Shown: piece after piece, positions 1 to 64,000 of the stretch | Position numbering within the stretch: the stretch's first letter is position 1 | Layout: the number at the start of each line of letters is the position of its first letter | NCBI GenBank assembly: GCA_951406725.2 | Contig: OX597819.1 | Coordinates: forward strand, 4,278,001 to 4,342,000 | Source: Octopus vulgaris | Lineage: Eukaryota | Length of the DNA stretch: 64,000 bases | Direction of reading: 5' to 3' | Notes under the pieces: model-generated | What the model saw: the letters and a program-made list of their open reading frames with translations, nothing else | Databases searched by the model: none | What the model was told of the DNA's origin: nothing | Position numbers and translations under genes: made by a program

Positions 1-678
1 TGCCGTGTTGAAATGGTCTGAATTCAAAGCCCATTACACATCCCATAAATGTATTTTGTCAGTGATAAGGATTAAATAAGGATCTCGAGTGATTTCAGTT
101 AAGGGGAAGAAATCATTTACTACTCATAACAACTATTTATTTGGAAGAAACAAATGACGTTTTCATAGCTTATTTAGAAAACGCTGTTGCTTTTCTGAGA
201 CTAAAAGTATAGCAGTATATAATTTCATCCATCTTGTTTACACCTCCAGTTTCCATTAGTGTCTAGTTTAGTTTTCATAACAAAGTACCAACAATATATT
301 GCGAGATATTCAATCAAATACGTCCCCCTCTATAATTAAAATATATCAATATATTTGAAATATAACCGAAATAGTTGATGAACACGTATAACAACCAAAA
401 CAACAACAAAAAAAACATACTCCAAGAGAAATCAATTTTATTTTTCAATTTAATATTTTCAATATATTTGTATCTTCCTAGTGGAATGTAAATTATCTAT
501 TTTCAATAGCAAATATGTTAAGATCATTTAGAAAACACATAAAAGCAATAAAGCATGAAAGTGGTTTGTTCTTTAAAACAACACATCGTCTTTTAAATAT
601 GAGCATTCGAAAAGTGATGTAACTAAATGCAAGCCATTTCGTTCAAGGCTGTAACGATTCTTACGATTTATAGCGCTC

Positions 679-719
<41 letters not shown>

Positions 720-720
720 G

Positions 721-1086
721 TGCATCTCTGATCACGAGCAGAAGTAGTGGGGGAGCATCATAGCCATGTGTTGTTGAGAGGGATGCTTTGGGGTTTGAAT
801 AGTTCACCTCTGGAAACTTGGGTGGTTCTTTCAACATCCTTAAACAACCCTTATTCAGGGACCTTTTGAGCGGGATGGGCTACTCAACCTGAAGAAAATT
901 CTAACTGGGCCCCACCTGCAAGGTCACGCGCTGTTTATCTTGATATGAGATCACCATGCCGCGCACATATGGTTGTGATGCATGTGCCTGGTGTACCTTT
1001 ATCAGACGGGTAGTCGTGATGGGTATATTGGGCTTCGTATATTTTACCCCAGTGTCACTTTGATGGCATGCACTGCTCTCTCACTC

Positions 1087-1087
<1 letters not shown>
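721..1087 (+). mobile_element. Non-coding interspersed repeat inserted in a (TAA)n tract, left-truncated copy
   Basis: Closely matches 1543-1900, shares the same right end and is flanked on both sides by (AAT)n. Orientation is inferred from the truncation. Confidence 0.7.
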
Positions 1088-1185
<98 letters not shown>

Positions 1186-1259
1186 AAGAAGAAGAAGAAG
1201 AAGAAGAAGAAGAAGAAGAAGAAGAAGAACAGCAACAACAACAACAACAACAACAACAA
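1087..1259. repeat. Compound microsatellite (AAT)n(AAG)n(AAC)n
   Basis: Read directly; explains the poly-N/K/L/F ORFs. Confidence 0.95.
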
Positions 1260-1354
1260 AACGGCTTGTATTTAGTTACGATACTTTCCGAATACTGATA
1301 TTTAAAAGACGAAGTGTTGTTGGAAAGCACAAGCCACTTTGGTGTTTAACATAA

Positions 1355-1906
1355 TAAATACCCTGGTGCTGTACCAGGCACTGGCTTTCATAACTTCTGA
1401 TCTTAACTGAGTGGAAGTGTTATCATGTTTTATCTTGGTGTAAAAGATGGGCTACAGCAAATATTCTGCTAAATACTTCAGATTTGTTTGTCAGTTCTTT
1501 GACCTTAACCAGTTGAGCATGCCCCTAAGTGGATGACAATATGTGCATCTCTGATCACGAGCACGAGTAGTGGGGGAACATCATAGCCATGTGTTGAAAG
1601 GAATTCTTTGGAGTTTGAATATACTCTGAAAATATGGGTGTTTCAACATCTTTAAACGACCCTTATTCAGGGACCTTTTGAGCGGGAGGGGCTACTCAAC
1701 CTGAAGAAAATTTTAACTGGACCCCACCTGTAAGGTCATGTGCTCTTTATCTTGATATGAGATCACCATGTCGCACACATACGGTTGTGATGCATGTGCC
1801 TGGTGTACCCTTATCAGACGGGTAGTCATGATGAGTATAATAGGCTTCGAATATTTTAACCCAGTGCCACTTTGATAGTATGTGTTGCTTTCTTATTGAA
1901 TAATAA
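1355..1906 (+). mobile_element. Longer copy of the TAA-associated repeat (about 550 bp)
   Basis: Its right 360 bp match 721-1087; it starts at a CCTGGT-GCTGT-ACCAGG hairpin after TAA repeats and ends in AATAATAAT. Confidence 0.7.
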
Positions 1907-1914
1907 TGTTAATA

Positions 1915-2517
1915 GTTTCAAATTTTAGCACAAGAGCAGCAATTTCGCGGGAGGGGTAGTTTGATTACAACAATCCCAGCACTCAGTTGGTACTTATTTT
2001 ATCAACCCCAAAAGTATTAAAGGTAAAGTCGACCTTGGCGAATTTGAACTCAGAACATAAAGACAGATAAAATACCTATTTCTTTACTACCCACAAGGGG
2101 CTAAACACAGAGGGGGCAAACGAGGACAGACAAACGGATCAAGTCGATTACATCGACCCCAGTGCGTAACTGGTACTTAATTTATCGACCCCGAAAGAAT
2201 GAAAGGCAAAGTCGACCTCGGCGGAATTTGAACTCAGAACGTAACGGCAGACGAAATACTGCTAAGCATTCCGGCCGGCGTGCTAACGATTCTGCCAGCT
2301 CGCTGCCCTCGCCCTAGGAGGCTGGGTATGTCTCGGCAAGTGATTGTAACAAACATGCAGATTATAAGTAAATCACAATAATGATTTTAAATTTTCACAC
2401 AAGGCAGCCATTTTGGAGAAGAAGGTGTGCTGACTCCAGTGTTCACCTGGTACTTAGGTTATCGATCCCGTAAGGATAAAAGGTAAAGCCGACCTCGGCG
2501 GAATTTGAACTCAGAAC
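1915..2517 (-). mobile_element. Cluster of three tRNA-derived SINE copies (family M); 2075-2306 is near full length
   Basis: Reverse complement has a B-box GAGTTCAAATTCC and the core GCCTTTCATCCTTTCGGGGTCGATAAA..AAGTACCAG, resembling the Meta/MESC SINE core; many copies in the window. Confidence 0.85.
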
Positions 2518-2558
2518 TTATCGACGGGCTGGTGGTGGTGGTGGTGGTGGTGGTGGTT

Positions 2559-2614
<56 letters not shown>

Positions 2615-3114
2615 TCTGTTTTCAAAACCTTATAAGTTTTGCACACCAGAAGTCATTAACTTATCCGATAACATCACTAGACACAAAACTAAATTTAATA
2701 AAAAATATATTTAGAAATTACAATATATCGAACTACTACGTGCAACTGACATATTCTAATTAGTACATATTATTAGGTACAAAATATATCGCTGCAGTCG
2801 CGTAAATGTGAGTAAATAAGTTTAGCAAAAGGGACAAACAAAAGAAAGTGGAATAAATTTCTGAAAATAGAAAATTGAAAAATTGAAATAGAACAACGAA
2901 GCACGACTGATTGTTATTATACGTATTATATGAAATATACTGCTTATGTAACCGTCACAAGCGAAAATAACGACCATACACACTCTTGAGAGAAATAATA
3001 CAAAAAGAAACAAGATTCTAATAAAATCGAAACACAATGTTTAAGTAAAACTAACGCTATCTAAAAATTAAGTCAATATGTCTAAGGATGAATCAATATT
3101 TTAGCTTGGATCTT

Positions 3115-3425
<311 letters not shown>

Positions 3426-3619
3426 CAAAGGCTATTTGCTAACGTAATGTGGCTGTTCCGAAAGTGACGATGTTGTTTTAGCCCCATGAAACATCGTTTC
3501 TAGCTGGCTATACGATACACTACCTGTGTGCTTAATTTTCGAACAGGAAGCTCAGCGTTCCTATAAAGCGAAAGACATCAATTGTGGACTAGTTTCTGGG
3601 TTATCACCCTTTATCAACA

Positions 3620-6460
3620 TTTCGATTGAGCTAGGGTGCACAAATGTGCGTAGGCTGGGTCGAAATGGAAACAAGGTTGTTTCCTGGACGACCTCAGGTC
3701 ACGACATATAGATGTGGCCATTGCAACTGAGTCCAAGATCAGTGGACCACAAGCGTTCTCGCCTCTTCTGGATGGCTATGAGAAATTTATTTCTCCTAGC
3801 CGACGAGGAGGAGGGAGCGTGGTGGTTCTACTCCGGAAGACCTTGGACTTACAGGTAAGTACAGTCTTTCTGGACCCTGGTCGTCCTAGATGTGACCCAC
3901 GAGAGTAAATAGTCCTTCAGGCTGGTAGCTGTCTATGTTCCTAAGGAGTGTAGGCAGTATGAGTTTTTTTTCGAAACCTGGAGCACTTTCTAATGACGTC
4001 AAAAACGGTAGTTCTGTCAGGAGAATTTAACACTATCTTCGATGTGCGGTTGGATAGTGTTGGCTCGACTGAGGAGGGGAAATCCTGGCCTCAAGGGTCT
4101 ACTAGAGAGCTATAACCTAGTAGACCGTTACAGACTGGATGAGCCGAGCGTTCCACAGTGGACGTGGAGTAATAACGGCGGCTCATACAGATCTTAAATA
4201 GACAAGGTATTCGTTTGAGATAGGGATACTTTTAGTTATCCACAATTTTGCATTGTGCCTTACATGGATCACAAATTTGTGATGTGTGAGGTACATATAG
4301 ATAAATGTCATAGACAGGGACCCGGGTACTGGGAAATGAACAAGTCTATTTTGACTTGTGAAGCCTTCCGTACCCGGATTAAGGATTTAGTACGCAGGGC
4401 ACTATGTGGTGCCATCATTAATAATAAATGGCGGCACGTCCTCAAGAGAGCCATTCGTTTAGAGTCTATTAGATTTAGCAATCAGCTAAGTTTAACTAGA
4501 TCTAGAATAGAAAAGGAACTAGTTAAGAATTTAGACGAAGCTATGGAATCTGACTCTGCAGCTAGAGTGCTGGCAGCGGGAACTGTCCTGTACCGTCATC
4601 TCAAAGCCAAGAACGAAGGCTGTAGAGTTAGAGCTAAGCTCCGTGCAGTAGGACGAGAAGGTATTAACGGTGCCGGATGGGCCCGTCGTGTGGAGTGTCT
4701 GAGGGGCAAAAAAAGCACCTATAAAGTCTTTAACTGACGAACAGGGGCGCAAGATCTATAGACAGGAAAAGATGAAAAAGGCCTTTCACCAGCATTTCGC
4801 CCGGTTGTTTGGGTCCGGACGGGCTCTGTCCCTGAAGGGAAGAGCGGAGGTGGTACAGGTGTCATCACCTACCGCCTAACTGTTGTCCCTTGTCCCGACT
4901 CGTGGCGAAACAAGTTGGAGCGCCTCCTCTTCCGCTTTTTGTGGAAAGGAGGAAAGCCACTTGTGAGACGCTCTGTCTGCTGCCAGGAACTGCTAATGGG
5001 TGGGTTAGGGATGCTCTGGCTAATGATGCGCAGACATGTGTTGAGGCTGAGGCTCTCTAGCACCGCCTGGAGGGTGACAAGGTGTGGAATCCGCTGGCAG
5101 AGGAATTCTTTCCACGACCAGCCTCCTTGGAGTGATTCGAACCCGGTTTCATTAAAAGACGTAATCTGACTGAATGGCAAAAGGAGTGTCGACAGGCATT
5201 CGTGCTTATCACAAGACGGGCAAGGCCGGCAGTGGAAATACCTCCTCGGTTTGGTATAAAGTGTCGGTTTGTGGAGGCGCAATGGCCCAGTGATTAGGGC
5301 AGCGGACTCGCGGTCATAGGATCGCGGTTTCGATTCCCAGACCGGGCGTTGTGAGTGTTTATTGAGCGAAAACACCTAAAGCTCCACGAGGCTCCGGCAG
5401 GGGGTGGTGGTGATCCCTGCTGTACTCTTTCACCACAACTTTCTCTCACTCTTACTTCCTGTTTCTGTTGTACCTATATTTTAAAGGGCCGGCCTTGTCA
5501 CTCTCTGTGTCACGCTGAATATCCCCGAGAACTACGTTAAGGGTACACGTGTCTGTGGAGTGCTCAGCCACTTACACGTTCATTTTACGAGCAGGCTGTT
5601 CCGTTGATTCGGATCAACCGGAACCCTCATCGTCGTAACCGACGGAGTGCTTCCATAAAGTGTTGTTAGAGAGTAAAAAACGATGGCGTCCTAGGAGGGC
5701 CGCTAGGGTTCGATGAGAACTAACTTACCAACTTGTTTCAAAAAACTTTCAGGCCAGGGTATTTGGATAATTATCAAAAATCCCTGACCTGGCAATGTTA
5801 TCGTAACGCTTTACCTATTCGTGAGAATTTATCCAAGCACTGAATGTCAGTGCCATCGACATGTCCAAGAACTGGGTTGGACGAGGAAACCGTGCAGCAC
5901 GCTCTTGTACATTGTTGGAAGCTGTCAGGCTTGATAATTTACGTTGTCGCATCTGGGTAGAGTATAGCTATCGGCTGAATCTATGATAAAGATGGGAACG
6001 CCAACCGGACTCACAAAGGAAGGTGACATGTTTTCTCTGTACAGTTGCAGTGACGAAAGAGTGTGTATGGAGGACTAGAATGCAAGGGCTCGTGACGGGA
6101 TCCTTCATCTTCGGCCCTGGTCTGCTACTATACTTCAGATACCATCTGAAGAGCAAGATAGGGCTGGAGAGGAGGATTCTGTCACGAAACGTGTTTGAGA
6201 AAAGATAGAAGGCTGTGATAAGAAAGGTGGGTGTAAGTAACCCTACTTAACCGTCATTAAAAAAAGGAAAGGGATAGCCGCTGGGCCTTTCAGGCAACCG
6301 GGTATAACCCCGCAAAACAAAAGGTAACGTATATTATATATATATATATCATCAATATTTTTAAGCCATAAGTTATACTCGAGCTCATTATAACAATATA
6401 TGTGTGCATTGTCCTGTACTGTCCACTCTTTATGTGATATTTATTATCGTAATAAAAAAA
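3620..6460 (+). mobile_element. Degenerate L1/Tx1-clade LINE ORF2 with an internal deletion of the RT core
   Basis: APE motifs (NVR.L, ATESK, QWTW, DHKFV, GPGYWEMNKSIL), post-RT LFRFLWKG..GGLG, C-terminal EETVQHALVHC and a final AATAAAAAAA; many stops and frameshifts. Confidence 0.85.
5265..5654 (+). mobile_element. Full-length tRNA-derived SINE inserted in the Tx1 LINE
   Basis: A-box TGGCCCAGTGA, B-box GGTTTCGATTCCC; target-site duplication ATAAAGTGT at 5256-5264 and 5655-5663. Confidence 0.9.
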
Positions 6461-7132
6461 TTCATCTGGCCAAAGCAGTTACTCTGTGTTGATAAAGAGC
6501 AGTAACCCAGAAACTAGTCCATGGATATTGTTTTGCGCTTGGTGGGAATGCTGAGCTCACTGCTTGAATATATGAGGACGCAGTGTCGTATAGCCAGCTA
6601 GAAATGATGTTCTTTGGGGCTAAAACAACAGTAACGTCGTTCCTTTCGGGACAGCTACATTGTATTGACAAATAGCCTTTATTTTTAAGAACTGTTACTG
6701 AATGTCTCTCTTTCAGAGATTTAGAAAGAATAATATATATATATATATATAGTTATTGTATATATATATATATAGTTATAGTTATTGTATATTCTGTTAA
6801 GAACGTGGTAGAGTACAGTCTAAAGCTCGTCTACATTCAGTTTTACCTTGTGCTATCCAGTTGTAGTATTATGGGTACTTCCAGGGTTGCGTTTGGGCAT
6901 CTGTCATGTGTGAATAGATAATTGAAAAAATTGGAGTTGACAAGAAGGGGAACGGTTAGACGATTTTTTTGTTGACTCTAATTCTTTCGATTACATATAT
7001 ATATATATAATAGAAATATTAAAATTACTAAGTCTCAAATAGCTAACTTAAGGCGATGGCCTCATGGAGCTAATAAGCGGTCAGCTTTATTCTTATTTTT
7101 ATAAGAATGCCATATTAGTATGGCGATATATA

Positions 7133-7196
<64 letters not shown>

Positions 7197-7389
7197 GAGA
7201 TACCACCAAGCTAGATATAGCAGCCAGAACTTGACTCTAAAACCACATTAAATGTATATCTAGTAAGGTGGTATCTTTTAGATACCCTTAATTATAATTT
7301 TAATAATAATTATTAGCCATGAGGTTTTTATTCCCATGCTAACCACTTGATATCATCGGTATTTGAAATATATATATGTGACGCGCTTT

Positions 7390-7548
7390 TTTTTTAGTTT
7401 TTTTAGTTTTTGTCTACCAAATCTACTCTCAAGCGTTGGTTGGACAGGGGCTATAGAAGAAAATACTCGCTCAAGGTTCAACGCAGTGGGATTGAACCTG
7501 GAACTACATGGCTGGAAAGCAAACTTCTTGCCACACAACCAGATCTGC
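7390..7548 (-). mobile_element. Head of SINE family C
   Basis: Reverse complement matches 52237-52395. Confidence 0.75.
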
Positions 7549-7759
7549 GACAATCAGCAACAAAAACATTATTCGCAGTGACATGGTACACATTGCGATT
7601 ACGATACGGAAGTAACGTTACAAGCAGCTCGTGGGAGAGCTTTTGTTAAATGTTTGAGTTAGAACTGACAGGCTTCTTTCATACTGTTTAGCAGAGGAAA
7701 TAAAAACGAATTAAAAATACAACGCTCACTAGTTTGAATTATTACATTCCTATTGCAGT

Positions 7760-8420
7760 ATAAAAGAGGCAAACTAGATAGAGAAGGAATAAACGAAGTG
7801 ACCGAAAATATCAATGCAAACGCAGTTGCAAATATACAGAGATTTATAATAAACAATAATAAAATATCAAAAATTAAATAAAACAAATTATATGACGATA
7901 CACATTGAAAATATAACAAAACAACCGACAAAAGTTTGAAATAACCGATCTACTACAAACCAATGGAAGCACCGAAACAAAATCCACCACATATAAAATA
8001 CATTAGACTCAACAAGTGAAAGAAATCAACACAGAAAATATGACTACTCATACAATAAAGGAAACCTTAAAACGCATTCAAAATACTACAAAACTCACTT
8101 CAGAGGAAACAAAGAAATCATTAGAGCAAATCAAAAATAGGCACAAAGAAAAAAAATGTAAATCCAAAAGATTGTGAAAGCCATACAAATCCTCGTATAT
8201 ATAAAAAAAAACCGTACCAAAATACACAGCTGCAGAAAGCTGTATCTTTGACCAAACACCTAACAACAAACAGAACAAAAGCATACATCACAACAAAGTA
8301 AATAAAGCTAACATTGAGAAGAACTTAACAGAAACAATAATGCCGAAAACAGAAAAGAATACAAGAAAATCGATTTTCATCGATTTTGTTATAAAATTTT
8401 TAAAAAGTCGAGCTGAATAC
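7760..8420 (+). pseudogene. Highly decayed Penelope-like RT relic
   Basis: Faint, broken traces of DIxSLY, QxxG and YxKPT-like motifs in order. Confidence 0.35.
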
Positions 8421-8649
8421 AAGAAATAGCTTTCTAGATATAGATAGGTTAACAATTTCAGTTATGGCTTTTGCTTCAGCATAATGGTTTCTAATTTAGG
8501 TACAAAGCCAGCAGCTTTGAGAGGAAAGAATTAGTCAGTACCGCCGATCCCAGTACGTGACTGGTATTTCATTTTATTAATCCCGGAACGCTGATAGGTA
8601 AAGTCGAGTTGGACGGAATTTGAACACAATCTAAAGTATCGCAATTCAT

Positions 8650-10900
8650 TCCTTCCCACATTCAAACTGTTCTGCTAGTTTGGTGATTAGAAAAGATGAC
8701 ACACACACAAAAAAAATAAAACCAGGTAACAATTGTGGAGCTACTTAGTGGCAAGCAAAGGAGAACTGATTAATGTAATCAGGAAACTATAAAAAGAAAT
8801 TTCTCTTTTTATAAATGTAATCAAATAGCTACACTCATGAAAAATATTTAGATAAGGACAAGACAAAAGAAAAGTTATTAAAAAATACCTAACAAAAGAA
8901 AAAGAATGAAGACGAAGTGGACCATGGTCAAGGTTCTAAGATATCGGAAATATAAAAGAGTGGAAGCCAAGAATTGCTCAGAGTTAGAGAACATTGATCG
9001 TTGATTAGCGAGCTTCAGAGCAAGTTTAGGCGTGTAGTGCATGCATTAAGATGACGCGCAAATAAGTTATCCAAAACTTTCAAATTCTCTTTATTGCAAA
9101 CGAGAATATTTAATAGAAAACAAGAAAATTGCAGCAAAGGTGCGTGATAGTGGTGCCAGACGTGGCACGCTAACTATCATATAACTTGTTTGACATTGTG
9201 TTTTTATTCTTTTCTTCTGTTTTATTTTGACATGCGCATTGCGTGTTCATACTTCTCTTTCCAGTTCCTACTCAAAACTGTTTACAGATGACAACCATCT
9301 CATGAACTTGCGCCTGTGAGGAGTACCTCGCACTCTGATGGTTATGAAAGCAGAAAAACACATAATCCCAACATAACTGTAAGAGATATCGGAATGGTTC
9401 AAATAACTGTAAGGAAGTCATAAACGAAGACAAATAGATGAAAGATGGACCTAAGAATGTCTTTGATAGGCTTTTGCCATTCTTTGATCTTAAAACATGA
9501 ATAATGAGTAAGTAACCGGCCGGTGCATCGATCGTGAATTAAGTTAGCAGAAGATCATTTAAGTTTTAAACAAAAGATAGATTTGTAAACAGAAATCAAT
9601 TCTCAATAAAAAGACAAATATTTTTTTTTAAATATATTCCTGGCGACTTTTTCTCTCGATTCCACTTCCACCAACACCTAACACCCTTGTCCAACATTAT
9701 TAACTAGACTGGATGCAGATGTAACTTCTATGAAATCACAGTCGTTGATCTACTATATACAATTGACCTGATACTAATTGCTGTTGATGGCAGGCAGCTG
9801 GAAAACCTGTTGCACGTAGTGTACGTATTCAGAAGAATTTGTAATTCGCTTAGAAGAAAAATGCAGTAACACTACCCTGAAGAAAGAGAATCTAATAAAA
9901 CAAATACTAATATCCTGTTGGATAAAGTAACAGAGATAAGAGAATTAGATTAAAGATGTACATACAACTACTCACGAGTGGAAGAACCACAGAGTACAAA
10001 ACAGACAAATTAAATAAACGGCTAGTAATTAGTATCATAAAAGGATTAGATTTATTCTTAAATTGCTTGAAATTAGATAACTGGCACCAATACTCTAGCA
10101 GTTTTAGTAATATATTTAGTATATATTCTCAATAGTAAGTTAAGTGAATTAGCAAGTCTGGATAAGAAAACAAGGAAAATAATCACAGCATTTAGAACGC
10201 CGACACAAAGAGATTATATTTATCACAAACACAACGAGATAGGTGTCTAAAGGGAAACTGATATAAATAGCAACATAACATTAACGAGCTGTGAGGATGG
10301 AAAAGTAATAACATAAAATACAAACACTCACGCAAAAAGGAATTAAATATAGAACGGGACAAAATAATGCATACTAACATGCCAGTAAAATGATCCCCAA
10401 CATTATTAATACCCGGCCGAACTTGGCAAAGTAGAACTGGATGAAAAAAGTGTTTTAACACTTGTTGAGAATAAACTACTGAAACATATTATGAAGTCGA
10501 GTTTAAAATCTAACTAAAGAATATGCAGTGGCTGTGAAGAAGCAATCAATCACTGTTTCCCGGCTGCTCATAACATAAAGTATAAACAAACACTCCAGCG
10601 ATTAATGTTTTATGCACTGGAAATTATACAAATATTACGAAATATATTAAAAAAAGAGCCTAGTGAACGCCAAATAGGTGCCCACATTCCTAGACACGAC
10701 AATTCAAACAGAGAGATTATTAAAGCAAATCTTCGAGATATCATTGTTAATTACTATCAGGAAAATATCTTCGGATCGATTTATTGATTCCCATAGATAA
10801 CGGATAAATATAGCAACTATAGAAATATGCCTGGAGAAAACAGAAATCCAGATTGTGAGGATTGAAAATTCACCCAGTATACATAATAGGTGACATTAGA
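8650..10900 (+). pseudogene. Highly decayed R4/Dong-like LINE relic
   Basis: Traces of GDSLS, LDKKTRKII and AD..RLY, collinear with the better preserved element at 36780-39096. Confidence 0.5.
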
Positions 10901-10960
10901 AATTTTCCTAAGGGAGCCTTTTGCATGAGGTGAAAATTTGTTAATTGTGTGCTATTATAT

Positions 10961-11378
10961 TTATATGTCGATCTGAAAATAATTTTTAATTAATTGAAAT
11001 TATAACTGTAAATTCATTTGCGATAATGAAAATTACTCTCAGAAGAGGCAAGGTAGAAATTTTCCAGAATTTCTATTTACCAAAAATTTATCGGTGATAT
11101 GGAGGTGGAGAAATGAGCCTGAGATCTTGGTAGCAATGCGCAGCTGCAAGCTTTGTTGAGGGGATCTTCTAAGGCAGATACAAATCCGTAGTTGTCACCA
11201 TAGATACTTAACATGAAATTCACTACCCGCATTTCGCATATTTTCATTTTATTTTTAATCAATTAGCGTTTCAGAAGTTCTTGCCCTCTTTGAGTATAAC
11301 TTTCATCAACGTTAATGGCTTTTCTTAGTTTGTTTATAATTTCAATTAATTAAACACTATTTTCGGCTTATCATATAA
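10961..11378. mobile_element. MITE-like inverted repeat with about 90-bp arms
   Basis: AATTAATTGAAATTATAA..TGAAAATTACTCTCAGAAGAGGCAAG versus CTTGCCCTCTTTGAGTATAACTTTCA..TTATAATTTCAATTAATT. Confidence 0.55.
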
Positions 11379-11811
11379 CGGACATTAGCTTATAATAAAT
11401 TATACAATAGGCGCCTTGTAATTTCCAAAAAGAAATGCAGAGAAACATATAACAAAAGACCCCAGAGCTTGTACACTATGGAGAAAATATCATTACTAGT
11501 CACTGCATATCAGAGACAATTATCTCAAAGCAATTAAAACAAACAATTTACGTAACCCCTCACATACAGAGCTGGTATCGGTTAAGCATTGAAAGCAAAC
11601 AGTAACAACCACAAAAGCAACTGTTTAACTTTGATTGATTACAGTCGAGAGTAGACATGGGATTCGGTTCAATAAGCAATCACAGTGAGCACTACGCTAT
11701 AGACGTTTAGCGATGCAACTAAATATGGTAAAGCATTTTATCCGGAGCTGTACGGTCTGTCATCTAAGGGAGATAATTTGAATTCAGAATATAAAAGCAT
11801 GTAAACTGATA

Positions 11812-12350
11812 TAAATTTTAAATTTTGGCACAAGGCCAGCAATTTTGGGAACGGAGTTAAGTCGATTACATCGACCCAGTGCTCAGTTGGTACTTATTTC
11901 AACCTCGAAAGGATGAAAGACAAAGTCGACTCCGCAGCATTTGAACTCAGAACGTAAAGTCGGAAGGAATGCCGCAAATCATTTTGTCCGGCGCAGTAAC
12001 GTTTCTGCTGGTTCGCCACCTTGGCATGTCAATTAATATAAGTTTGAAAATTTGCACAAGCAATTTTGGGGGAGAAGGTATGTCGATTACATCGACCCTA
12101 GTATTCAACTGGTACTTATTTTGTCGATTCCCGACAAGATGAAACGCAAAGTCGGCTTCGGCGGAATTTGAACTCAGAACGTAACGACGGACGAAATACC
12201 ACTAAACATTTTACTCAACGCAGAAGCGATTCGACTGGAAGGTCTCGGAGTATTTGCTCTCAGAGCTCTGAATTCAAACCAAGATCAACTTTGCTCTTTG
12301 TCCATTCGGGGTCGATAAATAAAGTACCAGTAAAATAATTGGTCGAGTCG
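11812..12350 (-). mobile_element. Three SINE family M copies (two minus, one partial plus)
   Basis: Same B-box and core as 23286-23512. Confidence 0.8.
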
Positions 12351-12421
12351 TGTCTCTCTGTTTTCCTCCTCTTCTCTCTATGTATGTATGTATGTATGTT
12401 GCTATGTATCTCTCTGTCTGT

Positions 12422-12494
<73 letters not shown>

Positions 12495-13374
12495 CTTCCT
12501 TCCTGTCATCGAATCGGCTGCGTTTCGCAATCAGAAGGTCAACTCACGGTTATATTTCACTGTAGAGGACCAGTCACAGCGCTTTTTCCCCAGAGTCAAG
12601 GAACGAGTAATTTTTTGCACAAAAACGTATATACTACCGAAACCAAAGAAGAACAGTTCGATGTACGGCACAGTCATAACGGTATTAAAATAAAATATAC
12701 TCATTATTACTGTCGTGGAATGAGAGAAGAACAAAGTAACATAGGCATGTAGTCCTCACCTTTCTGAGTGCAAGTCATGTCGACAAAATTTAACCTATAA
12801 CTCTTCAAGGGAGAGTGTGATTTACAGATTAGAGCAAAGATGTTAACTGAAACATATCCTTAATCGCATTATTGTCACTCAGTGACACTAGTAATAACTT
12901 CAGCTGCCATATGGCGTACTTTTACGTAACCAAGAATTGCAATACTTGATAATAATAATAAGTGCCATACTGCCGATTTTTACCACAACTCAGACCGGAA
13001 GAGATTTTCTTATATTTCAACAAACCAAAACGCTCGTTGTACGGTGTTGCCTCGTGGCATGCCATTGTTGATATAGACATATGGAATGTAGATTAACGAT
13101 GACCTAAAAGAAATGGTGAGAAATTACATAAAAATGTGAAATAATTAAATATGACGTCGAATGTAGCGAACAAAATTTCACCGCCTACAGACTGAGACGA
13201 ATTTAAACATATGACGGAGATCAACTGAAAGGATGTCACATGACTTCCTATCTGCAGATTTGCTTCTAAATTTTTAAGACGTTTTTCTCACTGCTCAACA
13301 CATTCAGATCTTTACCTACTTTATGTGTTTCTCCAGTGAAACTAGAAGAAATTTCAAAAATCTGTATGAATGTG

Positions 13375-13424
<50 letters not shown>

Positions 13425-13427
<3 letters not shown>

Positions 13428-13690
13428 TTCTTCACATTGAGAGAAGAAAGAGATGGACGCTTCAATTCTATGCTGCTGCCGCATTATGTCGTACGCGAAT
13501 GAGAGGATTTGCATCCCCAACCAAGAATTTTTGATGTAACACATGTCCTTGTGGAAGTTGTGCGCGGCTGAAGAAGGCCACAGACATACATTATGCATTG
13601 TTATAAATCTGTAATAAATCTGTCTAATAAAGGCCCGAAACATATGTACCGCTGAATCCTTGGCATCATGTTTTTATTTTGACCAATTTA
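13425..13690 (+). mobile_element. Penelope-like pseudo-LTR fragment in (TA)n (HHR family A)
   Basis: Homologous to the reverse complement of 25820-26055 and contains an HHR. Confidence 0.7.
13564..13652 (+). ncRNA. Type I hammerhead ribozyme, family A
   Basis: GCGG-CTGAAGA-AGGCC...GGCCC-GAAAC-ATAT-GTA-CCGC; palindromic helix III ACATATGT and a long helix II insert. Confidence 0.8.
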
Positions 13691-13698
13691 TATATATA

Positions 13699-14092
13699 CT
13701 AGCAGTATCGCCCGGCGTTGCTCGGATTTGTAAGGGAAATAACTATATAAGCATTTTTAGAGAGTTATAGCCAAAAAATAGCAAAAAAATGCATTAAAAA
13801 TTGAAAAAAATTAAGGTAAATTTTTTTTTAAATCGTTGACACATAGTAGATATTTTTAGAGAGTTACTTCCCTTATATAAAAGCGAAAAAATGCATTAAA
13901 ATGGAAAAATATGATGGTAAATTTTTTTTAAATCGTAGACTCATCGTAGACGCGCGCTAATACCCAAAAGGGCTCGATATGAATCACGACTATAAGATAC
14001 CCGCTTTTGGTTAAACTGCACCGCAAAATGTGGGAGTAGTTACGAACCTAAATCGTAGGAGACAGACACACAACTTCACTTTTATATAAAGA
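13699..14092 (-). mobile_element. Non-autonomous Helitron
   Basis: Minus strand starts A|TC (14092), has a subterminal hairpin CCGAGCAACGCCGGG and ends CTAG|T (13699). Confidence 0.75.
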
Positions 14093-14093
14093 T

Positions 14094-14420
14094 GCTTTTT
14101 TTTTTCAGTCATAGAGTTAGATTTATGAAGGTCTTCAGTAGAAAATCCTTCGAATTCTGACTCGCTGCTTGATATAATGAAATTCGTATCCATTTTTTGT
14201 CAGAATTACAAATTTTGAAAACACAATAGGAACAAATTTCGGAAAAAAATCTCCCATAATTCACGGAATTAAAATTACACTTCGATTTTTGTACAAAACT
14301 GTATTTAAAGTGCTTACGAAGTATAATACGTGTTTTCACGAATGTACTAAAGAGATTTACTCTGATATTCTCATTTAAATATGAATAGGTAAATTCGGGC
14401 GGTTTGGTAACGAAAGGGTT
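14094..14420 (-). mobile_element. piggyBac-like left end with an acidic transposase N-terminus
   Basis: Minus strand AACCCTTTCGTTACC terminus followed by MDTNFIISSSESEFEGFSTEDL. Confidence 0.5.
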
Positions 14421-15005
<585 letters not shown>

Positions 15006-15405
15006 TGTGTGTGTGGTAATCCAGGGGTGCACGCAGAACAGCGGTAATCTCAAGAATAAATAGGCCTTCATTCTAAGTATGTTCTTGCAAATTCAAACAT
15101 GAATATGTGATCGTTCTTATTTTTTTCGCCACCGGAGAACCCTTGCTCCTTCTAGGCGATGCCTGAAAGCGAACTTTCATACACTAAAGTGTTTCAACCT
15201 TATTGTGCCTCTCCTGAGTTGGAATGATGAATCTATCCAGATCACGAGACTTTGTTTAAAGAAACCAACAAGATATTTGGTGAAGCCTGCGAATGTCAGG
15301 CTAAACAGATAATAATTCATAACAAGAAAGAATGTAGACATGACTATAATTTTATGGATATGCTTTTTTTTTTTTTTTTTTTTTTTGATATTCCACTTTT
15401 TAAGC

Positions 15406-15600
15406 CGGCGAACTGGCTGAATCGTTTGCATGCTGGGCAGCATTTCGTCTGTATTTGCGTTCTGCGTTCAAATTCCACCGAGGTTGACAGTGTATTTAAT
15501 TCTTTCAAGGTCGGTAAAATAGTATCAGCTTAAAACTGGGGTCGATGTAATCGACTTACTCACTTCTCGAAATCGCCGACCGTGTGCCAAAATTTGAAAC
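15406..15600 (+). mobile_element. SINE family M copy
   Basis: GTTCAAATTCC B-box and core. Confidence 0.75.
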
Positions 15601-16059
15601 AGCTATTATGTATCATTTTGTTCATCTAATTCTTTTGAAGGCTACAAAGAAAATTCGTTAATCACAAGTACCTCATAAAAGAAATCTGATGTAGACACAC
15701 GGTGAAGAAGATAATGAAACCGCCAATGGAAGATGCCTCTATCAATACAATAAGAAATTTTGAAGAGTATGTGAGTCGTAGGTTAAGTAATTGAGAATTT
15801 AGGTTTGGTCAGAAAAGTTATCTCAATAATCTGTAGAAACAATCAATGATTGATTCAATATATATATATTTTATTGAATTATCTTTTTATGAAACTAATA
15901 AGTATAATGTAGATCAATTATCATTTGGAGTTGGCGAAGAAGAGAGAAAACGTTTAGTAAAGTAGGCAAATATTTCATGTCCATTGGTGTTATATAACGA
16001 AAACCATAGAAATTGGTGTATGTGTGAGTTTACTTTTAAAAAGGGAAGAAAAGAGCATT

Positions 16060-16205
16060 CGAAGCATTGAAGAATATGATAAGAAGCTTGTCTCCCAACC
16101 ATATGGTCTTCGACCCAATTCCACAGTACCACCACTTGAAGAAGTGTCTTCCACTATCGACCCAAGCCAACCAACAGTCTGTGACTGGAAATTTAAAGTT
16201 CGTCG

Positions 16206-16292
<87 letters not shown>

Positions 16293-16682
16293 TGTCTGTC
16301 TGTCTGTCTGACTGTCTGTCTGTGTGTGTGTGTGTTATTTTCCACCTCCACCACCGCTTGATAACCGGCGATAGGAGAACGATTGAATAAATACAAAGTT
16401 TAAAAATAAGTACTGAGATACAATAGTTTGATTAAACTATACTAGTCGGTGCCCCCATCATGGCCGCAGTCGAATGACTGAAACGAGTGTAAGTCAGAAT
16501 ATGAGCGCAGGAGTGGCTGCGTGGTAAGAAGCTTACTTCCCAGCCACATGGTTCCGGGTTTAGTCTCACTGCGAGACACCTTGGACAAGTGTGTTCTGCT
16601 AAACCCTCCCCCCCCCCCCCCCCGGCCGACCAAAGCCTTGTGAGTGGATTTGGTAGACGGAAACTGAAAGAAGCTCATCGTA

Positions 16683-16723
<41 letters not shown>

Positions 16724-17072
16724 TTGTATGTATGTATACATCTCTCTATCTATCTATATATATATATATGTGTGTGTGTGTGTTTGTGTTTGTGTGTGTG
16801 CATGTGTGTGTGTGAGTACGTACGTATGCATGTATGCATATATGTATACATATCTATGTTTGTTTGTCCCTCCCCCATCACCATTTGTCAACCGGTATTG
16901 ATGTATTTAGATTCCCGTAACCTAGCGGTTCGGCAAACAAGAGTGATAGAATAACTACTAGGCTTAAAATAGAAGTCCTAGGGTCCATTTTTTTCGACTA
17001 AAAAGCTCTTCAAGGCGGTGCACCAGCATGGCAAACAGTCAAATGACTGAAACAAGTAAAAGAATAAAAGAA
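16060..17072 (+). mobile_element. Two tandem SINE family C copies (16060-16495 older, 16504-17072)
   Basis: tRNA-like head, ACCTTGGACAAGT CORE-like motif, internal TA/TG microsatellite and CR1-like tail. Confidence 0.8.
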
Positions 17073-17332
17073 CAGGACCACTAAGAGAGCGAACCTCCGC
17101 CAAGGCAATACCAAAAATTGTTCTCAACGCTTAGCCGGAGATAATTTTCAAAATGAAAATATCTGAAGTAAACTCGATTGCTCTCACAAACGAGAATACT
17201 AAAAATGAAACCGACTGCTCTGAAAGATTAAGTAAAAAATTAGAAAAAATTCTTGTACGGTACCAGATCGATCCCCAAATATAATCAGTTCGAGCCAATC
17301 ACGAGACCAAACATCCCTGAAAGTACTATGTG

Positions 17333-17720
17333 GTAAGGATTCCGGCTACTGGAAACTCAATAAGTCCCTTTTGGCAATTGAGAAGTACAGGAGCCGGATT
17401 AAGTTATTAATACAGAGGGCGTTGACCGGTTCCATTATTAACAACAAATGGTGGTACACCGTCAAAGGAGCCATTAAATTCGAGTCTCTTAGATATAGTA
17501 TAGGTTTAGTGGATAGAGGGCGTAAGAAGGAAACTGAATTAGTTAAGGCTGTAGAGGAAGCCATAAGAACTGGCGACGCATCCCAGGTGAAGGTGAAGAG
17601 ACTGAAGTTAAAGCAGCACCTCGAAGCCAACACATGGGGTGTATCGTCAGGGCTAGACTTCGTGCAATGGGGAGCGAGGGAATCAAGGCCGCTGGATGGT
17701 CACGTGCTGTAGAAGCTCAA
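17333..17720 (+). pseudogene. L1/Tx1 ORF2 fragment
   Basis: GSGYWKLNKSLL..RALTGSIINNKWW, homologous to the ORF at 4255-4737. Confidence 0.8.
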
Positions 17721-18001
17721 GGTGGAAGTGATTCCTCCCCCTTTCACTTCTTTCTATTCCTCCCCCTTTGATTTACTTTCTCCCTCTCTCTCCCTCTCTC
17801 TCTTTCCAAAATAATAAAAACAATATTCTCCTGTTCTAAACAAAACAAAACAGTATCCGATTCTTATAAATGAACGACGAAACGTTCTGTTTTTACCATT
17901 TTGATTTTGTCTTGACGAATTCGAAAACGAACGAAATAGTTAATAAAGGTTTATCCAAAATTCTGACTGCCTCCTTTTTCTCAACACACACACACACACA
18001 C

Positions 18002-18054
<53 letters not shown>

Positions 18055-18071
18055 CACGCACACACACACAC

Positions 18072-18116
<45 letters not shown>

Positions 18117-18456
18117 TAGGACATATACATCTGTGTATGTCTGTGCACGACACAAGGGGAGTTGTAGTGTGTGCGTGCGCGTATGTGATTGTGTGTAACT
18201 AGGCATATTAATGTAAGAATATTAATATTTGTATATACGTGCATAAATGTGTATTTATTTGTCTGTTCGCGTTGTCATATATGTACGAGAATTGACTGTA
18301 TTGGCGCATAACTACTCCAAACAAATCAAAATGCAGTTATATTTGAAAGGATGGATTTAATAAAATATTTGAAAATTGTTCAGTTCTATCGTCGCATCTC
18401 TCTGGAGACAAATGAGTTGCTATATCATTTATTTTCTCTCTTTATCTCTCACTCCT

Positions 18457-18506
<50 letters not shown>

Positions 18507-19076
18507 TCATTGCCAGCGTTAGTGTTCGGAGCAATTTGATTACTATCTTCAATAGGTTCAGTCGTAAACGAGAAGTAGTTCAGTAGAATAGTTTTAATTA
18601 GCATTTATTCTATACCAGTAACATTTCAGCAGTACCATTTGGAAATAGATTTTATTGCACGCCAACGATGACAATGAATATGTTTCAATGACTTACCAAG
18701 GAGAATGGTATTTAATGATATTCACTAGTCCTGTTTCATTTGTCAAGCAAAATATTTCTGTATATTCATACGAAATATATATACACATGTGTATCTGTGT
18801 GTGTGTGTGTGAGTGCATACATGCGTACAAATACATATATCTGTTAACTATTAATCTCTTTTGCTTCTTTCAATCATTGACTGCGAACAGATCAACTCCA
18901 GTACTTATTTATTTTTTAAAAACTTCATACTTATTTTATCGATCTCCGTTTACCGAAACGCTAATGTTTCGGCTACGCAAACAAACCAGCTCCAGTTATC
19001 AAGCGGTGGTAAAGGACAAAGACACAAAGGCACAACAACACACACACGCATGTGTGTGTGTGTGTGTGTGTGTATG

Positions 19077-19114
<38 letters not shown>

Positions 19115-19115
19115 T

Positions 19116-19169
<54 letters not shown>

Positions 19170-19175
<6 letters not shown>

Positions 19176-19420
19176 GCGCGTGGCTTAGCGGTTAGGGTGT
19201 CAGCATCATGATCGTAAAATTGTGGTTTCGATTGCTGGACGGAGCGACGCGTTGTATTCTTGAGCAAAACACTTCCTTTCACGTTGCTCCAGTCCACTCA
19301 GCTGGCAAAAATGAGTAACGCTGCGATGGACTGGCGTCCCGTCCAGTTGGGGAACACATACGCCATAGAAACCGGGAAATCGGGCCCATGAACATGGCTA
19401 GGCTTTAAAAAAGGGCGCAT
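19170..19420 (+). mobile_element. tRNA-derived SINE (family V), near full length
   Basis: A-box TGGCTTAGCGG, B-box-like GGTTTCGATT, then CTTGAGCAAAACACTT and CTGCGATGGACTGGCGTCCCGTCCAG (V-domain-like). Confidence 0.8.
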
Positions 19421-19467
19421 TTATTTAATTTTATATATATATATATATATATGGATATACATATATA

Positions 19468-19511
<44 letters not shown>

Positions 19512-19807
19512 TGTGTATGTGTGTGTGTAAAGTTAAGATCCGAGGATCTAGGTGTAGGAAGTAAATGAACTTGAAGCAGTCCGTAGACGATATAAAAAAA
19601 CAACTTTCGGGAACAATAGGGGTTTAGTGGTGCAGAAGGTTGTGAATTTTTCCCGTAACGAAGTAAGATAAACTGAAGAAAGGCTATTTCATAATTCACG
19701 GTCGCTGTATATGCGAAAAAGTATCCAATTCTCTAATTATTTGCATGGCAGCAGTGAAACGAGTGAAACAAGTAAAAGAATAAATGATTCAAAGAATATA
19801 CATCTTG

Positions 19808-20010
19808 TCGTTTTCTTTTACTTTCATTAGACTGCGGCCATATCGGAGCACCGCCTACAAAAATTTTTAATCCATCAAATCGACTCGAATTCTTGTTTTT
19901 AAGAAGCCTGATACTCCAGATTTTTCTGCGGGAATGTTTGTTACAAAGATGTAAACACAACACTGATTGTCAAGCGGTGGCTTTTCGACAAAAGCAGACA
20001 CAAAGACACA
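19808..20010 (-). mobile_element. SINE family C tail fragment
   Basis: Reverse complement GGCGGTGCTCCGATATGGCCGCAGTCTAATGAAAG. Confidence 0.65.
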
Positions 20011-20084
20011 CGAACACATATACACACACGAACACTAACAAACACGCACACACACATATATATATATGCGTGTATGTGTGTGAG

Positions 20085-20137
<53 letters not shown>

Positions 20138-20140
<3 letters not shown>

Positions 20141-20410
20141 CGTGTGGCTTAGTGCTTAGGGCATTCGGTTCAGGATCGTAAGGTCGTGAGTTCAATTCCC
20201 GGGGAAACATTGTGTCCTCGAGCAACACACTTTATTTCACGTTGTTCCAGTTCACTCAGCCAACAAAAATGAGTAGTACCTGTATTTGAATCTCAGAACT
20301 ACGTTAAGGGTACACGTGTCTGTGGAGTGCTCAGCCACTTGCACGTTAATTTCACGAGTAAGGTGTTCTGTTGATCGTATCAGCTGGGAGCCTCGACGGA
20401 GTGCCCCTTT
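20138..20410 (+). mobile_element. SINE with a family V head and the 3' tail of the 5265-5654 SINE
   Basis: Head like 19170; tail AGAACTACGTTAAGGGTACACGTGTCTGTGGAGTGCTCAGCCAC is identical to 5528-5571. Confidence 0.75.
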
Positions 20411-20467
20411 ATATAGCGCCCCACACCTACGCTTCCATCTATAAACACACATACACACACATACATA

Positions 20468-20532
<65 letters not shown>

Positions 20533-20752
20533 GAAAAAATAGTTTCAATATTCCATAGCAAAACCGTTGTACTACACTTTGACAATTTTTGATATGTTGG
20601 CATCTGAAACAGCTGGAAATACGATAGTTTGACCAAAATAACGGGCTATTTCAATGCAAAATAAATATTGAAAAAATAAGCATTTGGCCAAATTTGGGCA
20701 TACGACAGTTTAACAAAATAGCAACGATATATATACAAGCATACATATGTAA

Positions 20753-20820
<68 letters not shown>

Positions 20821-20998
20821 GATTAAGGTGTATTCCGTTAGGAACGTAATAGAGTATAAAATAGAGCCCGTTCACCATTTCAGTTACCAAATCGCCAGTA
20901 GCATTGCGGTATACTTCCAAGTCTAGGTTCTATCGAAACATGTATAATGTTTATTAAATAGCTGTCTAACCATACTCCTTCTTGATTCTATTCTATCC

Positions 20999-21061
<63 letters not shown>

Positions 21062-21077
21062 CATGCATACATACATA

Positions 21078-21162
<85 letters not shown>

Positions 21163-21166
<4 letters not shown>

Positions 21167-21441
21167 ATAAATATTAGGGAATGAATCCAAAATTACAGGG
21201 AAAAATCAGATTTAGGGTTAAATCCAATTTTATAGTAAAATATTATATAATATAATTCGAGACAAAACCACTATTTTAAAACTAAACAAGGAAAGACTTA
21301 ATCAATACATAAAATTTTAATATAAAATAAATAAATAAATAAATAAATAAATAAATTTTATATAAAATTTATTTTATATTAAAATTTTATGTATTGATTA
21401 AGTCTTTCCTTGTTTGGTTTTAAAATAGTGGTTTTGTCTCG

Positions 21442-21450
<9 letters not shown>
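21163..21450. mobile_element. Fold-back of a PLE-like terminal sequence (family C, HHR absent)
   Basis: 21248-21325 is inverted at 21372-21450; same sequence as 25312-25470. Confidence 0.7.
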
Positions 21451-21496
<46 letters not shown>

Positions 21497-21628
21497 TATA
21501 ATTTATATATAGAGGGCATTATTATACATACATGCCACACGCTAAGAGGGACAATTAGTCATTTCTACCAAAAATTTTACTAATCCCACCGAATGCAATT
21601 TTTCAAAGTAAGACATTTAAAAATATAG

Positions 21629-21673
21629 ACTTGTATCACCTGTGATTTCATACCTCTGTATTCATCAGCAAGC
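21629..21673 (-). ncRNA. Type I hammerhead ribozyme, family B
   Basis: Reverse complement of 22281-22325. Confidence 0.85.
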
Positions 21674-22280
21674 CTGAACGTATCATAAATAAACGACCCT
21701 ACCTCGTCTAAGCCGAGCAGCTAACTGATCAACATCAACGAAGCACATAGGTGAGTTTATATATATTACATCCGGTAAATGGCAGACTTTTACGAATTGC
21801 ATTTCGGGAAAAAGAAAAGTTTTTTCGGAATAAAAATTTAGCAATTAAGGACAACTTCTTAATAAGGAAAACTTAACAAGAAATTATCAGGTAGATAGCG
21901 TGAAAGACCTCATAAGAGAAAAAATTTCGAAAATAATTCTTTCTTATTGAACATGCGTGTGGCATGTATGTATAATAATGCCCTCTATATATAAATTAAT
22001 ATGTTCAATAAGAAAGAATTATTTTCGAAATTTTTTCTCTTATGAGGTCTTTCACGCTATCTACCTGATAATTTCTTGTTAAGTTTTCCTTATTAAGAAG
22101 TTGTCCTTAATTGCTAAATTTTTATTCCGAAAAAACTTTTCTTTTCCCGAAATGCAATTCGTAAAAGTCTGCCATTTACCGGATGTAATATATATAAACT
22201 CACCCATGTGCTTCGTTGATGTTGATCAGTTAGCTGCTCGGCTTAGACTAGGTAGGGTCGTTTATTTATGATACGTTCAG

Positions 22281-22325
22281 GCTTGCTGATGAATACAGAG
22301 GTATGAAATCACAGGTGATACAAGT
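22281..22325 (+). ncRNA. Type I hammerhead ribozyme, family B
   Basis: GCTTG-CTGATGA-ATAC-AGAG-GTAT-GAAA-TCAC-AG-GTGA-TA-CAAGT; predicted cut after A22320. Confidence 0.88.
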
Positions 22326-22573
22326 CTATATTTTTAAATGTCTTACTTTGAAAAATGGCATTCGGTGGGATTAGTAAAATTTTTGGTAGAAATGACTAAT
22401 TGTCCCTCTTAGCGTGTGGCATGTATGTATAATAATGCCCTCTATATATAAATTAATATGTTCAATAAGAAAGAATTATTTTCGAAATTTTTTCTCTTGT
22501 GAGGTCTTTCACGCTATCTACCTGATAATTTCTTGTTAAGTTTTCCTTATTAAGAAGTTGTCCTTAATTGCTA

Positions 22574-22638
<65 letters not shown>

Positions 22639-22659
22639 TACATATATACATATATATAC

Positions 22660-22798
<139 letters not shown>

Positions 22799-23052
22799 TT
22801 AACAATTAAGGATAACTTCTTAATAAGGAATCTTAACAAGAAATTATCAGGTAGATAGCGTGAAAGACCTCATAAGAGAAAAAATTTCGAAAATAATTCT
22901 TTCTTATTGAACATATTAATTTATATATAGAGGGCATTATTATACATACATGCCACACGCTAAGAGGGACATTAGTCATTTCTACCCAAAAATTTTACTA
23001 ATCATACCGAATGCAATTTTTCAAAGCAAGACATTTAAAAAATGAATTTAGT

Positions 23053-23108
23053 ATTGTATCACCTGTGATTTCGTACTTACCGCAGTTGCGACCGTACTCA
23101 TCAGCAAG
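23053..23108 (-). ncRNA. Type I hammerhead ribozyme, family B variant
   Basis: CTTG-CTGATGA-GTAC-GGTCGCAACTGCGGTAA-GTAC-GAAA-TCACAGGTGA-TA-CAAT. Confidence 0.85.
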
Positions 23109-23140
23109 ACTGATTCTGAACATATCATAAATAAACGACC

Positions 23141-23512
<372 letters not shown>

Positions 23513-23527
23513 AAATATATATATATA

Positions 23528-24852
23528 ACTCAGCTCCTACAACACTATGACTGGGTGCTGAAACAACTGCTCAACCACTCAAATGTGGAAGTCATATATC
23601 TCGACTTTGCAAAGGCCTTTGATAAAGTCGATCACGGAATGATATGTCACAAACTGCGTGATCTTGGCATAGTTGGAAAATTGGGAGAATGGCTTCATGA
23701 CTTTCTGAAGAATAGAAGTCAGGTGGTAGCAGCCAATGGGGCCACTTCCATTAACACGCAAATAGTGAGCGGTGTTCCGCAGGGCACTGTTTTGGGACCA
23801 CTACTGTTCATAATGGCCCTCTCAGACATGCCCTCAGCCACGCAGAGAGCCACGATCACAAGTTATGCAGATGATACAAAAGTTTCACAGGCAATACAGA
23901 ACCCTGAAGACACTAAGCACCTGCAATGTGAGCTGGACGAAATATACAAGTGGGCTGAAAAGAATAGCATGCAGTTCAATGCTGAAAAGTTTCAAGCTTT
24001 ATACTATCGGCATGCAAAACTGAATGCAATACCCAATGAATACACTGGACCCGGAGAGATTGCAATCCCAGAGGCACAATCAGTGCGTGACCTGGGTATT
24101 CACATGAGTGATGACGCGACCTTTCATGTACATGTTGCTAAACTGACAATGAAATGTAGACGGCTGGCTGGATGGATTCTTAGAACCTTTAGAACAAGAG
24201 AACAAGAAACCATGATGGTCCTCGGGAAGACACTTGTCCTAAGCCACTTTGACTATTGCTCTCAGCTATGGTCACCATCCAGTGTCAAGTTGATCACAGA
24301 ACTTGAGGCGATCCAACGAAGCTACACGAAGAAGATAGCCTCTGTGCAGCATATGAGCTACTGGGAAAGACTCAAGATATTAAAGCTCTATTCCCTGGAG
24401 CGTAGGCGAGAAAGGTATGCCATAATATACATCTGGAAGATCCTGGAAGGACTTGTCCCAAACTTTGGCATCGAGAGTCACACAAATGCCAGAACTGCGT
24501 AGTACCAAGGACTCCAAATTTGCCATCAAGATGTAGGACAAGATACTGTGACAGCCTGGGCTTCAGAGGCCCACAGCTCTTCAATATCCTCCCGAAGAAC
24601 CTGAGGGACCTGCATGGTGTAGATGCGGATGTCTTTAAAGTAGGACTGGATCTCTTCCTGTCAGGTGTCCCGGATGAACCAACTTCACGGCAGGAGGTGC
24701 AGATGAGGGCAGCTGCATCGAACTCTCTCATGCATCAGATGGCGTTTGCTAAAAAGCATCCGTGAGGTAAAATCGTGTAGCAAACCAAATGGCGGTGCCC
24801 CAGCATGGCCACAGCTCATTAGCTGAAACTAGAAAAATCAAAATCAAAATCA
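23528..24852 (+). mobile_element. 5'-truncated CR1-like LINE with 3' UTR
   Basis: RT ORF followed by a 3' stem-loop CAGCT-CATT-AGCTG and an (AAAATC)n tail. Confidence 0.92.
23555..24765 (+). pseudogene. LINE reverse transcriptase C-terminal part (frameshift near 24500)
   Basis: YLDFAKAFDKV, SGVPQGTVLGPLLF, SYADDTK, RDLG, YCSQLWSP and LYSLERRR motifs. Confidence 0.92.
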
Positions 24853-24904
24853 TATATACTAACAGAGATACACAGCATTGATCGTGATTAAAATGGCATA
24901 GCTT

Positions 24905-25125
24905 TTTTTATTGTTTTACTTCCTTCGGTCATGTGAATGCGACCATGCTGGAGCACCACCTTTAGTGGAAGAAATTGACAACAGGATTTATTCTTTCTAA
25001 GCATAGTACTTATTCTTTCGCTGTGTTTTGCAAACCACTAAGTTATGCGGACGTAAACACAGCAACATCGGTAGTCAAGTGATGGTGGGGGTACAAACAC
25101 AGACACAGACGCACAAATACACACA
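24905..25125 (-). mobile_element. SINE family C tail half
   Basis: Reverse complement GGTGGTGCTCCAGCATGGTCGCA. Confidence 0.7.
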
Positions 25126-25162
25126 CACACACATATATGCATATATATGTACATATATATAC

Positions 25163-25195
<33 letters not shown>

Positions 25196-25241
25196 TATAC
25201 ATAAAAGTATATACATGTACATAGATACATACATATCTATG

Positions 25242-25316
<75 letters not shown>

Positions 25317-25491
25317 ATAAATATTAGGGAATAAATCCAAATTTACAGGGAAAAAATCAGATTTAAGATTAAATCCAATTTTATAGTAAAATATTATAAA
25401 ATATTATTAGAGACAAAACCACTATTTTGCAAAACAAACAAGGAAAGACTTAATCAATACATAAAATTTTAATAAATAGTCAAAAAAACCG

Positions 25492-25534
25492 CCACTACAA
25501 TCGTTTCTTGTCTTGATCGACAATCTTCAGGTGG
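25492..25534 (-). ncRNA. Minimal type I hammerhead ribozyme, family C
   Basis: Reverse complement of 25582-25624. Confidence 0.8.
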
Positions 25535-25581
25535 ACTTCAATAAGTCAGTTTCAAATTTTTTGAAACTGACTTATTGAAGT

Positions 25582-25624
25582 CCACCTGAAGATTGTCGAT
25601 CAAGACAAGAAACGATTGTAGTGG
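25582..25624 (+). ncRNA. Minimal type I hammerhead ribozyme, family C
   Basis: CCAC-CTGAAGA-TTGTC-GATCAA-GACAA-GAAAC-GATT-GTA-GTGG. Confidence 0.82.
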
Positions 25625-25842
25625 CGGTTTTTTTGACTATTTATTAAAATTTTATGTATTGATTAAGTCTTTCCTTGTTTGTTTTGCAAAATAGTGGTTT
25701 TGTCTCTAATAATATTTTATATATATATATATATATAAATTCAGGGTGAATACTTGATAATTGTAAGCACCTGTATATACCATTTGGTGGTGTAGGTGGT
25801 AGTGTATATTAATCAAATTATAAACATGATGCCAAGGATTCA

Positions 25843-25920
25843 GCGGTACATATGTTTCGGGCCTTTATTAGACGGATTTATAACAATGCATAACGTGTGT
25901 CTATGGCCTTCTTCAGCCGC
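25843..25920 (-). ncRNA. Type I hammerhead ribozyme, family A
   Basis: Core and stems identical to 13564-13652; the helix II insert is 11 nt shorter. Confidence 0.8.
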
Positions 25921-26162
25921 GCACAATTACTACTTCAAGGACATGTATTACATCATAAATTCTACGTTGGGGATGCAAATCCTCACAGTCGCGTACGACA
26001 TGGGGCACCAGCACAAAAATGAAGCGTCCATCACGTTTTTCACTCAATGTAGATTCTACATTGCGTGAAAGACGGGATGGAAGCAAGAGGGAGAAGGGAT
26101 GATGTGTATTTTGGAGAGATTAGAACGAATGGTGACGCGACTATATATACATACATACATAC

Positions 26163-26268
<106 letters not shown>

Positions 26269-26301
26269 ATATATATATATATGTATGTATGTATGTATAT
26301 A

Positions 26302-27538
26302 TAGTCGCGTCACCATTCGTTCTAATCTCTCCAAAATACTCATCATCCATTCTCCTTCCTGCTTTTCCCATCTTCTTCTCCTCTCAGTCGCCCCCCCCCC
26401 TGCAAATTCTGCATTACATAATTCATTTAGATCTTCTCTTTCATCAATTTCTCGCTCTCACCAAACAACGTAAACTCCACTCATTCCTCCATTCCATCAC
26501 AGCCGATGCCACTACTGCAACTCTTCCCTACTCCCCTCCCTCTCTGATACGCTCCTCCCACCTTCACCAAACCTCACCGTCCCTCCCAACCCCCATACAC
26601 ATACCCTTCATCTCCTCCCTCCAAGCCTTCCACCATCCCGCCACCCCTCCTACCTCTGACCCTCCACCCCTTCTTCACTTCAGTCTATTGCTACCATTCC
26701 TCCAGATTTTCATGTCTCTGAGGCGGAGCGCTCCCTTCTTAGTGGTGTCTGTGCTTCATCGCCCTCTCTCCATCCAGCAACGAATTTCGAACTCGAGCCG
26801 ATATCCACAGCTTTGTGCACCGCGTTATGCTGTGTTCGCTTTTCCGCAACACTCCACCTGCATCTAATGAGGAGAACTGCTTCACCGACCTGGGCAGCTA
26901 ACCATCCCAGTGGGCGCCAGCTCCTAGCCAGTTTCAAGCAGTCGATCTTTTTCCGGGCGCCTGCCAGTGTGCTTGTGAACCGATTTAAATTTTCCAAGTG
27001 TCCCCGACATCTGAACATCTCCCTAGCCGAACTCTCGCCCCTTCGATGTCTCCGACGCCGCACGGACATCATCATGAAACCGACTGACAAGGGTGGAGCG
27101 ATAGTGGTGTGGTGTGCGGATCTCTACAATGCGGAAGCTCTCTTCTAACTTCAAGACACCTCCTTTTACTGCCCTCTGCCCTCCAATCCCACGCCCAGCT
27201 ACCAACAGACTGTGTCCTCCACTATCCTTGACCTTATCTCTTCCTCCCGTCTCCCCCACCGCCTCTAACCTCATTGTCTGCACCCCTCGCACCCCCACAA
27301 TTTACTTCCTCTCCCAAATCCACAAACCTAACTAACCTGGCCGCCCCATTGTCTCCGCTGGCAACTGCCCCACCGAACACATCTCCAGATATCTTGACCG
27401 TGTTCTTGCACCCCCTTAGTGGATTCCCTCCCCTCTTACATCCATGACACCAACCATACTCTTCGTTTGTTCAACTCTTTCTCCTCCCGTCCTGGCCCCT
27501 CTAAACTTCTCTTCACTCTTGACATCAAGAGTCAATAC
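26302..27538 (+). pseudogene. Penelope-like element ORF fragment (N-terminus to RT motif A)
   Basis: IIMKPTDKGGAIVVW, YFLSQIHKPN*PGRPIVS, LPSYIHDT and LFTLDIKSQY; frameshifted. Confidence 0.88.
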
Positions 27539-28195
27539 AAAGTGGAAAACAAGACAAATAACATAAAGACAAGTAACATAAAGAACGACTCTTCATCAGT
27601 TGTCGGCTGTTTATCTAATCCACATTTCGAGCAATTCACGACAATATATGCAATGAGAAAACCATTGCTTCCGCAAACCAAAATAAAATTTGGGATTTTT
27701 CGGTGGGTCAAAGTTGGTAACAAAGACAGGAGAGTGAAACAAATAGTGAGGGCTGCTATGCTAGACGGGGTAAAGCGGCGAACGCTGAGCAATATTCTTT
27801 GACAGGAGAAAAGATAAAAGAGGAGACAGACAAGAATACGTCTGGTCTGTGCAACAGACCGGAAGAAAAGAAAGATAAACACGTGCGGAAAAAATGGACG
27901 ATGGTCACGTGTGAGCAACGAGAGAGTAAAGGAGGAAGATGAGGAGAGAGAGAGGGGAGGACAGGTAGAAAACGGCGAAGGGGAGAAAAAAGTATTAGAG
28001 AAATGATGAGAGGGAAAAAAAACGAAAGGGAGAGAAGGGGAGAAAATATAATTAGAGAAAGGAAGAGAGAGCAAAGCGAAAGAAGAGAGAGAGAGAGAAC
28101 AGTACAGAGGAGAGTCGCATCAAAATTATTAAGATAAACATATTTGGAAATGGATGCGTGGCGTGCAATCATAAGGTTGAATAATTAAAAGATAT
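27539..28195 (-). mobile_element. Non-coding repeat, probably a PLE terminal region
   Basis: Shares GACAACTGAWGAAG..TTCTTTATGTT with 42840-42900 and 45110-45200, and the GGATGCGTGGCGT end with 43470. Confidence 0.5.
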
Positions 28196-28387
28196 ATATA
28201 TAGGCATATATACATACATATATGTACATGTGTGTATATATATATATATATATATTAATAAAAAGAATTCCAACCTTGTCTGATTTTCACGTTTTATTTA
28301 CAATCTTATAATGATATATTATAAGATAATATATTATAATTGAGTAAAATAAAATGAAATAGTAGAATGTTAAATATTCATTCTGAT

Positions 28388-28433
28388 TGAACTAGTACTT
28401 TCATGCATTGAATTCTGCAATCTTCGGGTTCAT
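28388..28433 (-). ncRNA. Degenerate minimal hammerhead ribozyme, family D
   Basis: TGAAAC-CCGAAGA-TTGCA-GAATTCAA-TGCAT-GAAA-GTAC-TA-GTTCA; U4-to-C change in the core. Confidence 0.55.
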
Positions 28434-28467
28434 GTAGTAGTGTTGACAGTCATGCTTCACAATTTTT

Positions 28468-28523
<56 letters not shown>

Positions 28524-28533
28524 TATATGGGTA

Positions 28534-29012
28534 CATGATGTCTGATCAATAAGTATCTGGACTGTTGCTATAGTAACGAAGTTAAAGCTCTCAGAGTGAA
28601 TCAGCTGGGCAGAGATTGATCGGAACTCTGCTGTACATACGCACTAAGTTTTAACGTTCTAGTTCATTTACGCTGTTTTACAATAGTGCTTGGCAGTAAC
28701 GTGTGTAGCGTGTGATCGTCCCACTGACCATGACAGAAAGTTGTGATGGCGATACCTGCTCAGAGGCCTACGCAAAGTTGCAGTAAGTGTATAGAAAGGA
28801 ATGTATGAGACGCACACAAGTGCAGGAGTGGTTCAGACGTTTCCATGATGGCCGAAAAAATGTCAATATTGACAACAAGCAGAACTGAGAAAAACATCAG
28901 AGATGTGCGTGCAGCTCTGAGGTGAAATCGTTGAATCACCATCTGTGATTTATCAGAGTGTGTACAGATTAGTTACGGTTCAGTCCGGATACTTATTGAT
29001 CAGAGCATTATG
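28534..29012 (+). mobile_element. Internally deleted mariner element with both TIRs
   Basis: TIRs CTGATCAATAAGTATCTGGACTG / CAGTCCGGATACTTATTGATCAG; transposase HTH remnant YGNECMRRTQVQEWFRRFHDGR..ISYGS. Confidence 0.85.
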
Positions 29013-29112
29013 TGTGTGTGTATGCATGTATGCATGTATATATGTATGTATGTATGTATGTATACACACACACACATACATACATACATACATACATACA
29101 TACATACATACA

Positions 29113-29144
<32 letters not shown>

Positions 29145-31013
29145 GATAGATTGATTGAGGTGATATATATATACCTACATGTACGTATATTTTTGTATGT
29201 TCATATACAGTTATGTGTATATGTATGCGGGCATGTATGTGTGTATACATATACAAATATGCTTGGCGTTAAAGCACCTGAAAATTATAGACAAGCGAGA
29301 GAACACGCTTCCAGTACCACTCAGGAGTGGTAGACACTGATATTTCGCCATATTTTTTTCTATTACTCATTAAGATCACGTACCTGAATCGAACCGAAGA
29401 TGAATCGAATTGCCAGTCTATAACTATATACAAATAGTATAAGGACCATTTGCTTGTATCCCACAGCGATGGACACATGAGATTAAATTCAATATCGAAT
29501 TAAAACAGCGCTAGTGTTGTAAACATTATCAACCGCAAATACTCAGCCCAGTCCATCACAACTTAATACTCTACTTCAAAATCCTAATCCGTCAGCCCTC
29601 TCCCCGAACACCATCTCTTGAATCCATTAGTCTACTGTTGCTATCCAGCCTGCATTCAGTTTTGAAATTTCATTCAAAATGGTGGTTTCTGTGCATATAT
29701 AGACTCACTTCTTGCTACTCACCTCTCTTACATGGATATCAGTAAAAATGATTTCCAGTTACACTTAAGAGCCTACTTCCTTCACTAATCAAACTAATTG
29801 TGTTTCTTCTCGTGTTCCTTAAACTTTTTCCAACAACTAAAAGCTCTTCTACCAATCTCTTCCAAAATTAGATTGGTTATCTAATTTCATTCTACTTCAA
29901 AACTGACGACTCTTCTTGATTCTCGCATACCTCCCATACTGACGTAGCTCATACAGAAACTTAAATCTTTCACATACCTCAACTCTTTACATCGACTAAA
30001 CTCCACCTTATATGCATCCTTGACTACAACACAAACACTTGAAGTATCATTCTGTTTTTCTCGCCTTTAAGTCCAACCACTTTCAAATAATTCTCACCTC
30101 TGTAACCATTGCTTACATGATTGATTTCATGTTGGTTAGTTGGACTGCTTCTTTCTTGGATTTGGTCAAGGGTACCTGTGTGTGCCGCCGCAGTAGCATC
30201 GCCCCAGATGTGAGAGTAGCGCTCCCTTGCGCGCCCGACTTGAGCTATAGAGTAGCAATGATTGCTGGGAAGTTAAGTATCTTTTGACTCTGAAGAGAAA
30301 AGCTTGTCGGGATATGGTCCCTAGCTATGTTAAGGATGTGCTTTTCCCGAAGAGATTCTCAATAGTAATCAGCCTTAATATGCGCCTTGGGCGCTCTAAT
30401 CGCGTTGTGCTCTTGATTTAGAGGAAGTGATGCTTTGCTATTTTCTTTATATGAAAACCGCCCGTGTTTCCTCGGTCTCAAAAGGGACATAATTGGCATA
30501 TATCCATTGGAATATGTTTTCCAGTTTTCCATTCATAGAATCGGTGCAGATTTGGTATGTAGCCTCTAGGCTGTGTCTATATGTTACATGGTTCATAATT
30601 AGTAATATTATCATTCGGTAAAGTTCAGATATATATGAAGAGAAAGAAGTGAGTCATCTTTCCGAGTTTTTGAATACATACATATGTTACTTTCGAGGAT
30701 TTTCTGTGTTACTTCCACACTTAAAATTCAGAAAACAAAAAGGCATACGTATTGAGACGTAAACACCATATATCAAGAGTATATAAGGTCTGCAGGTGAA
30801 AATTGAATAGGTGAAAGGTGAATGTGTAGTATTTTTAACGTAGTATTTTTAAGTTTTTTTTTTCTAGTAACCAAAAATCGTTGACTAATCATATTTTCAT
30901 GTTTATTAATGTATTTGCTTGTATATTATAACTCTGCTTCCCTCTTTCTATCTTTAGCTTGGTCAGCAACTTAAATCTTAGACTTACGGTTTAAGAAAAT
31001 TCAGTTTCTAAAC

Positions 31014-31043
<30 letters not shown>

Positions 31044-31044
<1 letters not shown>

Positions 31045-31286
31045 TACATTTAAACTCATAAGAGATGGCCATAATAGGACATCTGACTCACTAGAAAGAG
31101 CAGTTAAACTCCAAACCACTAATAGTTTTAATTCTGAAATGGAAACAGAAATAAAAACGTATACCCTAAAAGTTTTTATTTCTCTTTCCATTTCAGAATT
31201 ACAACAATTAGTGGTTTGGAGTTTAACTGCTCTTTCTAGTGAGTCAGATGTCCTATTATGGCCATCTCTTATGTGTTTAAATGTAT
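31044..31286. repeat. Long fold-back (about 115-bp arms) next to (TA)n
   Basis: 31044-31157 is inverted at 31173-31286 with few mismatches. Confidence 0.85.
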
Positions 31287-31366
31287 CTTATACAGTCTAT
31301 TGACTATTTTTTCTTTCTCACTTGACCACTGGTAGCGGAAAATTTTTTTGCTACCCTAAAATTTAT

Positions 31367-31508
<142 letters not shown>

Positions 31509-31552
31509 ATATGCAATAACTACTCTTTCCTTTCGTCTGTTAATACAGCCTT

Positions 31553-31593
<41 letters not shown>

Positions 31594-31701
31594 ACAGTGC
31601 GGTATGGTAGAGACTGAAAGAGATAAAGAGTATTAACTTCATAATGAACACTTCCAATGTGCTGCAGCATGATGTTAGTTTACATATTAGAAAGAAAGCC
31701 G

Positions 31702-31740
<39 letters not shown>

Positions 31741-31810
31741 ACGCGCGCGTGTGTATGTGTGTATTATATATATATAGACAAATATATACACACATATATA
31801 GATACATACA

Positions 31811-31811
31811 T

Positions 31812-31872
<61 letters not shown>

Positions 31873-31980
31873 GGATGGATGGATGGATGGATGGATAGAA
31901 AGATAGATATATAGATAGATAGACAGACAGATAGATAGACAGACAGACAGACATACAGACAGACAGACAGACAGACAGAC

Positions 31981-32057
<77 letters not shown>

Positions 32058-32060
32058 TAG
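31811..32060. repeat. (GATA)/(GACA)/(GGAT) tetranucleotide microsatellite
   Basis: Read directly. Confidence 0.95.
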
Positions 32061-32213
32061 ATATGTATGTGTGTTTGTTTATTTGAATGTAGCGTGATGT
32101 GCGACAGTGTTGCGAGTCTGAATGTACTTTGAGAGAGAATGTGTGTGGTTGTGTGTATATGTGAGTTTGTGTGTATGTATTTGTGTACGTGTGCGTGTAT
32201 GTATTTGTGGGTA

Positions 32214-32247
<34 letters not shown>

Positions 32248-32944
32248 TGTGTGTGTGCTTGGCTCTGCGCACACACATTGAAATTGTTCATCAGTTTATT
32301 GATTCTTGACAGTACACATTAGTCATAGTTCCCTTGTTATTGATGTCATTATATTTAGCATGTAAAGCTGGATTTCATCAATGATACTCTGCTATTTAAT
32401 AACAGTCGTAGACGGGATGAGATGGCTTCTATTGACATTGTCATGTTCGAAATCGTATTAAGTTATATTCGATCGTCGAGGAGCGAATTCAGTCCGTGTT
32501 TTGTCCTAACTCTTAAAAGTAGCATATGAATCCTGTTCCTCAATGAATCTTGTAATTATTGCTTTTGTTCGTTACTGTTAACCAAAAATCGTTGACTAAT
32601 CATATTTTCATGTTTATTAATATGTTTGCTTATATAATATAACTCTGCTTCCCTCTGAGAACGGCGCGACATCTAGTTACCTTTGATCGAATGATATACG
32701 GTGACATATTACATTAGTAGCCAAAATAATTAAGCGGCAAGCTGTAGCTATTTGTATTTGTCACGGTTTGGACGCAGCCTTTCATTTTATCCCAATATTA
32801 AGATATCAAATGTGAGTTAGTTTTGAATAAGTTTTAAATAGGTACAAGTTGAATGCTTTGACAATCATTTGATTGGACACTTAACTAATTATTCTTTGTC
32901 TTTAATGTATAGACAGACCGTATTGTTACTGAATTCCAGCCAGG

Positions 32945-33382
32945 CCTTTCTACTATAAATACAAGTTCCCCACGTTTTAGGGGAGGAGCTTAGTCGATGA
33001 TAGTGACCCAGGGCTCAAATGGTACTTATTTTTTCGACCCCAAAAAGATGAAATGCAAATTCGACGTCAGCGGAATTTGAACTCAGAACTGAAGACAGAC
33101 GAGTTGCCTTTAATATTTAGACAGACTGTATTGTTACTGACTGCCCACCCAGAAGACGAATTAATAACTTTTCTACTATAAACACAAGGCCTGAAATTTC
33201 AGGGGAAGAGACTAATCGATTAAATCACCCTCAGGGCTCACACTGGTACTAATTTTATCAACTTCGAAATGATGAAAAGCAAACTCGACCTCTGCGGAAT
33301 TTGAACGCAGAACATAAAGGCAGACAAAATACCGCTAGGCATTTCGCCTGGCGTGCTAACGTTTCTGCCAGCTCGCCGCCTT
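32945..33382 (-). mobile_element. Two tandem SINE family M copies
   Basis: GCGGAATTTGAAC and the core repeated; the flank ACAGAC(C/T)GTATTGTTACTGA is also duplicated. Confidence 0.8.
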
Positions 33383-34936
33383 GAAGAAGCCAAATTGATA
33401 TCAAAATGATTAATATTAGTATTGGTGTTCAAAAACATGTTGAACTTGTGTGAAGATTCGTAATTTTCCTATGCTCAATTAAAATACGACCAGGTGTTTG
33501 TTTGAATGGATGACAGCTAGTCTAAGACGTGAGCTATTTCTTTCAGTTAACATACAATAAGCTTCGTTACGTCTTTATGTAGATTCACTCCAAGCAACAC
33601 TTTCGGGATTAGTCAGCGGGAAACGAGTTCCCTACGCCGATGCAAATATTTCAAAAATGATATTAAAGATACAAAACAAGAATATGAAAAATGTGTTTCT
33701 AATAATAAAATGTTAGGAAAGAAGTTGGCCAAGTGTAAAATAAAGTTCGGGACGTATGTAAATATATATTAATAACATCTAATATGTCTTTATTCCTAGT
33801 TTGACTTCAAACAATACTGGCAAAGTAATACTTTTCTATTAACAATGAAACTAAAAAAAATCAAGAAAATTATCTTTTATTTTATATAAAACATATAAAT
33901 CAAGATGAAAAAGAAAAAAAATATGGTGAAAAAAGTTATCCTATTGTAAGATAAATTGTGATATATCTATGAAATAATAAGTGTATTACATGCAGGCGAG
34001 ATAAATGAACAAATCATATTTTTAGAAAATGGTTGCTAGCATGTTCACGTCTTTCTATTATATTGCCTCTACAGCCCTTGCACAACTACTTAATTTGATG
34101 TTCTAATAAAGTTATAATGAACGCACTGCTGGCTTCGCTATAATGGTGACCTTTATTGTATTAACATAGTTAGGAACTGTACAGGTTTCTTCGTGATATT
34201 CAGAAATAGGCTTTAGCCTGCAACACTGTTTGAGATGCAATCCAATAAATGCGCAACATAATCGGTTTGTTACTTCCCTTGTGATATCACATATGATTCA
34301 TTTTATAACCAACCTTTCTTCGCTGTTTCGCAAACGGCTTGAGACAAATTTACAAGGTTTTCTAACGATTAGATTAGATGCATAAAACTCAATCATTATA
34401 TATGCTTGTGGCAGTCATTTCTTCATTGGTTAGTGTAACAATTTTGACCGTTTCCTGATATTCAATCATATTTAATAAGCTCACAAAGCTGTTATGTATC
34501 ACTAATGAAATCTTGAAATGAAGGGATTCCTGGATTCGGAGTCAATACCAACGTGGAGTTCCTTGCTTAGAAAGGGAATAGATTTATACAAGAATTTTCT
34601 GTTTCAGAATGTTACGAGGTCTGTGCTATTGATTCTAAATACGAACAGATCCCAATTCGAATATCTGTGACAATATTGTGGTTTTGTTGTATTATAAAAG
34701 CGAGAAATACGGAAAAAGAACTATTTTATTTAACAAATTCTTTTGATATCCACATATCCTCAAACATTTTGTGTTTGTTGTTGTTGCTGTTGCTGTTGTT
34801 GTTGCTGTTATTGTTGTTGTTGTTGTTGTGGTTGTGGTTGTGGTGGTGGTGGTGGCAGCGGCGGCGGTGGTTGTTATTTACCTTTATCACAGATTTTGTT
34901 GGAGCTCTTAGAGTCTTGCATGCATTCTTATCAGCT

Positions 34937-36165
34937 AACTAATATTTCTTGATTATTCTGGTCGTAATACGGAGACAAATCTCTTGTAACAGTTCTACTC
35001 GGCACTTCATTCCAATTTCCTCTATATTCGTCTTGATGCCTTCTGATACTGTTCCCAAGGACCCAACATTAATTGGTACTACCTTCACCTTTATTTTCCA
35101 TAACTGGGCTATTTCGTACTTAAGAGAGTTGTATTTACCTATTTTTTCGCCTTCCTTCTTGACTATTCGTGGGTCAAAGGGGCATGCAGCGTCGTCCACC
35201 ACCACCTCTGTGACCGGTTGTTATGCTCTAGCACCTGATCTGTTTGGATTGGGATTTTGCTAGTCCCCGACTCCGCTACTCTCTGCGGTTTGTGCTCACA
35301 CCACGTCCTGCGTCTCTTTAGTCCCCACTTTTCGCGCAGTTTTCATTGTAGCACTTTCGCTACCTGGTCGTGTCGCCATAACTTTTAGTGGTTTTGAGCA
35401 AGTCTAGGGTATTCGTTCGTGATATGAGCAATGGTTTCATCCACTCTATTGCAGATGCGGCACAGTGGAGAGTGGGAAAAATTAGCTCATTCCTAAGGTT
35501 GACAATCCAGTTCGTGGCCAAAGCTTGGTCTTGCACTGCCTGTATAGTACTCTCGGTCCCGTTTTTAGGTTCCTTTCATCAGCCAATCCCACCTATTTTT
35601 TCCAGCATCTTCTGTTGTGGCTACATGGAATTGATTGTCTAGTCCCTTCTTGTATAATTCTTCTTCATGTCCTTTTTGCACTTCTTCCTTTGTTTTCCCT
35701 TTTTTCTCTGCTCTCAATACTCCCTTGTTCCTAACTGTCACTAGTAAGGTTTCCTTAATTTGGGCTAGATATATCATTAAGCTCTCGACACTTATCAGTT
35801 CGTTTCTTCCATTTGCTATCTTCGTGTATAGGCGATCAGTGTCTGCACATGGGTGATGGACTCCATGCATCGTTAGGGGCTTTCTTGACTTCCTGTCCAT
35901 CTCCTTTAGCTCCTCCTCTGTCCACTTCAGGATTCCAGCGCCATACCAAACTACTGCGACTGGGCTCGAGTTTATTGCCGAATTTATGTTTTTGGCATTC
36001 AGCTTTCAGTATTTATTTCACTCGCCGCAGGTACTCTCTTTTTGTCTTTTCTTTCATGTCGATGTGTTTGATTCCATCCGCCTCAAATATTCCCAGATAT
36101 TTATAGCTGAAATGAGGTTGAATGGCTGTCATTATTTCACCACTTGACAACCATATAACTTCTGT
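34937..36165 (-). mobile_element. R4/Dong-clade LINE 3' fragment (RT end plus restriction-like endonuclease)
   Basis: YKYLGI, DRKSRKPLTMHG.HHP.ADTDRLY, D.ACPFD..EK..KY..L, VVPINVGSLG. Confidence 0.85.
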
Positions 36166-36240
36166 TCTATATTAAAGAGATGAGGAATTACGTACATTAT
36201 TTAGATTTGACGGATATTTGTCCTCATCTTGTTTGTTGTT

Positions 36241-36286
36241 AACACAACGTTTCGGCTGATATACCCTCCATCCTTCATCAGGTGTC
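36241..36286 (-). ncRNA. Minimal hammerhead ribozyme, family E, in a PLE-like fragment (about 36170-36760)
   Basis: GACAC-CTGATGA-A-GGATG-GAGGGTATAT-CAGCC-GAAAC-GTT-GTGTT; palindromic AACGTT helix III, one helix II mismatch. Confidence 0.65.
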
Positions 36287-36389
36287 TTGGGTAAATTTCG
36301 AACCTGTGTATCTCATTCCTAAGGTATTTTTTCGATGTTATTGTTGTTGATATTATTATTATTATTATCATCATTATTATTATTATTAT

Positions 36390-36454
<65 letters not shown>

Positions 36455-36779
36455 TTCAGGTCACTGCCTGTAATCGAACTCGGAATCTTGGGGTTAGTAA
36501 CACGCACTCTTAAACACTACGTCATATGCCCGCGGGCAATTATGGAGTGAATTATTTAGGGCTTATTAATCTAATATTCTCCTACCCTTCCTTAATATCG
36601 GTTCATATGCTGTTCATATTTGTACTCGGTCTGCATATGTGCTGCTTCTTTTAGTTTTCGTTTTTTTTTTCCATTGATGTTCTCTGTCTATTATTTTAAC
36701 TTCATCTCACAGTGGGGGGGGGGGTGAAGTTTTGCACATAGTATTGTTCTAGAGGATGTATAAGAAAACATAAGAAAAT

Positions 36780-39096
36780 GATGAGTTTGTTTTAAAATTT
36801 GAGATTACAGAGACAGTATTTTATGTAGGACATGGATGGTTCCCATAAGCACTATCTTTTGAATTTCTGCCATTTTGGGGTTTTCTGGTATCTGAGCTAG
36901 GTAGCAATCAGCCCCTTTTGGTATCATTCCTATGACAACAGGTTTTAGTCTTGAAGTTCCACATCTTGCCAATTTCTATTTCAAGATCTTTATACTTGCT
37001 GAGTTTTTGGTAGGTCTTGACAGATACATGTATATCGATTGGGACAGTCATATCAATGAGGAGGCATGTTTTTTGTCTGAAGTCTTTCAATATAATGTCT
37101 GGCCTATTCGCATCTATCTTTCTGTCAGTTTGAATGGTGAATTTCCATAGGAGTGAGATGTGATCATTTTCGAGCACTGGAGGCGGTTTGTATTCCGACC
37201 AGTTTTTATCATGGGACAGGTTCAGGTTTTTGCAAATTACCCAGTGAATGTATTGTGTTGCTCTATCATGCCTGTTGAGATACTCTGTTGGTGCAAGAAG
37301 ACTGCACATGGAGACAACATGATCAATGGTTTCATTTTGTTGGCATACACGACATGTTGGGCTACACGACATGTTGGCCTAGTAGTTTCTTGTCGGTAGG
37401 CATTGATCTTGGGCTGCTCCACTAACCATTAAGGGATAAAAGCTTTGTTAATATCGGTACTATTAGCTCTCTTTGGGTATTTGCCGTTGAGAGATTTTTC
37501 TTGCCATTTATCAGTAAGAATATCTAAGACAGCAGTTTTAGAGCGGGTTTTCATACGCTTAGCCTTTTCTGTGCTTGTTTCTAGTACGTCTAATTCTGGA
37601 ATTTGTTGTATTTGGAATTCACTTAGATATTCCTTTGCCTGTTTTGTTACTGAGTATGATGCTTTCTTGTTTTCATTCTTTGAGACAAGTTTTAACATCC
37701 AATCCTCAAGGCCAATTGTAGCAATCTTCATTGTTATTGCCAGTTGTAAAAGTCCACGGCCTCCCTCTTTTCTTGGCAGAGAAAGTCGTTCTATATCTGC
37801 CTTAAGGTGGTGCATTCTATGCATTGTCAACAGTTTTCGTATTTTACTGTCAAGATTACATATTTCAGTAATTGACCAGTTAACGATATTGAAACTGGTA
37901 TGGCTAAAGCATTGATCGCTTCGATCCTGTTTCTCGCATTCAGCTCTGTCTTGAGTATTGCTATTACTCTGCGATAACATTCTCTCCTGATCCTTTCCTT
38001 CAGCACTGAATGCCTTATTCCGTCCCCTTCAATTACCCCTAGGTACTTGTAGCTCTCCGCTGGGTGTAACTCTTTTATGACGTTCTGCTGGTCGAGGTAA
38101 ACGTTAGATGTTTCTGTCATTTTTCCTTTGATAAAGGTAGCTTTTGCACATTTATCGAGGCCAAATTGCATCCTGATGTCATCACTGAAATGTTTAACAA
38201 TCGTTAGTAAGTCCTTGAGTTGTTGGTCATTTTTTGCATAGAGCTTTAAATCATCCATGTAAATGAGATGATTTATATTTTTATCCAACATTTTATATCC
38301 GTACTGTGCGTCATTGAGCAATTTTGAGAGAGGTATTAAGGCTAAACAAAAGAGGAGTGGTGATAGTGAGTCGCCCTGGAAAAGGTCACATGAAATTTTT
38401 ATATCACCAGCATTTAGAGATTCATCGTCACTGTTCAAAGTTAGTGTGGTTCTCCATGATCTCATACTTACAGACAAAAAGTTTCACAGAGTAGGTGCTA
38501 TTTTATACATTTCCAGGCATTTCTTAATCCAGCTATGTGGTAGACTATCAAAAGCCTTTTTATAGTCTATCCAGGCTATTGATAAGTTTTTGTGTCGTTT
38601 GCGACAATCTTCTAAGATTGTTTAATCATATCAAAGATAATAATACAACCATAGGATCCACGTTGACATATTTTCTGTTCATTAGGGAATATGCTGCTGT
38701 CTATTAAAAAACTATAGGCATATTCCATCAGGACAGATGTTAGCGTTTTATATATTGTTGTTAAGCAGGTCTATAGTTTTTTGGTTCATTTGTTTCTTCA
38801 CTTTTTGAGAGCAGGAATGTTAAACCATTAACTAGTCAAGCAGGCATCCTTCTAGGGTGTTACAAAACATCATTGTAAAGTTCTGTTAGCAGTTCATGGC
38901 TCTCTGGGAAGGCATTTAACCAGAAGTTAGGAATTTTGTCCTTTCCTGGAGACTTCCATTTGCTTGATCTCCTGGGAGCAGATCTTACATCTTCTAACTT
39001 GACACCCTCCCACTGCTCCTCTAAGGAGTACAAGTCCGTAGCTATTATATCAATCCAAGGGGCTTCTTCGTTGTGTGTTTTTTCTTCTACCCAAAT
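36780..39096 (-). mobile_element. 5'-truncated R4/Dong LINE abutting (TAA)n
   Basis: FQGDSLSPLLF, HLIYMDDLKLY, FGLDKC, YKYLG, CRVC..ETIDHVVSMC, RHD, NRPDI and K.SKYKDL; TAA tract at 39097-39187. Confidence 0.92.
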
Positions 39097-39109
39097 TTTA
39101 TTATTATTA

Positions 39110-39165
<56 letters not shown>

Positions 39166-39195
39166 ACTATTATTATTATTATTATTATGTATTTT

Positions 39196-39560
39196 GGTGA
39201 GCTGGCAGAATAGTTTGTACGTTAGACAAACTGTTTAACATCATTTGGGATTCGACGAAAGAAATACCAGTCAAGTATTATGGTTGATGGTATTGACTGA
39301 CTTTCTCCCTCAAAACCGCTGGCCTTGAGGCAAAAATTGAAACTATTATTATTTGCAATATTAAGGTTGCGAGCTGGCAGAATCGTTAGCACGCCAAACA
39401 AAATACTCAACGGCCTTTCGTCCGTGTTAACATTCCGGCGAGGTCGACTTTGCCTTTCATCTTTTCGGGGTCGATAAAATAAGTACCAGTCATGTACCGG
39501 TCATGATGTAATCGTCTTTCGTCTCCCTTCAAAAACTGGTGGCTGTGCCAAAATTAGAAC
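39196..39560 (+). mobile_element. Two SINE family M copies with internal deletions
   Basis: GAGCTGGCAGAAT heads and core. Confidence 0.75.
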
Positions 39561-40769
39561 TCATCATTATTGTCGTTAGTACTGTTGTGACTACTACTAC
39601 TATAATTGTCATTACCTCTGTCTACTTCTTTTGGTATTGGAATACTTAAAGTTTAAGTTGGGTCCTTATATACCAAGAGGCCGTGAAATATGTTATGGTT
39701 CATGTAACTTTGGCAATCAGTATGAGTAGATCCTATCTAACCAACAGGGAGCGAATCTCATTCACCAGCCCCTTAATTTTGGTTTTCTACATCAAAGTTA
39801 AGCAATAATTAGTTTAGACTTTAACTGACAACTTATAATTTGCATTTGTTTGTATTTTTATTTTTATCGAGATTAATGTTTAATCATATCAAAGATTTTT
39901 ATATATATATATATATATAGCAAACTTTATTAAATCTAATTTTTAATAACATTATTAATCTGTTTAATACCTACTTAGGAACATGCTCCAATATATCTCT
40001 TGGTGTCCAGTGGCAGAAGTGGTTGATTACTCCAAACCTTTATTTGATATCGTATACGCTTACAAAAAAAAAAGAAAGAAAGAAAGAAAAGTAAAACGTA
40101 AAAGCTCTGAGAAAATGACTTGTCACTGAAAGTATTTCCCATTCAAGTACAGCTGGGAATAATAAGTTCCCAGTTCGACAATTGGGATTTAGTGATGGTG
40201 TCACAGTCTGATATAGCAAAACCCGGAAAAGATGGATTTAAATTAAATAACATCCTGCATTGGATAGTGGCAGAATGGAGGAGGAATTGGTTTGAATTCT
40301 TTTGAGAACTAAGAACTCAATGTGAGAATGATTCGGACTTGCGCATGCGTTTACGTACTTGCCAATAAGTAACATGGTCTTCGAAATCGATTTTCTTCTC
40401 TATATTTGAGAAAAATCAGGTTTGTCACGACTGAAATCGAATGATCACAAGGATAAATCAACTAATAATGCAACAGTTTCAATGCAGATGTCATCTACAT
40501 CTTGAGCCATAACAACCATACGAAAAAACAAAAACAAAACGGCCCTCTCCTGACCATATACTTGCCCTCATTACAACACAACACGCAACAATTAATAAAC
40601 AAAAAAGCATTTTCAAAAACTTCAAAAGAGCTCACTCGAATTTCTTTCAATATTAGAATCAATATTCGTAAAACTAAAATAGAAAGAAATTACATTCTCC
40701 ACCGCAAATACTACAAGATATGAATTCGGCAAAATAATTGTAGACGTTTCTAAAAAAATAATCAGTATG

Positions 40770-40962
40770 TGTCAGGTGTCCCGAATGAACCAACTTCAAG
40801 ACAGGAGGTGCAGATGAGGGCAGCTGCATCGAACTCTCTCATGCACCAAATGGCAGTTGCTAAAAAGCATTCGTGAAGTAAAATCATGTAGCAACACCAG
40901 ATGGCGGTGCCCCAGCATGGCCGCAGCTCGTGAGCTGAAACTCGATAAAATAAAAAAAAAAT
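40770..40962 (+). mobile_element. CR1-like LINE 3' end
   Basis: Matches 24660-24835. Confidence 0.9.
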
Positions 40963-41443
40963 AATGTCAACATAAAAACAATGTCATTTACACAAGTGAA
41001 ACAGATAATTTGATAAGGACTGGAGACAGCCGTCAACACATCTACATAAAACAACAGAAATGTATTTAACATCAGCCAAAGACGAAATTAACAAAGAAAC
41101 AAGAAAAGTGATAAACATTTGTATTTGATATATACCACCCGACAAACACTAAAGTACTAAAATAAAGAAATTAACAAAGTCAGCAATTCTAACGACAGCT
41201 ACATCGCACCACATGTCACAGAAACAACTTGAAGTGAGAGACCCAAATCTCAACAACAAGAGAATTCTCTTATCTAACATCTTTTCAAAATTGGGCACAA
41301 CGATGAAAGAAACAAAATGCAGTAGACATATTTTCCATCTAGATCGTAATCTCCATCTTTGTTATCCATCGGACACCAAGCAAGCAATAAGAGAATTAAA
41401 AAATTCCAAAACGTTAAAACCTGTTTATATTTCAAGTATATAC

Positions 41444-41667
41444 CTATTTCTATTTCTTTACTACTCACAAGGGGCTAAACACAGAGGGGACAAACAAGGA
41501 CAGACATAGGTATTAAGTCGATTACATCGACCCCAGTGCGTAACTGGTACTTTATTTATCGACCCCGAAAGTCGACCGCAGCGGAATTTGAACTCAGAAC
41601 GTAACGGCAGGCGAAATACCGCAAGGCATTTCGCCCGGCGTGCCAACGTTTCTACCAGCTCGCCGCT
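41444..41667 (-). mobile_element. SINE family M
   Basis: Reverse complement of the 23286-type consensus. Confidence 0.88.
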
Positions 41668-42238
41668 GGTATATACCTAAAACGCCGCTTACTTTCAAGG
41701 GTAAGAACATTCGAGACAAAGAAGGAGTTGTAACCCTAAACATTTTAACTGCTAAAAATATTAAAATTCTCCGTTGCCCTGAAATATTTCCCTAAATTTT
41801 TAGTAAAATGTAGCTCTGGACACAGAGTTTTGAGAAATATTAACGAGGGTATGATTACTTTTCAAACAGCTGTCATCATACGTTGGTTGAGCAGGACTGT
41901 TCTGGACTTAAACAATATTACATATTTTGTACTGGGCAAAATTATCACATCTTTAAATGCCCAACAAAAATGTCAATTAAAGTAACATTACGTAAATCCA
42001 GCACCTTTCAATGTACATTTTCAAATGTCATAGAAATCTTTGAATTTACCAAAACATTGTCTTTCAGATCACAAACCCTACACAATATATAGCACATTTA
42101 GATGTTGCAATTTCCCGAGTGTTTTACTATAGTAATCTGAACCCCACTCGGTCTTTTGACCTACACATAAATGACCGTCCCACATTTCAACTAAACATAA
42201 GCACATCTTCAAACAAACACACACACTCTCGCCCACAC

Positions 42239-42374
<136 letters not shown>

Positions 42375-42562
42375 TAAGCAATAAAGGGTTTAGCAACGAA
42401 TTGCCTTACCACAGACCGAATTTAGAAATAGCAGTCAAAGAGTTATAGCTATTTCTTCTACTAAAAAGGAGATCTCAGTAAAAAACACAGCAATTGGAAG
42501 GCAGACACAAACAGGTAAGAGAGAATGAATTGACGGCAATCTATCATACAATTTTAAGTTAT

Positions 42563-42660
42563 CTACGGACGCACGTTTCGAAATCAAGTTTTTAGGAAAG
42601 CATGAGAATTAAATATTAAATAATTCTACGTTACCCAAACTTCTTTTCTCTTCAGCGTAG
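42563..42660 (-). ncRNA. Type I hammerhead ribozyme, family F (canonical GUC site)
   Basis: CTACG-CTGAAGA-GAAA...(AAGTTT/AAACTT and AGAATTA/TAATTCT stems)...TTTC-GAAAC-GTGC-GTC-CGTAG. Confidence 0.8.
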
Positions 42661-43208
42661 AATACTATAATCATAAGTGATTATATATTGAATTTTGAGA
42701 TACTAATATATATACATATATATATATGTATATATATATATGTATATATATATATATGTATATATATATGTATATATATATATATGTATGTATATAGATA
42801 TATATACACACACACGCAATATATATACATACATACAAGCGGAATAGATGAAGCAGTGGACAACTGATAAAGGGAATGTTCTTTATGTTATAAGTGTCGT
42901 TTCTCTGGGTTTTTTTCGTTATTCGAAAACAAGTTCGTTTCTATGTTTTTGCTTTTATGTTTTCGTTTCCCATTGTGTCTAGGTTTTATTTTGATGTCGT
43001 GCACCCATATATGCATGTATACATACATCTATATATAGGTATGTACATATATGTATGTACATAGGCATATATTTATATATTATTTATATTATATGATCGA
43101 ACACCACACAACCTTTTCCAAGTAAGTTTTATCTACATACATATACATACATACATACATATACATACATACATACATACATACATACATACATACATAC
43201 ATACATAC

Positions 43209-43435
43209 AGCGAGCTGGCAGAAACGTTAGCGCCCCGGGTGAAATGCTTAGCGGTATTTCGTCTGACATTACGTTCTGAGTTCAAATTCCGCCGAGGTAG
43301 ACTTTGCCTTTCATCCTTTCGGGGTCGATAAATAAAGTACCAGTTTCGCACTGGGGTCGATGTAATCGACTTAATCCATTTGTCTGTCCTTGTTTGTCCC
43401 CTCTATATTTAGCCCCTTGTGGGTAGTAAAGAAAT
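43209..43435 (+). mobile_element. Full-length SINE family M
   Basis: Near identical to 23286-23512. Confidence 0.9.
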
Positions 43436-43506
43436 ATATATATATATACGATAAAATTTACTTGGAAAAGGATGCGTGGCGTTCGATCATATAATAATAT
43501 AAATAA

Positions 43507-44249
43507 CTAGCTAAAGGTGACCCGCTCTACGCGCGGGTGAGGGTGTGGTAGTTACTTTCTCTTGCTTCCTTTCTGTTTCTTATCGCCACATTCACCCTCT
43601 TTGTTTCTATCTCCTTTCTCTCTCACATTCACACTCTCTTACTCTTCCTATCTCTCGGACTCTCCCTCTCTTTCTCTTACTATCTGTCTTTCTCTATCTA
43701 TCGCTCTCCCATTTATAAAAAAAATAGATTTCCGCGCCTAAATTGTAAATCCGCTTTCACTTTATCATGTTGAAAATTTGATTGAAATCGGGCAAAAGGT
43801 GTCCAATCTAAACTCGCAAGTGTCCCCAAAAATCAATAAAATCCCCATTTTCACACCAAAGCAACCACTATATAGCCCCAAAACGTTTCCCAATCAATTT
43901 CTCACCTCAAGTTACCTCCTCCTGTAAATTTTAATCCTCTTCCAGCCCCATTTAGACCCCTTTTTACATAAAAATCCAATTTGTATCAGCGTTCGACTTC
44001 TTCATTTTATAGATGAGACAGATATACTCGGCCTTACTCGGGATTAAAATAGTTTATTATTGTTTTACTTGTTTCGGCATTAAAACCCGATTTCATTCGG
44101 GTCTAAGCGGGCCACATTTAAAAAAAATGAGGAATTTTACCCTTGAGGCCATGTCTTTCAATAGAGCAAACTCAAGGTTCCCATGCAAACTCGCTAGCAC
44201 TTTTAACATAGGTGTGCATATTTTCAGCTCAATCCGACCACATATCCAC

Positions 44250-44260
<11 letters not shown>
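43507..44260 (-). mobile_element. Non-autonomous Helitron
   Basis: Minus-strand 3' hairpin CCCGC-GCGTAGA-GCGGG then CTAG|T at 43507; 5' end approximate. Confidence 0.6.
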
Positions 44261-44296
<36 letters not shown>

Positions 44297-44934
44297 TTAC
44301 GCATAAAATATGTACATATATACGCATTATATATACATGTCTACATATATATATACACGCATATATATAAATATATACACTGTATACCCCCTACATGGCC
44401 TTGCTATTTGCTTTTGAGCCAAATTAACTAACTAACTAACTAACACACACCCACACATATATATATGTATACACATTATTTACATATACATATATATATA
44501 TATATATATAAACATATATAAATTAACACAATATATCTAATTAATAATATATTTTATGATTGTGCGATGGTGGTGGGCGATAATAATTCACCGTTCTAAA
44601 AGACCAGTGGCAGGGAATTTTTAAACTTTTGCGGCTGTCAACGCTTTCTCTCTTTAGATAAGACAGACGTACAGTGAGAGAGGTGGTGGGAGAAAGAGTG
44701 ACAGAGAGACGAAGCTGTCAAACGTCATTATAGAGAGAAAAAAATTGCTCTTTTTGCCATAGCAACCACATCTTTATAGCTTGCGAATTGTAACCATCAC
44801 GGATCTCATCCTCACCACGCATTTAGTATCCCTGCCAATTTTCAGCTCGATCCTAGCCTCAGTTTGACCATCATTAACCGTCAAAGCAAAATGTGCATAC
44901 AATTTTCGTTCAAGGACTGTTTTATAGAGATAGA

Positions 44935-45390
44935 TATATAAATATATACATATATACATACATATATGTAGATACCTACATGTATATGTATATATACATG
45001 CATATATGGGTACAGGACATCAAAAAAACGTTGAACACAATGAGAAACGAAAACATAAAAACAAAAACATAGAAACGAACTTTTTTTCAAACAACGAAAA
45101 AAGCAGAGAAACAAGACATACAACACAAGGACTTTTCCTCTTCTTCAGTTGTCCCTGTTTCATCTACTCCACGTTTCGAAGGTAAGGAGTAGACGAAACA
45201 GCGATAACTCTCTGCTTTTTTCGTTGTTTGAAAAAAAAGTTCCTTTCTATGTTTTTGTTTTTCTGTTTTCGTTTCTCATTGTGTTCAAAGTTTTTTTGAT
45301 GTCCTGTGCCCATATATACATGTATATATATACATATACATGTAGGTATGTGCATACATGTATGTATATATGCATATATTTATATATGAT
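44935..45390. mobile_element. Imperfect fold-back of a PLE-like terminal repeat
   Basis: 44935-45110 is inverted at 45210-45390; a third copy lies at 42840-43110. Confidence 0.75.
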
Positions 45391-46072
45391 TTATATTATC
45401 ATATATATATACATATACATGTGTGTGTGTGTGTGTGTACAATTGTGGTTACAGCTTTGGTAATTTTTCAGCTATTACTGCATGATTTATCTAACATTCT
45501 TCGATCATTCGCTTATAAATTTTGCTGGAAATCAACTTAAGGTAATGATTATTCAATCTGATGTTACCAGTTTGACTCGTAACAGTGAAGAACGACAAAT
45601 TCAACAACAGAAAATTATACGATTCAACGGGGACGTCTCTATGTCATTGCTTGACTAGCCAATAAGGCAACCAAATTTTCTTGAAATCACGCCACACCCT
45701 CTTAAAAAGGAGTGAGGAAACATTACAATCCAAGCTACTATAGTCATGACTACTACTAGACAGACCGGATGGCCACGGCTAGAGTGCTTTCAATTATGAG
45801 TTTGATGTTATATTGTGAGCACTGACATGAACCATATTCGCACAATAGAAAGAGACATTTGTATACAAATAATAAATCAAATTCACAATTAATTTATTCT
45901 TGCCTCGTTTGGGGCTCAGATCGTTTTTATAGTAAACCACATTAAACTACAAAGATAAGAGCACACTTAGTATTGTACACAAACCACAACCAAAAGTCAG
46001 GCGAACGGATCTGCAACAGAGATCGAAGAATTGACAATTAAATCGAATAGCTCACCGCCGTATTCAATGAGC

Positions 46073-46318
46073 ATGCATACCTACAAACTTACATGCATAC
46101 ACACCTACATACATACTTACATACATGCCTACATACATACATACATGCATACATACATGCATACATACATACATACATGCATACATACATACATACAAAC
46201 ATACATACATACATACATACATACATACATACATACATACATACATACATACAAACATACATACATACATACATACATACATACATACATACATACATAC
46301 ATACATACATACATACAT
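46073..46318. repeat. (TACA)n microsatellite
   Basis: Read directly. Confidence 0.95.
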
Positions 46319-48341
46319 GGGAGTCTAGAAGATCTTGCTTATCAAAGCCATAAAAAACGTGTACGAAATAACATTATATAGAAAGGCATTTTTATGTTAT
46401 TGTTGAAAGCTCCAAATTTCACATTCTGTTCTAATACATACACGATACTTTAGAAAACCACTCCGACACCACCCTAAACTCCACCTCCCATTTTGTTCAG
46501 TTTTACATTAAAAGTATTTAAACAGAAACCAACCGAAATTATGTTGGGTTGTATACCATGAATGAGTAGCACATGGAAACGCAACTGACGATCTCTGATT
46601 GAGTTCATTCTCTTCCTTCTACATGGCCAAAATCAGAGATCACAAGCATATACAAACAGTACCATGAACAAAGTATTACTAAAGTTTTAAACCACTATAC
46701 ATATCGAAATTTCCTGGTGTGCCACATCCAGACAGAGACATCGTATATCTGGGACAAAAGATAGCAGCATCTCATATTAAATTTTGATGGATTCCCTTCG
46801 TCGTATGAATCTATCAAATTAAGATCAATCTCGCTCTAGCTCTCGCTCACCTTCTTTCTCTTTCACTCACTCCCGCCATTGCATAAAGTTGTGTGATATA
46901 AACTTGCTGGAAAGAATTCCTGTCGCGATTTATGTACTCGAATACTCGTCCTCACCTCGAGTATTGTTGTGGTTTCCCTTCACGAAACAAGTAATTAAAA
47001 AATTTAACCTTTTTTTATATAATGGCGCTTTGCAGACGTGCGATTCTAAGTTCTTCCACCACTAAAAATTATAGCTTATTTGGTCATCAGCTTGGCCGAT
47101 GATATAGAATTATCCATGTTTGTTTTTCTCCATTCCGTTAATTTTCGTACTCGTTTTTCACTGTTTCGAAACAGCGATTTGCAGGATGTTTATGTCCTCC
47201 ATTTCGACGCATATGGCCGATGTTATCCATAATGTGTCTGCTATTTGAGGGACATTCTTGATAACGACTTTTGTTACCCTCTGGCCAAGGTAACTGGGTG
47301 TCATCGTTAGCTCATCTGAATGAAGAGTTAGCGTTGAGAATTGTTTTGCTAACTCTTCATTTTGAAAAACTACCTGTACATGGGCAAACTTGTTCGACCA
47401 AGTTACATACTCTTTGTATCCCCAGATGGGGCGTAAGCATTTTTCGATTTTGTCTGTGTTTGCTTTTAGTTGTGTTGTTTATTATTTTATAAATAATCGT
47501 TTTCTTTTTTTGTCATTCAGTACGTGTTGTGGTATGTGTAATTGCACTTTGCCGTTTTCTTTGGTGATTAGGGCTCTGGTGTCCTTTATCTGCTGTGCAG
47601 TAAACGATACTATTGTTTTTTTCTTTTATCGCCTCGGCGAAGTTTGCTGTTGTTTTGTTATTGTTGTTACTGCTGGTGGTGTTGGTGTTGATGGCAGTGG
47701 TGTGGGTTGTGGGTATATTAGGTTTATGGTTGCTGATTATGCAACTAGCAATGGGTGGAAAGTTGCCTGCATAATTTGCCCCTGCGTTTGAGCAAATTTC
47801 GGCAACTCGTTTGGTGGTCGCGGTTTTTTCTTTGTCTCCTTCACTTGGTGGTGGAGGGAACAATGGCTGAAGGGAATTGTTGTTGTTGTTGTTTGTCGTT
47901 CTTGGTGGCGGCGGTGGTATTAGTAGCAAGTGAGGCAGTCGTAGTAGCAGATATTAAGGTGGTGGCATTGGTATTGACGACACGGCCTTTGGTGGCGGTG
48001 ATGGTGATTGGTCTGATGATCTTGATATTGTTATTGTTGTTGGTAGTGGTATCGTTAACAGAGGAAGCGGTTGTAGTAGCAGAAACCGCCGTGGTGGTGG
48101 TGTCGGTGTTGATGGTGGGATCATTGGTGGCGGTGACGGTGCTTGGCCTTACGACCTATGTTTTGTAGTTTTAAAATTTTAAAAATTTTGCCCACAAAGG
48201 GCGAAATTTTGCGTAGATATTAATCAAGATTTGCAGTGGATGTTGTTGCACAACTTTTAAACACGAAATATTTGACAATAAACACTTTTAAACGTACAAG
48301 ATGACCAACTTACTTGGAGCCCATTTGACTTGCGTCTGTCC

Positions 48342-48423
<82 letters not shown>

Positions 48424-48432
48424 GGATAGATG

Positions 48433-48500
<68 letters not shown>

Positions 48501-49994
48501 CTTTTGTCTGCTTGAGTATAAAATTTCTGCTCGACATATCTGTCCGACCCGAGTCATTTCATATCCAACTCTACGTGATAGCTGGTCACAGACGGATTTT
48601 CCTATTTCATACCGCCTGAAGAGAAACTGAACGTCCTGTATCCTGTAGCAGATGACTTACTAGAAGTTAAGATCACACATATTTCCTTTATATCGTGTAT
48701 CAGGCGTTAACTCTTTTCGTCTGTTCGTTCACTCATTTAACTTATGCCATGAGGATAAGAAAATCTAACATTTCAGTCCCACCCTTCTCCAATAATCAGC
48801 ATTTGATATTTCCTATCATCATGATTTATTAATATATCTTAATATTTGCATCATATTACATTAGAGTAAACGTTAAATCAGTGTTTCAAACGCAAATCAA
48901 AGTTACGAATAATACATGGGATGTTAAAAAAAAAAAAAAAGCCAGGATTTTTTTAAAATGTAGAATAAGTAAAATATAAGTAAAATATAAGACTTTCTTT
49001 TTCCCCTTTGAAGTTCTCCTACCCGATTAATCTCTATGATCTCTTCGTAGTTAATAAAATATCAAATGGAATTATGAACAGTAAATACATATTTACTCAT
49101 ATTTTCAGTCTTTCGATGTTACTAATACAAATTCATTCTCTCTCGATTTATTCCTCCGGCTGACCAAATGCTAATGGCCATGTGTTTTGGTTTCTTTTCT
49201 TCATTTATAATATTTCCAAACAGAAAGATTCAATTATAGTCATTGACTATTCAATTCCAGTGCATTAATGGTTACAATCAGAGAGAATCAAAGTGCCAAC
49301 ATGCTTGCTTGGAATTACATTTGTTCTTTCTGTAATGATTCATATTTTTCCTGTCAAACAGATTAATATTGTAATAAAACAGAAACCAACGACAATTAAT
49401 TAAAATTAAGAGGGATTTTTTTTATTATTATTAAAGGAAAATAGTGACTTCATTTTTTTATGAAATATCTCAAAAACAGCCCGTTTTAATTAATTATTGT
49501 TCCACAACAAGAGTTAGGTCAAGATAGTAACAGAGGTAATTTGTTATTAAAGAACAAAAGAAATTTGCAATCTCACGAATAAAAGATTAATGCAACAATT
49601 GATTTGTTCCAATTCAAACCAGTGATCAAATAAAGATTGTAAAATTGTTAGGGCTATGTTTCCATCCCATATTCTAGTAGATAGAACATAGACATAGGAA
49701 CTCCAATAAAATCGCCGTCTATAAAGTATACCAACGACAAGGAGTTGAATTCATTTCTTCAAGGATTCAAATTCATAATGTTCGATTACTAAGAGCAATG
49801 ATCTGTTTTTTAGTTTTTTTTTTAGTTTTTTTTTTTACTGGAGCACCTGTTTAAAGTTAGATAAACTGGTTTGATAAGGAGTATAGGTTATTTCCAAGAA
49901 CACAACGTATTGCTAGTGAGGGTATATGCACTTTTGACTCTATAATTTGTAGAGTAAGACGCTAATTCTCAGAAAACTGTGAAGCAAAATGATC

Positions 49995-50195
49995 CTTTCT
50001 ACTAAAGGCACACAGCCTGAAATTTTGTGGGGAGGGACTAGTTGATTACATCGACGCCAGTACTTATTTCATCGACCCCGAAAGGATGAAACACAAAATA
50101 GACCTCGGCGAAATTTGAACTCAGAACGTAAGGACGGACGAAATGCCACTAAGCATTTTGCCCGGCGTGCTAATGATTCTGCCAGCTCACTGCCT
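49995..50195 (-). mobile_element. SINE family M
   Basis: Core and head present. Confidence 0.85.
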
Positions 50196-51010
50196 TTGTG
50201 AAGCTAAATAATAAAATTATTAAAAAATCTTTTTGTTTCCAAAACTTCTCTTTAAATGCTTGGCAATTCCATTAAATCCTGAATAACACATGCTTCTTCT
50301 TTTTTTTTTTGCTTTTTTATGGTTAATAATGCTGCTTAAGGCTTTGAGGTAGCAGAATAGTTAGCACACCGGGCAAAATGCTTGTCAGATCGTCGACAAC
50401 TAAACTGGCTGCCACACAAAGTCTAATTGATGTAGAATGTGATTTTGAACATCTTCTGGGAAACAAGTTTGTCGAAGGGCAAATGACGTTAAAGGAATCA
50501 GTGGTTAACTAATGTGTACACATACATATTGAATTGATGCGAGTATGGTTGGTGAAATATTCACTTATAATCAAGTGGAATTTACATATGAAGTAAGTAA
50601 GCTTCATCTTCACAGCTTCGAAATTGGAGGTAGTGTCAGAATGGGTGCAAGATGGAAGACAAAATACTGGAAATTTTTTTATGACACACCAAGTCACATA
50701 GTATTTCGAGAGCAGGAGATTCAATCAACTATTTCTATTTTGGTAATTTTCTGCATTCTTTAACAAGGACGATTATCTCTAGCCATTAGACATATTGAAA
50801 GAGAAAATGAGTCTCACGTGAGCGCAGCTCTTTCTCATTAGACTAATATCTCTCATGACATGTATTTGTGTAAATATGTGTATCTATAGAAATAGATAGC
50901 TCGATACATAGAGATATACAACTGCATATATAGACACATACACACCTAATTTGTATGTGTGTGTATATGTATATGTGTCTGTGTACGTATGTATGTATAT
51001 ATTTATGTGT

Positions 51011-51270
51011 AAGGCGCGTGGACTAGTGATTTTGGTATTGCACTAACGATCGCGATGCTGTGGTTTCTATTCCCAGACCGTCTGAGCGTTTTGTTCTTGA
51101 GAGAACATTTCAATTCACTTTGGTCCAGTCCACTCAATTGTAAATCGGTAACCTTGCGATGACCTGGCGTTCTTGTCGAACCAAAGAGGTGGCATTGTTC
51201 GAAGGCTAAAACGAGAAGCACATTGTGACCAGTGGCATATAGCAACATCCGATAGTCTAGTTGATATCCT
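51011..51270 (+). mobile_element. SINE family V, diverged
   Basis: GGCGCGTGGACTAGTG head and CCAGTCCACTCA, like 19170. Confidence 0.7.
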
Positions 51271-51273
51271 GAT

Positions 51274-51308
<35 letters not shown>

Positions 51309-51647
51309 TCGGTTAGGCATAATCTATAACAGCGTTTGCCAACCTTATCATTTCGGGTCCCCTGTTTCGATTGGAGCCTCCAACTATATGAGCATTTCCT
51401 GACCCCACCCACGTCAGAAAACAACTTCTAAGCAACTGGTTGTTTTAATGGCAGAAGAAAGAGGGAAATTCCATTAGAAATGTTTTAACCGATTTTCTTG
51501 GTAAGTTTGGGGATTAGGAAAAAATACAAAGCACATTCCAACCTATGCACGCGTCTCCACATGTGTGCCATTTTTCATGCGAATCCACCCAGCCGTTTGG
51601 CTGTGAACCTCAAGACAAGAAAGAATACAACGATCGCCCATGTCCAA

Positions 51648-52136
51648 CAATTATTCGTTATCCATGATAAAACTCCGAGTTTCGGATGTCAGAGCAGAAA
51701 CCCACGCCGCCATCTCTTCAGTTATTTGGCCATCGAAAAAATGCGCATGAGATGGAAGGCTTTCTTTTACAACATGCAACATGGCAGAGGACACTACAGA
51801 GAATATATTCTGTGGTATTAAATCAAGAGTGATACCGGAATGGACATAGCCAATTTGAAAGAAGCGGCCCAGGATAGAACTGACTGGAGGACACTGATCC
51901 AACGAGTGACCGAGAGTCGACTTCGACTGAGCGGATAGAGAGAGATTAAATCAAAGAAATTCCCTCCAAAAATCAAAGGCTGGAAGGACCTACTGAAGCT
52001 CATGAACAATAACATTTCGTAAGTCTGTTAACACTTTAGGCATTTTTTCGACGGCCGGATAACTAAAGAGATGACGGTGTGGGTTTCCGCCCCGACATCC
52101 GAAACTCGAAGTTTTATCATGGCTACCGAATAATTG
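51648..52136. mobile_element. TIR-bounded non-autonomous DNA element (about 58-bp TIRs)
   Basis: CAATTATTCG..GAAACCCAC (51648-51704) is inverted at 52079-52136. Confidence 0.7.
51820..51945 (+). pseudogene. RTE-clade LINE 3' end
   Basis: IKSDTGMDIANLKEAAQDRTDWRTLIQRVTESRLRLSG* followed by an AG repeat. Confidence 0.8.
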
Positions 52137-52236
52137 TCACATATTATATTTACAGATAAATTCCTAAATTTATATAATATCGAGGTCTCTTTCTTTCTTT
52201 TGCTGTTTTACCATTTCTATCAATATATATATATAT

Positions 52237-52640
52237 GCGCAGGATATATGGCTGTGTGGTAAGTAGCTTGCTAACCAACCACATGGTTCCGGGTTCAGTT
52301 CCACTGCGTGGCATCTTGGGCAAGTGTATTCTGCTATAGCCCCGGACCGACCAATGCCTTGTGAGTGGATTTGGTAGACGGAAACTGAAAGAAGCCTGTC
52401 GTATATATGAATATATATGAGTGTGTGTGTTTGTGTGTTTGTATTTGTCCCCCTAGCATTGCTTGACAACCGATGCTGGTGTGTTTATGTCCCCGTTACC
52501 TAGCGGTTCGGCAAAAGAGACCGATAGAATAAGTACTGGGCTTACAAAAAGAATAAATCCCGGGGTCGAGTTGCTCGATTAAAGGCGGTGCTCCAGCACG
52601 GCCGCAGTCAAATGACTGAAACAAGTAAAAGAGTAAAAGA

Positions 52641-52641
<1 letters not shown>
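52237..52641 (+). mobile_element. Full-length SINE family C
   Basis: tRNA-like head, TCTTGGGCAAGT, internal microsatellite, CR1-like tail and (GTAAAAGA)2 end. Confidence 0.9.
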
Positions 52642-52719
<78 letters not shown>

Positions 52720-52774
52720 AATATACATATATAAATATATATGTGTGTGTGTGTTTGCGCGTGCGTGTGTGTAT

Positions 52775-52900
52775 GTGTGGCTTGATCAATAAATATCTGG
52801 ACTGTTGCTATAGTAACGAAGCTAAGCACGCAGAGCTAAGCCGCTTGGCAAAGATTGACCTTGAACTCTGCCGTGCATGTGCCATAAGTTTTCACGTTCT
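52775..52900 (+). mobile_element. Mariner left-end fragment
   Basis: Matches 28540-28660. Confidence 0.75.
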
Positions 52901-52954
52901 GAAATGGGCTTATAATGGATCTTTAACTCTGTATTGTAAAAACGGAAGTTATAA

Positions 52955-53162
52955 TAATTCTAAATTTTGGCACAGAGCCAGCAGCTTTCAAGGTGATGGG
53001 TAAGTCGATCACATGACAACCTGAATGGTACTTAGTTTATTGACCTTGAAAGGACAAAAGGCAAAGTCGACCTCAGTGGAATTTGAATTCAGAACGTAAA
53101 GACAGATGAAATGGCCCTAAGACATTTTCCAAGCGAGCTAACTTTCTCCACTTCCCCGCCTT
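52955..53162 (-). mobile_element. SINE family M, diverged
   Basis: Core present. Confidence 0.75.
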
Positions 53163-53241
<79 letters not shown>

Positions 53242-53267
53242 TAATAATAACAATGATAATAATAATG

Positions 53268-53301
<34 letters not shown>

Positions 53302-53326
53302 TGATAATAATACACATATATGATAT

Positions 53327-53370
<44 letters not shown>

Positions 53371-53515
53371 AAGTGTATATGAGAAATGGACAAAAAGATT
53401 GATAACTAGGTAGGTAAATCTGATAGGACTGTGTTTGCGATATGTGTGCGTAAACAATCTATCTATCTAGCTCCCTCCCCTTCTCTCTCTAACTTTGTAT
53501 ATGTATGTATGTATG

Positions 53516-53570
<55 letters not shown>

Positions 53571-53719
53571 TGTATGTATTCATACACATACATATATGTA
53601 CATTCTACATATAACTAGATATGAATGAATGTGTGCACATATATATTATACAAATAGATAGATATGCATGCACTTATATATACAATAATTACATATATCC
53701 AGTATATCCGAATATCCAA

Positions 53720-54600
53720 CACATCCATCATATTTCCAGCACTTTTTCAGTCCTATTAATTTGATACGCTGGTCTTCTAACCTCATACTGGTGCTTCTGA
53801 CGCCTATTGTATGTCTCGTTTGATGCCTGACCAAAAATATACATAAAAATTATCCACAAAACTGCTGTGTTACGTTTGAAGTGTTCATGTCCTGAGGTCA
53901 ATATTTTAACAGTTTTGTCTAGCACATTGTATTACAACATTCTGATGGGGTTTTTTCCCAATATATATCTAGTTGCATAAAGCAACATAAACATATATTA
54001 TCGCCTTTCCGCAGGGATAAATAGTATCTGACTAAAACGGCCTAAGTTTCAGCAAAGTTTATTCTGCACTTTGTCAACGAGGCAAATGTCACAAATATTT
54101 TTGTCTGTTGAGATCAAAAATAAAACGTTTGGAAACTATTTCGCTTTCAACTCATTGATTTTCGATAGGTTAGTCCTGCAGTAGTGTTTAAAACATCATG
54201 AACTAGTATTTATTTACGACTTTGCAATATTCGTGATAAATTTACATAACCACGCCAAACATTTCTGTATAAAATATCATACATTCTTTTAGTCTAACAG
54301 CAAATTTATTAACAAAGCAACTGTTGAAATAATATTGAAGACAAATATGTAACATTATCGATCTACAAATATTTTACAATCCCTTTTATCAAACAAAACA
54401 AATTATTCCTATGTGTATGCTGTGGATAGTATAATATTACTCTAATAGTGACAATTAATCGATCTTCTATCTTTCGCTACTATATGCGATTGCTCCACAC
54501 CTCCCAAGTGGTTATTTGTACGTTGGAACGTTTGTTTTATACAGACTGTTACGCACTCTCTTATACCAGTAGTCTATAGTCTGGCGCATGGAGAGTCTAT
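53720..54600 (-). pseudogene. Decayed hAT (Charlie/Buster-like) transposase relic
   Basis: NVLDKTVKI...EVR resembles VL..AVKIVN...EVRWLS; heavily broken. Confidence 0.4.
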
Positions 54601-54849
54601 AATTTTCCAGATGGGTAACATTAGAAGCCGAAAATAAAATAAGGTAAAGGAGCAGAAAAAAATTAAATTAAAACTATGTATATAGGGAAATCTATGAATT
54701 AAATTACTTGCTTCTTGGTGGTATAATTCATAGATTCATATAAATTGTATTTCAAAGTTTAAATATTTGGTTAAAACAAAGCATTTAACGGATACTACAC
54801 AGTAATGCTACACACTTCCGGACGTATGCCTGCAATAAAATATCATCTA

Positions 54850-57114
54850 AGCAATCTCTCATGTAAATAACTGATAATTCCTGAAATGCTTAGGCTTTTA
54901 AAGTTAGGAATACCGAAAGCCATCGTGCTGAAGCTTTTGCAAAGTTGGGTGAAAACAGTAACAAAAGCCGAATATATCTGAGATGAGGAGTAGTTAATAT
55001 ATGTTCGCTAAGTTTATAGCTTGACAATCATTGCCAAACAGTAAAGAACAGAAACACTACCACACGAGAAGGAAAATCTTAAATTTGAGACAGATTCAGT
55101 AATGATGGATAATGGAATTCCAGGTGTTCTGCGGTGTAATCAATATCAGGGTTAATCGGTGAGGGATAGATTCGAGTTCTCTCATTGGAGTTGTTGTTCT
55201 TTATGTCACAAATTGATATTTTCAGAGTATAATACTATTCACACTTAAATTCTAGTAGTTAATTAATGCTTTAATTTGTTCTTTTAGAACGCTACCGTTT
55301 TCACATCTGTTAGATGTTTAAACTAATAACTTACGATTTTACGAAGTTTGTTGCTGTTTACATAAATTATTGACCTTGTAAACAGAATTTAAGTTATAAA
55401 CTTTTGTACTTTGCTCCAAAGTTCCTTTTCGAAGCGATTAATATCACAGTTTTTTACATTTTGTTTTATATATTTTGTTTATTCAAGTGTTTCAGTAAAA
55501 AATGTTAACTACTGATGAAGTCATATTATTTATGGAGAAACTTAAAAGCTAGATTGACTGATGTTCAAGCCTTGTTTTTAATTCAATGTCTTTAATCTGC
55601 GGGATATATTTACCAATTACATGTCTCTCAGTAGAGCATTAAAACATCTATTTAAATATTTTAGCCCCATTTTTAGCTACATATCATGCACAACTGGGAA
55701 TTATAATGTTAAAGTGCCAACTTTACAGACATATCGCCAGCTGCAGAGCAGTTGGCAGTCAAAAACGAGTATTATATTACTTTATCTTTCACACAAACCC
55801 ATATTTCCTTGCTTTTATACACAATGCTTTGTATTAAATTGGGATGAATGTATTTTGAGATACTAATATCATTTTAGTTTTCTAATTCAGAAGACGAACA
55901 TTTGGGGGATGGGTAGTATACTGTATTCTACTTCTTAGCAGGTTTATAATGATGTTTATTTCCTTCAAGAACCTAGTTATATTTCCCCGTTCTAATTTCT
56001 TTATTACTGATACCAAACATGAAATTGGGAATTTCTCCCTTAAAAATATTTTGAGTATTATTTCTTGACAGATTATCTGTCGCTAAGCACTTTGCTTTCA
56101 ACGCCCTCCAGTTGATGCCGGGTGGTGCTGGACAATCTGAAAGTAATTTGGCGAAAGACAATACCATTAATGTTCTTATATGCTATCCAATTTATAATGG
56201 TGGGAATAGATAGTCCCTGAGAAGATATTAAATGCTCTTGGATTTCATCAGTCTGGTATCAACTGAGAAATTTTATACGTCAATTCAGTTCGTATACGAA
56301 TTCGACGTTTAAATCATTTTAGCTTATTCCATTTCTCTTTTTCTATTTAAATATTAAGTAAATAGAAATTGAAACTAACAACGAAATTAAGTCTTAATTA
56401 GTGATTAACAGTTTGATTAGTGCCGTAAAATTTAATGTCTTCCTTTTCATATTTCTATAGTCTTTGTTGCAAAGTCACCGACTCAGAGTATTCACTCATC
56501 CACGCTATGCTTATGTATGTGGCTTAAATTAATGAGAAAGTATATTTAGTTATTCAATCTGTTAGAAATTGCAGTTAAATCTCTCTCAAATCTCCCCCTA
56601 CTTACTTAAGTAGATTATGTAGAGCTTCATCTACAACGAGAGGAGATGCCCATGGCAACAGTCAGTCATCAGGGGTGGTTGGAGCTTAAACAGAACTGTG
56701 GGATTGATTGATTCTTGTTTCAGCTCATGAGCTGTGGCCATGCTGGGGCACCGCCATTTGGTGTTGCTACATGGTTTTACTTCACGAAAGCTTTTTAGCA
56801 AATGTCATTTGGTGCATGAGAGAGTTCGATGCAGCTGCCCTCATCTGCACCTCCTGCCGTGAAGTTGGTTCATCTGGGACACCCGACAGGAAGAGGTCCA
56901 GTTTCATTTTAAAGATGTACACATTGTCTTCGATGTTTGTAGATGATGCATCGACATCTCCCACATGTAGGATAAATATTTACTCCATGATGATAGATGT
57001 TGAACAGAAGAATAAGGAGGGATCGGAAATAATAAAAAAAACATCAACAGCAGCAATAAAAGGTGTTTCCGGTGACTGAATTACATATGCTTGCACTCTT
57101 ACTCTTTCTCCATG

Positions 57115-57170
<56 letters not shown>

Positions 57171-58450
57171 AATATATAGGTTTTTTTATTACCAAACTTA
57201 TACAATATCAGCAGTAATACAGTCATGGTGAAATAACAATTAAAATAATTGTAAAAGTAGATCTAGACGTATGCCATCTGTGAATGTGTGGTCATTCAAT
57301 TCTCCAGGTTCGATTAATTACCACATGGTGTTGGCTTTTTTGGTGTCCCTTAGAGCTATGGAAGAATATAAAATGAGTTAACTTAAAATATCATGCCCCA
57401 CAGTATTCAGTTTATCAAGAGTAACAATCAATGAAACAACACTATACATAATACTAACACCAAAGTTTATCACACACCTTGTCGAGGACGATGTATCCGA
57501 CTCATGTTTTCCATAGAAGAAATCTGACATCCAAAATACTCAAACAGCATACCACAGATTGGAAAATTCTAAGCTAAACTAAATAAACTAATTTTATAAT
57601 AAATATTTCGAGTAAAGAATGCAATAATAGTTTCAGATGAACAAATAAAGGAAAACAAAATCCAAGCAGGAGGAATAGTAATCAAAAATATCCATTTTTC
57701 ATTTTTTAAAAACGATTCCCACACTTTTTCATCGGTGTCAATGACAGATTGATGAATAAGTGAATTTCTCTTGGCTCCAAAAGCTTTATGTGTCTACAGC
57801 ATATAAAAAGGTCACATAAAGAAATAGTTCATCTCTTTGTATTTATCTTATCATCTACTCTGAATTCCTTCATTTGCTCAGTGACCAGAGTAGCAGGAAA
57901 AGTTAGGGATTGGAAGCAAATCAGGGAAAATAGAGGTAGGGATTATAAACAGTAATTGGGTAAGCCTCGAGTGGCTTACAATAAACTTACAATCAGTAAT
58001 TCTATGTAATGACAACCAGACAAGTAGGACAACATATCCAGGGTTGAAATAATCGACTCTGACATGACCGATCAAATGGTCACCCGCAGCCTTAACATCA
58101 CAAATTCAGGATGCTGTTTGCTGGACTGACTGGTAACTTGAACTTTGCCCTTTCACAATCGTAATTAACCGGTTTGAACTTGATAATATTAGTATATTCG
58201 GAAAGGTTAGGAACTGCATACTGTTCCCTTGGATATTGTTTAAAAAATATTTTTCCCTCACCCAAGCAATTCCTGAGATGAGTGGGAGCTGTCAATGACT
58301 TACTCAGTGAAACTGTTAGAGGTTTTTGGTTACTATTGTTGTTATGCATATTATTGCCGCTGTAGTAAGAACTGTTGTGGCACCTCCTGTTCTCTAAAAG
58401 AAACGTTTCTTGTTCTGTGAGCTTTTGATACATTATAATTTTTTAATTCT
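54850..58450 (-). pseudogene. Highly decayed Gypsy/Ty3 pol relic (RT-RNase H-integrase)
   Basis: In order on the minus strand: PDLLPIPNFS (57.9k), SFG..VIDT, VDASS (56.95k), DNLSR (56.07k), FVW..NC, GIPLSIITESVSNF (55.1k), FHP. Confidence 0.55.
56705..56912 (-). mobile_element. CR1-like LINE 3' end inserted in the Gypsy relic
   Basis: FKMKLDLFLSGVPDEPTSRQEVQMRAAASNSL; matches 24630-24835. Confidence 0.9.
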
Positions 58451-58627
58451 ACTTAGTTGGAAGGAAGTTATCCAGTTGTTGTTGTATCTTGAAATGTTGG
58501 TATGTTCTTAATAAGTTTTCTTTAGTTTGATTATTTCTTTTGATCTCTTCTTCCATTGTTATTGCTGTCTTGGATCCTGTTCTTCGTATATTTTCTTTGG
58601 TCCTGACGCAATATTTGGTTTGTTCTT

Positions 58628-58974
58628 GTATGCATGTATGTATGTATGTATGTGTATGTATGTATGTATGTATGTATGTATGTATGTATGTATGTATGTA
58701 TGTATGTATGTATGTGTATGTATGTATGTATGTGTATGTATGTATGTATGTATGTATGTATGTATGTATGTATGTATGTATATGTATATATGTATGTATG
58801 TATGTATGTATGTGTGTATGTATGTATGTGTGTGTATGTATGTGTGTGTGTATGTATGTATGTATGTATGTATGTATGTATGTATATATATTATGTATGT
58901 ATGTATGTATGTATGTATGTATGTATGTATGTACGTATGTGTGTGTATGTATGTATGTATGTATGCATGTATGT
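58628..58974. repeat. (TATG)n microsatellite
   Basis: Read directly; explains the MYVC ORFs. Confidence 0.95.
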
Positions 58975-59529
58975 CATTATTCAGTCTTATTTCAAGATTT
59001 CTTGTCAATAAAGAAAGAGCTGGTTTCTAACCTAGATCCCAGGCTCCGTCATTGGAATTTTAACAACAGAACCTTTTTGCGTGTTTCTGTGGTATATGTG
59101 CAGTATTTGGAGTCAGCGCATGCGCAGATTTGTATGTTTTGTTTTACTAATGCATTCTCACACATACAGTTAGTTGCATGTCTAGACACGCGCATATATG
59201 CTTCAATGATAAAATCCTGGAAAGCTGTACACATTTTTACAGTTCCAGTGGCAGATTGGATTTGCAGTCTTTGATTCAGTTTTCTTCTTCTGGTTTTGAG
59301 AAGCCTAATTTCTCAAGATTGGTACTTAGGCGGTGTATTACATATCCCAATGTCCCAATATTTGTGTATGTAAGTATATATGTATGTACGTATGTATAGA
59401 TGTGCATGTGTGCGTCAGAAAGGCAGAGAAAGCGTATTTGTGTGCGTGCGCACGTGTGGGATTCTTAGAAAACTCTGGAAACTATTTCTAGCAGTCGTTG
59501 GCCGAGAAACTAATTACTAACCGTCTCAA

Positions 59530-60605
59530 TGGTTCGATGTATAATAGGACAAATCCCTGGTTGCCATAACTGATCAATTGTTCTAAAAATACTATTTTTC
59601 CGCTTATGGAAGACTATATTCTGCACTCAGACATGCAGAAGTTGGTTAGTCTGGAATGCAGTTTGGCATCCCAAGAAAAATATTCTTTGTTTCATTATCA
59701 AGCATGCTTTAGTATATTGTTTCGCTACGTTTTTGTTGGGGTTCATCATCAGATCAACACTTAAGATGTCGATAATTGGTCAATGTCTTCCAGTCATATC
59801 CATCACATGTGCTTTTATATTTATCATATCTAGATTGGTTGTTTTTTTCTGGATTATTATGCAACCATGTAGACGTCCCCACTACCAACCACCTGGCTTC
59901 AATAAATGTATTTGTCGAAGTATAAATATTCCGCATTTTCGCTTCTGTGAAACTTGTGAAGTTACAGGTTCTTTTGATAAACACGACAGAGGAGAATATA
60001 ATAACTTTGATCGAAGATCAACAGTTCTGTCTTTCTGCATTTTTCATTGTTGGTGTGCAACGCAATACAATGCTTATGGCTAATAAAGATATTCATACTG
60101 CTACTATGTTGCTATTTTTTCTATATATGTAAGTTGTATGCTTTCCTGGGATGATTAAGTAAAATACATTTTCTAGAGTTGTACAAATATATTATAGATT
60201 TCACATGTCCGGATTGTCTATCGCATTGAATATTGTTTCGTTATTTTCGTGGATCATGGATAAGCTTCTGAAGATACGAATTACACTGTTCCGTATTATT
60301 TGTAGTTTGTTATGAAAAGAGGGGCTCATACAGGAATGTATAATCTACGATGAATCTAACTTATTTGTGTAGCTTCCTAATATATGGATTGAGATATTTA
60401 AATCAATTAGGTGAATGGCAGCAGACTCATGAAACGTGTGTTCATATAGATAAGATACAGCCTTTGTAAATCTGCTCCTGATACCGACAGCATATTAACT
60501 GTGCAGACAATTATTCTAGCCAACATAATATTCAACTTCCATTTATTCACAACTACAATAAAGAGGGTGAGCAGTAGTTCCGAAACATTCTGTGGTTCCT
60601 AAAGG
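59530..60605 (-). mobile_element. Decayed piggyBac-like element with left end
   Basis: TTAA-CCCTTT terminus at 60609-60600; broken LH.NNE, GRLH..NPEK and NQGFVL traces in transposase order. Confidence 0.45.
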
Positions 60606-62229
60606 GTTAATACATTTTCTTTATGGCAGTTGAAAAACTAACGTTAATGCCAACAACATGCCAGGAATATTTTCTTGAACACTTATTCCTCTCATTTCAA
60701 ACTGAGTTTGTTTAAGCCACAAATTTCGCAAAAGATATCTTTTTCGATACATTCATTTAATATCTGTTGCCTCTTGTTTCTCGCCTGAAAATGTCCGTAA
60801 TTACTAGGTTCTCCTTGTTATGTTTAAATTAAGAAATGATAATAGCCTTTCATATATCATTGTCATAAAAGTATGGAGCATGAGATAGTTTGGGCTAGAG
60901 ATTAAATAGACATTTTTATAACAATGTACGAATACTACTTTACTTTCACTCCTACTACCAACATATGTATGTTGGCGGTTTGGTATTAAAATAGCTGCAG
61001 ATTGATATTCAGTTTTATTGATGTCCACCTTTATCGAAAAGATATTTAATGTGTATGTTTGAAGACGTAAGCCATTGATATGAAACGTACTAATAATTAG
61101 CTATACTCATTTTGATATTATTTCGATAATATTCTGCCCTTCTCATCATTTTGACAAGCCACAACCTACGTACAACCAATAAGATGTCATTATGATATGG
61201 AGATATTGTGATATTATAAACCATTATAACGGAGTTGCTGGACTAATGCAATAATCTAATGATATTAACAATACAAAGAAGGCGGTAGAAAAGCAGTTAA
61301 ATAAGCCTTTTAGTAATTAGTTTCTCCATTATGTTGTCAGATCTCATCAGTCCAATTGGGCTGAAATTGATACCATCTACGATGCGTATGTGAGACTGTG
61401 TACCTTTATAAGAACATGATATTACCAAGCACTGGCAGTAACATAAAATATGCTATTGTCAAATTCTAGTGACATGGAAACATGGTTATATTTCGATATA
61501 CCAGTGTCACAAAATGTTGAAATTACAATATATCATAGCCAAATGCTGTTAATATGTTTATTATATATTATCAAACCAAAGAATATCGTAACATAATATG
61601 GCAGATGAAAGAATCCACAGAATTTCAGGAAGTATATGGCTGTATCTCATTGCTTTCTGAGTTAAAATCACTTATATGATCATTTTGCCTTTAATCAATC
61701 TGAAGCTGATAAATGTAATTATTACTTGATAAAATAAGTAATGAAGTCGTTATAATCGACAATAACGTAGAATGGGGTAACCTAACATGGCTTCATTTCA
61801 ATGAGCAAAACCAGTAAAATGATAACAGAAAACATCATAACATATTCATTTCATACCATAATTATATAGTTTGGTAGTATCACAGAATATCTATAAAATA
61901 ACATAACTATGAGCTCTTGTATCACACAAGAAAGAGTTCATAATCTCTAAATAAAAGGTATCAATTGTATTTGTGAACTTCGCCCAGGCATTTATATATC
62001 TGAACTACAGTCTCTTAGATAAGACTATCGAATATATTATTATCGAAGATATTACTATCTTTGCAGAGCAAAAGCGGTTTAACTGAAGTGTTTCGAACTA
62101 CAGCATGAATCCTTCAGAAAAACGTTCCGGTACAAACTCTGTTTTCGACAATAGTGGACTACATCCTGAGGTAAAAGGCTTGACCACACCCAAAGATTCA
62201 GCATCTAGCAGAAGCGATCAAAATGTCAG

Positions 62230-62690
62230 CAGAACTTGTGTCTCTCTGATCTCAACTCTGATAATGAGCTTTTTCACCTGAGCTAACTCATCATTTGTGT
62301 GATGTGCAAGACTTATTAACAACCTCTAATTGAAAAGTCGGTCTGTTTTTTGTCAATGCAAAGAAAACCCAATATATGCCCATCAGTGACAATGAAAGCT
62401 ACCCGCCAATTTGTTCCAACAATGGCACCCAACTCTTGGATGTCAGTGATTTCAAGTACCTTGCTCTTACATTGCTGACAGTAGAAAAGAAGTTCCGACA
62501 AGGGTCAACCCTGGAGTACCTGTAAGAAGCCTAAAAACTGTTGGCAATCATTTCAAAGTTAATAAGGTTAGCTTTCTTCGGGAAATGTTTGAAAAGAATT
62601 CTCTCCAAAGCTGAAACCTGGATTATGAACAAGGATCTTCAAAGTTTCCTTGTATAATATAGTACTAGATACAATGCACCTGAAAAAGGC
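62230..62690 (+). pseudogene. RTE/RTE-X LINE RT relic
   Basis: GL.VNAKKTQYM, DFKYL and AETWIM. Confidence 0.65.
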
Positions 62691-63114
62691 TATTAGTTAA
62701 GGTTTAAACACTTACTTCATAAGGATCCAAAACCTGTAATAGCTGGATTCCTTATTTAATTAATTGTGATTAACGTTTCAGGATCGTCTCTTTATCATTT
62801 TTGACCACAATTAGTAAATTAGAAAATAATGTTCCATCACAAATGTTATAATTTTCTTTAATTTAAATTCCTTGGCTTATATCAAGCATTCTAGTGACCA
62901 TTTTAGTATAAAGTATGTTTTAGATTTACTTGTAGTTATAAACCTGGTTCATAACTCACAGTGCAAACAAGACTCACGTCAAAAAGGCCTAACATTTTTC
63001 TCTTATACTGCAACTACAAAACTTCGTAGATAGTTGAAGACTAATTTTGGGCTGACTTTCTGTAAAACGAATTTCCATTTCATTCACTTTAACTAAATAT
63101 ATTTCAAGAATAAA

Positions 63115-63541
63115 GGTTTTTAATTTTGGCACAAGGCCAGTAATTTTGGGATGTGGGCAAGCTGATTACGTCAGCCCTAGTGTTCAATTAGTCCTTATTT
63201 TATCAAACTCGGAAGGATGAAAAGCAAAGTCGACCCCGGCGGAATTTGAACTCAGAACGTAAAGACGGACGAAATGCAGCCCGTCGTGCTAACTATTCTG
63301 CCAACTCACCGCCTTACATTTACTCGAAATATCATCTACATGCAAGGCTTCAATCTCGCAGAATCGTTAGCACGTCTAGCTTTTCGTCTATCTTTGTGTT
63401 CTGAGCTCAAACTCTGCCGAGGACGACTTGCCTTTCATCCTTTCAGAGCCAATGGAATAAGCACCAGTTAAGCACTGGGATCGATGCATTCGACTTAAAC
63501 CCCATCCCTGAAAATGCTGGCCTTGTGCCAACATTTGAAAT
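63115..63541. mobile_element. Two divergent SINE family M copies
   Basis: Minus copy 63115-63316 and plus copy 63355-63541. Confidence 0.8.
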
Positions 63542-63555
63542 TAGTATTATCGATA

Positions 63556-63960
63556 GGCGCAGGAGTGGCTGTGTGGTAAGTAGCTTGCTAACCAACCACA
63601 TTGTTTCGGGTTCAGTCCCACTGCGTGGCATCTTGGGCAAGTGTCTTCTGCTATAGCCTCGGGCCGACCAAAGCCTTGTGAATGGATTTGGTAGACGGAA
63701 ACTGAAAGAAGCCTGTCGTATATATGTATATATATATATATATATGTATATGTGTGTTTGTGTGTCTGTGTTTGTCCCCCTAGCATTGCTTGACAACCAA
63801 TGGTGGTGTGTTTACGTCCCTGTTACTTAACGGTTCGGCAAAAGAGACCGATAGAATAAGTACTGGGCTTACAAAGAATAAGTCCCGGGGTCGATTTGCT
63901 CGACTAAAGGCGGTGCTCCAGCATGGCCGCAGTCAAATGACTGAAACAAGTAAAAAAAAA
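63556..63960 (+). mobile_element. Full-length SINE family C
   Basis: Closely matches 52237-52641. Confidence 0.9.
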
Positions 63961-64000
63961 TGCATCTCCTCCAGCTATCTTTATACCTTTGTTGCATAGA

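Follow-up and report, generated by a model that had tools for sequence, protein, structure and literature searches.

A long-loop hammerhead motif in a protein-free 457-nt repeat of Octopus vulgaris and the paired changes among its versions

The locus and its 457-nt unit

We analyzed a stretch of 64,000 nt of the Octopus vulgaris genome (contig OX597819.1, positions 4,278,001 to 4,342,000), which is called the window here and whose own numbering is used throughout. The window is AT-rich and contains 94 microsatellite rows and decayed retroelement ORFs. In one part of it, a repeat unit defined by its 457-nt spacing is present three times in TA tracts, and its copies carry hammerhead motifs of a short-loop (A) or a long-loop (B) form. 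The features of this locus are as follows.

21445-21494, no strand: TA microsatellite flanking the inverted copy
21495-21954, minus strand: inverted copy, nearly exactly one circularly permuted unit from unit position 336
21627-21675, minus strand: third hammerhead motif (A2), same sequence as A1
21955-22122, plus strand: 3′-terminal 168 nt of the unit, in tandem and head to tail with the full unit that follows, 99% identical to 22412-22579
22123-22579, plus strand: full unit, 457 nt, 33% GC, longest ATG ORF 42 aa
22279-22327, plus strand: A1, a type I hammerhead motif with the short loop AGAG and a predicted cut after 22320
22580-22789, no strand: TA microsatellite separating the A1 copy from the B copy, whose 3′ ends face it
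22790-23142, minus strand: 5′-truncated copy bearing B, 353 nt
23042-23118, minus strand: long-loop (B) type I hammerhead motif, from sequence and fold prediction
23143-23285, no strand: TA microsatellite adjoining the B copy on its 5′ side

The plus strand holds 1.37 units in head-to-tail organization and the minus strand one permuted unit. This inverted copy (21495-21954) is joined head to head with the plus strand array and differs by 5 substitutions, a 1-nt insertion and a ragged last 4 nt. In two copies the 3′ end of the unit runs straight into the unit start, with a period of 457 nt and without an ORF. The copy bearing B begins 85 nt upstream of the predicted cut, and its 3′ end joins the TA tract at a unit position close to that at which the plus strand copy ends; a B-type unit would measure about 481 nt. 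When the unit was folded as a circle, the predicted energy had a z-score of −3.2 relative to 60 shuffles. All three copies span the predicted cut and none of them starts there. Because one of them is also a permuted monomer, the template that was copied is likely to have been a circle or an uncut multimer.

The copies could alternatively be the end repeats (pLTRs) of an autonomous Penelope-like element (PLE), left after 5′ truncation, and not a free non-coding retrozyme. The 5′ truncation, the partial tandem, the inverted 5′ copy and the TA targets form the footprint of PLEs given in the accessible text of PMC8557442, and a 2026 preprint (10.64898/2026.07.22.740005) describes, in its accessible part, retrozymes as homologous to pLTRs. 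A decayed PLE-like RT fragment also lies about 3.5 kb away. However, this fragment has no listed similarity to the unit, and the 457-nt period in two copies, with unit end directly followed by unit start and no ORF between them, speaks against this account. We looked for an ORF of 150 aa over 21495-23142 and found none, hence no RT plus GIY-YIG ORF is present there. We consider the end-repeat account unlikely; if it were correct, the ribozyme reading and the selection argument given below would be unchanged.

Other elements were observed in the surroundings. At least three insertions into TA tracts are clustered in 21000-23290, if one counts a palindromic remnant at 21226-21461 which adjoins the 457-nt family. 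This remnant is a shorter form of a second, unrelated hammerhead family and ends before the ribozyme. The second family itself lies in a near-perfect fold-back at 25377-25741, with cores at 25586 (plus strand) and 25530 (minus strand), a 5-pair helix II and a 2-pair helix III. At 26660-27560 (plus strand), preceded by a fold-back at 26069-26374, there is a decayed RT-like fragment with the words KPTDKG and DIKSQY, which we take to be Penelope-type motifs. It has no Pfam match, and its nearest atlas clusters carry DUF8422 on 28-49% of their members. A DKG motif is named in the accessible text of PMC8557442. A LINE-type RT fragment (RVT_1, E = 6.7 × 10−20) is located just past the TA tract at 23501-24502 (plus strand), and further RT-like fragments were found at 36908-38483 (minus strand), 4219-4737 and 17236-17712. 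A dispersed SINE-like family of about 230 nt has many copies in the window (23287-23527, 2076-2307, 41436-41666, 43130-43449 and others).

Scans of genome-contig and viral-contig collections gave 0 matches each. Five loci from a metagenome scan were rejected as chance matches in DNA of 33-50% GC without a hammerhead fold.

The long-loop motif, its paired changes and its versions

The B motif runs in the order helix I, CUGAUGA, helix II, GAAA, helix III, triplet AUA, helix I. Its three helices, the core and GAAA were read from the sequence. The parts are as follows.

23113-23116/23044-23047, minus strand: candidate distal stem GAAU/AUUC
23105-23111/23050-23056, minus strand: helix I
23098-23104, minus strand: core CUGAUGA
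23094-23097/23073-23076, minus strand: helix II, GUAC/GUAC
23080-23091, minus strand: extra hairpin in loop 2, 4 pairs, AACU tetraloop, pair probabilities 0.84-1.0 in context
23069-23072, minus strand: GAAA
23058-23069, minus strand: helix III
23057, minus strand: predicted cut after A17, placed by hammerhead numbering

The type I signature, that is CUGAnGA, GAAA and a UH triplet in this order, is present with AUA as the triplet. Three helices can form around the core, with helix I open-ended, and standard pairs account for 14 of 15 in B and 15 of 15 in A. Loop 2 of B is GUAA plus 13 nt, and this insertion includes the extra hairpin. Judged from the letters, U1.7 appears to be kept in A and B, and the final letter of loop 2 is A in B and in the GUAA versions and G in A; a contact between U1.7 and the tetraloop is described in the accessible text of PMC11875169.

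A hammerhead descriptor gave 5 matches in the window, three of them motifs of the 457-nt family and two of another family, against a mean of 0.025 and a maximum of 1 in 40 first-order Markov simulations. Rfam at the gathering level gave 0 hammerhead matches over the whole window, and at E up to 5 over 21400-25800 it gave 38 matches, none of which was a hammerhead; a match to the Rfam library is no defining trait of the hammerhead fold. These 38 weak matches were rejected as hairpin and TA-repeat artefacts.

We compared A and B over 45 helix and core columns and found 5 substitutions, 4 of which form two double changes. From A to B, A-U becomes G-C at the base of helix II (ATAC/GTAT within 22293-22304 on the plus strand against GTAC/GTAC at 23094-23097/23073-23076 on the minus strand), and G.U becomes U-A at pair 5 of helix I. 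A single new C.U mismatch is found at helix I pair 4. CUGAUGA, GAAA and the 12-nt helix III segment are identical in A and B, and so is A17. In these substitutions, the core and helix III, a preliminary description of this DNA is confirmed, whereas other parts of it had to be corrected. The inner stem CGCA/TGCG that it proposed for the long loop would enclose a loop of 2 nt, and the predicted stem is instead UCGC/GCGG around AACU. Its GAAT/ATTC segments are a possible distal stem, with 3-4 pairs in AT-rich sequence and a pair probability of 0.0, which is weak evidence when taken alone; they are probably not a gain of B, a distal arm of helix I being found in short-loop versions too. The third copy of the motif (A2, 21627-21675, minus strand) had been overlooked.

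When 5 substitutions were placed at random over 45 columns, two or more double-compensatory pairs arose in 0.06% of 400,000 placements, in a test that leans towards structure because the columns were defined by structure. The core was left untouched by chance in 23% of the placements, which is unremarkable taken alone. Formal pair counting on the three window copies was not significant (173 of 500 shuffles reached the same score); it excluded helix I pairs 5-7, where the alignment misplaces a gap.

In the 3′ flank, the B copy and A1 share 233 matches, with 8 substitutions and 4 gap openings. Substitutions are denser in the ribozyme (5/45) than in this flank (8/241; Fisher's test, p = 0.037, post hoc), and the ribozyme helices also hold three indels between A and B. 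Shuffling between subfamilies would be an alternative account of the denser substitutions. The same extreme variability is reported in the accessible text of PMC4209133, where replication at the RNA level is suggested.

Here, we explored the motif in public sequencing runs. Part of the stretch is contained in 20 of 24 listed runs. We used runs X1, X2, X3 and X5, which are four of the five best-matching runs and come each from a different sample; the runs carry three organism codes, the run types are guesses, and contig depth is not copy number. Summed depth along the unit was kept out of copy ratios, because fragmented contigs inflate it.

The long loop of B is covered in all four runs, with a summed depth of 349-2,854 at 23084-23085. 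X5 has an exact 79-nt B contig over 23056-23134 (depth 295.6) and an exact 57-nt A contig (depth 388.9), and X1 and X3 have B-like contigs changed at 23084, 23085 and 23087, all inside the AACU loop. Such depths and distinct variants suggest that B does not come from one locus of low-coverage DNA, and the preliminary concern that the variant might be a single copy can be set aside.

Over 22240-22365 (A reference), 7 variant places were listed: 2 in the flank, 3 in loop 2, and both sides of pair 10.1-11.1. None of the 7 lies in the core, in helix III or in the three inner pairs of helix II. For phasing, summed depths and end distances were matched to single contigs among 32 of about 608 pieces. 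G10.1 and C11.1 are joined on one contig in X1 (record 1), X2 (record 12) and X5 (record 29), and A10.1 and U11.1 in X5 (records 25 and 28). The swap between G-C and A-U is phased in three of the four runs (X1, X2, X5; not X3), and in the phased contigs among the listed pieces the pair is A-U or G-C and never mixed. Each paired swap may be one old event. The versions of the ribozyme are as follows.

Version 1: A-U pair, AGAG loop; A1 and A2 in the window
Version 2: A-U pair, GUAA loop; run contigs
Version 3: G10.1 with GUAA loop, C11.1 shown in X1; run contigs
Version 4: G-C pair, loop retaining the first A; X5 record 29
Version 5: B, long loop; window and run contigs

The earlier estimate of at least two subfamilies is correct and understated, with at least five versions found. 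In record 30 of X5, G10.1 and GUAA stand together with a distal helix I arm resembling that of B, in a loose end before 22278, and the 5-nt 3′ counterpart of this arm is listed in X2, X3 and X5. In a further version among the loose ends, a single U replaces AG at the centre of helix III and the palindrome is kept. The change had been described as running from A to B; this direction is probably backwards, since the short GUAA loop, too, is found together with G-C and with the extra arm of helix I. A tenfold rise of depth just 3′ of the ribozyme was considered as a sign of truncation at the cut and was rejected, the loose ends there being other ribozyme versions.

Two observations concern the flank. 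The letter at 22866, with the matching A1 and A2 places, is common to all three window copies and makes up 3-29% of the summed depth in the four runs. Because the window copies share this minority letter, A and B may belong to one sub-lineage or may have swapped their 3′ parts. At 22939-22955, contigs of all four runs jump back by about 16 nt with 6-9 letters between, which suggests versions with a short tandem duplication, near the start of the plus strand array.

Five listed changes at 23084-23087 fall in the tetraloop of the extra hairpin. Changes at 23096 (helix II pair 2, in all four runs), at 23088 (G>T, in X1 and X3) and at 23091 (in X1, X2 and X3) would break pairs unless unseen partner changes accompany them, and those listed at 23094 and 23054 would yield U.G pairs. 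At the site of the C.U mismatch, the pairing letter makes up 68%, 90%, 31% and 11% of the summed depth in X1, X2, X3 and X5, and no change is listed at the adjoining 23052. Full pairing of helix I with U-A is probably frequent, on the evidence of a letter which is not phased to the long loop.

These data bear on the possibility that B is a dead or crippled mosaic, in which paired changes from older active lineages were assembled by template switching and the long loop spread on other signals without cutting. The mismatch in B, the density of substitutions in the ribozyme and the mixed combinations of features are consistent with it, as is the preference of B for inactive folds predicted for both monomer and dimer (see the next section). 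However, the long loop occurs in all four runs with its core intact, its listed changes cluster in the tetraloop, and the pairing letter at the mismatch is common. Thus, we regard a dead mosaic as quite improbable.

Predicted folding and a proposed course of spread

We estimated fold energies, which ignore tertiary contacts. The active hammerhead fold is predicted to lie above the monomer minimum by 3.4 kcal/mol in A and 6.4 kcal/mol in B, and in the predicted minimum of both the core is paired with the 5′ strand of helix III. Helix III is palindromic, and its 12-nt segment has 0.0 kcal/mol alone and −11.2 kcal/mol as a self-duplex. For two A motifs, the predicted cofold is the double hammerhead itself, at −25.6 kcal/mol, against a total of −20.4 kcal/mol for two separate monomers. 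The double hammerhead of two B motifs has −33.6 kcal/mol, compared with −34.4 kcal/mol for two misfolded monomers and −40.2 kcal/mol for the best dimer fold.

Lunse, Weinberg and Breaker have reportedly worked on the dimers of PLE hammerheads. The use of a dimer is the published model for such motifs in the accessible texts of PMC4209133 and PMC6765202. According to the part of the 2026 preprint (10.64898/2026.07.22.740005) that was available, cleavage failed in 8 of the 9 retrozyme dimers that had been predicted.

The fold might also serve something else than cutting, for example binding of the Penelope RT or packaging of the RNA, and be kept for that reason. Low activity in vitro is reported in the accessible text of PMC4209133, which leaves other functions possible, and 0 of the 3 copies begin at the predicted cut. 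However, every catalytic position is intact in the three copies and in the listed variants, and binding alone would not obviously need that; we hold such a role to be very unlikely.

In our opinion, the probable explanation is that B is a hammerhead motif in a 5′-truncated copy of a protein-free repeat of 457 nt, and that this repeat is likely a retrozyme which a Penelope-type enzyme copies. The repeat has at least five ribozyme versions, whose paired changes are likely to reflect selection for a predicted self-cutting fold, one that is probably most effective in a dimer. In this course of events, units would be transcribed as multimers, and these would be cut after the AUA triplet, mainly as dimers. 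The monomer, possibly as a circle, or an uncut multimer would be reverse-transcribed by a Penelope-type RT into TA repeats. Only versions that still cut would spread, and paired changes would thus be left behind. A lone motif is predicted to prefer an inactive fold, with its core on the 5′ strand of helix III, and the near-palindromic helix III would let two motifs form a double hammerhead.

Judged from its traits, the older form likely combined a GUAA tetraloop with G10.1-C11.1 and with a helix I of 6-7 pairs that carried a distal arm. This order is suggested by the canonical state in PMC4209133, which has G10.1-C11.1, 4 bp in helix II, and loop 1 on a helix I of 6 bp. B would derive from this form by a 13-nt hairpin gained inside the GUAA loop, and A by loss of the distal arm and a change to A-U with AGAG.

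A bolder idea, which we put forward as speculative and rather doubtful, is that the versions form a natural allelic series of a single hammerhead with a built-in off switch. In an RNA by itself, the palindromic helix III would hold the catalytic core captive, and only dimerization would release it. The more peripheral elements (the distal arm of helix I, the helix II base pair, loop 2 with or without hairpin, and the helix III centre) would evolve faster than the flanks and would be exchanged among subfamilies, either through template switching or through copying at the RNA level, and they would tune when multimers cut and circles stay intact.

Comparison with known systems

Cervera and de la Pena (2020, PMC7229834) have described animal non-LTR retrozymes, with monomers first reported at 150-450 bp in the accessible text, and Li, Clavereau and Pollet (2026, 10.64898/2026.07.22.740005) give 51-972 bp in the accessible part of their preprint. 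The 457 nt found here are slightly above the first range and inside the second. Like these retrozymes, the element has a head-to-tail organization and a non-coding, GC-poor monomer that is a few hundred bases long and bears a type I hammerhead; a retrozyme monomer is expected to be non-coding, with GC under 45-50% and a type I hammerhead, and at 457 nt and 33% GC the unit agrees with this. Several similar ribozyme families or versions in one genome are also a common trait: for animal retrozymes, the accessible texts give two families in mussel and axolotl and 16 in coral, and propose mobilization by PLEs.

There are also differences. Helix III has 4-5 pairs per arm here, whereas 1-2 are described for animal retrozymes, and B has a predicted hairpin inserted in loop 2. 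In the preprint, an active locus has two consecutive units with complete hammerheads; at the present locus two motifs in tandem on one strand were not found. With one motif in each array, this locus would be no more than an offspring of the monomer type.

Cervera and de la Pena (2014, PMC4209133) reported covarying hammerhead families in the pLTRs of PLEs. Our claim of paired changes is not new but the same as was made there for such families, and the evolution under RNA-structure constraint that the preliminary description proposed is supported by a kind of sign already described. G10.1-C11.1, a 6-bp helix I, a 4-bp helix II and a palindromic loop 3 are canonical traits in the accessible text of that paper, and the present family resembles them. 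The min-HHR described there has no helix III or one of 1-2 pairs, a helix II of 7-8 pairs and an extra base between 9 and 10.1. In contrast, our motifs lack the extra base, have a helix II base of 4 pairs and a helix I of 6-7 pairs, and possess helix III; what they share with min-HHR is a palindromic helix III region that permits a dimer. Unlike pLTR hammerheads, they have no RT-endonuclease ORF attached.

Craig et al. (2021, PMC8557442) have described the footprint of endonuclease-bearing PLEs, including a TA-targeting Hydra clade. To the extent that their accessible text covers it, the likeness extends beyond the 5′ truncation, partial tandem, inverted 5′ copy and TA targets to a canonical hammerhead near the 3′ end; the difference from these PLEs is that there is no protein at this locus. 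The element would behave as animal non-LTR retrozymes do, with insertion of the PLE type, and it is neither an autonomous PLE nor a min-HHR.

Our literature search found no name for the 457-nt family, and the supplements of PMC4209133, PMC7229834 and PMC8557442 may show similar motifs. In the main text of a 2026 octopus repeat annotation (PMC13282606), the words "ribozyme", "hammerhead" and "retrozyme" are absent, and in octopus the family may not yet be annotated as one that carries a ribozyme. It is one more animal family in a known class and supports the view that selection keeps these motifs. Because at least five ribozyme versions occur on the same flanks, monomer and dimer cleavage can be compared in one background. 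Such a comparison bears on the role of the hammerhead in Penelope-type elements and on the variability of these motifs within a genome.
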